Assembly: GCA_030390025.1 (NCBI GenBank)
Contig: CM059438.1
Span: 46,686,001-46,750,000 of the forward strand
DNA: 64,000 nucleotides
Direction: 5' to 3'
Source of the DNA: Squalus acanthias
Taxonomy: Eukaryota
Below, piece after piece: positions 1-64,000 of the stretch (position 1 is its first letter; each line of letters begins with the position of its first letter). A program made the translations under genes and the position numbers. The notes beneath the pieces were generated by a model. It had not been told where the DNA came from and searched no databases. It saw only the letters and a program-made list of their open reading frames with translations.

Positions 1-690
1 CACAGAGTTAAGCATGTGGGTACAGCAAGCAATAAGGAAGGCAAATGGCATGTTGGCCTTTATTACAAGGGGGTTGGAGTACAAGAGTAAGGAAGTCTTG
101 CTACAATTGTACAGGGCCTTGGTGAGACCTGGAGCATTGGGCACAGTTTTGGTCTCCTTATCTGAGGAAGGATATACTTGCCTTAGAAGGGGTGCAACCA
201 AGGTTCACTAGATTGATTCCTGGGATGAGAAGGTTGTACTATGAGGAGAGATTGAGTAGATTGGGCCTATACTCTCTGGAGGTTAGAAGAATGAGAGGTG
301 ATCTCATTGAAAGATAATAAATTTTGAGGGGGGATTGACAGGGTAGATGCCGAGAGACTATTTCCCCTGGCTGGAGAGTCTAGAACTAGGGGGCATAGTC
401 TCAGGGTAAGGGGTCGGCCATTTAAAACTTAGATGAGGAGGAATTTCTTCACTCAGAGGGTTGTGAATCTTTGGAGTTCTCTATCCTAAAGGGCTGTGGA
501 TGCTGAGTCTTTGAGTATATTCAAGGCTGAGATAGATAGATTTTTGGACTCTAGGGGAATCAAGGGATATGGAGAGTGGGCAGGAAAGTGGAGTTGAAGT
601 CAAAGATCAGCCATGATCTTATTGAATGACGGAGCAGGCTCGAGGGGCCGTATGACCTTCACCTGCTCCTAACTCTTAGGTTCTTATGTT
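1..690 (+). mobile_element. CR1-type LINE 3' fragment (RT C-terminus plus 3' UTR with ttcttatg tail)
   Basis: ORF 14..211 QAIRKANGMLAFITRGLEYKSKEVLLQLYRALVRP; typical CR1 3' end. Confidence 0.88.
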
Positions 691-722
691 CTGACGAAAG
701 GTCTTTGACTTGAAACGTTAAC
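688..722 (+). ncRNA. Minimal hammerhead ribozyme motif (Penelope type)
   Basis: gtt-CTGACGA-A-AGGTC-ttt-GACTT-GAAA-CG-TT-aac: both conserved core boxes, stem II, palindromic stem III (AACGTT), short helix I. Confidence 0.7.
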
Positions 723-787
723 TCTGTTTCTCTCTCCACGGATGCTGCCTGGCCTGCTGAGTTTTTCCAGCGTTTTCTGTTGTTATT
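691..787 (+). mobile_element. Penelope-like element terminal fragment inserted in the CR1 tail
   Basis: Same terminal sequence as 3748-3820 and 61478-61577 (gttaactctgtttctctctccac.gatgctgcctg.cctgctgag); flanked by ttcttatgttct repeats. Confidence 0.75.
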
Positions 788-1349
788 TCTTATGTTCTTA
801 TGTTGCATTAAGGACTGGTCATTCTGTAACTTCTGTTAACTGTGCTGACTTTGATTTTTGCCTATTCTGATTCAGTCGATAGGCAGTTCACTACCATCTG
901 CCAACATGCACCTACACAGACCAAATTCAACAGCAGCATATCGCACCGGCAGGACACCATTTTACAATTCGCGCGGCATACCCTGAATACAAGGCACTCG
1001 TTACCATTTCGGCACCAGCAGTGTCTCCTTTTCAACAGTGAAGGTTTCTGCACCTTCAACATTCAGATGGTACAAGGTCACTGGCAAAGAATTAGGCGAG
1101 TTAATGCTAATTTTCTGGGGAGTCTTTACAGTGTACACATCGCGAGGGAGCCCAGGGCTGCACGACTGTTTCATGATGGGAGTGGGGGGGATGGGGGGGG
1201 GAGTGGGGAGTGGGGGGGAAGACAGAGTGCAAGGCTGTATGACACCTCCCCAGACTCCACAGGACTGGGTCTACAATGACTAATACTGGCAAGGTAGATA
1301 TAACAACAGCGGTTTGTGCTTCTGCATATACACTAGCAAAACTACATAT

Positions 1350-1755
1350 CACATAGAATTCACAGTACAGAAACAGTCAGTCAGTCATTCGGCCCAACTA
1401 GTCTATGCCGGTGTTTATGCTCCACACGAGCCTCCTCCCACTCTATTGACTTCATCTCACCCTATCGACATATTCTATTCCTTTCTCTCTCGTGCTTATC
1501 TAGCTTCCCTTTAAATGCATCAATGCTGTTCGCCTCAACTACTCCCTGTGGTATCGAGTTCCACCTTCTCACCACTCTGAGTAAAGAAGTTGCTCCTGAA
1601 TGCCTTATTGGATTTATTAATGACTATCTTATATTCATGGCCCCAATTATTGGTCTCCCCCACAAGTGGAAACACCTTCTCTACATCTACCCTATCAAAC
1701 CTGTTCATAAATTTGAAGAACTCTATCAGGTCACCCCTCAGCCCCCTCTTTTCTA
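1350..1755 (-). mobile_element. Degenerate CR1-type LINE 3' fragment
   Basis: Reverse complement resembles the CR1 3' ends elsewhere in the window. Confidence 0.65.
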
Positions 1756-2309
1756 GAACTGGAAGAGAAAAGATGAATTTTCATTGAACACACACTCAGT
1801 CGAACACATTAAACTTCCACGTTATTTCGTAATCTACACTGCATTACGCAACAAACACACCGTTGTGCCAATGCCAACTATGTTAGCTTAAAATTTACAA
1901 ATATCTCTGAAAATACATTATTGCACGCTTTCCTCGACTGGGCAATCACTTGTTGCTAACGAGTCCGCCCATAGCAACACAACCCAACACTGGTATCAGT
2001 TTCTACAACTGCATGAAATCCTATTCCACTGGAAAGCACAATGGCTTCAATTGAGAACTTGTTCAAAAAAAAAATGTACAAAGGCGTGGCGGAGTCAAGG
2101 ATACATCAGAGAATGGATCGACAGTCTGGGGAACCAGCTTGGAATCAGCAGCAGTGTATTTAAAAACAATAGAGGATGTTATTTCAGTCCTTTTGGCAGA
2201 AAAAGCGTCAAAAAGCATGCTCGCTTCGGAGTCAGAGGGTCGCGCGTTCAAGTCCGGACTCCAGAGACTTGAACACATAATCCAGGCTGACACTGCAGTA
2301 CAATACTAG

Positions 2310-4092
2310 AATCTGTCATGAGGGGCAGAGTGACTGAGCATTTGGACAAATATGAACTGATCAGAGAGAGCCAGCCTGGATTTGTAAAGGGCAAGTCATG
2401 TCCAATGAACCTAGTTGAATATTTTGAGGTGGTAACGAACGTGGTAGATAAGGGAGTGTCTATGGATGTTATCTATATGGTCTTCCAGAAGGCATTCGAC
2501 AAGGTTCCACATAAGGGACCGTTAACAAAAATGAAAGGGCATCTAATTGGAGGCAACCTATTGGCTTGGATAGGAAATTGGTTAGGAGATAGGAGACAGA
2601 GATTAGGGATAATGGGTATGGACTCAAATTGTCAGGATGTGACCAGTGGTGCCCCCAAGGATCTGTACTGGGGCCTCAGCTTTTCACTATATTTATAAAT
2701 GACCTGGATGAAGTAATAGAGAGCCGCACATCTAAGTTTGCTGATGACACTAAGTTAGCTGGCACAGTCAATAGTATAAATGAGAGCAGAAAGTGGCAAA
2801 GGAATATTGATAAATTAAGTGAGTGGGCAAAACTGTGGCAGATGCAGTTCAATGTGGGAAAGTGTGAGATCATCCACTATGGATCTAAGAAAGATAGATC
2901 AGAGTAAATGGCGAGAAGCTAGGAACTGTGGATGAGCAGAGAGATTTAGGGGTCCAAGCACAGAAACACTAAAAGCCAGTGGACAGCTACAAACGGAATG
3001 TTGGCCTTTATCTCAGGAGGGTTGGAATACAAAGGGTGGAAATTATGTTACAGCTGTACAGAGCTCTGGTTAGACCCCTTCTGGAGTACAGCACTCAGTT
3101 CTGGGCACTGCACCTCAGGAAGATTACATTGGCCATGGTGGGGGTGCAGCACAGATCCACCAGAATGATACCGGGGCTAAAAGGGTTTAAATTATGGGGA
3201 CAGGTTGCACAGACTAGGCTTGTAATCCCTTGAGTATAAAAGATTAAGGGATGATCTAATTGAGGTGCTTAGGATTAAAGGATTTGACAGGGTAGAGAGA
3301 GAGAAACTATTTCCTCTGATGAGGGGAGTCCAGAACATTGGGGAGACCAAACGCAGATTGGGTGACCACTTTGCGGAACACCTCTGTTCAGTCCGTGAGC
3401 GTGACCCCGAGCTTCCAGTCGTCTGTCATTTTAATTCTCTGCCCCACTCCCACTCTGACCTCTGCCTCCTTCACTGTTCAAATGAAGCTCAACATGAACT
3501 CGAGGAACAGCCTTCAGCTTTCTATAAGGCACTTTACAGCCTTCCGGATTCAACATTTGAGTTCAAAAATTTCAGATCATAACCTCTGCCCCCATTTTTC
3601 CAGACGGCAGCTGCTGCTGATGATGATTCTGCTATTCCCATTTACACCTCCTCTAAACCCATCTTTTGATTCTTTACTTGTCCCATTACCATCTCCTTTC
3701 GCCTTGTATCATCATCGCTTTTGTCATTTAATCTCTCCTGCCTTTTACGTTAACTCTGTTTCTCTCTCCACAGATGCTGCCTGACCTGCTGAGTATTTCC
3801 AGCATTTTCTGTTTTTATTTCAGAGTTCCAGCATCCGCAGTATCTTGCTTTTGTATTAGAGTCCAGAACAAGGGTTTATAACCTTAAATTAGAGCTAAGC
3901 CGTTCAGTGGTGATGTCAGAAAGCACTTCCTCACACAAAGGGTAGTGGAAACCTGGAACTCTCTTCCCCAAAAAGCTGTTGAGGCTGGGGGTCAACTGAA
4001 ATTTTTGTTAGACAAGGGGATAAACGGTTACGGAACCAAAGTGGGTAGATGGAGTTAAGATACAGATCAGCCATGATCTAACTGAATAGCAG
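2310..4092 (+). mobile_element. CR1-type LINE reverse transcriptase fragment (frameshifted), interrupted by a Penelope insert
   Basis: ORFs with GFVKGKSC..NL, FQKAFDKVPH, PQGSVLGPQLFTIFINDLD, SKFADDTKL. Confidence 0.92.
3338..3858 (+). mobile_element. Penelope-like retroelement fragment (GIY-YIG endonuclease C-terminus) with 12-bp TSD
   Basis: IGETKRRLGDHFAEHLCSV...HFNSLPHSHSDL...LEEQ; duplication gagtccagaaca at 3326-3337 and 3859-3870. Confidence 0.88.
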
Positions 4093-4119
4093 AACAGCTT
4101 TGCTCTGCTGTTCTGATGA

Positions 4120-4460
4120 GTGCTGCACTGTCGGAGGTGCCGTCTTTCAGACGAGTTAAACCGAGGCCCCATCTGCCCTCAAGGTGGGCATAAAAGATCC
4201 CATTACACTCTTTGAAGAAGTGTAGGGGAGCTCTCCCCGGTGTCCTGGCCAATATTTATCCCTCAACAAACATCACTAAAACAGAAGATCTGGTCATTAT
4301 CTCATTGCTGTTTGTGGGAGCTTGCTGTGCACAAATTGGCTGCCACGTTTCCTACATTACAACAGTGACTACACTCCAAAAATACTTCACTGGCTGTAAA
4401 GTGCTTTGGGATATCCTGAGGTCGAGAAAGGTGCTATATAAATGCAAGTTCTTTCTTTCT
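4120..4460 (+). mobile_element. Deu-type SINE, 5'-truncated
   Basis: Shares its body with 18150-18577 and ends in gctatataaatgcaagt. Confidence 0.8.
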
Positions 4461-5004
4461 ATTGTGTGAAAGGGTTACATTTTTATTTTTATCAAGTCTT
4501 AGAAATGTACAGTATTGCTTTGCACCACATTTATCAGCAGCATAAAGGTGAAAATCTGACAGTAGAACTGCACATTTCTAAATAACGTGTCCAACTTGAA
4601 GTTTACCTGTTCTATTTTATTTTCTAAGTCAGGCAAATACCACGTTGTAACTGTGACTATTCTGCATGCTGTAAGGATTGCTTGTTACAGCATGATAAGA
4701 GGGTGGATGTTCCTTATTGAAACAGCTAATGTTATGATTTGCCTCATTAGTTATTCATGGATCGTGCCTATTGCCGGGAGCTCACTTAGTCTCAGGCAGG
4801 CAGGAAACCTCAGCTTTTCAGACAATGCCGCTGAATGCCTCCATTCATGCAATGAAGCAAGAGTCCACTAGGCATCCCGTGCAGTCAGTCAGTATCTGGA
4901 AGGAACACTAGGTTAACTTCCAGAACCCACGTCTCATACGCCATACATTGGGGGAAACACATTTTGCTCGTACTCTCAATTTCTGTTTGGTTGTACATTA
5001 TTTT

Positions 5005-5360
5005 TATTTTATTCATTCTCGGGATGTGGACGACGCTAGCAAGGCCGGCGTTTATTGCCCAGTCCTAGTTGCCCTCGAGAAGGTGGTGGTGAGCTGCCTC
5101 CTTCTTGAACTATGGCAGTCCATGTGGTGAAGGTACTCCCACAGTGCTGCTAGGGAGGGAGTGCCAGGATTTTGACCCAGTGACGATGAAGGAACGGCGA
5201 TATATTTCCAAGTCAGGATGGTGTGCGAATTGGAGGGGAACTTGGAGTTGGTCGTGTTCCCATGCACTTGCCCTTCTAGTTGGTAGAGGTCATGGGTTTG
5301 GGAGGTGCTGTCGAAGAAGCCTTGTCGAGTTGCTGCAGTGCATCCTGTGGATAGTATATT
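5005..5360 (-). mobile_element. LINE 3' fragment, second CR1-like family
   Basis: Homologous to 27420-27935 and 57590-57880 (HTILTWKYIAVPSSSLGQNPG frame). Confidence 0.75.
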
Positions 5361-5914
5361 TGATTTGAACTGTGCCCAGTAAGTTTCCTTCTAATGGATG
5401 TTGATGTAGTGCAGAAGCCAATGTTACTGAAGGTTATTGGGCCTCTGCGTCAAGCCTACGCAGAGACACTATTAATACATTGGGTGGATGTGGCACTTAG
5501 ATGATGGTCTCATCTGTGGCAGACTGACTGGTTTATGACTCATGTTGCCTGCAGTGTTGAACTGGGCTATCTTCTGGCTGATTGTCAGGGTCTTGCTCTG
5601 CCTTTGGCTGCAGGTGACTGCTCTATGGTTAGGTGAGCAAAACTGTGCAACATGCATCAAGAGAAGAATAATCTTGGCAAGTCTGGCGGGGCAGTATTAT
5701 AATATGGCGGATGTGAGTTTTAGATGATAATACGGCCCCTGATCTATCTAAGCATCTCAAGCAGTACTTAGAAAGATGCTTATAGTATGCGTAGTAATAA
5801 TACTGGTGACTGCACGCACCCCTGTGTATCTTTGGTCATCTACTGTTCCTGGCTGTTGCAATAGTGTCATAAGCCAGGGTTGAAGAGGGCAGCCTTGGTC
5901 TTCCAGGAGCTTCT

Positions 5915-6197
5915 AGTTTCAAGGTAAGGGGCAGGAGGTTTAGAGGGGATTTGAGGAAAAACTTTTTCACCCAGAGGGTGGTTGGAATCTGGAACTCACT
6001 GCCTGAAAGGGTGGTAGAGGCAGGAACTCTCACAACATTCAATAAGCATTTAGATGAGCACTTGAAACGCCATAGCATACAAGGCTACGGACCAAGTGCT
6101 GGAAAATGGGATTAGAATAGACAGGGCTTGATGGCCGGCGCGGACACGATGGGCCGAAGGGCCTCTTTCTGTGCTGTATAACTCGATGACTCTATGA
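5915..6197 (+). mobile_element. CR1-type LINE 3' end
   Basis: tttttcacccagagggtggttggaatctggaactcactgcctg...gggccgaagggcct; tail gactctatga. Confidence 0.8.
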
Positions 6198-7014
6198 GCC
6201 ACCCTTGTAGTCCACCTACTCCTTTTAAAGTAAACCCAAGCACAGACGATTATTTTAAAGTGGAGCTATTACGACTGGTGCCTGGGAAGCAAGCATTCCT
6301 CTGCATGATTGCTGGACAATTACCACTTGTACATTGATGGAAAGGAATCCCTTGCAGCTCACGAAGCCGTGGGATTGTGTTGCACACCATCATTAGTGCC
6401 CTAGACTTTGGGACGTGGCAACACACTGGGTCATCTCATTCTGCTGCCTGTTTTTCGTGGGGTAAAGTAATGAAGGTGTTCGACCCGGGAAACGATGCAT
6501 CAGTGCACTGCAGGTTTACCGGTATTGCTCAGAATGAGCCTGCAGCATGCAAGTTCAAGGCCGTGGTGACCTTGACTGCCATTGGGTGGTGCCATCTCTG
6601 TGGTGGAGTTTGCCCACAGATCAGCTTCCAGCAGATGGTGCTGGTCCATCACAGCCTTTCCGGGTGAGGAGGAGCCCGGAAGAGAAGATTTCCCCAGGGC
6701 GTTCCCATGGAGTGGTGCAGTTGGAGCCATGCATATTTGAGAGTCTGGGAAACATTTACAACTGAGACATTTTGCCCTGTAGACACACTGGACAAGCTCC
6801 AATGCCCTAAGGACACATCACATGCTCCAGATGTAAAATTTTAAATTATATAGATACAATAGCCATTAAAATGTCTTAAAGCACATCACACAAATTATTT
6901 TTGAAGTTCAATGACTGTTGCTTTGCTTTGCAGATGAACATTGCAACAATTCTCTGCCAGTAACATCCCACAAGGAGCACAATGAGATGTATAACTAAAT
7001 AGCTGGTTATTCAA

Positions 7015-7340
7015 GAACATGAGAAATAGGAGTAGGCCATTCGGCCCTTCGAGCCTGCTCCGCCATTCAATAAGATCATGGCTGATCTTCTACCTCATCT
7101 CCACCTTTCCACACTATCCCCATATCCCTGGAGTCCCTTAGTATCCAAAAATCTATCAATCTCTGTCTTGAATATACTCAATGACTGAGCATCCACAGCT
7201 CCCTGGAGTAAAGAATTCCAAAGATTCACAACCCTTTGAGTGAAGAAATTTCTCCTCATCTCAGTCCTAAATGGCTGACCCCATATTCTGAGGCTGTGAC
7301 TCCTAGTTCTAGACCCCCCAGCCAGGGGAAACATCCGCTC
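7015..7340 (-). mobile_element. CR1-type LINE 3' end
   Basis: ORF 7095..7334 MRRNFFTQRVVNLWNSL. Confidence 0.85.
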
Positions 7341-7994
7341 ATAGTTGAGGGGGGAATATTGGCCAGGAGACCGAGCAAACTCTGCTCTTCTTAAAATACC
7401 ACCATGGGATCTTTAATGACCCAGACCTCTCAAACACACAGACAGGAACTCACTTTATCATCTGAAGGACAGCACTTCCAACAAAACAGCACTCCCTCAC
7501 TACTACACTGGAGTGTCAAGCTAGATTAGGTCTTCAAATCCTGGCATGGACTTGACCCCATAAGCTTCTGGTTCACAGGTGGGACTATTGCCTATTAAGC
7601 CAATTAGACACACACTACAACTCTGTAGCTGTGGAATCCTGCACAAACTCTAACAAGCTAAAGTCATAAAGTCAGACTTTTCTCTCACTTTTTACTGGCC
7701 TTTTGTTGAACACCACTTTTTGGAAGAGTGTGAATGCTCAAATTTATACTAAACATGGACAAAGTTGTCTGTTGGCACTTTCACCCAATACTACATCACT
7801 TTTTCCCCAAACATCACCTTCGCTAAGATTAGCAAAAAGAGAGGAACGTCAGATCCTCCATTCCATAATCAGAACGTATCTTAAATATGAGTAATTAGAA
7901 AAGCAACAGCATAACTGAACGACAACCACACCCTCCAATTTCAGGTGCTTTGTCTGATGATTCCACCGGATTAGACAAGAATGATCACTTTACA

Positions 7995-8630
7995 ATAGAA
8001 TCTGTAGCACAGAAGGTGGACATTCAGCCCATCGTGCCTGTGCCAGCTCTTTCAAAGAGCTCTCCAATTAGTCCCACTCACTGCTCTTTCCCCATAGCCC
8101 TGCGAAATGTTCCTTTCCAAGTATACATCCTATTCCTTTTTGAAAGTTACTACTGAATCTGCTTCCACCCACCTTTCAGGCAGAACATTCCAGGTCATCA
8201 TAACTCGCTACCTCATTGCCCTCTGGTTCTTTTAGCCAATTATCTTAAACCTGTGTCCTCTGGTTACCGACCCTCTGCCACTGGAAACAGTTTCTCCTTA
8301 TTTACTCTATCAAAACCCTTTATAATTTTGAAGACCTTTATTAAATCTCCACTTAAGGTTCCCTGCTCGGAGGAGAACAACCCCAGCTTCTCTCGTCTCT
8401 CTCCACATAACTGAAGTCCCTCATCCCTGGTGCCATTCTAGTAAATCTCCTCTACACCCTCTCCAAGGCCTTGACATCCTTCCTAATGTCTGATGCCCAG
8501 AATTGGACACAATACTCCCGCTGAGGCCTAACCAATAATTTAGAAAGGTTTAGCATAACTTCCTTGCTTTTGTACTTCGTGGCTCTGTTCATAAAGCCCA
8601 GGATTCCGCAAGGCAAACACTTATCAACTT
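7995..8630 (-). mobile_element. CR1-type LINE 3' fragment
   Basis: Homologous to 35155-35680; RT C-terminal region plus 3' UTR. Confidence 0.8.
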
Positions 8631-8778
8631 ATCTTGCCCCCTGCAACTGCTCCAAATAGCCGTTGGACTTGCACGCATCTACTGTAATGGTTCCAAATGC
8701 AGGTCAGGAGCCAACAATTCAGTTGTGGTTTTTATTTTTCTGGAGGCCGTAAAAAAACAAAACGAAATTACATCTTAC

Positions 8779-8853
8779 CTGTCCAGCTCAATCCCAGATG
8801 ATCCGCTACGATGGCCGTCCTGATATCTGTCCTCTCGCACGGGCTCTGAGGAC
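8779..8853 (-). CDS. ANK3: Ankyrin-G exon, start of death domain: (G)PQSPCERTDIRTAIVADHLGLSWT(E)
   Basis: Manual translation; acceptor accgcag, donor G|gtaaga; 75 nt, phase 1 to 1. The next death-domain exon was not found in 1-8778. Confidence 0.96.
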
Positions 8854-9499
8854 CTGCGGTTTCAAACACTGAATTAGACCAACATTCCACGTCACACACA
8901 CATCACATCCAACATTTTGGTCATCAAGCTACTCGTGCCCGTATTATAAACGACATGAACGTGCCCTAGTGACCTACACAAGCGTAAATCCTACCGCGGA
9001 TCTGAAGTCAGGTCCAGATTCAGGAACGCTGAATGTAATAAATTATGTAATATCACAGTGCAATATTGATAATGGATCTAAACATGCTGAAAACACCCAA
9101 GAACTTTTGTTAATGTCGTACAACTAGAGGTGATGAACAAACTATATGGATATTTTTTTTAAATAAAAGTTCTTGCGACACCAGTGTTGCACCTTCTCGT
9201 CTGACTTACACGTAATCGTAGGACTGCAGAGAAGACATGGCCTAATAATGCTCTCTGCTTAAAGTTGGCCGGCATGCTTAACTAAGTGAGACTATTGGGA
9301 TTACATTGGAGAAAAAGGGGGATACGAGACAACACAAACAATGACAATGACGACATGGTAGCTAAGGGTAAATCACGCCACAGGCAATCACAAATAATCA
9401 TGCACTAAAGATCAACAAGTCGAAAATTTTACAAACTAGGCTTGATCTCCGCGATGCGAGCCACGCGAGGCCCAGAAACCTGACTGCTTTCCTCCCCAC

Positions 9500-12400
9500 C
9501 AGTCCTTTTACTGTTCCTTGTCTCACTGTAGACCTTTTCAACCTTTGATTTTAAAGGTGCTGCCTCTGGTCTCATATCTCTAGGAGACCTCGATGTAATG
9601 GAAGGTAGGCCGGCTTCCGATAAGGATGCATTTCTCGACGTGCTGTCTTCATCATCAGAGATCTCTGACTGCACTTTTTTCTCTTCATCGGCAAGTCGAT
9701 CCACAAGCTTTAACGCCTCGCCGCTAATCCCTTTAAAATATTCAACTGAATGCTTACAGACTTCACTCAACTGCCCCTTTCCTGCTCTACTTGATTTAAT
9801 CGTGGCAGTGCTGGATCTTACCTTAACTGGTAGTCTGGAATTAAACTGCTTAGATTTTACTTTTTCTACCTGTCCCTGCCCTAAACTGGATTGAGATACT
9901 GCCGCTGGAGGTGAATTAGTTTTGTCAATATTTTTAATGGGAATTCTAGATTTTGTCTCAAAACATTTGGGAGGATCTGCTTTTCCCTTTAACTCACTCT
10001 TCCTAGGCTGTTTCATCTTGCATGCTGCCGTTTTCTGCTCTTTATGAGAAACCGATGATGGCGTCACGGACGTTTTTACCGGAAGTCTCGATTTGGGCTT
10101 TTTTACTGGTTCTGCGACTTGCTTATCTAGTTGTACTATATCGCTTGCTGGGGTTGCCAATGAAACTGGATTTTTCTCACTTGTTTGGACATCCAGTTCA
10201 ATTTTTGGTTTGGCTTTAGACTGACTACTATTCTGACTGCAGTCAGTAGCTGGGACTGGGGAATCAAGTTTGTCATTACAATTACTTATTGGCAAATCGA
10301 CCCTTTCATTTTGTCTGATACATTCCTGGCTCGTAGCTCTAGTCTCAACTGTAGCCATTTCTAAGACTGTATGTTCTGAAACCTGATAATCTAACAGCAC
10401 AGCATCAGCTTTAACTTCGACCACCTCGGTTGCACCCGTATCTTTCTTCATCGTCATTGTAGAAGCGGAAATTCCCATTTTAATTGGCGTGCGTAATTTA
10501 GGATCAACTTTAGCAGCAATGGCCGATGAGGATTTGTCCGCTGCGTTGCCGCTGGATACCGTTTCCAGGCAATCTCCACTAGCCTGGACTTTCTCATGCT
10601 CAACTTGTGGTGTCTCTACTGTCGCCTCAGTTGTATTGTCCCCTGACTGAGGCAGTGTTGCGACTACAAGTGTGTTTTTAACCCTTTCCCCCTTGTCCCC
10701 TGACTTCCCTTCAGCAGTATGCTCACCAATTTGGAAAAATTGGAGCCTTTCTTCAACAAAATCCCTCTTGCTCATGTCAATTGCACCACTGCGAGTCATC
10801 TCAAACATCTTCCCTTCATGAAATGGGAAGGGATTAGGCTCACTAGTTGGAGTGCTCTCATCTGTTGGGGTTCTGGCTGGGGTTGTATCTGGTGTTGTTG
10901 CTTGGGACCTGTCCTCTACTGCTAAGCCAAAGGCTTTTTGCTCATCCTCTCTCAACCTAGCTTCAAAGACTTCATCGTCCCCTCGGCCGTTAGACCATGG
11001 ATCAAAGTCAAGGCCTTTGGTAGCAACAGTTTTAAACGGGGTTGCAAATTCTTCCTCTAGTTTGTAACTAAAATATGTATCATTAAACCCAGTTCTGTCA
11101 GGATGCCTGCCTTCCAAAGTGAAGATCTCGGGTCCTGGTTTACCATCAGTTTGCCCTTCGCCTTTCTTTTCAGAAGTCTGAGCTTTAGACTGTAAGGGTG
11201 CTTCTTCTTCAGCGCCTACCTTTCCTTCTTCCTCAATTACTGCAAGTTTACCCTGGCTATAGGAACGATCCCCCTGCTTCAATATCCCTTCAGTGACCCA
11301 TACATCCATCTTGGTTTCTATTCCCTGATTCAAGGATTTAGAGTCCGTTTCAGTTAAACCATCGTCTTCGTCCTGCAGGTCGTATCCATCAAGAGAGTCA
11401 ACTTCTGTGGCATCGGTGTCGTGGGAGAACTCTGCGGTCGTTGCTATGGAGCACTCGGTGACCGACTGGTCGTTATTGCCATTTGGGACTGCGTCGTCCT
11501 CCGAGTTATCGTCTAAAGCAAATTCGTCGTCAACATTTTGGGGATCGTCGGGATTGTCGAGCTTCCCTGTGGCTTTACATCTCGGTGAGCCAGCAGGGCC
11601 GTCGTCATGGAGCTTAAAGGTGTACTTTTTCAGCGGAGCAGGCTGAAAGATGGATTCGTCGCTGCTCGAATCACTTTCATTGGCCCCGGGCGGGATTGGG
11701 GAGGGCGGCTGGACACGGATGACAGGATCAGCCAGGAAGTGTTTGTCATGCTCTTCCTGCAAATTCAGCTCAATCATGTCTAGCTCGTCCTCAGCAATGG
11801 CACAGCGCTCTTTTTTCCTCATGACAGGCGTCTCTGCGTCCAAGGCGTTGATGGGCGGGGGCGGAGGGAACTCAATGTAGGCCACGCGGTTTTCTTTCGT
11901 TCGTTTGTCATTTCCATCCGATTCGCTCGGCTTCGCGGGTCTCGTCGCAAATCCACTCGCTTCTTTAACGGAGGCCGCTTTGGCCAGCTCTTCCTCTTCT
12001 GACTCTTCGGAAACTTCTGGGATTGGACTGGGTTTTCCGTGCATGGCTGGTAACTGGGAAGAAAGCTCGTAGCTGATTTCCTCAGAACTGGGCGTTTCAG
12101 GTGTAAGAGGACTTTTACCAGAACTTTCGATAAGCGATACTTGTTCCAAGGTGTCATCTTCTGGACTACCCTGAGGAGAGGGGGGCTGTTTGTGCGGTCT
12201 AACTGCATAAAAAGTGCCTCTCGTCTCCTGTACTGTCCTGCTCTCCTGACTGATTATTCTTTTAAAACTTCCTTGGTGTGGGCCTGCAGTTTCTTTTTCA
12301 TACTGTTTGCCCATTTGAACAATGCTGACGTACACAGGCAAAGTCTTTATCTCCTTAAAACCTTCAATGCTCGCTAAGGGTGCTACTTTTTCCAAATACT

Positions 12401-15400
12401 CAATTGGGCTCCGATCAAAGAATTCGCTCAACGATGAATCTTTAACCGGGCTAAACTCCAGAGAGTCAGGCGATTTGACCGGGGAGGTTTCTAGTTCTTC
12501 CCGATAATTGCCCGCATCCATATAATCTCCGTGTCTGTTGGAATGACAGTCCTTGGAGCCATTCGTCTGAATAGTCGTCTCTGCTACTTCAAAGAACTGC
12601 TTTCCCTTTCTGGCCCGACCGAGGGTCATGTTGGACACACTGGTTGGCAGCTCAGACTTGTGGGATTTCACCTGATCACCATTGCATTCTTGCATCTTAG
12701 AAGCCAGTTTTGTTTTTTCTTCCGGAACTCGGAGTGGGATCTGTGATGGACCTGAACTTTCCATTTTCACAGTTCTTACTCCTGTGTGCTCGCCGGCACT
12801 GTCACCATCTTCTCTCATAACTAGCTCCGTGTAAACCATTTTCTTGGACGGAGAGGTCAACAGAGCCTCTTGAATTTCCTTTATAGAAGGCCTATTATTT
12901 GACAGATGCTCCTTCTCCATCACAGAAGGGCCAACCTTTTCTTGCACCTGCCCATTGGCTTGAAACTCAGCATGAGCAGCATCATTGTCCTTCAGATTGT
13001 CATGTATAAGTACATGTGTAAGCTTGTCCCGATGTGATTTGTGATTGGAATTCCCACAGTTTTCCCAAGTTCTGTAGACCTTTCTTTCTTTATCGAATTT
13101 TATTTGGGACTCCGGTTCTTTATTCAACGTTGCCTCTTTTTCAGAAGATCGAACGCTGCCTTTTGCACCAAACATCAACGGCTTTGGAGCAGTGGCCATA
13201 AATTGGGAAACATTTGGCACAACTTCCGCCGTCTTCTGAAGCACCGAGGACGCCAGCTCTGCTCCAACGTTCAAACCTCCGAGTCCACTGACGTCTTTCA
13301 ACTTACTGCTGTGCACTTCCTTCACCGCTGAGACAGCCCCTTCCGCTGCGTGCTCCAGCTTCTTCTGATTGATTTCTTTCAAAGAAAACTGGTAGACCGG
13401 CAGCTTGCTTTCATGTTGCCTTTTAAGAGGAAGGTTTTGCTGCCCTTCTTGCAGGCTCCTCTCGAAAAAGTTCATTTTCACTTCGTCGTCGGCTTGAGCG
13501 CTGGAGTACGGTCCGACAAACTTTCTGAACTTGCCGTCAGCGTGATCGTCCTGCGCAACTCGGTCGTGCAGGTAGGTGTAGCGGGAGGATTCGTTGATTT
13601 TCTGCACCACAACGGGCTCAGATTTCGAATGGGGGGAACCGTTTTTGGTCTGTTTGCAATGGAACGCTGGCTGCGACAGATCTTCACCTGGTTTCATTTT
13701 ATCTTTCGCGTCATCTGAAAAACTGGAATAGGTCCTTCGCGCAGAGGCCGGCCCTGAGTCGGCCGCTCTCTTCTCTTCGGCGCGTACAGAATACCTTCGA
13801 AAGCACGGGTCACCCGGCTTCTCCTGGCCCCATTCATCACTCGGCATTGCCTCAGTCAGCTGTAGCTTCTCGGGGCTGCTGCTGGCGGAACTGAAGCCCG
13901 AATGCGTTTGCATTCCTTCCCTTCTGTACGGCTTCTTCTCCGGCGACTGCAGCTCGTCATTTAGCTTCTCCGTTTTATCTCGAAAAAACTGAGACACTTC
14001 GGTCAGCTTCTCTTCCGCTTCTTTCACCGTTCGGTCAACCCGGTCTTCATAAATGAGCTTTTCCCTTCCGCCTTCTAGCCGGTCCTCACTAAAACGCATC
14101 CACAGGGCATGCTTTGGGCTGCCAGACTCTGGCGGATAGTGTAGGACTGCAACCTTTTCGTAACAATCGTCCTGGTCAGTGGGTTTCCCCATGTTTTCAG
14201 GCATCAGTTTGTGCAGCTTGGCAAGTTCTCTCTCCTGCGCTGAATCATGCTTTCTTTTGTAATGACCAATCACCTGCGAGTCCGCACAGAAGGCCTGAGG
14301 TTGCTCGGTGACCGATTCCTCGGTATCAGAATGAGAGATATCCATTTTTTCGGAAAGAAGCATTTTCTCCGCAAACCTGTAAGACTCTCCTCTCAGCTCC
14401 GAGTATTCGTCGTCGTGGTACTCGACTGAATGCTGAGTGAGAAGCTTCAGCATTTTGTACGAGTCGTCAGAGACGAGCTGTGCGGAGCTGGGCCGGCTGT
14501 CATCGTCCTGGGAGACGGGAGTGTTCACTCTCGACGATTCCATGTAGGATGGAAGAGATTCTTCAGCAGTGAGCTCCTCTTCCTCCTGTTGTGCCTGTTC
14601 ATCCTGACAGACATCAAACTTCTCCGGGAAAACCTTGGCTTCTCTTACTTCACCCTCTCCCAAAAAATCTTTCGGATAAACGAATAGCTCTCTCTCGGGG
14701 TGCTTTTTTGTCTCTCTTATGATGACTTCTGTTGGCTCCACTTTACTTCCTTTTTCAATATGAAACTCAATAATTCTTTCCACCTTTGGCTTCAAGTTGG
14801 AGTCTTTATCAACGTATCTCAACGGGACTTCTCCAGTTTTGCTACTTTCTGAAGAAACTGTTGACTTGTGCTCAAACAGGCCAGCCAATTCTTTGGAAGG
14901 ATCACGCCCCGACTGAAAAGCCTTCATTATATCTCGAACAGACATAGTTTCCTCTATTCTTTCACTTGCATTGCTTTCAGTGCAGGGAGGCGTGTGATAA
15001 ACCATTCTAGTGGTGGTTGTAATGTGAGTTTCTTCTTTCACACGCACTTCTTTGGACTTCAAGCATTTACTGTCTTCGTCCTCGGATTTCATTTTAATTT
15101 GAAAAGCTTTCACCTTGTCCTTGATCGACCCAATAGGTTGCTCCTCCACATTGGAAAACGTGTCTGCCATTTGCGATGGAGCCAATCCCTTAGTCTTGGA
15201 CTCCTGCATTTCATCCAGTGAGGGCTCGTAGCTTCGAATGACCCGAACTACTTCAGTCCGCGTTTCTGTAATAACTGGAGGTATGGGGACATCATGAAAC
15301 AGAGGCTTAGGCCCAGTGCTCTCTGCGCTCTGGGGGGCTGAAGGAGTCTTTTCACTCCTGGTCTCAAACCCACTGTCTGACAGAGGACTCTTATCGTGAT

Positions 15401-17344
15401 CATGCTGCGAGAAATCGTCAGGCGACTCCAAGATGGCTTCTGTTGCCATCATTGCATCTGCAAGTTTGCTCAATTCCTTCTCTGAAGCAGAAGGTCGCAT
15501 GGCAGGTGGGGGCATCTTAAGTTTATGTTCTGGCAAAGGCATTGCTGGCTTATGAGTTCTTTTGGAGAACATTTTTTCTTCACCTTCCTTTTTGGCATCA
15601 GTTTGACGATATCTATTATCACCCATCTTTCCCAGTGTATCAATACCGAGATCGTTTGTCAAATAGTCAACGACTCTTGCCAAACTGAAGTCCTTTTCAC
15701 CTCCATTTTTGGCTTTCATGTGTACAAAAGTGCCAAATTCCTCATTGGCCTTCTGCTTCGCTTCCTCAATATCATCGTAATCGAACATAACCCATTCGCC
15801 TTCACCCGAAAGATCTCCGTTTGTCTGAGCTCCTTTGACACCATGCTTATTCTCCGTCAACCCATCCTTCTGCAGGATCTCGCTGACTTTCACCAAGTCT
15901 TCTTTAACCTTCTCCACAAGCTTAAAAGGCTCTTCACTTTCATCTTCGCTTTTTCCTCCTTTTGCAGACACTTCCGAAGGGAATGTCTTGTCGCTCGCGG
16001 AGTCCGTTTGCAGGATGGCAGTCATCTTCATCAAGTCTTCCTTCATCTCAGCAACGTCTTTCAAAATTTCCTGACTGGAGGACAGAGAGGATGCGGAAGA
16101 TAGTTTCAGTGCTGAAGGAGCAAGAAACAGGGAGGTTTTCAGTGGGGACAATGTTCGGGTAAACTGAGACGGTGGTTGTGTGCGCGATTCCGTAGTCAAG
16201 GATTTTATTGGCGATAACAATGCGGCAGCTGATTTGGTTAATGGAACGGTCTCTGGGAGTCTCTTCAGTTGCGGCTCCGATAACACATTTACAACGGAAT
16301 ACACTGGTACAGTTAAAGTCGACGACGTCACAGATGTCGTCGGCGCGGATGAAGACCTCAACGAGGAATACAAGGACCCCGCAGGGGGCAATCTTATTGT
16401 TTGAAAAGCAGAAGGGGTTGCAGGTGCTAAGGATTTGAGAGAAGTAAACGTGACAGTAGTGGTGGTCGTGTGGGCTTTCTCCACTGCATCGTGCACAGTT
16501 GCGATGGATTTCTTTGCCAGTACAGCGGCTGATGCTTTCTCGGGTGACAATCCGGCTGCTTGACCGCAGAAGAAAGCCGCTGCCGATGGGTACTTGATTG
16601 GCGATATCGTTCCGTTAGCAGCTGTCTGGCCGCTCGATGAGACGGCCGACTTAAATGGCGAAAACGATGCAGACGGCAGTCCCTGGGCTGCGTCAACGAC
16701 AGACTTAACAGGAGAGGACCCCGAGGCCGACAGTGATTTCAAAGGAGAGGACAGAACTGTGGGCGCGGTTGTAATTATGGACTTGAACGGCAAAGTGGAT
16801 GAGTACATGTTAACAGTAGCTTTAGGGGAGGCCGGCGGGGTCATGGTTATGGAGGATCTCTCCAGTAGCGATCCTGCCGTTGTCGCAGGGGACAGCCGTG
16901 AAGAGAACAACGAAGAAGCTAGTCCTTTTACAGAGGAAGATTCAGGCATTACTGATGCTTTCACTGGTGAAGAAATCAAAGCAGAGGAAGATTTAACAGA
17001 ATACTGAGTCTGTGTCACTACAGTTTTTATAGGTGAGGATGTGGACTTAAATGATCTAATTGGAGATGCTAAATCACTCATAGATCTTACTGAGGAGGTT
17101 GTGGAAGCTCCTAAGGTTGATTTGATAGGTGAAGCAGAAGAGACAGACCAAACTGACTTTAATGGAGAGGCTGTAGGTGTGTTGGACGTTGAACTCGACA
17201 ATGAGGTAATTCCAGATTTTGCTTGTCCAGCTACTGAAATGGGGGCAGCTGCCCATGACTGAAAGGGCCTTGTGGAAAAGACCGGCTTGTAAGAGTACGG
17301 TGCGGGGAGAGACCTGGCGGTTCCTGTACTTCGTTCAATGATTT
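9500..17344 (-). CDS. ANK3: Ankyrin-G neuronal giant exon (480-kDa isoform): serine-rich domain plus extended tail, 7845 nt / 2615 codons
   Basis: ORF 9429..17201 extended upstream in frame to acceptor ttttaag (M-K-IIERSTGTARSLP...); donor ACT G|gtgggg; phase 1 to 1. ANK3-specific blocks [85 protein letters not shown]. Confidence 0.97.
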
Positions 17345-18149
17345 CTTAAAAGTTTCAGAAATAAAATCCAAATGAATAAAAAAAAAAAATCAACGAGAAA
17401 AATTAAAGAAACGGAGAGACCAGAGAAAAAAATTTGGTCAGTGAATCAGGTTAAACACAGTTAGACGAAAGTACAAAACGTTTTTAAAAAAGTACAGCGA
17501 TAAATTCAGTGAGAAAACTGATTGAACAACTTTGATTCAGAAAGAATGTTTTCATTTGTTTCTTTTTTTTAAAAAAACCGTACAAACGTTATCAAACTAG
17601 AAAACAACCAAAGCAGCAAAGAAAACAATGCAAAAACACCGTGAGAAGACAAAAATAGGGGAAAGAATTTGGGATGAAAAGACGAACAAAACACAAACAT
17701 GGAACAAATGGTGAGAATTACAAAGGAGGAGATTTTAAGCTGCACTTCCTACCTGCCTTTCACCAGCTAAATCGTGCAGTTAATCTATACACACCACCAG
17801 CTGACGAATTCAGAATATTGAATTATTTGGTTCCAATACCACTACTATTGAAACCCCTTTTTCTTATTAAGCAAATTAATGTTTGAAGCAAAAATAAATT
17901 AAGATAACTAATTAGTCTTATGACCCACAATAATTCTCAGCCGACGTCATTCGATGCGGAGACTGTGGAGCAACAGAAGTGACGTCAACATCTTCGTCTA
18001 CCCCGAGTCAACGCGACACAGCGTTGCTCCATCAGACACTGACGTCGAGACTTCCTTCTACACTAGCACAATTCAAAATGTGTTATCGTTCAAATTAAGG
18101 TCTCAGAAACAGTTTGAAAATGACCAAATATTTCACTGCCAATTCACGG

Positions 18150-18577
18150 GGTCAGCCTGACTCAGTGGTAACACTACTCGCCTCGGAGTCGGAAGGTAGC
18201 GGGTTCAAGTTCCACTCCAGAGGATTGAGAGCAAAATCTAAGCGGACACTCCAGCGCCGTACTGGGAGAGTGCTGCACTGTCGGAGGTGCCGTCTTTCGG
18301 ATGAGACGTTAAACACCCCATGGCATCATTTTGAAGAGGAGGTGGAGTGAGTCAGGTATCCTGGCCAATATTTATCCCTCAAACAACATCACTAAAAAGA
18401 GATTATCTGGTCATTATCTCATTGCTGTTTGTGGGACCTTGCTGTGCACAAATTGGCTGCCGCATTTCCTTCATTACAACAGTGTCTACACTTCAAAAGT
18501 ACTTGATTGGTTGTAAAACATTTTGGGGGACATCCTGAGTTTGTGAAAGGCGCTATATAAATGCAAGTCTTTCTTTT
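18150..18577 (+). mobile_element. Near full-length tRNA-derived Deu-type SINE
   Basis: Box A-like gactcagtggta, box B gggttcaagttcc, conserved body, L2-like tail gcgctatataaatgcaagtctttcttt. Confidence 0.85.
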
Positions 18578-19079
18578 TGCTTTCTTTCAGTTTCTCTAAC
18601 GAGCTCGCTAACCATAGCACGTGCTTCAGGCGACACCTTACAATCAACAGCTCCTTGAAATTTGTGACAGGGGTCTGGATCTGTGGTGCCTTTAGTCTTT
18701 TCGTATTAAACAGCGACCCACCCTGGGCAGATGTGATCTTCCATTTTTATTGGGGTTATTGCTCAAGAAACTAAACTGCAGGTGATATATAATATTAAAA
18801 AAAAAGAGTGCATCGTAATCCTCATGGAACCAACTTTATTTCGAGCAGCAAATTATATGTATAAAAAAAATGAAATGCGATGAAAAAAAGTAACTCGAGT
18901 GGAAGTTTGCAAATCAAAGCTGGGTCTTACTTTCCAGATATACATGTGAACAGGTAACCGCGGTAAAATACAGTACAAATTTAGCGGTTTGTGTACTTTA
19001 TTTTTAAATTAAGGAGGTCATAAATAAACGGCAAACAATACAAACATTGTCGATGGAGATTAACGGAGAATAGACTCAC

Positions 19080-19164
19080 TCATTCCAGGTTCAGCAAGAT
19101 AGCTGTAGCGCTTACGTAATGCAATAGATGCAAAAGATTGACGGCGGTCTGAAGCTCTCTCGAT
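19080..19164 (-). CDS. ANK3: Ankyrin-G exon preceding the giant exon: IERASDRRQSFASIALRKRYSYLAEPGM
   Basis: Manual translation; acceptor ttcttccag, donor A|gtgagt; 85 nt, phase 0 to 1. Confidence 0.95.
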
Positions 19165-21046
19165 CTGGAAGAAAAAGACGTGGAGACATATTGGTCGGTT
19201 TTATTCCAAATTGAAATATTTTCATTTGCATTTTACGCATGAGATTTTGCAACTCTGCCACAACCTCTACACATAACTTTGTGACGTAGAAACCCAATTG
19301 AACCAATGTGTTGCTGCTTGACATCCTGATTTAGAAGTCAGTTCCCCCCCCCCACACTTTTGATTGTGCATGCTATATAACTACCTTCACCATCTAGGAT
19401 ATTTTTAGAAATGAAGCTACATGTTTTTCCAGTAATTATTTTCTGTTTAATAATATCTCCACTAATTCCTCTTTAAGGTGCTGTCTTGCTTCCTCCTTCT
19501 ACTGGGAGGACAGGATGGCACAGGCCATGGATTTCCTGGTTGTCGTCATCAATGCAATGCCACATTTGGCCAAAAGGAGGTGCACTTCTGCAGGATGGGG
19601 CTGGCCCTGCTTCCAGGAATGCGGAGCTGCATCCAACAGTCCAGTGAACGAAGGCGATCAAGCTGAAATGCCAGTTAAACACTAGGACGTCAACCTATGT
19701 CCTGTCGATGAGAGTTCACTGCTGCATCACTGGGATTCTCTGGGTTGTTGACCAGTACATCACTAACAGCCAATTTAGTTCACCCATACACTACCCCTAT
19801 ACCTGGATTCTGGCTAGAATATAATACTGCAGGTCTCGGAGACTTAGCACATTAAATGCACGTCAAAAGTGCAATGCAGATCTACCCAGTAGATGACTGA
19901 AGGGATTAATCTTTGCTTGATATATTTATTTTTTGGGATATTACTTCCGGCACATAGGTGAACCACATTGACAATTGAAGCGAAATATATCCAGAACTGA
20001 ATTAAGCTCTGTTTTTTTGTACTTTGACCTGACAGAATAGTGTGCTACTTGTGCTCAACCGTATTTCTTTGCACTTGCTCAGTGTGGACACATTACAGAC
20101 AGAAAGAAGCATGAATGGAATTTCAAAACACAAGCACACAACACACAGGCAAAATGAGTTCACGTAATGTCCCTGACAAAGGTATTACACTAGGCTCACT
20201 ATTGCAATCGGCAAGGTTGTTACTGCCGTGAAACCCACGGCTACAGGTAAATAAGTGTCAGCTTCCTGTGTGGTTAAACCGACTGGTTTTAGTACAAGTA
20301 ATAATTTTGCATTTGTTAGTGGCTTAAAGTGATTTTAGTATCCAGTTACAACAAATATTCTGGTGTTTAATACTGGCATAGGGGGCGTGAAGCTAATTAA
20401 ATCACATGTCGAGTACTTCAACTGGCTTAGAGCTCGCTATTCCAGCATAAGATACACAGGAATGTTCATTTTGATCACAAGCAGACACAGTGATGCAACT
20501 ATTGAGCTATGGCAGTTGACCCAGTACTCGCAACGCGAATTAATGCTTTCCTTCTCCACTAACAACTCAATAATGTGCTACACCAAACACTCAAGAACAC
20601 AGAGATGGGCAAGAGGACTCCACTGTATGATTTCAGCCACCCTAACAACTATCTGAATGCTTTAACCCTTCGGGAGAATTAAACAGGATCACAAAAAAAG
20701 TTACAAGATCATTTTCGAGTGGATTCCAGAATTGCTATAAATTAAGAAATTTGTCCAATCCTCTAATATTTAGCTTTAGAAGTTTGCTGAAGTCAATTAG
20801 CCCTATAGACGTAACAAGAAGGTACATATTTTGAAAGCTAAGAGATTTTTCAGTGCTCGAAGTGTTTGCAAGCTAATTTGAAAAATATTATTTTTTTCCC
20901 CTGTTCACTAGCATGGTTCGACCCTCACAGTCTGAAGAGGGTCAGGCGACAGTTGTCATTAATGACCAAGCCCAATTGCAAAATGCCCCCTGCAATAACT
21001 TAATAGTCATCACCAAGTTTAGACAGGTTATCAGATTTTCCTTTAC

Positions 21047-21073
21047 CTCTTCATCTGGATCTGATTCGGTTTC
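21047..21073 (-). CDS. ANK3: Ankyrin-G 27-nt microexon: ETESDPDEE
   Basis: Acceptor ccataag, donor GAG|gtaaag; phase 0 to 0; corresponds to mammalian ETESDQDDE. Confidence 0.88.
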
Positions 21074-21516
21074 CTTATGGTCCCAAGAAGCATTGCAGAG
21101 ACAAGGAGTATTATAATGGACAGCAGGGAAAAGAAACATCAGGATATGAAAAGGACCCAGTTGGGAGTACAAAAGGTAAGCTGATTAGCACAAGATCAAA
21201 ACAAGCCCAAAGCCAGCAAAACCAAAACATTTAACTTGATTTCATTTACAAAAGAAAAAAACAAATTCACAACAAACGATGGAAAATACCGCAGGAGTAT
21301 CGGCCTCTAAATTACCAGCCAGCGCGAGGGCTTCGTAAACAAACCACGCTATTATCTAGAAAACAGGCTTCAGAGACGTATAAAATTGGAAAGGAATGCA
21401 GTAAGTCTTACAATAGAACAGTGTTTCTAACTTCTAAAGCAGGCAGGTTCTTAGCAAATTATATCATTTATCTCCCTTTCAACAGAAGACCGGGTTATTA
21501 AAGTCTTTCCACATAC

Positions 21517-21639
21517 TTTTTTGTGAGCCGGCAGGGTAATGTTCAGATTACAGATAGCTGCCTGTGGTAATCCTTTGGAAGTTTTCGGTTCCTTGAGGAA
21601 CGACAGACGACCACAGGGCTCCTGGCTGTTGTCTCTGAC
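21517..21639 (-). CDS. ANK3: Ankyrin-G exon, end of UPA: [41 protein letters not shown]
   Basis: Manual translation; acceptor ctttccag, donor AAA|gtatgt; 123 nt, phase 0 to 0. Confidence 0.96.
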
Positions 21640-21915
21640 CTGGAAAGAAGAACCCTTTCATTTTACAATAGGCCATACTGTTGAGCTCTCTGGCATGGAT
21701 GACGACATTTGAACCGACATCACCATAAGCCATCTAACTCATTTGCTGCTTGCGGTATCTTGCTGTGCGCCAAGTGTTTGGCTACAAAACAACGGCTGTA
21801 CAGGAGAGCTTATCGCACAACTTATAAATCAGTACCGCCTTCAGATTGTTTAAAAATATTTACATCGACACATCCAAAAAAATAATCACCCATAAGCACA
21901 TTTTGGGCGAGGGAG

Positions 21916-22300
21916 GGGGACTGTGGTTTAGCCTTTGGCCTTTCACCTCGGAGATCTGGCTTCAAATCAAGGCCAGACTGTTGTGTATGGGTTCCAAGTG
22001 AAATGAGTTCAGGCAGTTTCAGTTCAGTTCTTAGTGGGCGTTGGCCTATAGCACAAAAGTGACACTAACCGGCAGTGCCACTCAAGACAGGACCAAAGGA
22101 TAGTTGGTGTGGGAAATGGAAAAAAAAAAGGGCACTCTGGTGCATTAGGGGGAGCTCTTCTGAGGTTGGGACTGAGGCACACTGTTGGGACAGCAAAGGA
22201 GGACTTGACCCCAATTTCAGTGTTGCTGTACCTGACCTGGTAACGTTTGATGTCGACACTGGGTCCCTGAAACGGAAAATATTCCGTTGCTCTGCACTGA
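21916..22300 (+). mobile_element. LF-SINE-related ancient SINE (degenerate)
   Basis: Ordered motifs gcctttcacctc, ttcaaatc, gtgaaatgagtt, cagttcttagtgg, cacaaaa, tgaggcacac, tgctgtacctg recall the LF-SINE consensus (from memory). Confidence 0.6.
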
Positions 22301-22321
22301 CATCCCTCATCAATTCCCGCA

Positions 22322-22685
22322 TTCCAGTGCAGTGCTGAGGGAGTGCTGCGCTGTCGGAGGGGACGTCGATTCGGATGAGACGTTAAACTGAAGCCCTGTC
22401 TGCCCTCTCAGGTGGATGTAAAAGATCCCACGGCACTATTTCGAAGAAGAGCAGGTGAGCGCTCCCTTGTGTCCTAGCCAACATTTATCCCTAAACCAAC
22501 ATCACTAAAACCGATTATCTGGTCATTATCACATTGATGTTTGTGGGACCTTGCTGTGTGCAAATTGGTTGCTGTGTTTCATACATTACAACAATGACTA
22601 CACTTCAAAAGTACTTCATTGACTGTAAAGCGCTTCGGGAGGTCCGGAGAACATAAAAGGTGCAATATAAATGCAGGTCTTTCAC
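22322..22685 (+). mobile_element. Deu-type SINE, 5'-truncated
   Basis: Homologous to 18150-18577. Confidence 0.8.
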
Positions 22686-23149
22686 TTTGATAAAAGAGCT
22701 CTTCACTACGCATCTGAACAAGTTGATTTCTGTATTGCAGGATTCTCATGTTGCTTTCAGAGGACAATTAAAATAAACTGATACTTCAATGATGAAGAGT
22801 TTCAAATTGGAAGTGCATTAGACTGGTCACTTCATCAGTCATAGTAAAATGGAGTTTAAATGAAAGACCATTAGTTTATCGCCTAAAAGTAGCACACAGA
22901 TTGATTGGAACTCTCACAACACGTTAGTGAATGTACATTGAGAAGAGGAGTTTCAATTTGGGTAACAGATACACAGCTTCAGACAAGGGCCACATGTTTT
23001 CCCTCTGCTCTTTTATACAAAGTCTCCATTATGTTTCACCTGGGGCAGGGGGCATGAGGGAAGGGTTTGGCACCCAGCATTCATGAACCAAATCAATCTG
23101 TCTGGATATATTAGCCTAACAAAGTGACGGTCGATGTTGCTGTATCTCT

Positions 23150-23750
23150 AGTGAGTCCCCCACTCCCTTCGCCCGACTATTGGTGGCCGTGCCTTCAGCT
23201 GTCTGGGTCCTAAGCTCTGGAATTCCCTCCCTAAACCTCTTCGCCTCTCTCTCCTCCTTTAACACACTCCTTAAAACCTAACTCTTTGACCAAGCTTTCG
23301 GTCACCTATCCTATCTTTATGAGCATGTAATCTATTTTTGCTGGTGTTGGCTGAGGGACAAATGTCGGCCAGGACACCGGGAGAACTCCCTGCTTTTTTT
23401 ATTTGAATAGTGCCAAGAGATCTTTAGTCTCCACCTGAGCTGGCAAATGAGATCTTGGTTTAGCATTCCATCCGAAAGATGGCACCTCTGACAATGCAGC
23501 ACTCCCTCAGTACTGCAGCATAGCGTCAGCCTAAATCACGTGCTGAATTCTGTGGTGAGGCTTGAATCCACAATCACGTGAGAGTGCTACCAACTGAGCC
23601 AAACTGTCACGACCTCTTCGATCAAGCTTTTGGTCACCTGGCCTAATATCTTCTCCTTTGGCTCTGTGTCAATTTTTGTCTGATTACGCTCCTCTGAAAT
23701 GCCTTGGGATGCAATTCCTAGGTTAAAGGCGCTGTATAAATAAATGTAAG
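23150..23750. mobile_element. L2 3' end (+) with a nested Deu-type SINE fragment (-)
   Basis: ctctggaattccctccctaaacctct...aaggcgctgtataaat; SINE body at about 23320-23610. Confidence 0.7.
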
Positions 23751-23771
23751 TTCATGATGTTGTTATCTTAC

Positions 23772-23897
23772 CTTCACACCAAAGGGCAATCTATTTTCTT
23801 TGAAAGCGTAAAAGTTGAACACAAGCTGCTGGCCTGCTTTGGCTAGAGGAACCAGGTTTCCATAGCAATCCACAAAGATGGGTTTACCTTCTAGCAC
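23772..23897 (-). CDS. ANK3: Ankyrin-G exon, UPA: [42 protein letters not shown]
   Basis: Manual translation; acceptor ccaacag, donor AAG|gtaaga; 126 nt, phase 0 to 0. Confidence 0.96.
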
Positions 23898-24419
23898 CTG
23901 TTGGTTACCATCGCAAAATTACAAATAAGCACAAGCAGTGGCTGAAGAAATGTGCAAGACATTTTGACCAACCTATTTGCAGAAATTTATGAAATTAAAA
24001 TGATGAAACCCCATTACATCCCTGTCCCGGACAAAACCTCTACAATGTTTCGCAAAGCGCACCTGAAATTACTTAACTTAATGAGGGTGCCTATTCATGC
24101 AATGGAGCGTTACCCGGAGAATGTGGGCCCAGTGCGGCCCTCACCAACGCTCATCCTGGGGTTTATGTAAATTGTGAGCCGACACTCGTGGCTCAGGTGC
24201 CAGGTGCAGCACTGGGTCAGTGGGGGGCGCTCCTAGCGAGTGGCAGAACGGGGGGGGCGGGGGGGGGTAAGCGAGAAAGAATCAAGGTCCCTTCTCAAGG
24301 CAAACATGCCAAGGTGCCACTGGTTGGAGACAGGCGCTTTGGCATCTGCCCACCGCTCAGCTGGAGCCAAGACCCCCCAAATCAATGGGAGGAGGGGAAT
24401 AGAAAGCAATTTTTTTTTC

Positions 24420-24780
24420 CGGAACAGAAGCAGGCCATTCAGCACCTCGTGCCTGCTCCGCCATTCAATCAAATCCTGGCTGATCTGTATCTCAACCCTA
24501 TTTACCCGCCTTAGCTCTCGATCCCTTGATACCCTTACCTAACAGAAATCTAGCGATCTCGGCCTTGAAATCTCCAAATGACCCCCAGCATCCACAGCAT
24601 TTTTTTTGGGGGGGGGGGGGGGGGAAAGAGAGAATTCCAGATTTCTACTACCCTGTGTGAAAAAGTGTTTCCTGATTTCCCTCCTCAATGGTTTAGCTCT
24701 AATTTTAAGATCATCGCCTCGTCCTTGATCACCCCCATCAGAGGAAATAGTTTCTCCGTATCTAGTCTATTAAATCCTGT
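24420..24780 (-). mobile_element. CR1-type LINE 3' end
   Basis: aggccattcagc...cctgctccgccattcaat; GFNRLDTEKLFPL in ORF 24685..24909. Confidence 0.75.
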
Positions 24781-24958
24781 TAAACGTGTAACATCGCGAT
24801 AAAAAACAAAGGTATAATCCCAATCTAAAACAGAGGTCCAGAAGTTGGTCAGGTGCCTATGTACAAAGTCGTCCAAAACAATCTGCCATCGCGCCAAGAG
24901 ACTGCGCAAATCGCTGGTTCACAGATACAAAAAGGCGGAGTGAAAGTTGAGACTGTAC

Positions 24959-25187
24959 CTCGATGTCTTTGCTTCGTGCCACTTCGGTGAAGTTTTCCTG
25001 CTGCTCTAATGTCTTGTCAACTTTATCGTCAGTCATGCAGAAGCAACGCAGACGGGCTTCCACAGGGTCATGCATTTTGGCAAATACAACAAATTTGGCC
25101 ATGTACGGGACACAGATTAATTCCCTGTAGAGCTGGGTGGCTAAACTAACAGTTTCTGGCACCTGATGGCAGTCGACAAGCCAAAAT
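24959..25187 (-). CDS. ANK3: Ankyrin-G exon, UPA: [12 protein letters not shown]...[29 protein letters not shown]
   Basis: ORF 24857..25207; acceptor gcgcag, donor GAG|gtacag; 229 nt, phase 2 to 0. Confidence 0.96.
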
Positions 25188-26125
25188 CTGCGCATGAAAT
25201 TACACAAACATGAAGTTCATTGAGACCTTTTGAGCTTGGCACGCATTCATTGCAACACACCAGACCATTTAAAATGGGAGACCGCAAATTACTTTGAAAC
25301 TGGGTCACATGAATATTTTAATCAGCCATCGTTTCTCATTTCATTTCTTTCAGCTCTGGCAGCTGATAACTATCAGCTCAGAATCAAAGAAACAGCCTTT
25401 CTGGTAACGGCACGGCCTGGGAGTATCCAATATACTTGGGGCTTTTTCCACAGTACCCCAGGGATTTTTGATTCTATTCATGCATGAAAACTGTCACTTC
25501 AGGCTATAGGTTCCACTGTGTTCATCTTTATATTAAATAAGAGTAAACATACGAATACAGGGGTGTAGCAGAAATTGATAACGTTCTTTTTGTCTGTTTG
25601 GACCTACGACTGTTCTCATCCAAAAATGGTTCACAGTGACGAACTAAAAGAAAGTAATGCAGAACCATGTGGGAGGAGGGACAGAAAAGCAAAAAGAGGC
25701 AACTGACGTCCAGACCACACTTGGCGTCAGTCAGCTGAAAGGAGTCTTCTGGTGCGCAGCATGGGTGCAGTGTGCACTGCCGGACGACTCCTAATACTGT
25801 AGGGGGGGGGGGGGGGGGGGGGGGGTGCAGCCCAGGAGGTCCACGACTGATAGATCCACTGCTTTGGGCCATGTGGTCTATTGCGATAGAGTCAGATGGG
25901 CGCATTCTAGGAGGACATGAGATGGCTAAGGCTCAGCAAGATGGCCCACAAACACCTACAGGGACCGCCGAGGACCCGCGCCTGTGGCACTGCTGATGGT
26001 CGTGACGGGCACCGCTGCAGCCAACCTTTATGCTGCAGGATCCTTGCAGCCACCCAGAGGAGAGGTTAACTGGTTTTCCAGGACTGATTCCCCCTCCCCC
26101 ACCTTACCTCAGCACTGTAAAAATG

Positions 26126-26319
26126 ATGTGGAGATGCCGGTGTTGGACAAATGTGAGAAGTCGCACAACACCAGGTTATAGTCCAACAGTTTTATTTGAA
26201 ATCACAAGCTTTCGGAGCGGCTGCTCCTTCGTCAGGTGACGAAGGAGCAGCGCTCCGAAAGCTTGTGATTTCAAATAAAATTGTTGGACTATAACCTGGT
26301 GTTGTGCGACTTCTCACAT
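26126..26319. mobile_element. Palindromic Penelope-derived element with 11-bp TSD
   Basis: Inverted arms 26151-26234 and 26237-26319; ctgtaaaaatg duplicated at 26115-26125 and 26320-26330. Confidence 0.85.
26203..26238 (-). ncRNA. Minimal hammerhead ribozyme motif within the palindrome
   Basis: Minus strand: cac-CTGACGA-A-GGAGC-agcc-GCTCC-GAAA-GC-TT-gtg. Confidence 0.7.
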
Positions 26320-26985
26320 CTGTAAAAATGGGTTCATGTCATTTCTGGCTGCTTATTTCACCCGTTAATTGAAAACATGGGTTTACAGCTCTTAAAATCT
26401 CTGCAACTAAAAGGGATACAGTCTAACCCTGGTAACTCAGAGACACTAATCATTAGCCAGTAATTTAAATTAAGCAACATAACTAAAATAGCAAAGTGGG
26501 GGGAATTCAGTGATAAAAAGGAAATTGAATTATGAGTTAATTTGAATTAAGCGACTTTAAATTGCGAGTAATAGCATCAGAATATAAATAATACTGTAAC
26601 AGTGCCGATATGACAGGTCACTTACAGAATGGTACCCAATGAACCATGATAGTTCTTTTTAAAATTTGAAATGCTAAAATACCATCCAAACGCGACACGT
26701 GTTTACATATAAATGATAATGGTCGGAATACAAACAGGACTTCCTGCCAAACTGCCCCCTTGTTAGAGTATCACATTTATTTTCTCACAGATCTTTGCAT
26801 TGCAGGTAGGAGAAAACTAATTGGCTTGAAGTGGTTTAGCCATTTTCATCGTTTAACATCCAAGACAGTTAGTCTGAACAAATTGGTAGAAAGTATTTCG
26901 AAGGTAGTTCCATGGTGCCCTACAGCTAACAGAGTTGGGGTGCTTTGTGGGGGCGGGGTTATGAAATGCTTTGGAAAAACTGTAC

Positions 26986-27082
26986 CTGGCTGAAACATTT
27001 GTCGTGAAAGAAACACCATCGTTCACAAAGGTTAATGGTGTCGTTCCAGTTATGTCTTCCCACTGAGCAGGTGATGTGCCTC
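26986..27082 (-). CDS. ANK3: Ankyrin-G exon, ZU5-B: [31 protein letters not shown](R)
   Basis: ORF 26853..27122; acceptor ttgatag, donor AG|gtacag; 97 nt, phase 1 to 2. Confidence 0.96.
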
Positions 27083-27419
27083 CTATCAAGTAAAGAGAGA
27101 AAATGGCAGCTGTCAGAACCATCAGTCAGACACAATGAGGACTTCTGGCTACATCACAGTACAACGATGATAATATCCTGCAATAGACCTAGAACACCAA
27201 TATATATTACACCTGGAATGTCAGACAGCCGTGAATTAAATCTACAGATCCAAACATGGATCCTATGGAAAGTCTAGGCTGTCTATTGCTACCTTCATCA
27301 TGACTGCCTGTACAGTAAGAAGTTACTGAATACATTCCTGTGCATAATAGGAATACTGGTACAATAGTCTAAAGGCTTAATGCGCCAGAATGGATTGTGA
27401 AAATATCAGTATTTAACAA

Positions 27420-27935
27420 GTCAGGAGGGTGATGGAATACACTCCACTCGCCTGGATGGCTGAAGCTGCAACAACACTCAAGAAGCTCAATATCATCCAG
27501 GACCAGGACTTGATCAGCAGTCCATCCACCACCTGAAACATTCACTCCCTCCACCACCGGCGCACCGTGGCTGCAGTGTGCACTATCTACAGGAGCCACT
27601 GCAGCAACTCACCAAGGCTTCTTTGACAACACCTCCCAAACCCGCGACCTCCACCACCAAAAGGACAAAAGCAGCAGGTGCATGGGAACACCATCATCTC
27701 CAAGTTCCCCTCCAAGTCACACAACATCCTAACATGGAAATATATCGCCGATCCTTCATTGTCGCTGGGTCAAAATCCTGGAACTCCCTCCCTAACAGCA
27801 CTATGGGAGCACCTTCACCACACGGACTGCAGCGGTTCAAGGCGGCAGCTCACCACCACCTTCTCGAGGACAACTAGGGATGGGCAATAAATACCGGCCT
27901 TGCAAGCGACGCCCACATCCCGAGAATGAATAAGA
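27420..27935 (+). mobile_element. LINE 3' fragment, second CR1-like family
   Basis: ORFs 27578..27877 and 27678..27890; homologous to 5005-5360. Confidence 0.78.
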
Positions 27936-28003
27936 AAATTATATATATTTGATTTGAACAACACAATAAAAATGTTCAACAAACAGGGTTAGGGCAAACC
28001 AAC

Positions 28004-28208
28004 CTGTTATACTACACAGCAGCCTGAGGCTTGGAGCATCTCCTCTGTATCCGTTTGATACATCTCCTCCTGATGCAGGTGGCACTGGAATCGTCATAGT
28101 AATAGGTTTGTGGAATTTCCTTCTTCTGGGCTCCACAGTTACAATAGGACTAAATGTGGCTCGGTTCCCAAGGATCTTTCTGACAAGTTCGTCTGGGACT
28201 GGCTGGGC
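28004..28208 (-). CDS. ANK3: Ankyrin-G exon, ZU5-B: [41 protein letters not shown]...LRLLCSIT(G)
   Basis: ORF 27939..28265; acceptor ccacag, donor G|gttggt; 205 nt, phase 0 to 1. Confidence 0.96.
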
Positions 28209-28499
28209 CTGTGGAACAAGTACAAACCAATGCTGAAGATGGATAACAAGTGTCGCCTTTGTCATTACAGGTCAGTTGATAACAAACGAGAGAAGATTTC
28301 AGAGCTTAATGTTCAGCTATTTTCAACTAACTGTCTGCACCTGGCAATCTTACAGGCACCTCCCGATCAAAGGGAACAGTTAGGGAATTTTCTTTACTTG
28401 ACAATGGACTCAAAGTTACAATTAAACCAAACATACAGTGGGAATACATTGCTCTGGAACCATGGGCACATGACTCCTCCACAAGGTCCTGATTTACAC

Positions 28500-28860
28500 A
28501 GTAACAGTTTCTGGCAGGTGAAGGCCTTTGGCCCTTCTAGCCCACCTGTCCACAGTATTCCCTTGGTGCATTTCTAATAACCTTGAATCCCATTTGTTGA
28601 CAAGAACCTATCTAGTTCCTTCTTGAAACCCACTAAGGTTTTTTGTTCCACCACCTGTGCCAGTAATCTGTTCCACATACTGACCACCCTTCCAGTAAAA
28701 AAAGTTCCTCCTGCATTTCCTATTTTCTGTTGTTGTCCTCAATTTGTAAAGATGACCCTTTGTGCTTAAACTCGATACACGGCAGAAAAGCTTACTGGGA
28801 TGCAATTTGTCTAAACCTTTCACAATTTTAAACACTTCCATCATATCCCCTCTGGAGTCT
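28500..28860 (-). mobile_element. Old CR1-type LINE 3' fragment
   Basis: ORF 28608..28844 MEVFKIVKGLDKL..LF..TKGHLYKL..RRNFF. Confidence 0.75.
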
Positions 28861-29164
28861 TCTGTTTGAGAGAGAGGAAAGACCCAGGATAGTCAATCTA
28901 CATGAGCAATATACCAGTATGAAGATGTCATTAAGGCCACGTTACTGTAATGTCACCTCATGATATTTGGGAAGCACTTGGAATGCAGTGGTAGATGTTC
29001 ACGTCCAAGGTTGGATTCAAAGGATTCAACGGTGTGACTTCTTCTCAAATACAAGTTGCAATAGTTTTTGAAAACAGGGTGTACTCCTCAGCTCAGCTGG
29101 TATTTGTTTTATTTTGACGTACCTGTACAGCCGACACCTGAAGCAATGTGCCTCAGCCCTCAAC

Positions 29165-29500
29165 AGTCCTCCATGGCCTCGCCCCTCCCTATCTCTGTAA
29201 CCTCCTCCAACCCTCCGAGATCTCCGTGCTCCTCCAATTCTGGCATCCCCTATATTAATTGCTCAACCATCGGCGGCCATGCCTTCAGCTGCCGAGGCCC
29301 TGAACTCTGGAATTCTCTGCCTAAACCTCTCCGCCTCGCTCTCCTCCTTTAAGACGCTCCTTAAAACCTACCTCTTTGGCCAAGCTTTTAATCATCTGTT
29401 CTAATATATCCTTATGTGGCTCGGTGTCAAATTTTGTTTGATAACGCTCCTGTGAAGCGCCTTGAGACGTTTTACTACATTAAAGGCGCAAGTTGTTGTG
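29165..29500 (+). mobile_element. L2-type LINE 3' end
   Basis: GGHAFSCRGPELWNSLPKPLRL; tail taaaggcgcaagttgttgt. Confidence 0.8.
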
Positions 29501-30729
29501 GTAGCATTAATATACACCTACATACATTGGGGCGTAGTTATGTAGTGGCACCAGTTTGAGATTGGAGCCAGGACTGTGAGCTCAGCACTAGAATCTACAT
29601 AACCACTGTGTAAAGATGACCCGCTGAAAACAATCTGTAAGGGTTAATACATGGATCCTGTGCTCCCAATAGGGGCCACACTCAAAGGGAGTGCTCGTCG
29701 TCGACAGGGCTACAACACTTTAGCGCGGATTCTCTGACCTGCGCTCCCTTCAGGGGAATCTCCTCGCTGGGAGCGTGGGATCAGTGAATTTACCCTGTGG
29801 TGCAAGCGAAGACACAGCCAGGAAAGATGCAATGTAAAGTACACTGCAGATGAATAAATGAATGTGAAAACTAGGAAGCAGCCTCGGATCACAGTACGAA
29901 GCGTTGGACTTTGTTCTTTACGGCCGGTTAGCCTTCAGTTATGCAAGACTCTAGTGAAGTAGAACAGCCCTCATTCCAAAAGCTTTGATCCAAAGGAAAC
30001 TTGGCGAACCTGTCAGTAACAGCTGTGCATATCTGGAATTGGGCAGGAGCGAGCCACGTTAGTCAGAATGATGAACTGGGAATCGGAGAGGGTGCCAATG
30101 GGTTTGCAGGAACTTTCAGCGAATTGCATCACCTTTCTGCAGTTACATGGAATGGGCAGGGTACAGCGTTGAAGGTTCACACTGATTTGCACTGGGGAAA
30201 TTCAGATAAAATCTGGACACGATGAAGTATTTTGGGAAGTTACTTCAGAGATCGGGGATACAGTAAAACGGGCTATGAAAAAAAAAGAAAAGAAAAAAAA
30301 GGGTGGAGTGCTAGTCAGCTCAAAATGGAGAACAGTCCTCACGCCCATCAGGCAGACAGACAGGCAGCCTCTTGAGATTAAGACCTGTAGATCTGATTCG
30401 TAATTCATGTTTATATTACAGAAATGTTTCCGAGTCAAGCAGTTCTTGTGACGTGCAGGCCGGCAATGCTGTAATCTTCCCTATTTACATTGTGGGCGGA
30501 CTCCAAGACAATGGCGAGAAGTACTGCTTACTTAGTCACGAATCGCACTGGCCCTTTAACTTCTGGTCGCTGAAGGAGCTCGTCTCCAGGCCGGTGATTG
30601 GGAAGCGGCCAGAAATATTGGTAGCCATTTATGTCGCTGGCCCAGCGGTATGACTCCAGAGATGCCATGGAAAACCACTTCTTGGTGTCTCCAGCACGGG
30701 TTGACCTGTCACCGGGAATAGCGCCACAT

Positions 30730-31165
30730 AAAGATCTTGCATTTACATAGCGCCTTTCACAACCTCAGGACGTCCCAAAGCACTTTAGAATCAATGAAGC
30801 ACTTTTGGAGTGTGGCAACTGTTGTAATGCAGGAAACGTGGCTGCCAGTTCGTGCACAGCAAGCTCCCACAAGCAGCACTGTGATAATGGGAGAAAAAAG
30901 GGAAATGCACCATCTTGGTTCAACGTCTCATCCGAAAGACGGCACACCTCTGACGGTGCACTGGAGTGTCAGCCTGGATTATGTGCACAAATCCCTGGAA
31001 CAGGGTTTGAAACCACAAACTTCTGACTCAGAGGCGAGAGTACTACTTACTGAGCCACAGCTGACACCACAAGGAAATACTTTTGAAGTGTAGTCACTGC
31101 TGCAGTGTAGGAAGTGCGGCAGCCAACTTGCGCAAAACAAGGTCCCACAAACAGCAATGTGAGAA
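30730..31165 (-). mobile_element. Deu-type SINE copies
   Basis: Reverse complement of the 18150-18577 family, including the tRNA-like head at about 31000-31066. Confidence 0.78.
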
Positions 31166-32128
31166 CGGGAGAAAAAAGGGAAAGGCACCACAGTACGTCA
31201 CTTAATGGCAAATGTGGTGCTAAGATCTAGTGAAGAGCAATCATGTGGCAGCAGGAGCTGGGCTGAGGCGGTGGACATATGCTATATCTGCTCCGTACCA
31301 ACACCTGGGGCCCACATAACCATCCAGAATTCACTCCCACTTCACACTATTGTGCGTTTCAGTGTTCCTAGTTTTCAATTACTGACTGCTGCAAGTCAAG
31401 TTCTTGAGCTGACAGTACAGGGCGAGCATCAGGACGAGCATGATTCTGTGTAGCCACGGTAAAAAGTAGACACTCTATCGATTCCTCCTGATCTTGGAGC
31501 ACCACCACACCTTAACACATACTGTGCAGGACATTCGATGCATGCGTAATGGTGATCCAAGTTTCAGAACCCAGAAGGCATTGGCCTTTAGGGTCTGGCT
31601 GACAATTCAAAAATGTCACCGCTCCCCGGAGTCAGAGCCGACACAAGAAGTAAAGCAACACAGAGCTGCATTTACACTGCATGTGATCGTACTCCCGACA
31701 AAAATATGATCGCATGCTAGCGTTGCTCCAGTTTAGTTTATGTATTTTTGAATGGCTTGTTTTAAAATAGCAATCAACCAGAAACTGGGTAAAATGTCAA
31801 AATCTGCAGCTGGATTGTACGGAGTATCCCACAGGAATAGATTCTTTTCTGTAAAGTCACTACAGCATTTTCAGAAAATGCAGTCCCTTTGCCAGAACTG
31901 ATCAGCACACAACCACCCACTGGAGATTATCAAATGGAAGGGGTAATTCTACAATCCTGTGCTCCCAGAGGGGAGTCGCACTCACAGGAAGTGTGGGCTG
32001 GAGAATCGGGGGCTGCAATGTTGTAGCCCGATCTCTTTCCTGTGCTCCCTTTTAGCACAGCTTTACTGCTGGCAGAATGGAACCAGTGAATTAGCCCAGT
32101 ACTTGCATTAAATTCTTCAGCAATATAC

Positions 32129-32844
32129 TGGGCCAAAAATTCGGCCGTTCCCGGGTGAGTACTCAGTCCGTACTCACCCGTACTGCGTCCCGAAGTGCCG
32201 GTTTCCTGCATGCACTGCGCATGCGCGGGAAACCGGAACTTCCGGTATGGTGAAGGGGGCGGTTCCTAGGTGAACCGCGTGCGCGGTAGAGGCTGCGCGC
32301 ACGCAGCACACTTAGATTTTTTTCAGGTTTCTCCGGGAGGGTAAGTATTGAAGAAACTACGCTATTAAAAAGGAGGCGCAGGACCCGTTTTCAACAAGGT
32401 AAGTGGTTAATTAAGTATAATTTTAAATATTTTTTCAACAGGTTTATCTTTTTTAGATACTTTAAAGAAAGGTAAGTTTATTTTTATCACTTTTAAAAAG
32501 TATTTTAATTTTTTCAAAAATTTAAATTTTTGTTTAAAGTGGTTAATTTATTTAACTATAGTTATTTTATAAATGTGATGGTTTTTTAAAAAATTTATTT
32601 TAAGTTTAGCTGTTCTTTTGGGGCCGATTTCAATTCACAGATTTGACAGGTCAAATCTATGAATGAAAGATGGTCTGCTGCCATTAGCTCTCCATGGCCC
32701 ACGTGATCCCAGGGGACGCATCGCACTAACTGCGCCCCTGGGACACGCAAGCACTGCGCGCCGGCAGTTGGGAGAGGCCCAGGAGCTGAAGTTCCCGTGG
32801 GCCCAAAACACAACGGCAAGCCGGAGAGGCGAGTTTCTGGGCCA
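32129..32844. mobile_element. MITE-like element: imperfect terminal inverted repeats, GC-rich ends, AT-rich core
   Basis: Left tgggccaaaaattcggccgttcccgg versus reverse complement of the right end tggcccagaaactcgcctctccgg; internal hairpins at 32152-32180 and 32198-32236. Confidence 0.6.
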
Positions 32845-32979
32845 CTATTTGCATATAATCTACAAGCACGTAACATTTAAAACAATGACATCTTTATATT
32901 TTGACAGACAATATTTCAACGTGCAGAGCAATAAATAGTAACAAATATGAGGAAAACCTTTACATTGAATACTACAGAA

Positions 32980-34053
32980 CTATAAGGGTTTATGACACAG
33001 GAGGCCGTTTGACTCAGAGTCCATGAGAGCTCTTTGCTGGAGCAATCCAATATTGATCGCACTGCCCCATACTCTCGCCAAAGCCCTGCATCTGCTTCAA
33101 ATATTCATACAATTTTCCTTTAAAAGTTGCAGTGGTCTCTGCCTGAACCACTGCCTGTGGCAAAGTATCCCATTCACCAACAATTCCCCCGTGTAAAGAA
33201 ATGTCTTCTAACCGTTCTCCTCACTCTCTTAGTGATAACTTTAAATTGATGACCTCCCCTTGTCAATGATAACCTCCCTCCCCACTAACCCAAGGATATA
33301 GCCTTTCCATATTCGCGCTATCAAAACTCTTCATAATTTTAAAAAGCTCTATAAAATCTCCTCTTTGCCTTCTCTGCAACAGTGGAGATAGTCCCAGCAT
33401 CTCTAGTCTCTTCTCATAACCATTGTTTCCCATCCCTTGCATCATCCCAGTGAATCTATGCTGTACGCACTCTATGGCTTTACTGTCCTCATTGTACCTA
33501 AATAACTAAAGACTCTTTCCTAAGACGTTGAACTATAAGCCCTGGTTAGACCACACCTGGACTACTGTGAGCAATTCTGGGCACCACACCTTAGGGACGA
33601 TATATTGGCCTTGGAAGGAGTACAATGTAGATTTACCAGAATGATACCTGGACTCCAAGGATTAAATTACGAGGAGCGATTACACAAACTAGGGTTGAAC
33701 TCCCTGGAATTTAGAAGGTTAAGGGGCGATTTGATCGAAGTTTTCAAGATATTGAGGGGAACTGATAGGGTAGATAGAGAGACAATATTTTCTCTGGTTG
33801 TGGAGTCTCGGACCAAGGAGCACAGTCCAAAAATTAGAGCCATGCCTTTCAGGAGTGAAGTTAGGAAACACTTCTACATGCAAAGGGTGGTAGAAGTTTG
33901 GAACTCTCTTCCGCAAATTGCAATTGATGCTGGGTCGATTGTTAATTTTAAATCTGAGATTGATGGGGCAAAGTTGGGTATGTGGACCAGCCATGAGCTC
34001 GTTGAATGGTGGAACAGGCTCGAGGGGCTCAATGGCCTCCTCCTGTTCCTATG
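32980..34053. mobile_element. Two CR1 fragments in opposite orientation (about 32980-33490 minus, 33540-34053 plus)
   Basis: ORFs 33263..33445 (YEKRLEMLGL) and 33605..34054 (LEGVQCRFTRMIPGL...YEERLHKLGL). Confidence 0.85.
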
Positions 34054-34298
34054 AATGTATTTCCATCAGTAGCCACGACACACCTACATTCGCTGCGTGT
34101 AACACAATGATATTGTGTGTGTAGCATTTACTTCAGTTGCCTTTCTGTGGCCAAGTTATTTTTCTGCAACAAAACTTAATGTTGATCAACAGAATTGAAC
34201 AGAAGCGACATTCAGAGGTTGCAGTGTAGCTTTCCCCCCCCCCCAGCCATCCCACATCTGGCATGGCAAATCAACCGGCAAATACAATGGCCAATTAC

Positions 34299-34510
34299 CT
34301 GGAGACCCACTCGGATTCTCTTGGTCAAGGCTCCCTCTGGGAAGGATGCCTGCACACGTGGAATGGTTGTGCTGCTCAACATTCCTCCTTCGGGTCCCAT
34401 CTGATTACTTTCTTGCTTGATCCGAGATACGACGGCAAAATACTGCGGAAAATCCTTGGTGACAACTCGGCAAATGCGCTTCTTCTCCAGTTCTTCAAGG
34501 CTATCAAGTT
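34299..34510 (-). CDS. ANK3: Ankyrin-G exon, ZU5-A/ZU5-B: [30 protein letters not shown]...KRIRVGLQ
   Basis: ORF 34212..34583; acceptor cacttag, donor CAG|gtaatt; 212 nt, phase 1 to 0. Confidence 0.97.
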
Positions 34511-34635
34511 CTAAGTGAGAATGGATTAATACGGTGCTTTGAGAGCTCTTTTCAGCTTTAAAGTCTGACTTGCACGCAAACAAATTTAAACTTCCATTAT
34601 CGCCTGGCTCAAAGTATCTTGTTTAAATACAATTC

Positions 34636-35094
34636 ATAGAAACATAGAAACATAGAAACTAGGAGCAGGAGTAGGCCATTCGGCCCGTCGAGCCTGCTCC
34701 ACCATTCAATACGATCATGGCTGATCATCCAAATCCAGTACCCTGTCCCTGCTTTCTCACACAGAATCCCCATCGAGCCTGCACCGACACATATCCCACC
34801 CTATCCCCGTAACCCCACGTATTTAATTCCCCCTAACATATCCCTTCCTATCCTATCCCCGTAACCCCACATATTTAATCCCCCCCTAACACTAAGGGTC
34901 AATTTATCATAGCCAAATCAACCTAACCCGCACATTTTTGGACTGTGGGAGGAAACCGGAGCACCCGGAGGAAACCCACGCAGACACGGGGAGAATGTGC
35001 AAACTCCACACAGACAGTCACCCGAGGCCAGATTCGAACCCGGGTCCCTGGCGCTGTGAGGCACCAGTGCTAACCACTATGCCACCGTGTTGCC
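34636..35094 (-). mobile_element. V-SINE (HE1-like) with CR1-derived tail
   Basis: Minus strand: tRNA head ggtggcatagtggttagcac...gggttcgaatc, V-domain gtgggtttcctccgggtgctccggtttcctcccac; caattc on both flanks. Confidence 0.85.
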
Positions 35095-35154
35095 CAATTC
35101 CTTTGTATTAAGGCAGGAATCAGAGAACTGGTGAAAATTACAACACACAAGGAC

Positions 35155-35680
35155 ACTAGTTAGAATCGTGTCTGTGCCAGCTCTTTGAAAGAGCTATCCA
35201 ATTAGACCCATTTCCCTGCTCGTTCCCCATAGCCCTCCAAATTTTTCCTTTTCAATTCCCTTTTGAAAGTTACGACTGAATCTGCTTTCACTACCCTTTC
35301 AGGCAATGTATTCCACATCATAACAACTCGTTGTGTAAAAAATAATTCTCATCCCCCCGCCCCCCCCCCGGAGTTCTTTTGCCAATTATCTTAAATCTGT
35401 GTCCTCTGGTTACCGACCCTCCCGTCAGTGGAAACAATTTCTCCCTATCTGCTCTATCAAAACCCTTCATAATTTTGATCAGCTCTATTAAATCTTGTCT
35501 CAACCTTCTCTACAGAAGGAGAATAATCACAGCTTCTCCAGTCTCTCCATGTAACTGAAGTCCCTCATCCCTGGTACCATTACAATAAATCTCCTCTGCT
35601 CCCTCGCCAAGACCTCGACATCCTTTATAAAGTGTGGTGCCCAGATTTAGGCACAGTCCTCCAGGTGAGGCCTAACTAAC
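35155..35680 (-). mobile_element. CR1-type LINE 3' fragment
   Basis: ORF 35318..35503 DLIELIKIMKGFDRADREKLFPL..TRGHRFKI. Confidence 0.82.
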
Positions 35681-37739
35681 CAGTGAACACATTTGCCACA
35701 GCCAGTTGTCTTTCTGGAGTTAAGTACTCTAATCTCACTGCCTCACATCCTTTCCATTTCCTTCCTTATGGAATCATTATAACTTCCTTACAAATTATGA
35801 CTTCCTAAATGGTTACATTTATTTTGGTTGTGCTCAATAAGGAAACAGTAAAAAGAATGCATGATGTCGTCGGATGGCTCATTTGGTAGCACCGTCACCT
35901 CCTGGTCAGAAGGTTGTGGATTTAAGCTCCACTCCAGGATCGGAGTACATAATCTAAGTTAGAAAACAACACCGACGGCACTTCAAAAAAGTAATTAATC
36001 TGCTGTGAAATGCTTTGCTAGGCTCCCGAGGACGTGAAAAGTACTATATTAATGCAAGTTCCTTCTTTTATAGAAGAACAAAGGAAGTGATGTGGTAAAT
36101 GAAAAGGAGATAAAAGAAAAAGAAGAAAAAGGCATACTCAACACACTGTACATAAAATAACTTAATCCAACAGGTAGGAGCCATTGTGATGCCTGTCACT
36201 TTAAGAGGTTGTAGTCTGGAATCTCCGATCCTTCATTTCCATATCCTCTAAAGGTTCTGATTTTGGAAGGCATCCAAATCAAAGTTCATAATGGGACCAC
36301 CCAGAAAACAGTTCCTTTTTTTAAATCAAAGGATAGAAAATTATTCCTCCAAGCTGTAATATGTGAAAACACACAACTTTTTTTATTTTAAAGAAAATTA
36401 ATCAGTTCAGAGAAGAATATAAAGAATGTGTATGTGGAGGGAGCTGACTACAAGCTACATTAAGAGGGAGGAAGGAAGGATATTTCGGATAAACCTTCAT
36501 CAGAATGAAAGAGAGAAAAAACTTGCATTTATATAGCGCCTTTCATGACCTCAGGACATCCCAAAGTGCTTTACAGCCAATCAAGTACTTCTGAAGTGTA
36601 GACATTGCTGTAATGTAGGAAAGACTTCTAACCTTAAAGCTGAGTAACTACCTATCTTCTTCATTCACTGCTCGCCACATACACAGAGGGCATTGGATGG
36701 GTGGCAAAGGATTAAAACATGGCAATCTAATAACAGGATTCAGAAGATATCGTAAACCATGAGCATTTTGTCCGTCAGTTATCTGAATCGCGCACTGTAA
36801 GTTACTGCCTCTAATCCACTGCCATCCAGGAAATGCTCTTCCACAGAATCGGTTTTAGCTTTTTCTTCTCTGGGAATGCCTTTGGGTAAAGGCGTAGGGG
36901 GTCTTTTTAACCAAAGTCGCTCGCCGGGAAACTGATGCGAGCAAGTCAACAGAAAGGCAAATCGAGCGTGGTGCAAATCAGACAGCCAGTCTGATCACGC
37001 CAGTTCCCCACTGGGCGAGCAAGGTTAAAATTCTCCCCCGTAAAATATGTCATGGCACCTCACAGAATAAGGGAATTTTCCCATTATAAAAGAACTCTAG
37101 ACTGTTCTTCACCATTCCACATTTAATGGCCTACCATATTGTCAATTAGATGCCGACATCTCATTTAGATTGAAGTTTGCATCTTTAGCCCAAATTGGAA
37201 ATTCCTAATCATAGTGATTTAGGAGCCTTATCTACTGTAGGAGGTTCCAGTCCTATTTTCCTGGGAATCAAGGTGGAATTGAACACAGTTTTACCAAACA
37301 TGGTCTTTATCAGGGCAACACTTTCAAGGAGCCAGATATAGCCAATAGTGCTCATTAAGGGTGTGTGAATTACTCTATCTGGCTGCTATTAAGATGTCTT
37401 GTGTGACCACTTCACAAGATAGCTACATGAGGAAGGCCACCTTAGCTCAATGTCTCACAAATCTCATGCCTTGTCTCTCTTAGTAATCAGGGAAAAATAT
37501 CATCCATCCTTTTAGCCTGTCTAGGACTTCCATCTCATTTATGTTGAAATCATGAATTCCACTGGAGTTGTTGGCTCTTCAGAAAGAGCATGTTAATCGT
37601 GCCTTCCTCAGTAAGTACTTAGTGGAAGTAATTATTTGGTACATTAACAATCTTATATTCATCATCAGTTTTGGCTCCATGAGCATCTTATGGGTTCTCA
37701 CCAATTCTCTGACTGTCCTCTTACTGAGAGAAAAGACAT

Positions 37740-38170
37740 TTTCTACAGCGCATTGCATGTCCTCAGGACGTCCCAAAGCGTTTTACAGCCAATTAATAAC
37801 TTTTATTTGAAGCGCGGTCAGTGTTATTTTCTAGACAAATGCAGCAGCTAATTTATACACGGCAAGGTCCCATAAACAGCAGTGAAATAAATGACCAGAT
37901 AATCTGTTTCAGTGGCGTCGGTTGAGGGATGGGTGAATGTTGGCCAAAACACTGGGAGATCTCCCTGCTCTCCTTCGCAAAAGCGTCAAGAAATCTTTTT
38001 ATGTCCTCCTGAAAAGGCAGATGGGGCCTCGGTTTAACGTGTCACCCGAAAGATGCCAGCTTTAATAATGTGCTGAGGTGTCAGCCGAGATCATGTGGTC
38101 AAGTCCTAGAGTGAAGCCGCAACCTTCTGACTCGGAGGAGAGTGTGCTACACTGCTCCAAGCTGACACAC
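37740..38170 (-). mobile_element. Deu-type SINE (diverged)
   Basis: Homologous to 18150-18577. Confidence 0.7.
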
Positions 38171-39879
38171 TGGATCATGAAGCAATCAAGTGTTACCTTT
38201 ACCAATCCAGATTCCAAACCATTTTGTTACTCCCCATTTATATTTAGCTGACTGAAATTAAAATAACCCTACTGTTCTCACATACACTTTCTTATCTCTT
38301 CGTAGAACAAACTGTCTGCTTTCTTTTCTGATCTGGCAGCCTGCTGAATATTCCAAGAGTTAGCGTTATAATTTTTACAGTAATGACGTCAAAGTGCAGC
38401 AACTCATTTTATAGCTGTATGTCCCTGGTCGATGGGTCTGTCTCACTTGCGTTCCTGTTTATTCTCTTTCCTGGAACGTTTTAACGCTGTTGTAATTACC
38501 ATCCGCTGGTGTCAGCTCTATTTCTGATATTCCGACTGCCACAACAGTCTCCAGTTTAGGTCTATTCCTAATGCTACTGCTCTTGTATTTACACTTTATC
38601 CTTTTTTGGCCTCCAGCCATATATCTGTCACTGGTATCTGGTTCCAGTCGGTCTCTCGGGAGTTGCTGTGTTCATACCTGCCTGTTGGATATCTTTCCAT
38701 CCGTCAATCAGTCTCATTTGGGATCAGATTTCTTCCTTCCCGACCTAACTAGGGTAATTGATTCTAGATAGTTGCCTGACTCTTCCTCCCAATTCTCATT
38801 GTTCCTGCTTTGTTCAGGTGCAGCCCGTCTCTCCTTACTGTCCTGAAAAATATCCCCAGTTACCTATAATTGGGCCGTCATTTTCACCAGATTGCCAGCC
38901 ACTTCTTCACATCTTCAGTTTTCTTGGTGAACTCCCCTGCTTTACTAGACATCTGAAGCATACCAGAAAATATTCCTTTGGGTCCTCTTTACTTGAGCTT
39001 TCAGGGAGGTTCTCACACAGATGGCTTTTTAAGATCCCACTTCATGAAAGCTGGCCAAGGTTGTGGCCACAACAGTGAATCATGAAAGGTGCAAATACAG
39101 TCAACCACACTCGGGTCGAAAATCCCTCGGTGTGCTATTTTTAAGTACCTGTGTGTGCTATTTTCACCTGTTTAACAATTTTTGTTAGAATGAGACACAC
39201 AAATTTGATACAAGTGTCAATCAGTGTGATAAAAACTGCTCCCAGGTCAGTAGCTGCTGCATAAAAACAGAAATGTCCGTGGATTAGGACCTGTAGGACT
39301 CATACTGCTGTGGTGATGTCCCATTGCTCGAGTTGTTAATTTACATAAAAGTGGATGTTTTTAGGGTGGAAACTGTGAGGCAAAGATGGCTCGGTTATAT
39401 AACCTGAACCAGATTAAATTCAGAAAGTAAAGTATGAATTTAAAAGTGGGCTATAAACCTGATACTAAGGGATGCAAGGTAATTCATGTAACATGTGTCA
39501 GCTTGGCTTAGTTGGTAACACTCTTGCCTCCGAGTCAGAAGGCTGTAGGTTCCATACAGACATAGGAATTTACAGCAGAGGCCATTTGGCCCATCATGCC
39601 TGTGCTGGTTCTGTGCTGGAGTAATCCAATACTAATCCCATTGCCCTGCTCGCTCACCATAGCCCTGCATCTTCCTCTGGTTTATCGGTTTATCAACTCT
39701 TCCCTTAAAAGATGCAATGGTCTCTGCTTCAACAACTCCTTGCAGCAAAGCATTCCATGCTCGAACAACTCTCTGCAAAAAAGACATTTTGCCCTAGCCC
39801 CTCCCGCATAGTCACAGAATGTTATAGCACAGAAGGAGCCCACTGTGCCTGGGCCAGCTCTCTAAGAGCTATCTGATGT

Positions 39880-40150
39880 TCACCGAGAGATAAATGTCAG
39901 CCAGGACACTGGGAGAACTCCCCTTCTCATCTTCAAATAGTGCCACGAGCTCTTTCACACCCGAGAGGGTGGACAGGGCCTTGGTTCAACACTGCATCTG
40001 AAAGATGGCACCTCCAACAGTGCAGCGTTCTCTCAGTACTTCACTGAAGTGTCAATTTAGATTATGTGCTCAAGTCTCTAGAGTGGGGGTTGACCCCACA
40101 ACCTTCAGACTCAGAGGCAAGTATGTTCCCACTTAGCCAAAGGCTGACAC
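39880..40150 (-). mobile_element. Deu-type SINE 5' portion
   Basis: tRNA-like head at about 40080-40150. Confidence 0.7.
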
Positions 40151-40524
40151 AGAGCCAAGAGTAATTTTCAGGGAAACGGGAAGAATAATCTTAGAAGCCA
40201 GGAGGGATAACATTACAGGTTAGAGTCAAGCAGATCTGTTATAACTGCCAATGGTGCTCCTTCGCGGTCAGTGTACGTAGATACAGAAAAGGATACAGTG
40301 TAAACCTTCCTTTTATTCAGACTTTCATTTAGTGGAATTTCTGTAATAGTTTTCTTTGTGGAGCTATACAAAATAGTAACGAATATAAGTACAAAGACCT
40401 TCAGGCACTTGCCCAACAGATGTGAGACGATAAAGGTAAGACTGACCTCTAGTAGGCCTATGAAAAAGGATACCGTAGTTTTATCTGGTAGTAACCAAAA
40501 GACCCGCCAAAAGTGGATGCTCAC

Positions 40525-40679
40525 CTTCATCCATGCCATTTAATATCTCATTGAGCTCCTGTTCTTTACAGTCATACTGGTGTTCCTTCCAGACTTCCCC
40601 ATTTTCACTTCGCAGTATGATAAGCTCCCTTTCTTTGTCTCGCATTGACCCAAAATGTGGTATCTCCACAATCACTGGG
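40525..40679 (-). CDS. ANK3: Ankyrin-G exon, ZU5-A: [51 protein letters not shown]
   Basis: ORF 40481..40741; acceptor ctttctag, donor G|gtgagc; 155 nt, phase 2 to 1. Confidence 0.97.
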
Positions 40680-41780
40680 CTAGAAAGAAGAGACACTTCT
40701 TGTATTATCTTTATTTGGTGGACCAGAGCAACTTTTGGCAAATTTAGAAAACTCCATTTCCAAGATCTAATTGAACTTCCCCATCAAAAGATGTTTGAAA
40801 TTTTAACCCCTCCCCACACCCCGCCCCCCCCAATTTTTTTTTGGTAATTTTAACCCTTTGAGGATTGAGATAGCATTCTTGCACCCCAACCAAAGCTCAC
40901 TCATTTTACGTTTGTTTGTTTTTCTTCGCTCCAGGAATTCTCGAAATGAAAGAACGTTGTTTTTTCCGTACATTTCATGATCTTATAAGTCGCTGTGAGA
41001 AAAGTTTCATATTTTATTTGAACTATAAAGATTTCACAACCAGCACTCAAAGGGTTAGAAACAGAATTTAAACTCAAATTTTTTTTATTTTTTTTTTTAA
41101 AAACACTGATGTTATATTTACGAACCCATCATGAACAACATTAAGACGACAGTTTGCTTTTCGGTCATCTATACAGGTTGTATTGTTCATTTAAATATAA
41201 AGTCGACTAAACCATTGCCAATGAAGGAGAAAGTCACTGGAGGGTGAAACATTTCATTGACTCTGGAACTTACATGTTTTCACAGTTTTTTTAAAAATTA
41301 GCAACCCAAAGGAAATCGAGCACGAGTGAAACTTTGCAGCAATTTTCCAATGTTTTTTTTTTAAAAGGAGGCTTCGTTGTATCAGAAGTTAATTTAGCAT
41401 CGACATTTTTATACCTAAACAACTGACATAAAATGCAAGATTTCCCCGTTTACAATGCCCCACCCCAGACCTTCCTCCCCCTCTTTTGGCCAGAATATTG
41501 GGAATGAAGAAATGTCTCTGGTTCCTTACATTTCTAATATTCTACTTCATAATATTCAACATTGGACATACACAGAAAATCATTTTTGCAAATGTGTTGA
41601 AAAGCGTGTGTGATTATTGAAGGATGCAACGGAAATTCAACACTCAATGGCGTCCCACCTTGGAAATACAGCCTTATAACGGCACCAAATCTTACACTGT
41701 CTCGTTAAAAAAACATTTCGGCAGATTGATCATTTCCTGTGTGCAGTGCAAGACATCCAGAATGAAAATATGGATATAGA

Positions 41781-41874
41781 GAATGTACCAAACCATTGGG
41801 ATTGGGCCAAATCATTGGGAATGTACCAAACCATTGGGAATGTACCAAACCATTGGGATTGTGCCAAACCATTG
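41781..41874. repeat. 19-bp tandem repeat, about 5 copies (gaatgtaccaaaccattgg)
   Basis: Directly visible. Confidence 0.85.
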
Positions 41875-42676
41875 AAGAAACATTTTAGACCTACACTTTA
41901 CAAGGCAGAAATGCTTAGGACATCCTTAAGCTTTTGAGTAGCTTTAGATTAAACACCAATTTTATGAATGTTTTAAGCAGATGTTCTTGAGAGATCCTGA
42001 CATTTTGAGTAGATCCACATTAAATAGCAATTTCATTGTTATTTTTAAGTATGTGTAAAGCAGGCAATCTGAAAAGATGTATGCAGGCCTGTTCCATTAC
42101 TTTACAAATGTACCACGTGCTTATTCAGCGTCTCCTGCTGAACTAATTAACACGAGAGCCATTTTCGCTGACCCATCGTAATGAAGGTTACAGGCTAATG
42201 AACACTGGCGATCTCCTGCCTTCGGTGGACTTAATGTCTCATTATCTCTACCCATCTTTCCGACATAAAGTTGCCCTATTTGCGCCAGCCCAAAAAAGAC
42301 AATTTTCGTTTTCATTTCCGCTGATACCTTCTCTATACCAATATTGAATGTGAAGAGCGGTCAAGTTTTACTGAATGCATTTGATGCGGCTGAAAGAGAT
42401 TTCAACGGGTGAAGTACAGAAGTAAAGCAGTTATGAAGGCAGAATGCTTGCAGTGAATTTGTAAACATGCCTGTAAGTGCCAAGCTTAAAACAACAAGAG
42501 CTTCGATAAATCAAGCCACTATGATTTTCTTTCAGTGACAGAACTGAAAGTTGTTTTTCAAAAAAAGTAACAGAAAAAAAAACCATGGGGAATGACTAAA
42601 ATAAATACCAAAAAAGAATTTAAAAAAAAATTAAAATCTGCTGTGACAGTTTGTATCTTTTTAATAAACATCCTAC

Positions 42677-42775
42677 CCAATAAAATTTGTTCCTCGAGGC
42701 CCCAGCTGCAGGATTCGGCTAACCAAGCTCTCGCCCTCGTTGAGAGGGGGAGGGTTGGTAGGAAGGTGAAGTTTA
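42677..42775 (-). CDS. ANK3: Ankyrin-G alternative 99-nt (33-aa) ZU5 cassette exon: KLHLPTNPPPLNEGESLVSRILQLGPRGTNFI(G)
   Basis: Not in the ORF track in this frame. Acceptor ttttttcag, donor GG|gtagga; phase 2 to 2, frame-preserving; similar to the 3' half of the preceding exon and to the known ANK2/ANK3 optional ZU5 insert. Confidence 0.9.
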
Positions 42776-43342
42776 CTGAAAAAACATCCATGCAGCAGTA
42801 AAGGGAAACAAAAAGTGGAAAAAAAACAATGAAGAAACTGTCATTCCCAACAGTATCCAGAATTTGAATGGAGCATTTGCAAAACTTATTCTAACAGAAT
42901 GAGCAAAAAATTTTACCGAGTTACTGCGGAGTATTTAAAGCCACATCATAGTGGATTGTTTGGAGAGGAATCTTAAAATTGGGCGTTTGCAGATGATCAA
43001 ACAAGGATGTCCAATTTTACTTTCTGGTCGGTAGAATATTATGGTTTTCTATTTGGCCATCGTTAAGCTTTTTACGAATATCCTGCTCTAAGTGACTGAT
43101 TTTAAAGAAAAAAAGCTGATACACGTTATTTAAAACTTCCGTACGTTTACAAGGAAACTGCACACTGGCTGGTTAAAATCAGATTTTAATGCCCCCTCCC
43201 GCTACCGCCCCCCCCCGGCTCAAGTTAAACTAAAAGCTCACATTCAAGAATTTGTCACCAATAGCGTTAATCCACAAAAAAAGGAAAAAAGGTAGAAGAT
43301 GAGCATCGTGTGGTGGTCAGAAAGAGCAAAGCAGCGACTTAC

Positions 43343-43567
43343 CCCAAGAACTGGGCACCTGATGGCCCAACTTCGACCAGCCGACTGGCCAAACCTTCCC
43401 CTTCTACCATAGGCGGCGGGCTCGCCAACTTGTGCCTCTTCACCAAGCGGCAGGTGATGCGCGTGGGCGCGGTGCACTTGCGGGGCGGGATGACGATGCG
43501 CATTCCGTTGTGGCGGCTGCCTCGCATCGAGCCGCCGCGAGCGTCCACCATGAAACTGACGAGGAAA
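43343..43567 (-). CDS. ANK3: Ankyrin-G exon, start of ZU5-A (spectrin-binding): [16 protein letters not shown]...SGAQFL(G)
   Basis: ORF 43339..43623; acceptor ctccag, donor GG|gtaagt; 225 nt, phase 2 to 2; contains the DAR spectrin-binding motif. Confidence 0.97.
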
Positions 43568-45418
43568 CTGGAGGGCGAGAACAAGAAACCCCAAAAGAAA
43601 ATGAGCAAGTTACTCCAAATCACGGGAAACAGTGCCTCTTCGCAGGGGATAAAAGGAAATTCTGGAAGTTAGTGGGGAAAAGATCAGTTAGCACGCAAGG
43701 AATATTACAATCAGATTTTGCAGTAATACATTTGCAACCTCACTGTATACGTCTATTTTGCTAAATGCACAGATACAGCAATAATTTCCATTCATGTGGA
43801 TAAATAATTGAAAGGGAAAAATCTGTAGGGCTATGGGGAAAGAGTGGGACTAATTGGATAACTCTTTCAAAGAGCCGGCATAGGCACGATGGGCCGAATG
43901 GCCTCCTTCTACGCCATATGATTCTATGATAATAGCATCTCTAATGTCAAAAAAAAACCTCAAAGTACTTCATAGATCAGTGTATGGAAAACTGGCGCTG
44001 AGCAAGAGAGATTAGTAGGAGTGACCAAAAACCGAGGTCGGAATAATGGGTTTTGAGATTTTTTTTTTAAAGGGGAAGAGAGAGGGAATTCAAAAGAGAT
44101 TCATATATAATTATAATTGGTTTAATTTGCACCACAGTGGTGTCAGCAAACACAGCCTATTTTTAAATCAGACAGTTCAAATGTTACAACTGCTTCCCGA
44201 TGTACAGTGAACAAGTTTTACCATCAGCAGCCTTTCTATCAGCATTTACTTGTCACAGGTTCCCCCATTAAGTGCTGTATGCTGTTCTAAAACAAAGGAT
44301 TAGGGAAATTAAAGAAAGAGTCACAAGAATGTTGCAGAACAGGTAACTGGCTTAAGAACAGAGTGAAATATCAGCAACTATTCTGAAATATCCTCGTTGC
44401 TAAACAGCAAGATTGATATTAAAGCCGTTTGCCTGTTAAATTCAGATTACTTTGTGGCCATCTGGGATTAGGTTGAGCTAATCTTTGGGTTTTAACTGAA
44501 TCATGCGGCCTGGGTACATACAAAGTTCAACTGAACAGCTGGAGAAATGTCTGCTGGTATGCAGTCAGTCTGAATGGAGTTGAACAGATTGGATGCAAAA
44601 CCACTGTAAGGGTGCTCATAGGGGACATGTGCTTTCTAGTTTTTAAAATGGGGACATTCTTTTAAATCGAAGCATGAAAATAATTCAATTTACCCTGCAC
44701 CCTGACAGAAATTACTGGAACTAAAACTAGGCCCTGCAAGGCACCATATTTTAACATGAATGCAGCTTTGATTAGCAGTGTGAAAAGAACAGCCTTTAGT
44801 TAATTCTTTAATCTCTTGAGTTGTGCTACACTTTGACAATCCTCTCTCCCTTCTTAAATTGCCTTTTTACAATGCATCGACTTCTGTTTATAGTTTGCCC
44901 TTTTTATTTCATTTATTCTCTCTTTACCATTTATTTTAACAAGGCTGATGTCACATTAGCCATAGCACACTAACGTAAATTCGTCCCAAATAGGACACAT
45001 GTGAAAAGGAGCAAGTTGACTGACTGTTCCAGCATTCTGGTAAGTGAGCGAGAGATACAGTTGAGTATATTCAAGGCTAAGATCGCTAGATTTTTGGACT
45101 TGAGGGAAATCAAGGGATATGGAGATCGGGAGGGAAAGTGGAGTTTAGGTCAAAGATCAGCCATGATCTTATCGAATGGCAGAGCAGGTTCAAGGGGCCG
45201 TATGGCCTACACCTGCTCCTACTTATTATGTTCTTATTCAGGATCACATGTTTACAGCACGGCTACAGTAGTCTGCTCCCACTGAACAAACGGCACCATC
45301 ACAGGGAGTGGGACTAATTGGATAGCCTACCAAAGAGCCGACACAAGTGCAATGGGCCGAATGGCCTCCTTCTGTGCTGTATCATTATATGATTGTCCCA
45401 TCAGGATGTTTTGCTTAC

Positions 45419-45550
45419 NNNNNNNNNNNNNNNNNNNNNNNNNNNNNNNNNNNNNNNNNNNNNNNNNNNNNNNNNNNNNNNNNNNNNNNNNNNNNNNNNN
45501 NNNNNNNNNNNNNNNNNNNNNNNNNNNNNNNNNNNNNNNNNNNNNNNNNN
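45419..45550. other. Assembly gap (132 N)
   Basis: Run of N. Confidence 1.
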
Positions 45551-46254
45551 TTGGCCTGAAAGGCAAGGTGGGTAAGGGTGAGGCCACTCTTTGCTTGACT
45601 GCAATGTAATCTTGGCTCCAATTTTAATCTTGGTGTATAAACAGGTTACAATCTACACTGCACTGTATGAATTAGTGTACCAGCTTCCTCAGAATGAACT
45701 GAAGCAGGAAATGACATTTCTAGGCTATTGTTAGCAGACCACTAAAATCAATGAGGTGTGAAGGGCATTCCAAAACTGTGAGGACCCCTACAGTATGCTC
45801 CACTGCTCCTTTAAATTTACTTTCTTTTTTAATTGTCTATTTCCCATTTTCTTCCTCCTTGAAAACACTGGTAGCCATAAACTTTCTCACCCAAGCGACC
45901 AGTCTTCGCTCGATCACCTAGACTACGAGTGCTGACAGGATGCTTGACCGCTGAAGGGGGCACAGCCGAGCGCCAATCCCACCCTCACCTGACAACCACA
46001 CTTGATTAACACTCGGGAGTTACTGGATGGCGCTTGGGAGTGGGCTCCCTGGGGGGATTTCTGCCCTCCCTAGCCCGGGGATGCAGAGGTCGATCGGAAC
46101 TCCCGCCCCAGCCAAGATCAGCTTGCAGACCAATAATTGAGCCCAGGACCTTTCTTGGTCTTTCTTGACTCAGTCCCACGCCGCATCTTTATAAGCATTC
46201 AGCACTGGGGGGGGGGGGGGGGTGCAGTTTCTAATTTTTAAACTGTACTTTAAC

Positions 46255-46645
46255 AGAAAGAACTTGCATTTTCACAAACTCGAGACGTCTCAAAGCGCTT
46301 TACAGCCAATGAAGTACTTTTGGAGTGTAGTCACTGTTGTAACGTAGGAAACGCAGCTGCCAATTTGCACACAGCAAGCTCCCACAAAACAGCAATGAGA
46401 TAATGGCCAGATAATCTGCTTTAGTGATGTTGGCTGAGTGATAAATATTGGGCAAGACATCAGGGAGAACTCTTTCGGTCTTGAGGGGACAGACGTTTAA
46501 CGTCTCATCCGAAAGACGGCACCTACAACAATGCAGCTCTCCCTCAGTACTGCGCTGGAGTGTTAGTCTAGATTTTGTGCTCAAGTCTCTGGAGTGGGAC
46601 CTGAACCGAGGAGAGAGTGCTACCCACTGAGCCCTGGCCGATACC
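46255..46645 (-). mobile_element. Deu-type SINE
   Basis: Homologous to 18150-18577. Confidence 0.8.
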
Positions 46646-46959
46646 AGCAAAGGTTTAGATTGCTGCCTGAATTTGTGCCTTTGTAATAGTTGGAAATGTT
46701 GTCGTTTTAAGCGCGCATGACTTCATTTACCCTTTAGACTTTACAGGGTGTTTGGACAATGTCTTGAACAACGAACAAACAAAAGAGGAATTTGGACAAC
46801 AATGAGCCAAACTTGGTCAGCATCTTAGGTATACCCAGAAAACATGTAGTTTTATAAAACTACACCAGGTGCTACGGCAGAAATATCAGTTTTCACAAGA
46901 AAAGTAGAAACGGTAGAAAAATTCCAGTCATAGCAAATAGAGCTAAGTGATCCCCACCC

Positions 46960-47590
46960 AGCACATAGAGCCTGAACCGGGGGGGTAGGAGTACATCCTA
47001 GAATCCTCAAGGAATTAAAAGGAGGAAATTGGTGATTCTATGACAGATGTTTCTCAGGCCTCCATAGATACTGGAGCAGAACACGAGGAGTGGAGCATGG
47101 TGAATGCAGTTCCAGAACACCAAGAACGGAGTAAAGCAGAAACATGGTACTTACTGGTGAGCTAACCAAATATCTCCAGTGGAAAAAGTGTTTTTGAAAG
47201 CATTTTACAACATGCTACAAATGAACATTTAAAGAGCAGTTATTATAGGGAGCCTTCAGCATGGTTCGAGAAGTAACAAGTCACACTTTACAAAGCTACT
47301 GGAATTTTCCGAGGGGGTAACTAAAAAGCCGGTGATGAAGGTAATCCAGTAGACGCAAGTTACTTGGCCGTTTGAAGACGTCTCACAAAAAGCTCTTCAT
47401 GTGAGACTAGCAGGAAAGGTTAAGGGTCATGGAAAAGTTGACCAATTGACTAGCTAGATTAAGAATTGGCTTAGCAACAGAAGATGGGGGTGTGGTGGGG
47501 GGGGGGGGGGGGGGGGGGGGGGGTTATAAATGGGAAATGCTCTGCCAGGGATAAAATAACAAGTGTTGTTCCAGGGCCCCTGCTGTTTAC
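46960..47590 (+). mobile_element. Highly degenerate CR1 RT fragment
   Basis: Residual HPRILKE and LLEFSEGVT-like segments. Confidence 0.55.
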
Positions 47591-48131
47591 TTGTGTAGCC
47601 CACCTGTGCTCCCAACTTCGCCTTACAGGTTTGCTACTATGGGCCAACAAACCATATATGCAAAAGCCTCACTGACGTAATGCCACTTCACTGAAGACCA
47701 CCTTGCCAACAGGAAGAAAAACAGAGTCCATCTCTAGTTTTGTCACCAGCTCTCTGTATTGGTTTTCATCAGAGTTTATTTTGTTGGAAACTGGTACACC
47801 AATGTATTGTGCCAGGGAATGGCAGGGCACAGGTGCATAGCTGGGATCTTCCACCTGATTGATCCTTGATTTCAAGTGAGTGGTCAGGGAGGGGGGGTTG
47901 CCCCAAGCAGAACTCCCTCCAACTGGTGGGACAGGACAACCCAAAGCTTCACGTTTCCCTTGCTACCAGGGGTGCGGTCTTAGCATCTAGCAACCGTGAC
48001 TGCTGTTGTGGGAAAACAAAAGCATGAAAGGGGGGAAAAAAACCCACTAACATTTAGTCAGCATGAAAATTTATACATGTGATGATGTGACATTTCACAC
48101 ATCGCGCTGGATAGCGTGGACTGCAACCTAC

Positions 48132-48238
48132 CCAGAATGGATGGGGCTGGAAACGAGGTTGACGTTGTCTAGTGTATCAGCCGTCCAGCTGAACCTTTTC
48201 AAAGAGTCGCTGTCATACTCCCTGGAAACTGCGAGATG
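48132..48238 (-). CDS. ANK3: Ankyrin-G exon: HLAVSREYDSDSLKRFSWTADTLDNVNLVSSPIHS(G)
   Basis: Acceptor tttttgtcacag, donor GG|gtaggt; 107 nt, phase 0 to 2; the DTLDNVNLVSSPIHSG motif is typical of ANK3. Confidence 0.95.
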
Positions 48239-48729
48239 CTGTGACAAAAAATGTTGAGAGGGGAAAATATATTGAGTCATGAAAGTACAGATTTTTTATA
48301 TATCAAAGCCTAGTAAAAAAAAGACAATGATTACGCTTCCTCCAAAATTCAGGGTTTTAAAGAATTAGGAACACAGAAAATGGAGGAGGCCATTTAGCCC
48401 CTCGAGCCTGCTCCGCCATTCAATCAGATCATGGCAGATCTGTACCTCAACTCCATTTACCCGCCTTTGCTCCATATCCCTTGAAACCCTTACCCAACAA
48501 AAATGAACACAACTAACTTCAAAAAACACCAAGGATTATTGCACAAACACATTGTGGGCTCAATCTAGTGGTGTTCAGATGGTGAGGCACGTGGGCATGA
48601 GGAAATACGTTTCAACAAAAACCGGAGATATTAAACCTTCACTTGCCACTTTTATAGGCTTGTGTTCACAGAATGGCAACCCAGATTTATTCGCAACTGC
48701 AACATTAAAGGAGAGTAAAGGGATAGCAC

Positions 48730-50360
48730 TCGTAATAGGAACGTGCTACAGGCCACCAAACAATCAAAGAGTGTGACTGGTGCAGTTTGGTGGGAGATGA
48801 TCAGTGCCAAGTCTTCAACTGTAATCCTAGCAGATTTCAATCTTCCTCATAGGTGACTGGAGTGCACAATGGAACAGTCTGCATTTGAATGAGAATTTAT
48901 TGAAATTGTGACAGACTTGTTTCTAAGACAGTATGTTAAGAAACCCACAAGGGGTAATGCAAAACTAGATTTTGTTCTAATGAATGAGGAGGGAACAACA
49001 GCAAAGCAGAAGTGAGGAGAATTTTGGGATCTAGTCGCCACAATGTTCTGAATTAGGGTAGGAAAACAAAAGGAAGCCAATTAAAATGCCAAATTTTAAA
49101 CAGGCTGATTTTAACGGAATGACAAAATGCATGGGATGGGAAAATGGGAAGAGATAGTGGCAGGAAAGCGGAATAGTTTCAAAGGGATAGTTTTAAGATG
49201 CAAAAGGAATTTATCCTTGAAATAGGTCAGGGGCAGAAAAAAAATGAGTAAGATGAGTTTGGCTTGGTAACAAATTGTGAAAGGCTTTAGGGAGAAAGAG
49301 AAAGCATACAAAACATTTTTATGCTCAGGAAAGGACCAGGATAGGGAGATTTATAAAGATAGGATGTGGAATACCATGAAACTGGGGGGCTGAAAGAGCG
49401 TACTGATGAAAACATAGCTGGAAACATAAAGAACAAAACATTCTTTAAGTATGTCAGGAGTAAACAAAGGGTGTAAAGAGGGATTGGCCCACTAAAACAT
49501 GACAATGGGGAAGTGGTGAAGATAAAGAAATTGCTGAAGTATTTAACTGTTACTTTCAACAGAGTTCATGAAAGAAATGGGGGGGGGGGGATTAATGCCA
49601 GAATTGGGGTACAGTTTAAAGGTGAATGTAGACTGAAAATGTTTTAAGGTCAGAAAGAGAGGACATATTGGCGAGGTTGTTGAAGGTCAAGGTAGATGAG
49701 GCTCCTGGCTCGGACAACTTTCATCCTAAGGTACTGAAGGAATTGGCTCAAAAGATTGCGAGTTCTCTTGTGGTTATTTTTCAAAATTCACTAGACTCGG
49801 GCCAAATCCCAGAGGACTGGAAAATAGCAAATGTGACTCCAGTCTTCAAAATATGGGCGGGGTGAACCATCAAATTATAGACACGCAAGCCTCACTTCCA
49901 CCGTTGAGAAAGCGTTTGAAAGTATTACGAGGGATAATATAAGAGAGCACCTTAAGGGGAATGCGCTAATCAGAGTCAGTCAGCATGGTTTTAGGAGTGG
50001 GAAATCATGCTTGACTAATTTATCGGATTTCTTTGAGGAGATGAGAGATAGGGGAGAGATAGTGGATGTTATCTCCCGAGATTTCAGGAAGGTGCTGTCC
50101 CTCATAATAGGCTGCTGGACAAGGTCCAAGTCCATGAGATAGATGGAAATGTGTCAAATGGATTGGCAAATAGTTGCTTGGTAGACAATGAGTAGTAGAG
50201 TGCATGGGCAGGTATCTGGTTGGTAGCCAGTTACCAGTGGAGTGTGACATGACTCAGTGTTGGGGACACTGCTGTTTATAATTTTTTAATAAATGGTTTA
50301 GAGGAAGGAATTATGTCCAAAGTGTCCAAATTTGCAGATAATGGGAGCAGTGGAAAATGA
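48730..50360 (+). mobile_element. Degenerate CR1-type LINE ORF2 (endonuclease to RT)
   Basis: IGTCYRPPN (ORF 48552), APGSDNFHPKVLKELA..IFQNSLDSGQIPEDWKIANVTPVFK (ORF 49668), QHGFRSGKSCLTNL, SKFAD. Confidence 0.85.
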
Positions 50361-50640
50361 TGAAAATCAATATCAGCTTTATAGCCAAGTGGGAAATGCC
50401 CTTCTATGCCTTGACTACCACAATATAGATCCAGAGTGATTTGTGAAGTTGGAGTGGCCGGGAAACCCAGAAATGCGGTTAAGTAACGCGGAGATCCTGC
50501 CGACTTCAACAGCAGGACCTCATTTAATTGTTTTTTTCCTCTGTTTCCCAGCCGGCAGCCAGCCAGACTGAGAGGCTGTCGAGCAGACTGGCAGGAAGGC
50601 CTGCGATGGTAGGCCGTAGCCGGGGAGCGGAGAAGAGGGA

Positions 50641-53635
50641 GGGCGAGATCGTGGACGGAAGGTCGGGGGGGAGATCGTGGACGGAAGGTCGGGGGGGAGA
50701 GATCGTGGACGGAAGGTCGGGGGGGGAAGAGATCGTGGACGGAAGGTCGGGGGGGAGAGATCGTGGACGGAAGGTCGGGGGGGAGAGATCGTGGACGGAA
50801 GGTCGGGGGGGAGAGATCGTGGACGGAAGGGAGAGATCGTGGACGGAAGGTCGGGGGCGAGATCGTGGACGGAAGGTCGGGGGGGAAGAGATCGTGGACG
50901 GAAGGTCGGGGGGAAGAGATCGTGGACGGAAGGTCGAGGGGGAAGAGATCGTGGACGGAAGGTCGGGGGGGGGGAAGAGATCGTGGACGGAAGGTCGGGG
51001 GGGAGAGATCGTGGACGGAAGGGAGAGGATCGTGGACGGAAGGTCGGGGGGGAGAGATCGTGGACGGAAGGGAGAGGATCGTGGACGGAAGGTCGGGGGC
51101 GAGATCGTGGACGGAAGGTCGGGGGCGAGATCGTGGACGGGAAGGTCGGGGGCGAGATCGTGGACGGAAGGTCGGGGGCGAGATCGTGGACGGAAGGTCG
51201 GGGGCGAGATCGTGGACGGAAGGTCGGGGGCGAGATCGTGGACGGAAGGTCGGGGGCGAGATCGTGGACGGAAGGTCGGGGGCGAGATCGTGGACGGAAG
51301 GTCGGGGGCGAGATCGTGGACGGAAGGTCGGGGGCGAGATCGTGGACGGAAGGTCGGGGGCGAGATCGTGGACGGAAGGTCGGGGGCGAGATCGTGGACG
51401 GAAGGTCGGGGGCGAGATCGTGGACGGAAGGTCGGGGGCGAGATCGTGGACGGAAGGTCGGGGGCGAGATCGTGGACGGAAGGTCGGGGGCGAGATCGTG
51501 GACGGAAGGTCGGGGGCGAGATCGTGGACGGAAGGTCGGGGGCGAGATCGTGGACGGAAGGTCGGGGGCGAGATCGTGGACGGAAGGTCGGGGGCGAGAT
51601 CGTGGACGGAGGTCGGGGGCGAGATCGTGGACGGAGGTCGGGGGCGAGATCGTGGACGGAGGTCGGGGGCGAGATCGTGGACGGAGGTCGGGGGCGAGAT
51701 CGTGGACGGAGGTCGGGGGCGAGATCGTGGACGGGAAGGTCGGGGGCGAGATCGTGGACGGAGGTCGGGGGCGAGATCGTGGACGGAGGTCGGGGGCGAG
51801 ATCGTGGACGGAAGGTCGGGGGCGAGATCGTGGACGGAAGGTCGGGGGCGAGATCGTGGACGGAAGGTCGGGGGCGAGATCGTGGACGGAAGGTCGGGGG
51901 CGAGATCGTGGACGGAAGGTCGGGGGCGAGATCGTGGACGGAAGGTCGGGGGCGAGATCGTGGACGGAAGGTCGGGGGCGAGATCGTGGACGGAAGGTCG
52001 GGGGCGAGATCGTGGACGGAAGGTCGGGGGCGAGATCGTGGACGGAAGGTCGGGGGCGAGATCGTGGACGGAAGGTCGGGGGCGAGATCGTGGACGGGAG
52101 GTCGGGGGGCGAGATCGTGGACGGGAGGTCGGGGGCGAGATCGTGGACGGGAGGTCGGGGGCGAGATCGTGGACGGGAGGTCGGGGGCGAGATCGTGGAC
52201 GGGAGGTCGGGGGCGAGATCGTGGACGGGAGGTCGGGGGCGAGATCGTGGACGGGAGGTCGGGGGCGAGATCGTGGACGGGAGGTCGGGGGCGAGATCGT
52301 GGACGGGAGGTCGGGGGCGAGATCGTGGACGGGAGGTCGGGGGCGAGATCGTGGACGGGAGGTCGGGGGCGAGATCGTGGACGGGAGGTCGGGGGCGAGA
52401 TCGTGGACGGGAGGTCGGGGGCGAGATCGTGGACGGGAGGTCGGGGGCGAGATCGTGGACGGGAGGTCGGGGGCGAGATCGTGGACGGGAGGTCGGGGGC
52501 GAGATCGTGGACGGGAGGTCGGGGGCGAGATCGTGGACGGGAGGTCGGGGGCGAGATCGTGGACGGGAGGTCGGGGGCGAGATCGTGGACGGGAGGTCGG
52601 GGGCGAGATCGTGGACGGGAGGTCGGGGGCGAGATCGTGGACGGGAGGTCGGGGGCGAGATCGTGGACGGGAGGTCGGGGGGCGAGATCGTGGACGGGAG
52701 GTCGGGGGCGAGATCGTGGACGGGAGGTCGGGGGCGAGATCGTGGACGGGAGGTCGGGGGCGAGATCGTGGACGGGAGGTCGGGGGCGAGATCGTGGACG
52801 GGAGGTCGGGGGCGAGATCGTGGACGGGAGGTCGGGGGCGAGATCGTGGACGGGAGGTCGGGGGCGAGATCGTGGACGGGAGGTCGGGGGCGAGATCGTG
52901 GACGGGAGGTCGGGGGCGAGATCGTGGACGGGAGGTCGGGGGCGAGATCGTGGACGGGAGGTCGGGGGCGAGATCGTGGACGGGAGGTCGGGGGCGAGAT
53001 CGTGGACGGGAGGTCGGGGGCGAGATCGTGGACGGGAGGTCGGGGGCGAGATCGTGGACGGGAGGTCGGGGGCGAGATCGTGGACGGGAGGTCGGGGGCG
53101 AGATCGTGGACGGGAGGTCGGGGGCGAGATCGTGACGGGAGGTCGGGGGCGAGATCGGGACGGGAGGTCGGGGGCGAGATCGTGGACGGGAGGTCGGGGG
53201 GCGAGATCGTGGTGGGAAGGTCGGGGGGGAGAAATCGTGGACGGAAGGTCGGGGGGAGAGATCGTGGACGGAAGGTCGGGGGAGAGATCGTGGTTGGAAG
53301 GTCGGGGGCAAGATCGTGGTTGGAAGGTCGGGGGCGAGATCGTGGTTGGAAGGTCGGGGGCGAGATCGTGGTTGGAAGGTCGGGGGGGAGAAATCGTGGA
53401 CGGAAGGTCGGGGGGAGAGATCGTGGTTGGAAGGTCGGGGGGGAGAAATCGTGGACGGAAGGTCGGGGGGAGAGATCGTGGTTGGAAGGTCGGGGGAGAG
53501 ATCGTGGTTGGAAGGTCGGGGGCAGAGATCGTGGTTGGAAGGTCGGGGGCGAGATCGTGGTTGGAAGGTCGGGGGAGATCAGATTGTGGATGGAAGGTCG
53601 GGGGAGAGATCGTGGATGGAAGGTCGTGGATGGAA
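50641..53635. repeat. G-rich 26-bp minisatellite, about 3 kb (GGGGGCGAGATCGTGGACGG[A/G]AGGTC)
   Basis: Directly visible; roughly 115 units; the unit has no stop codon in any frame, which explains the six long ORFs. Confidence 0.98.
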
Positions 53636-54199
53636 GATCCTGCTGGATCCATCCCTTCCCGCCTCCCTTCAGTTGCCCTGGGAAACCCGTGTTGGGAGAC
53701 ATAAAATTTAATGCAAAAGGACCTCATTAACATCTCATAAGGATGTTACTTGCTGCAGTAAGTACCCACCCGCGTGCATTAATTAAGGTCTCGACTGCGG
53801 CGAGTAGGTTACTCACAGGTATACAAATGAGCCTCCGTTAAACCCGGAAGTGGGCGCATTGGAGCCGGGTTGCAGTCATGTTCTAAAAAAAACATTTTAA
53901 CTACCTACTCGCCCCCAACCTACCCGTTCTTGGCGGTTAAAATTCCCCCCCCCATATGTCTCAGTGTTATGGAAAACAGACAGAAATAAAAGTCCCCAGG
54001 CAAGAATAGATAAAAGGATTAGAGGCTTTACCCCAACAGGAGTCCACAAAGGACAGGAAATTCAAACTGTAATGCCCAATATTTTGAATATATCTCATTG
54101 ATTTGCATTCCGCAGCAATCCAACTTTAGAGATGTCTGAAACAGCGATGATGCACTCCATGTTGAAGCTGAATACTGGTTATTAATCTGTTAGTCCATA

Positions 54200-54580
54200 T
54201 TACAACAACTTGCATTTATATAGCGCCTTTAACATAGTAAAATGTCCCAAGGCGCTTCACAAAATTTGATACTGAGCCAAAGGAGGAGATGTTTGGACAG
54301 GTGGCCAAGGGTTTAGTCAAAGAGGTAGATTTTAAGTAGCATCTTAAAGGTGAAGAGGTTTAGGGAGGGAATTCCAGAGCTTAGGGCCTAGACTGCTGAA
54401 GGTACGGCCGCCAATGGTGGGACAAAGGAAGTGGGGGATGCACAAGAGGCCAGAGTTGGAGGAACGCGGAGTTCTCAGAGGGCTGTAGGAGGTTACAGAG
54501 ATAGGGAGCGGAGGGGCCATGGAGGAAATTTTAAATTCGAGGCCTTGTTGGACCGGGAGCCAACGTAGGTCAGTGGACAC
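54200..54580 (-). mobile_element. L2-type LINE 3' end
   Basis: ORF 54344..54580 GGRTFSSLGPKLWNSLP. Confidence 0.8.
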
Positions 54581-55479
54581 TTATGTGAGGTCACAAGCAC
54601 TGTCCACGTGCTGCTTCATTACTCCAATAGTTACAGTATTACAGTGGGAAACGTACGCCACATGAACCTAAAGGGCAACAGAGACAAGCCTTTCCAACAG
54701 AATTCTATAAGCCTAGTTCAAATGAGTATTTTGAAATCTAGTGCTTTAGTTCAAAAGGCATAATTATTGTGGAACTATGTTGCTCAAGACTTTTAAATGA
54801 CGCACATTTCTTTTCAACATTTTGCAACAGTAAAAGAACTGTACATCTGTTTAATTGAAAATGAAAAAAAAAGTGTTATTTTTGTGTGTCTAGTGTGATG
54901 TTAATGATAGTATTTCAGGCAGGGCGCCAGGTGGTGAGCTTTGTACTTCTACACAATGCTAACAATCCATTCCTCGTGGATTAAGTCAAATCCTGGGAAG
55001 AGAGGAAGGATTTTTTTCAGGGAAAAATAAAGTGAAAATGGGCCGGGGGGCGGGGGGAGGAATTTACAACAGACCCAGGAGAGGTAACTGATAACCAGCT
55101 ACACCAATCAAATCATGGATTTGGAAAATCCACACACAATGCTAAATACCATTAAAACAGAAAGCAGGTGGCTGGAGCTGGGGTGAGGTGTTTCAGAACA
55201 ATGTGACAGAGCTGTTCAAAATTATGAGAGGATTTGATAAGGTAAAGAGGGAAAAACCGCTTCCACTGGTCAGTGAGTCGGGAACTAGAGGGAATAAATT
55301 TATCACAATCAGAACAAAGGGGTTGTTTTTTTACACCGAGGGTTGTTAGCTCATGCAATGTCCTACCAGAAACAGTGGTGGGAGCAGATCAAGAACAGCT
55401 TTTAAAATGAAAGTGGATAAATATTGGAAAAAGAAACATTTTAAAAGGGTATAGGGAAAAGGCAGAGGAATGGGATTAC

Positions 55480-56195
55480 AATAACAACTTGTATTTTTAT
55501 ATAGGGCCTTTAACATAGTAAAACGTCCCAAGGCGCTTCACAAGAATATTATAAAACAAAAAATTTGACACCGAGCCACATAAGGATAAATTAGGGCTGG
55601 TGACCAAAAGCTTGGTCAAAGAGGTAGGTTTTAAGGAGCGTCTTCAAGGAGGAAAGAGAGGTAGCGAGGCGGAGAGGTTTAGGCAAGGAATTCCAGAACT
55701 TAGGGCCTAGGCAACAGAAGGCACAGCCACCGATGGTTGAGCGATTATAATCAGGGATGCTCAAGAGGGCAGAATTAGAGGAGCGCAGATATCTCGGGGG
55801 TTGTGGGACTGAAGGAGATTACAGAGATAGGGAGGGGCGGGGCCATGGAGGGATTTGAAAATAAGGATGAGAATTTTGAAATCGAGGCATTGCTTAACCG
55901 GGAGCCAATGTAGGTCAGCGAGCACAGGGGTGATGGGTGAATGGGACTTGGTGCGAGTTAGGACACGGGCAGCTGAGTTTTGGGTGACCTCAAGATTAAG
56001 TAGGGTAGAATGTGGGAGGCCAGCCAGGAGTGCGTTGGAATAGTCAAGTCTAGAGGTAACAAAGGCATGGATGAGGGTTTCAGCAGCGGATGAGCTGAGG
56101 CAAGGGCGGAGACGGGCGATGTTACGGAGGTGGAAATAGGCGGTCTTAGTTATACTGCGGATATGTGGTCGGAAGATTATTTCAGGGTCAAATAG
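55480..56195 (-). mobile_element. L2-type LINE RT C-terminal fragment
   Basis: ORF 55761..56204 KTAYFHLRNIARLRPCLS..AETLIHAFVTSRLDYSNALLAGLP..HWLPV. Confidence 0.92.
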
Positions 56196-56422
56196 CTCAT
56201 GCATAATGCCGACACAGGCACGATGGGCCGAATGGCCTCCTTCTGTGCTGTAAAACCGTATGATCCTAACCCCACCATTCGGAAACTAAAAGGTTTACAA
56301 ACGAATTAAACATTAGGCCTGACAATTTTTGTTTAAAAAAATGCAATTGTACAAATGTAATATATAGTTAACTTTAACCTGCCTGGCTTTAATCAGCAAG
56401 CTAGCAGAAAGCAATTGCTTAC

Positions 56423-56485
56423 CTTCAGTGAGTTGCTCACTATTGGTCCACCCATGGAATGTGCAAGCTCTGGTTGAAAACCCTG
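56423..56485 (-). CDS. Candidate unannotated ANK3 cassette exon: QGFQPELAHSMGGPIVSNSLK
   Basis: Polypyrimidine tract ctctcttttcctcctggttcag, tandem CAGCAG acceptor, donor AAG|gtaagc; 63 or 60 nt, open, phase 0 to 0 matching the flanking exons. Confidence 0.5.
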
Positions 56486-57589
56486 CTGAACCAGGAGGAA
56501 AAGAGAGTTGCCCTTTAACCTCAAAAGACTCTCTCAGGAACCTGGGAGTTGGCAAGTATGAAGGCTGTACCAGCAGACAGAAGTGACGCTTTGGAAAAGG
56601 TTCTTTAACAATTTAACAGCAGCCTCCACTGTTACCGATCCCTGGTTTGAGCTTGCATGCTTGCCCGAGACTGGAACTACTGTATAAGGTTTAAAACAGT
56701 AAGAGGAGATTTTCTCTCTGTGTAGTTAAACTGTAAATGCACTTTATAAACGCACTTACAATTTTACTGCACACAGAGCAAGGCTGTCCCCCGATAACAA
56801 GTTTAAAAAAAAAATCATCTCCCCTCCGACACTGCATTCCACTTGGTTTGGACTTTCTCCTCAGGTGATGCACTGTTCCCCTGGTGACAGGGAGAGGAAA
56901 GCAACTCGCTCCCATTAATAAGTGGCCACAAAACTATTGCTGTTGAATTTGTGCGACAAAATGATACGGTAGTAAGAGTCAGGAAACCTCCTACCATCAA
57001 CAGAAGGGGCCTGCACTTCATTTCAGCAGAAGACACCGCTTACCAATGAATATGTTAAACTGGCCGGTTTTCCCTATGAACCTATAATAATTACAATTGA
57101 TTGTTGAAATTTGGCTAAAAAAAACCCACAATCGTTTCTTCCTTCCCGTTACCCTGGCTTTGCAGCTAGGCTGTCAAGCAAGTGAAGTAATGATTAGAAA
57201 ATAAAACATGTGTTCCTTGTCCCAGGTGTTCAGGATATAATGCATTACCCTGTAACAGCTTTACCTAACATTGGGAGAGCTTCCATCCAAGATTAAAGCC
57301 ATCCAACATGACTACTGATTCTTGGCACTGAATATCTGGAGCTTAGTTTTTCATGCATGTGCTGCCAGATTAATTTGTAGTCGTGTATAACATTCATGGG
57401 CATATTATGGGCAAATGCTGGAAATTTAACAGAATGTCCTAAAGGTACAACTTTTGTTGCCAAATAACTCAACATCAATGTTTTGAGCTGTACAAGAGCA
57501 ACTGGGTGTTAGAAAAGTGTTGCATTACCGTGTAAAACTTCTGCACTTTAAGCAGTTTTATTAACTGCACCTCCCAACTCATCAGGCGG

Positions 57590-57880
57590 GGGAGTTCCAG
57601 GATTTTGACCCAGCGACGATGAAGGAATGGCGATATATTTCCAAGTCAGGATGGTGTGTGGCATGGAGGGGAACTTGGAGGTGGTGGTGTTCCCATGCGC
57701 CTGCTGCCCTTGTCCTTCTAGGTGGTAGAGGTCGCGGGTTTGGGAGGTGCTGCTGAAGAAGCCCTGGCGAGTTGCTGCAGTGCATCTTGTAAATGGTACA
57801 CACTGCAGCCATGGTGCGCCGGTGGTGGAGGGAGTGAATGTTTAAGGTGGTGGATGGGGTGCCAATCAAGCGGGCTGCTT
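57590..57880 (-). mobile_element. LINE 3' fragment, second CR1-like family
   Basis: Homologous to 27420-27935. Confidence 0.78.
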
Positions 57881-59536
57881 TCAGAATCAATTCTACGAGA
57901 AATAGTCTCTGCAATGTACTGAGGCATCCGATCGTCTGGACTCTGCCTGAATTATAATGAGGCCGTTTCCAGTGGTAACTAAGGGGCAGCAGCACAGGTA
58001 CATGAGGACAACGTACACTGTTGTTATGGTACTGGACTGGCAACCCAAAGGTCAGGAGTTGAAATCCCAACATGGCAAGTTGTGAAACTGAATTCAATAA
58101 ATCTGTGAGCTGGCACCGGGGAAAAAAATGACCATCGTAAAAACCCCAACTGGTTCACTGATGTCCTTCAGGGAAGTGAACCTGCCACCCCACCTTCCTG
58201 GTACGACCTACATGTGACTCCAGTCCCACACGCTATGTGGCTGACTCCTAATGCCCTTGGGGTAACTAGGGATGGGCAATAAATACTGCCCAGTTGGTGT
58301 TGCCCACATCCAAGAACAAATAACCTCTGCCACTGCTTTGAAGGAATGTCAGCAGTGGGGAGTTGAGAATTTAATTCAATACTGGCCAGCAACAGAACGA
58401 CGCAGGCACCCAAAGTGCTGGGGCTGGAAAAAGTGGCAATGAGCGCCATGAAGCTGGGATTACTGTCACTGGCAACTCGTTAATATAAAGGGGGTATTAG
58501 ATAAGGTCTATTTAGCCCAGTTTGTGGATGGCTAAGTTTGCAAAAGGAATGGATGAATGACTGCTATGCTTCATTATTCGAATTTGTGAAGGATTATTAA
58601 AACTGAGTGTTACAGTACACAAACGATGGAATAATGAGGTGATTCCGTGAGAAGAAAAGGAGAAGCAGGGGTGAAAAAGCTCCACCTCCTTAGAGAATCC
58701 ATACGAAGGGCACTTTCTGTCACCTTACTCTCAAATTGCTTATTGTTAATGGGAGCAGGGAATTATCTTTGCCCAGCTTCATTATCTGTCATCACAGCAG
58801 GAGAAGCCAGTGGCTAAAGTGTCCTGTCTTTGATGAACAATGGGGCCTTATCATCCCAGACCTCTCTGGAACAATGCAAGAAGAAGAAGGGACTTTTATG
58901 GATTGAGCTGTTCCCGTAACAACATGTTGCATCGTTAACAGCAGCAAGTGCTTTCCCTGCTCCTCCAAATATTGTCACAGCAAACTAAAGGTAAATCACA
59001 CAGAGTGGTTGAGGGCTTGCTGCAAATCTTAAAACTGATGAATGTTATCTTCTGACTGAACTGCAGTCTATAGGGTTGGCAGTTTGTGAAAGGCTGACAG
59101 AACTATTCAGGCTCTGAATGCTTTCGAGAAAAATACATCTTCTCCGATCTAAGTTCACACATTAAAGCAACTAAACGAGGCCTTTAAAAATCAACACTTC
59201 GAATTGGCTGATTAAGTGGCTTGTTGAGAAAGGAGCATCAGTTTAAGTCAATGCATCTTCCACATGTGCTCAAATCAGATATACCAAACAGCAAAAACAT
59301 GGTGAGCACTAGGACGGATAAGGTGGCAATTTCCTCCCTTTATGGATGTCAAATTCAAACGGTAGCTCTCTCAGTCTGTGGCAACACCTAGCCATGAAAT
59401 GTGAGAGAGGAGCTGTCGTTTGCTCCGGTGCCACACACTACATCGAAAGCACGGCCAGCATCATTTGAAGTTGTACTCTAAAGCATGCGATAATGATACA
59501 ATTTCACAAGCGTCTGGCATTCAGATCTGCACTTAC

Positions 59537-59630
59537 CGACTCCTTTGTCAGCTCTTCAATCATGATGCTATCCCTTGCGTACGGACTTCTGTTCAGCGAG
59601 TATGACCTGTCCGAACTGAAGGAGCGGAGG
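59537..59630 (-). CDS. ANK3: Ankyrin-G exon, linker before ZU5: (S)LRSFSSDRSYSLNRSPYARDSIMIEELTKES
   Basis: Manual translation; acceptor cacaacag, donor TCG|gtaagt; 94 nt, phase 2 to 0; resembles mammalian ANK3 LRSFSSDRSYTLNRSSYARDSMMIEEL. An in-frame internal AG 15 nt into the exon (cttcag|TTCGGAC) is a possible alternative acceptor. Confidence 0.93.
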
Positions 59631-61477
59631 CTGTTGTGTTTACAAGTTACCAATCAAGGGGTAGATGATAATCAGACGGGCAGAGGGGGGGGTGGTGGGG
59701 GGAAAGGAAAAAAAAACTCATTAATGCATGCAGCTTCCGGGGAGGGGGGGGGGTGGGGGGTCATGAAAGGAAACCCACCAACAGCACCCAAAAGAAAACA
59801 GAAGAGCAACAGAAAAAAGAAACTGTTCTGCGGAGAGATAATTTGAAGCAGGTCAAAAGGCAAAAGTCTTTGTTTTGATGAACTCAAACAAAAAAGGTTG
59901 AAATTACCAAAAAGGAGGGACCCAAACTGACGATGAACAAAACCTGTTCCTCCCCCCCCCCCCGGGCCCCGGGCCCCGGCCCCCCCCCCCCCACCACCCG
60001 ACCCCAGCTTTGACACTGCGTGATTACCATGACATTACCATTCCAAATCAGGTTTAAAATTGGCTGCAACAGGGACTCTCATCTGAAGCCTGATCGAAGT
60101 TTAAGGGACGTATACCTCATCAACCCTTTCAGCAGCCGCGAGCTGGACTGCTGAGCGAGCCAGTTGTGCGTCAGTCCAGGTTCTGCCTCGCACAACGGGC
60201 CACTGCACTTCCTTCAAGCAGAAACATTTTTCCTCTGGCATTTGTGTGTTAAAAGAGACTCGAGAGACTTCACTTGGCATGGTGTGTGTTAAAAGAAACT
60301 CAATGTGAATTTGAACAAATGAAAAATATGAACAGCAAAAAACCTTGGCAATAATTGAAAATGAAGGATCTGCTTTCTAAGATCTGTTGCATTACCACAC
60401 CTGGCTCTTGTAGAGATTAAATCTGCGAGGCTAAATGCATTGCAAACCAGCTGCGTAAAGCAACTGAAGTCACTGCTTAGCTTATGTACTAACTATGCAG
60501 TAACAACAACTTGCATCTATATAGCGTATTAACGTAGTAAAACGCTCCAAGGCGCTTCACAGGAGCGTTATCAAACAAAATTTGACATAAGGAGATATTA
60601 GGACAGGTGACCAAAAACTTGGTCAAAGAGGTAGGTTTTAAGGAGGAGAGGCGGAGAGGTTGAGATAGAGGGGGAAAATATAAATCACAAGAGTCCCAGC
60701 CAATGTAGGCACAGCTGTTGCTCCTCAGTCAGGACTGCCCCATAATTTACTCTGAAAAGATTGGCACTGGGCGATCAGATTAACACAGAGCCGTTTCACC
60801 GGGGATGATTTGAAAAAAAAAACACAAAATATCAATAATTGCATTTTTCTCCCTTCACCTAAAACCTGAACTTGGGTTTCATTCTGAAAGATTGAAAACT
60901 TTTTAATTTTTGGTTCATTTGAAACAGTCTCAAAAATGGGTAAAGGTTAAAAACTGTTTTCAAAACAGTGGCCAGTTTTTGGCAAAGAACGACAGGACTT
61001 TTTTTATTTCTCTTTTTATAAAAACAAAAAGCACTACACTGATGAACTTAAGGTTTAATTTTCGGAAGAAAATCACTCTGTCTGGAACCCTTGGGTAAAA
61101 GCTGCCTTGACCGCTGCCCATAGTGTGGTGCTTGCAGCTGGACCTGCTGCAGGGCAGTCCAATCCAAATCCTGGTCAGTGTGCATACAAACATACACACC
61201 CACAGTTCAATGCGATTCTTCTTCTGCACGTGGTGTTCAAACTCTGCGCAGAAACTCTCTGCGTTTCCATCCCTGTACGGGCAAAAGGAAATCAAAAAGA
61301 TTTCCCATTTATATGGTGTCTTTCACAACCACAGGAATTCCCAAACCGCTTTATAGCCAATGGAATACTTTTTTTTGACGTGCTGTCATTGTGGTAATGT
61401 AGGAAACACGGCAAGAATTTGTGCACAGCAAGGTCCCACATACAACGTGACAATGACCAGATCATCTGTTTTAGTGA

Positions 61478-62017
61478 ATAACAACAGAAAACGCTGGAAA
61501 AACTCAGCAGGCCAGGCAGCATCCGTGGAGAGAGAAAGAGAGTTAACGTTTCAGGTCGATGACCTTTCATCAGAACTGGGAAGAGCCGGAAATCAAATAG
61601 ATTTAAGGCCAGGGTAAAGCTGGGAAAAGGGGGAGGGGATAAAGGAACAAAAGGAGAGATGAAGAGACATTAAGAGACATTAAGAGATATGCAAGGCTAG
61701 AGGTGGTGTTAATGTGACAGATTAAGGCTGAATGAAGTGTGAAATCCACTGGCAGAATGAAGGACAGCTGCCAGCTTCTAGGAGGAAAAAAAAGGTGGGG
61801 GGGGGACAAATAAAAGGGTGGATAAAATAAAATATAAATGTGATTGGAGCTGAGGTTATGATCTAAAATTGTTGAACTCGATATTGAGTCCAGAGGGCTG
61901 TAGCGTGCCTAAACGAAAGATGAGGTGCTGTTCCTCGAGCTTACGCTGAGCTTCCGTGGAACAGTGTAATAGGCCGAGGACGGTGAGGTCAGAGTGGGAG
62001 TGAAGCGGTGAATTAAT
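61478..62017 (-). mobile_element. Penelope-like retroelement fragment with 13-bp TSD
   Basis: Minus-strand translation NSPLHSHSDLTVLGLLHCSTEAQRKLEEQHLIFRLGTLQPSGLNIEFNNFRS*; tctgttttagtga at 61465-61477 and 62018-62030. Confidence 0.88.
61541..61577 (-). ncRNA. Minimal hammerhead ribozyme motif (Penelope type)
   Basis: Minus strand: agtt-CTGATGA-A-AGGTC-atc-GACCT-GAAA-CG-TT-aact. Confidence 0.75.
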
Positions 62018-63599
62018 TCTGTTTTAGTGATGTTGGTTGATAAATATTGGCCAGGACACGGGAGGGGGGGGGGGAGGACTTCTCCACTGTTCTTCGAAAT
62101 AGTGCCGCGGGATCTTTTAAGTCCACACGAGTGGGCAGACGGGGTCTCGGTTTAACGCCTCATCCAAAAGGTGGCACCGCCGACAGTGCAGCACGCCCTC
62201 AGTGCTGCACTGGAGTGCCAGCCTAGATTTTCTGCGTAGAGTTTGAACACCACGTGCAGAATAAGAATCGAGTTGTATCTGCGCTGAACTGTGGGTGTGG
62301 TTGTTTGTATGCACACTGACCAGGATTGGAATGCCCTGATTTTCTGCGCAAGTTTCTGGAGTGGGACTTGAACCCACAACCTTCTGACTCGGAGGCAAGA
62401 GTGCTACCCACTGAGCCACGGCTGACACAATCGAGCCCCAAGTGTTGCTACAGATTCAAGTAGTAGCACGTATGTGAGCCATTTTGAACGCATCTCCTCA
62501 CTGGGATGACAGTAAGTTTTATTTGTTTGAAGGCAAGACGTGGGAAGACATTAGAAAGCAGTGCTGCCAACTGCAAAGCACTTCTCCCCAATACCACACT
62601 GCAGGTCAGTGTAAAATATGGGCACTGAGCCAAGTGGGGTTTTAAAAACTCTCTCATATCCCTAACATTTTACACAGCTAAGGAATGCTCTCACTGCACA
62701 TAATATTCTGGGGTCAACAAGTGAATATCCTGATGGTACCGGTCAGGGTTACCCCAACACTGCAAAGCCTCCACATTTTCAAATGAAACCAAACGCAATT
62801 AAAATAAGCCACCAAATCTTTACAACTCAAATGAGGTGAAGACAAAAACAGGGTCCAAAAGTGCTCACTCTGCCCTTCTGAATCAACACAGTGCCCTGGA
62901 AGATACATACAATCGCAGTCTTAAAAACTAACATACCGACTGTGACGCAGTAGCGACAGCAAATCAAAAGGCAAAGGGGAGGGAACAGCCGAGATTTAGC
63001 CCTTACTATGCTCAACAGGTACGAAGTAGCTTTAACAGCAAATATTACACCAGTGCCTTAAGGGTTAACTTCCTTGCCAGCAAGAGGCTTAAAGCAGCAG
63101 TACTGATCATGTAGGTCTACACAGTCTATTACAAATCATGGACACGCCCATTCACAAAGTTCTCCAAAAACATTGAAAACACAAATACACGTTAGAACGT
63201 GTGTCAAAATCTGGACCACATAGCACATTCAAAATCACCAACATTTGCCATTAAATGATTCTACAAACATTTTAGATCAATAGGATTAATCTGATAAAAT
63301 TATTAGGATTTTTTTTTTGTTGCAAAAATGGCCAATTGATATTTTATCAATGTTCCCTGTGTAGACCTCAGCAAAAAATGTACTGCAATTTTTTTTTAAA
63401 GATACTTCAGTTCATTTTAATTAGCTGGTGTGCTGAATGATATAATGGCTTTGGCTGATGCAACAGTCTAGGTGGGTGGGGGTCGGGGAATGGATAGGAA
63501 AATAAAATAAATTATTTCATGCTGCTGCAGACACGCCTGAAAATGAGCGGAGGGACGAGAGGGGGGGGGGGGGGAATGTTCACAACAGATCAGGGAGCC

Positions 63600-64000
63600 C
63601 TGTTAAAAGGCCAGAGCATTAATCGTGGGGGATTTCAATGATCAATGTACTGACTGGGAGAAGAACAGAAGAAAAACTGAAAAGGCCTGCGTGTTTCTGG
63701 AGGTGGTACAGGATAGTTTCCTATGAAATCTGAGAGTTTTCTGGGATTTCATTTTTAGTGATGACCCAAGTCTGGCAAATAGGACAAACATACAGTATCC
63801 TGTCACGATGTGTTAGAATCAAAATGCTCATGAGGTTACGTGAAAAGAAACTAAAAATTATTGGATTTTAAAAGAACAGGCTTCAAGAAAATGCACAATG
63901 GGCTTTCAGATGTTAATTGGGATACAAGAATGGGTGAGAGATTTACAACAACGGTAGAAAGTGTTTAAGAAACTGTGGGTGAGGATACAAGTCAACTTCA
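63600..64000 (+). mobile_element. Degenerate CR1 endonuclease-region fragment
   Basis: LIVGDFN..DW motif; ggattttaaaagaacaggcttc. Confidence 0.55.

Follow-up and report, generated by a model that had tools for sequence, protein, structure and literature searches.

Insertions of EN+ Penelope elements (PLEs) have been described for Pen2a_Av and its relatives (PMC3846280) and summarized in a scheme (PMC8557442). According to the available parts of these papers, they have a head-to-head inverted terminal copy, a palindromic junction, a tail of 30-40 nt at one end and a target site duplication (TSD). The same architecture, which is thus already published, was found in the present study as an inverted pLTR with a palindromic junction, a one-sided tail and a TSD. 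In contrast to insertions of the Pen2a_Av type, the copies analyzed here consist of two arms only, have no ORF and number in the thousands. The formation of tandem and inverted PLE structures is called undefined in the available text of PMC8557442. In that of PMC3846280 the junctions are ascribed to self-priming on an antisense template, whereas the present data favour two primings on sense RNA. Our literature search, which is weak in that subscription journals lay mostly outside it, found no published twin-priming or symmetric-target account of PLE inversions.

Another close system is Poseidon PAc of Anolis carolinensis (PMC11167929). In the available text of that paper, PAc is predicted to be dimeric, and in vitro both strands are cleaved and extended with an uncleaved hammerhead RNA as the template. 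As in the present family, two adjacent internal starts on the RNA bound the tail and the targets are AT-rich; the spacing between the ends of the tail-bearing and tail-less arms here is that of the two RT start sites of PAc. The parent of the present family differs in being apparently of the Neptune/Nematis type (CX4CxxC) and in having its ATG in the tail and not in the hammerhead. In the same text homology is reported to be absent from the start site, the steps that follow initiation are left unvalidated, and inverted products, a 12-bp stagger or a symmetric flank motif are not treated.

Metazoan PLEs carry minimal type I hammerheads (PMC4209133), which are predicted, in the available text, to need a dimer. 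The motif found here resembles them in that helix I is short, a base is bulged out ahead of stem II, a G-C closing pair is present, helix III is a palindromic stub, variability is high and opposite-strand pairs occur; it differs in that one of the two copies lacks C3, and its self-cleavage is a prediction. Non-LTR retrozymes (bioRxiv 10.64898/2026.07.22.740005; PMC7229834), as far as the accessible text describes them, are likewise non-coding, hammerhead-bearing and derived from PLE pLTRs, but they are head-to-tail tandems able to release a monomer, whereas the present copies are head-to-head with at most one intact core per strand. At the locus itself a single intact core was found, in place of head-to-tail units with a complete hammerhead each.

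In LINE-1 twin priming, the second target strand primes a second cDNA, and a microhomology join of the two gives an inversion with a TSD. L1 inversions contain two different, adjacent parts of the RNA, whereas both arms of the present copies represent the same stretch, with two fixed starts.

We analyzed a palindrome in an ankyrin intron together with its family. In the reading that we prefer and consider probable, a dimeric RT-endonuclease primes both target strands on an RNA that is capped and uncleaved, and microhomology serves to join the two resulting cDNAs. It is the family copies, and not the locus itself, that bear on the mechanism of Penelope insertion.

Structure of the palindrome

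The window (the whole 64,000-nt stretch of DNA that was analyzed) contains a palindromic insertion of 216 bases, TSDs included, at positions 26115-26330. Alignment gave inverted arms of 84 and 83 nt around a GG spacer, with a single mismatch and a single 1-nt indel between them, in agreement with the arms of ~84 bp and 2-nt spacer of an earlier note on this DNA. The 11-bp TSD of that note was also recovered, as CTGTAAAAATG on the plus strand at 26115-26125 and 26320-26330. Its account of the parts was sound for arms, spacer and TSD but had overlooked an unpaired Penelope tail of 25 nt at 26126-26150 (minus strand), which lies between the left TSD and the left arm. The end of this tail directly precedes the ATG of the autonomous ORF. 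The tail is 9 nt shorter than in most copies, and an identical deletion is present in two of them (L002 and L007). The last 3 nt of the left TSD also match the element, which may represent priming microhomology.

The tail-bearing arm (26151-26234, minus strand, 84 nt) is in the sense of the 5' end of the element RNA and comprises the hammerhead core and the downstream leader. The junction, a 2-nt GG spacer at 26235-26236 between TCA and TGA (3-nt microhomology), is located some 5 nt inward of the RNA's inferred 5' end. The tail-less arm (26237-26319, 83 nt) is in the sense orientation on the plus strand and ends at the inner of two start sites (the cluster around -37). The arms differ at 2 of 84 nt, a divergence typical of the class. 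The fold of the minus strand has an energy of -155.9 kcal/mol (z = -26), and none of 200 shuffles was equally good.

Hammerhead motif

The minus strand from 26239 down to 26202 contains a predicted minimal type I hammerhead, assigned from sequence, covariation and fold, with the motif given in the earlier note: stem I UCAC/GUGA, CUGACGA, a bulged A, stem II GGAGC/GCUCC with a 4-nt loop, GAAA and a palindromic AGCU. Cleavage is predicted between 26206 and 26205. As the note had also stated, the plus-strand motif is without the first C. A G stands at C3, and the core in the tail-less arm lacks the 5' strand of stem I as well.

Across the family, the core CUGANGA/GAAA/UH and the pairing of stems I and II point to a minimal type I hammerhead. 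Among the 27 haplotypes seen at least twice, 97.1% of the cells of stems I and II were paired, compared with 24-53% in slid controls. Double-sided changes were found in 2 of 9 pairs (7 cells), with a C-G to U-A change in each of stems I and II; 108 of 500 shuffles also reached two pairs, and related sequences can exceed such a control without any structure. N7 and H17 vary, as allowed, and the loop of stem II has 3-8 nt. In single-strand folds of the isolated hammerhead or leader, the native fold did not reach a significant z, so that the support for the structure is the covariation. A search of the window against Rfam had no hit at the gathering score; minimal hammerheads are not necessarily included in that database.

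Either strand of the insertion folds into a long hairpin (computed for the minus strand), in which the hammerhead is predicted to be locked. The burial of the ribozyme in ANK3 pre-mRNA that had been predicted earlier would thus be expected from the model. The centre of the palindrome is situated some 30 nt upstream of the point where cleavage is predicted, which argues that the template was not a cleavage product; the copies suggest that the template's 5' end is not set by the hammerhead.

In some subfamilies (L172, L233 and L243) CUGANGA is replaced by CCGACGA and the covarying stems are kept. Loop II shows a 1-nt insertion (sense strand: A or C; 26219-26220 in the window) that is discordant between the arms far more often than other indels; two templates or a hot spot of RT errors could lie behind this.

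Autonomous parent element

The 3.7-Gb genome was searched for exact matches, a type of pattern that favours young copies, and contained 32,980 matches of a 31-nt tail motif, 32,777 of a 29-nt arm motif and 432 of the exact 26-nt centre of the window copy. The sequence 3' of the tail leads into an ORF. Among 12 loci that were extended, L152 has the sole intact frame, with 891 aa and a copy of the leader on each side. The profile search with this ORF gave RVT_1 above the cut-off and GIY-YIG just under it (E 5e-4, 20.8 bits), and the Atlas neighbours of the protein carry RT, HTH_animal and GIY-YIG. No match was obtained in a PDB sequence search with the 891-aa ORF or in a phage tblastn with the endonuclease. 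The available text of PMC8557442 characterizes Neptune/Nematis elements by a CX2-5CxxC linker before GIY-YIG and two core cysteines. The L152 protein (P0001) has CHGNLCKTC, a CX4CxxC linker, and the core cysteines in RCRKGC. The parent is an autonomous EN+ Penelope element and, judged by these motifs, apparently of the Neptune/Nematis type.

The Penelope origin that the earlier note had proposed is borne out, as the same leader precedes the intact 891-aa ORF with RT and GIY-YIG. Because the leader is shared with L152, the arms of the window copy correspond to the first ~85 and ~110 nt of its leader. The hammerhead leader stands on both sides of the ORF in L152, L154, L155 and L156, as in pLTRs of partial-tandem structure, and the inverted 5' copy, the tail at one end and the TSD are those of an EN+ PLE insertion.

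Two other members of the family (L161 and L162; G000:C1:21326577 and 73702988) are retrozyme-like and consist of head-to-tail units of ~200 nt with the leader and the first 80-90 nt of the ORF. In L162 a TCA-CC-TGA junction is present at the 5' end too.

Junctions and ends of family copies

Family copies were sampled on contigs C1-C3 only, with exact-match patterns that favour young copies. The centre-selected sample comprised the first 90 listed copies with the centre of the window copy, and tails were ignored in the choice. One tail was found in 87 of the 90 and two tails in none; of the other three, one was truncated and two (L119 and L120) represent a duplicated locus, in which the element centre lies within a larger palindrome that includes non-element flanks. 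A TSD of at least 8 nt was present in all 87 copies, with a mode of 12 bp, and in 7 of 261 controls. The tail-bearing arms end between -5 and +10 from the ATG with a mode of +1 (64 of 83 placed), and the tail-less arms between -51 and -31 with a mode of -37 (71 of 83 placed). The two clusters are about 38 nt apart on the RNA.

The tail-selected sample consisted of 70 copies from the start of contig C1, and centres were sampled there. An inverted arm within 690 nt was found in 39 of them; 26, which include some longer or diverged arms, were without one by the anchor test, and 5 were without an anchor, the sample containing one duplicate pair. In none of the 39 centre-blind palindromes did the second arm carry a tail. 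Their unpaired centre was native to the tail-less arm in 18, to the tail arm in 15 and to neither in 5, and was absent in 1. In the long insertions L154 and L156, BLAST coordinates place the tail on the inverted arm, and the direct end is without it. One apparent exception (L044) has tail sequence on both arms.

The earlier note had interpreted the palindrome as a non-autonomous ribozyme-hairpin element, which would be a dedicated palindromic unit copied from one or a few masters. Such an element would account for the 432 copies with an identical 26-nt centre and for the common layout of all 40 copies scored, the best of 1959 candidates in a DNA search, a sample biased to its query. Tandem non-coding units also exist in the family (L161 and L162). 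The same-length palindromic copies with TSDs from which the note would have recognized its element do exist (432 copies; TSD in 87 of 87), but they form a query-biased class that makes up 1-2% of the family (432 against 32,980). The identical centre is found both ways round with respect to the tail (on the tail strand, the spacer is GG in 53 and CC in 34 copies) and on four haplotype backgrounds. A recurrent junction in L206-L211 likewise occurs in either polarity and with different haplotypes. Both ends of the copies are ragged, and the short copies lack the ORF stretch 3' of the start sites that, in the available text of PMC11167929, the anole protein needs. The fixed structure and orientation of a dedicated element were thus not found; instead there are many centres, both polarities and subfamily-specific arms. 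On the other side, L234 and L237 have a rare junction and a private variant in common at different target sites about 0.5 Mb apart, which suggests that some junctions may be inherited from a palindromic source locus, or that conversion may have taken place. We regard a dedicated element as distinctly improbable. From the many centres, both polarities and subfamily-specific arms, it is likely that the copies are made anew at each insertion. A stricter form with a single palindromic master was rejected on finding both centre polarities. L237 and L238 are a segmental pair.

A different explanation needs only one priming event. The tail-primed cDNA would fold back at its 3' end and copy itself, and immediate or later tip deletions would vary the centres; a similar reading, on an antisense template, is found in the available text of PMC3846280. 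At a subfamily site, 78 of 81 copies have concordant arms, where 39 disagreements would be expected at random. Both arms therefore usually come from one source, and most events are indistinguishable from single-cDNA copying by sequence alone. Rarer variants are also common to both arms in L064, L070, L075 and L112, perfect centres lie on natural palindromes in L172 and L188, and TCA-GG-TGA could form a mini-hairpin, all of which would fit self-priming. The fixed stop of the second arm in the cluster at -37, however, is left unexplained by it, as is the extra native sequence in the tail-less arm in 18 of 39 palindromes. The loop II insertion, which is the window copy's own indel, is discordant between the arms in 10 of 17 carriers, and the arms of L239 match two haplotypes at four sites and those of L144 at two. 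Pure self-copying does not give such chimeras. The loop II discordance could be explained by a mutation hot spot, and the few chimeras by gene conversion. Taken with both sides of this evidence, self-priming seems rather unlikely. One form of it, a fold-back of the tail-primed cDNA with CC always on the sense strand, was rejected, as both polarities were found.

Individual junctions show further features. Those of L190, L167 and L037 contain a short duplication that is templated, a hexamer present three times or letters without a template; end joining or jumps of the RT would be expected to leave such traces.

Target sites and the template's 5' end

On either strand, the flanks of 12-bp TSDs had G(+1), C(+3) and G(+7), first in a discovery set of 34 copies and again in 44 independent ones, the +1 position being inflated by the choice of the longest TSD. 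G at +7 was found on the two strands in 21 and 17 of the 34 discovery copies and in 22 and 29 of the 44 independent copies, against a background of 0.24 (p = 0.02 to 5e-10 for +3 and +7). A target with this two-fold symmetry fits a homodimer. Of 64 tail ends, 47 had microhomology of at least 1 nt, as had 58 of 71 tail-less ends, compared with ~18 and ~29 in controls; these counts, too, are inflated by the longest-TSD choice. Independent insertions were found at the same position of other repeats (L165, L166 and L178; L083 and L087), consistent with a sequence preference of the endonuclease.

The 5' ends of the arms accumulate at ACTTCACC, where the preceding base is G 2817 times and A or T 1448 times. 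By eye, A stands in 28 of the first 100 A/T rows, and T is native in some subfamilies. One base further up there are only 648 non-native letters, with 44 G and 33 A per 100 by eye. In 29 of 30 arms that continue into native sequence, TATATA is located 30-34 nt upstream. An untemplated G in L1 and SVA is ascribed, in the available text of PMC3287187, to copying of the cap. Of the 39 G rows listed, 13, as counted by eye, represent one recurrent junction, and their G may belong to the other arm. The accumulation of ends itself is therefore firm, while the origin of the extra G from a copied cap, i.e. from a capped start of the RNA, is suggestive.

Proposed mechanism of insertion

From these observations we infer the following course for double priming. 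A dimer would make a two-fold symmetric, staggered cut in strands about 12 bp apart. Priming would take place on one strand at an outer site, about +1 relative to the ATG, and on the other at an inner site, about -37; the tail would correspond to the stretch between the two. Both cDNAs would reach the 5' end of the RNA, with no jump to its 3' end. This 5' end probably represents a Pol II start with a cap; it would lie 30 nt below the TATA box, with the uncut hammerhead downstream of it. The 3' ends of the cDNAs would then be joined by 1-4 nt of microhomology, here TCA/TGA, with trimming. The template would usually be one RNA, or RNAs of one source locus, and occasionally two different RNAs. 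Since neither the promoter nor the region of the ORF 3' of the start sites is included, the product is probably dead on arrival.

A broader proposal, to which we give about even chances, is that Penelope integration is intrinsically double-primed. A homodimer would act on a mirror-symmetric G+1/C+3/G+7 site outside the 12-nt stagger, with two fixed starts on a capped, hammerhead-uncleaved RNA (sometimes two RNAs). [quoted passage not shown] It is worth noting that mixed polarity and lopsided centres could also result if a longer fold-back palindrome suffered deletions at its tip. In addition, the start sites of the anole protein are equal on both strands in the available text of PMC11167929, and the one-tail rule is not predicted by them.

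For the in vitro system, double priming predicts that the cuts are staggered by 12 nt, that the flanks carry a symmetric motif, that each strand has one start and that the cDNA stops at the capped 5' end. For annotation, palindromes of the Penelope type should not be classed as MITEs or ribozyme elements.

Host gene and history of the locus

The host gene is an ankyrin gene on the minus strand, as matches to the ZU5 and UPA domains indicated. Its best PDB match was Ankyrin-3, with a nearly equal score for Ankyrin-2. A giant ankyrin exon with an open frame of 2638 aa and a Ser/Thr-rich start is present at 9429-17345 of the window (minus strand), and we take such an exon to fit ANK3. Of the ANK3 host named in the earlier note, the ankyrin on the minus strand stands, and the choice of ANK3 over ANK2 is presumptive, through the giant exon. 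The palindrome is intronic, ~0.6-0.9 kb from the flanking ankyrin exons. With approximate borders, the frame with the upstream exon (ZU5/UPA region; translation inspected) lies at 26856-27125 and that with the downstream exon (UPA domain; domain and PDB matches) at 24860-25216, both on the minus strand.

The empty site that the earlier note had suggested looking for was found. Single contigs of organisms B and C bridge the flanks with 16 letters, compared with 226 in the window, and their flanks diverge ~5-8% from those of the window. The insertion therefore appears lineage-specific, on one contig from each organism, and its youth, also proposed in the note, holds in this relative sense. Both junctions are crossed by contigs of run X1, which carries the same organism label and may derive from the sample used for the assembly. 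The run contigs showed no polymorphic empty allele within the organism, X5 being without cover of the right flank. These data also bear on an assembly fold-back artefact, the outcome by which the earlier note would have been refuted. The palindrome is near-perfect, and none of the listed contigs covers the whole stretch, as might be expected of such an artefact; but the TSD, the tail, the empty site in two organisms, the junctions in the contigs of run X1 and the many homologous loci, each with its own TSD, leave it a negligible probability.

The hairpin might also have been recruited as a regulator of ANK3, through editing, small RNA or splicing, or might act as a cruciform; the earlier note had suggested ADAR, Dicer and cruciform roles, for which nothing in the present data marks out this copy among the others. 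It is very stable, lies in an intron close to the exons, and both of its junctions are touched by low-depth contigs of runs guessed to be RNA. In contigs of four such runs, neither an ANK3 splice joint nor a usable editing signal was found, a result that has no bearing on expression or editing, as the signal is swamped by other copies; among the holders listed in a sequencing-run search for the insertion there was no RNA run. The hairpin is absent from organisms B and C, thousands of similar hairpins exist, and the divergence of its arms (2 of 84 nt) is that of the class. A regulatory role is accordingly very unlikely. The insertion is probably an inert by-product and a neutral passenger in the intron, and the locus is an ordinary example of an insertion type already known.

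Several other repeats are present in the window. A high-copy repeat lies at 27500-27930, just upstream of the element in the gene, and a run of 24 G at 25803-25826, 290 nt from the element. At 50620-53730 there is a G-rich tandem repeat of ~3 kb with a GC content of 0.62-0.66 and a GC skew of 0.5, which matches itself at multiples of ~26 nt and is open in several frames.
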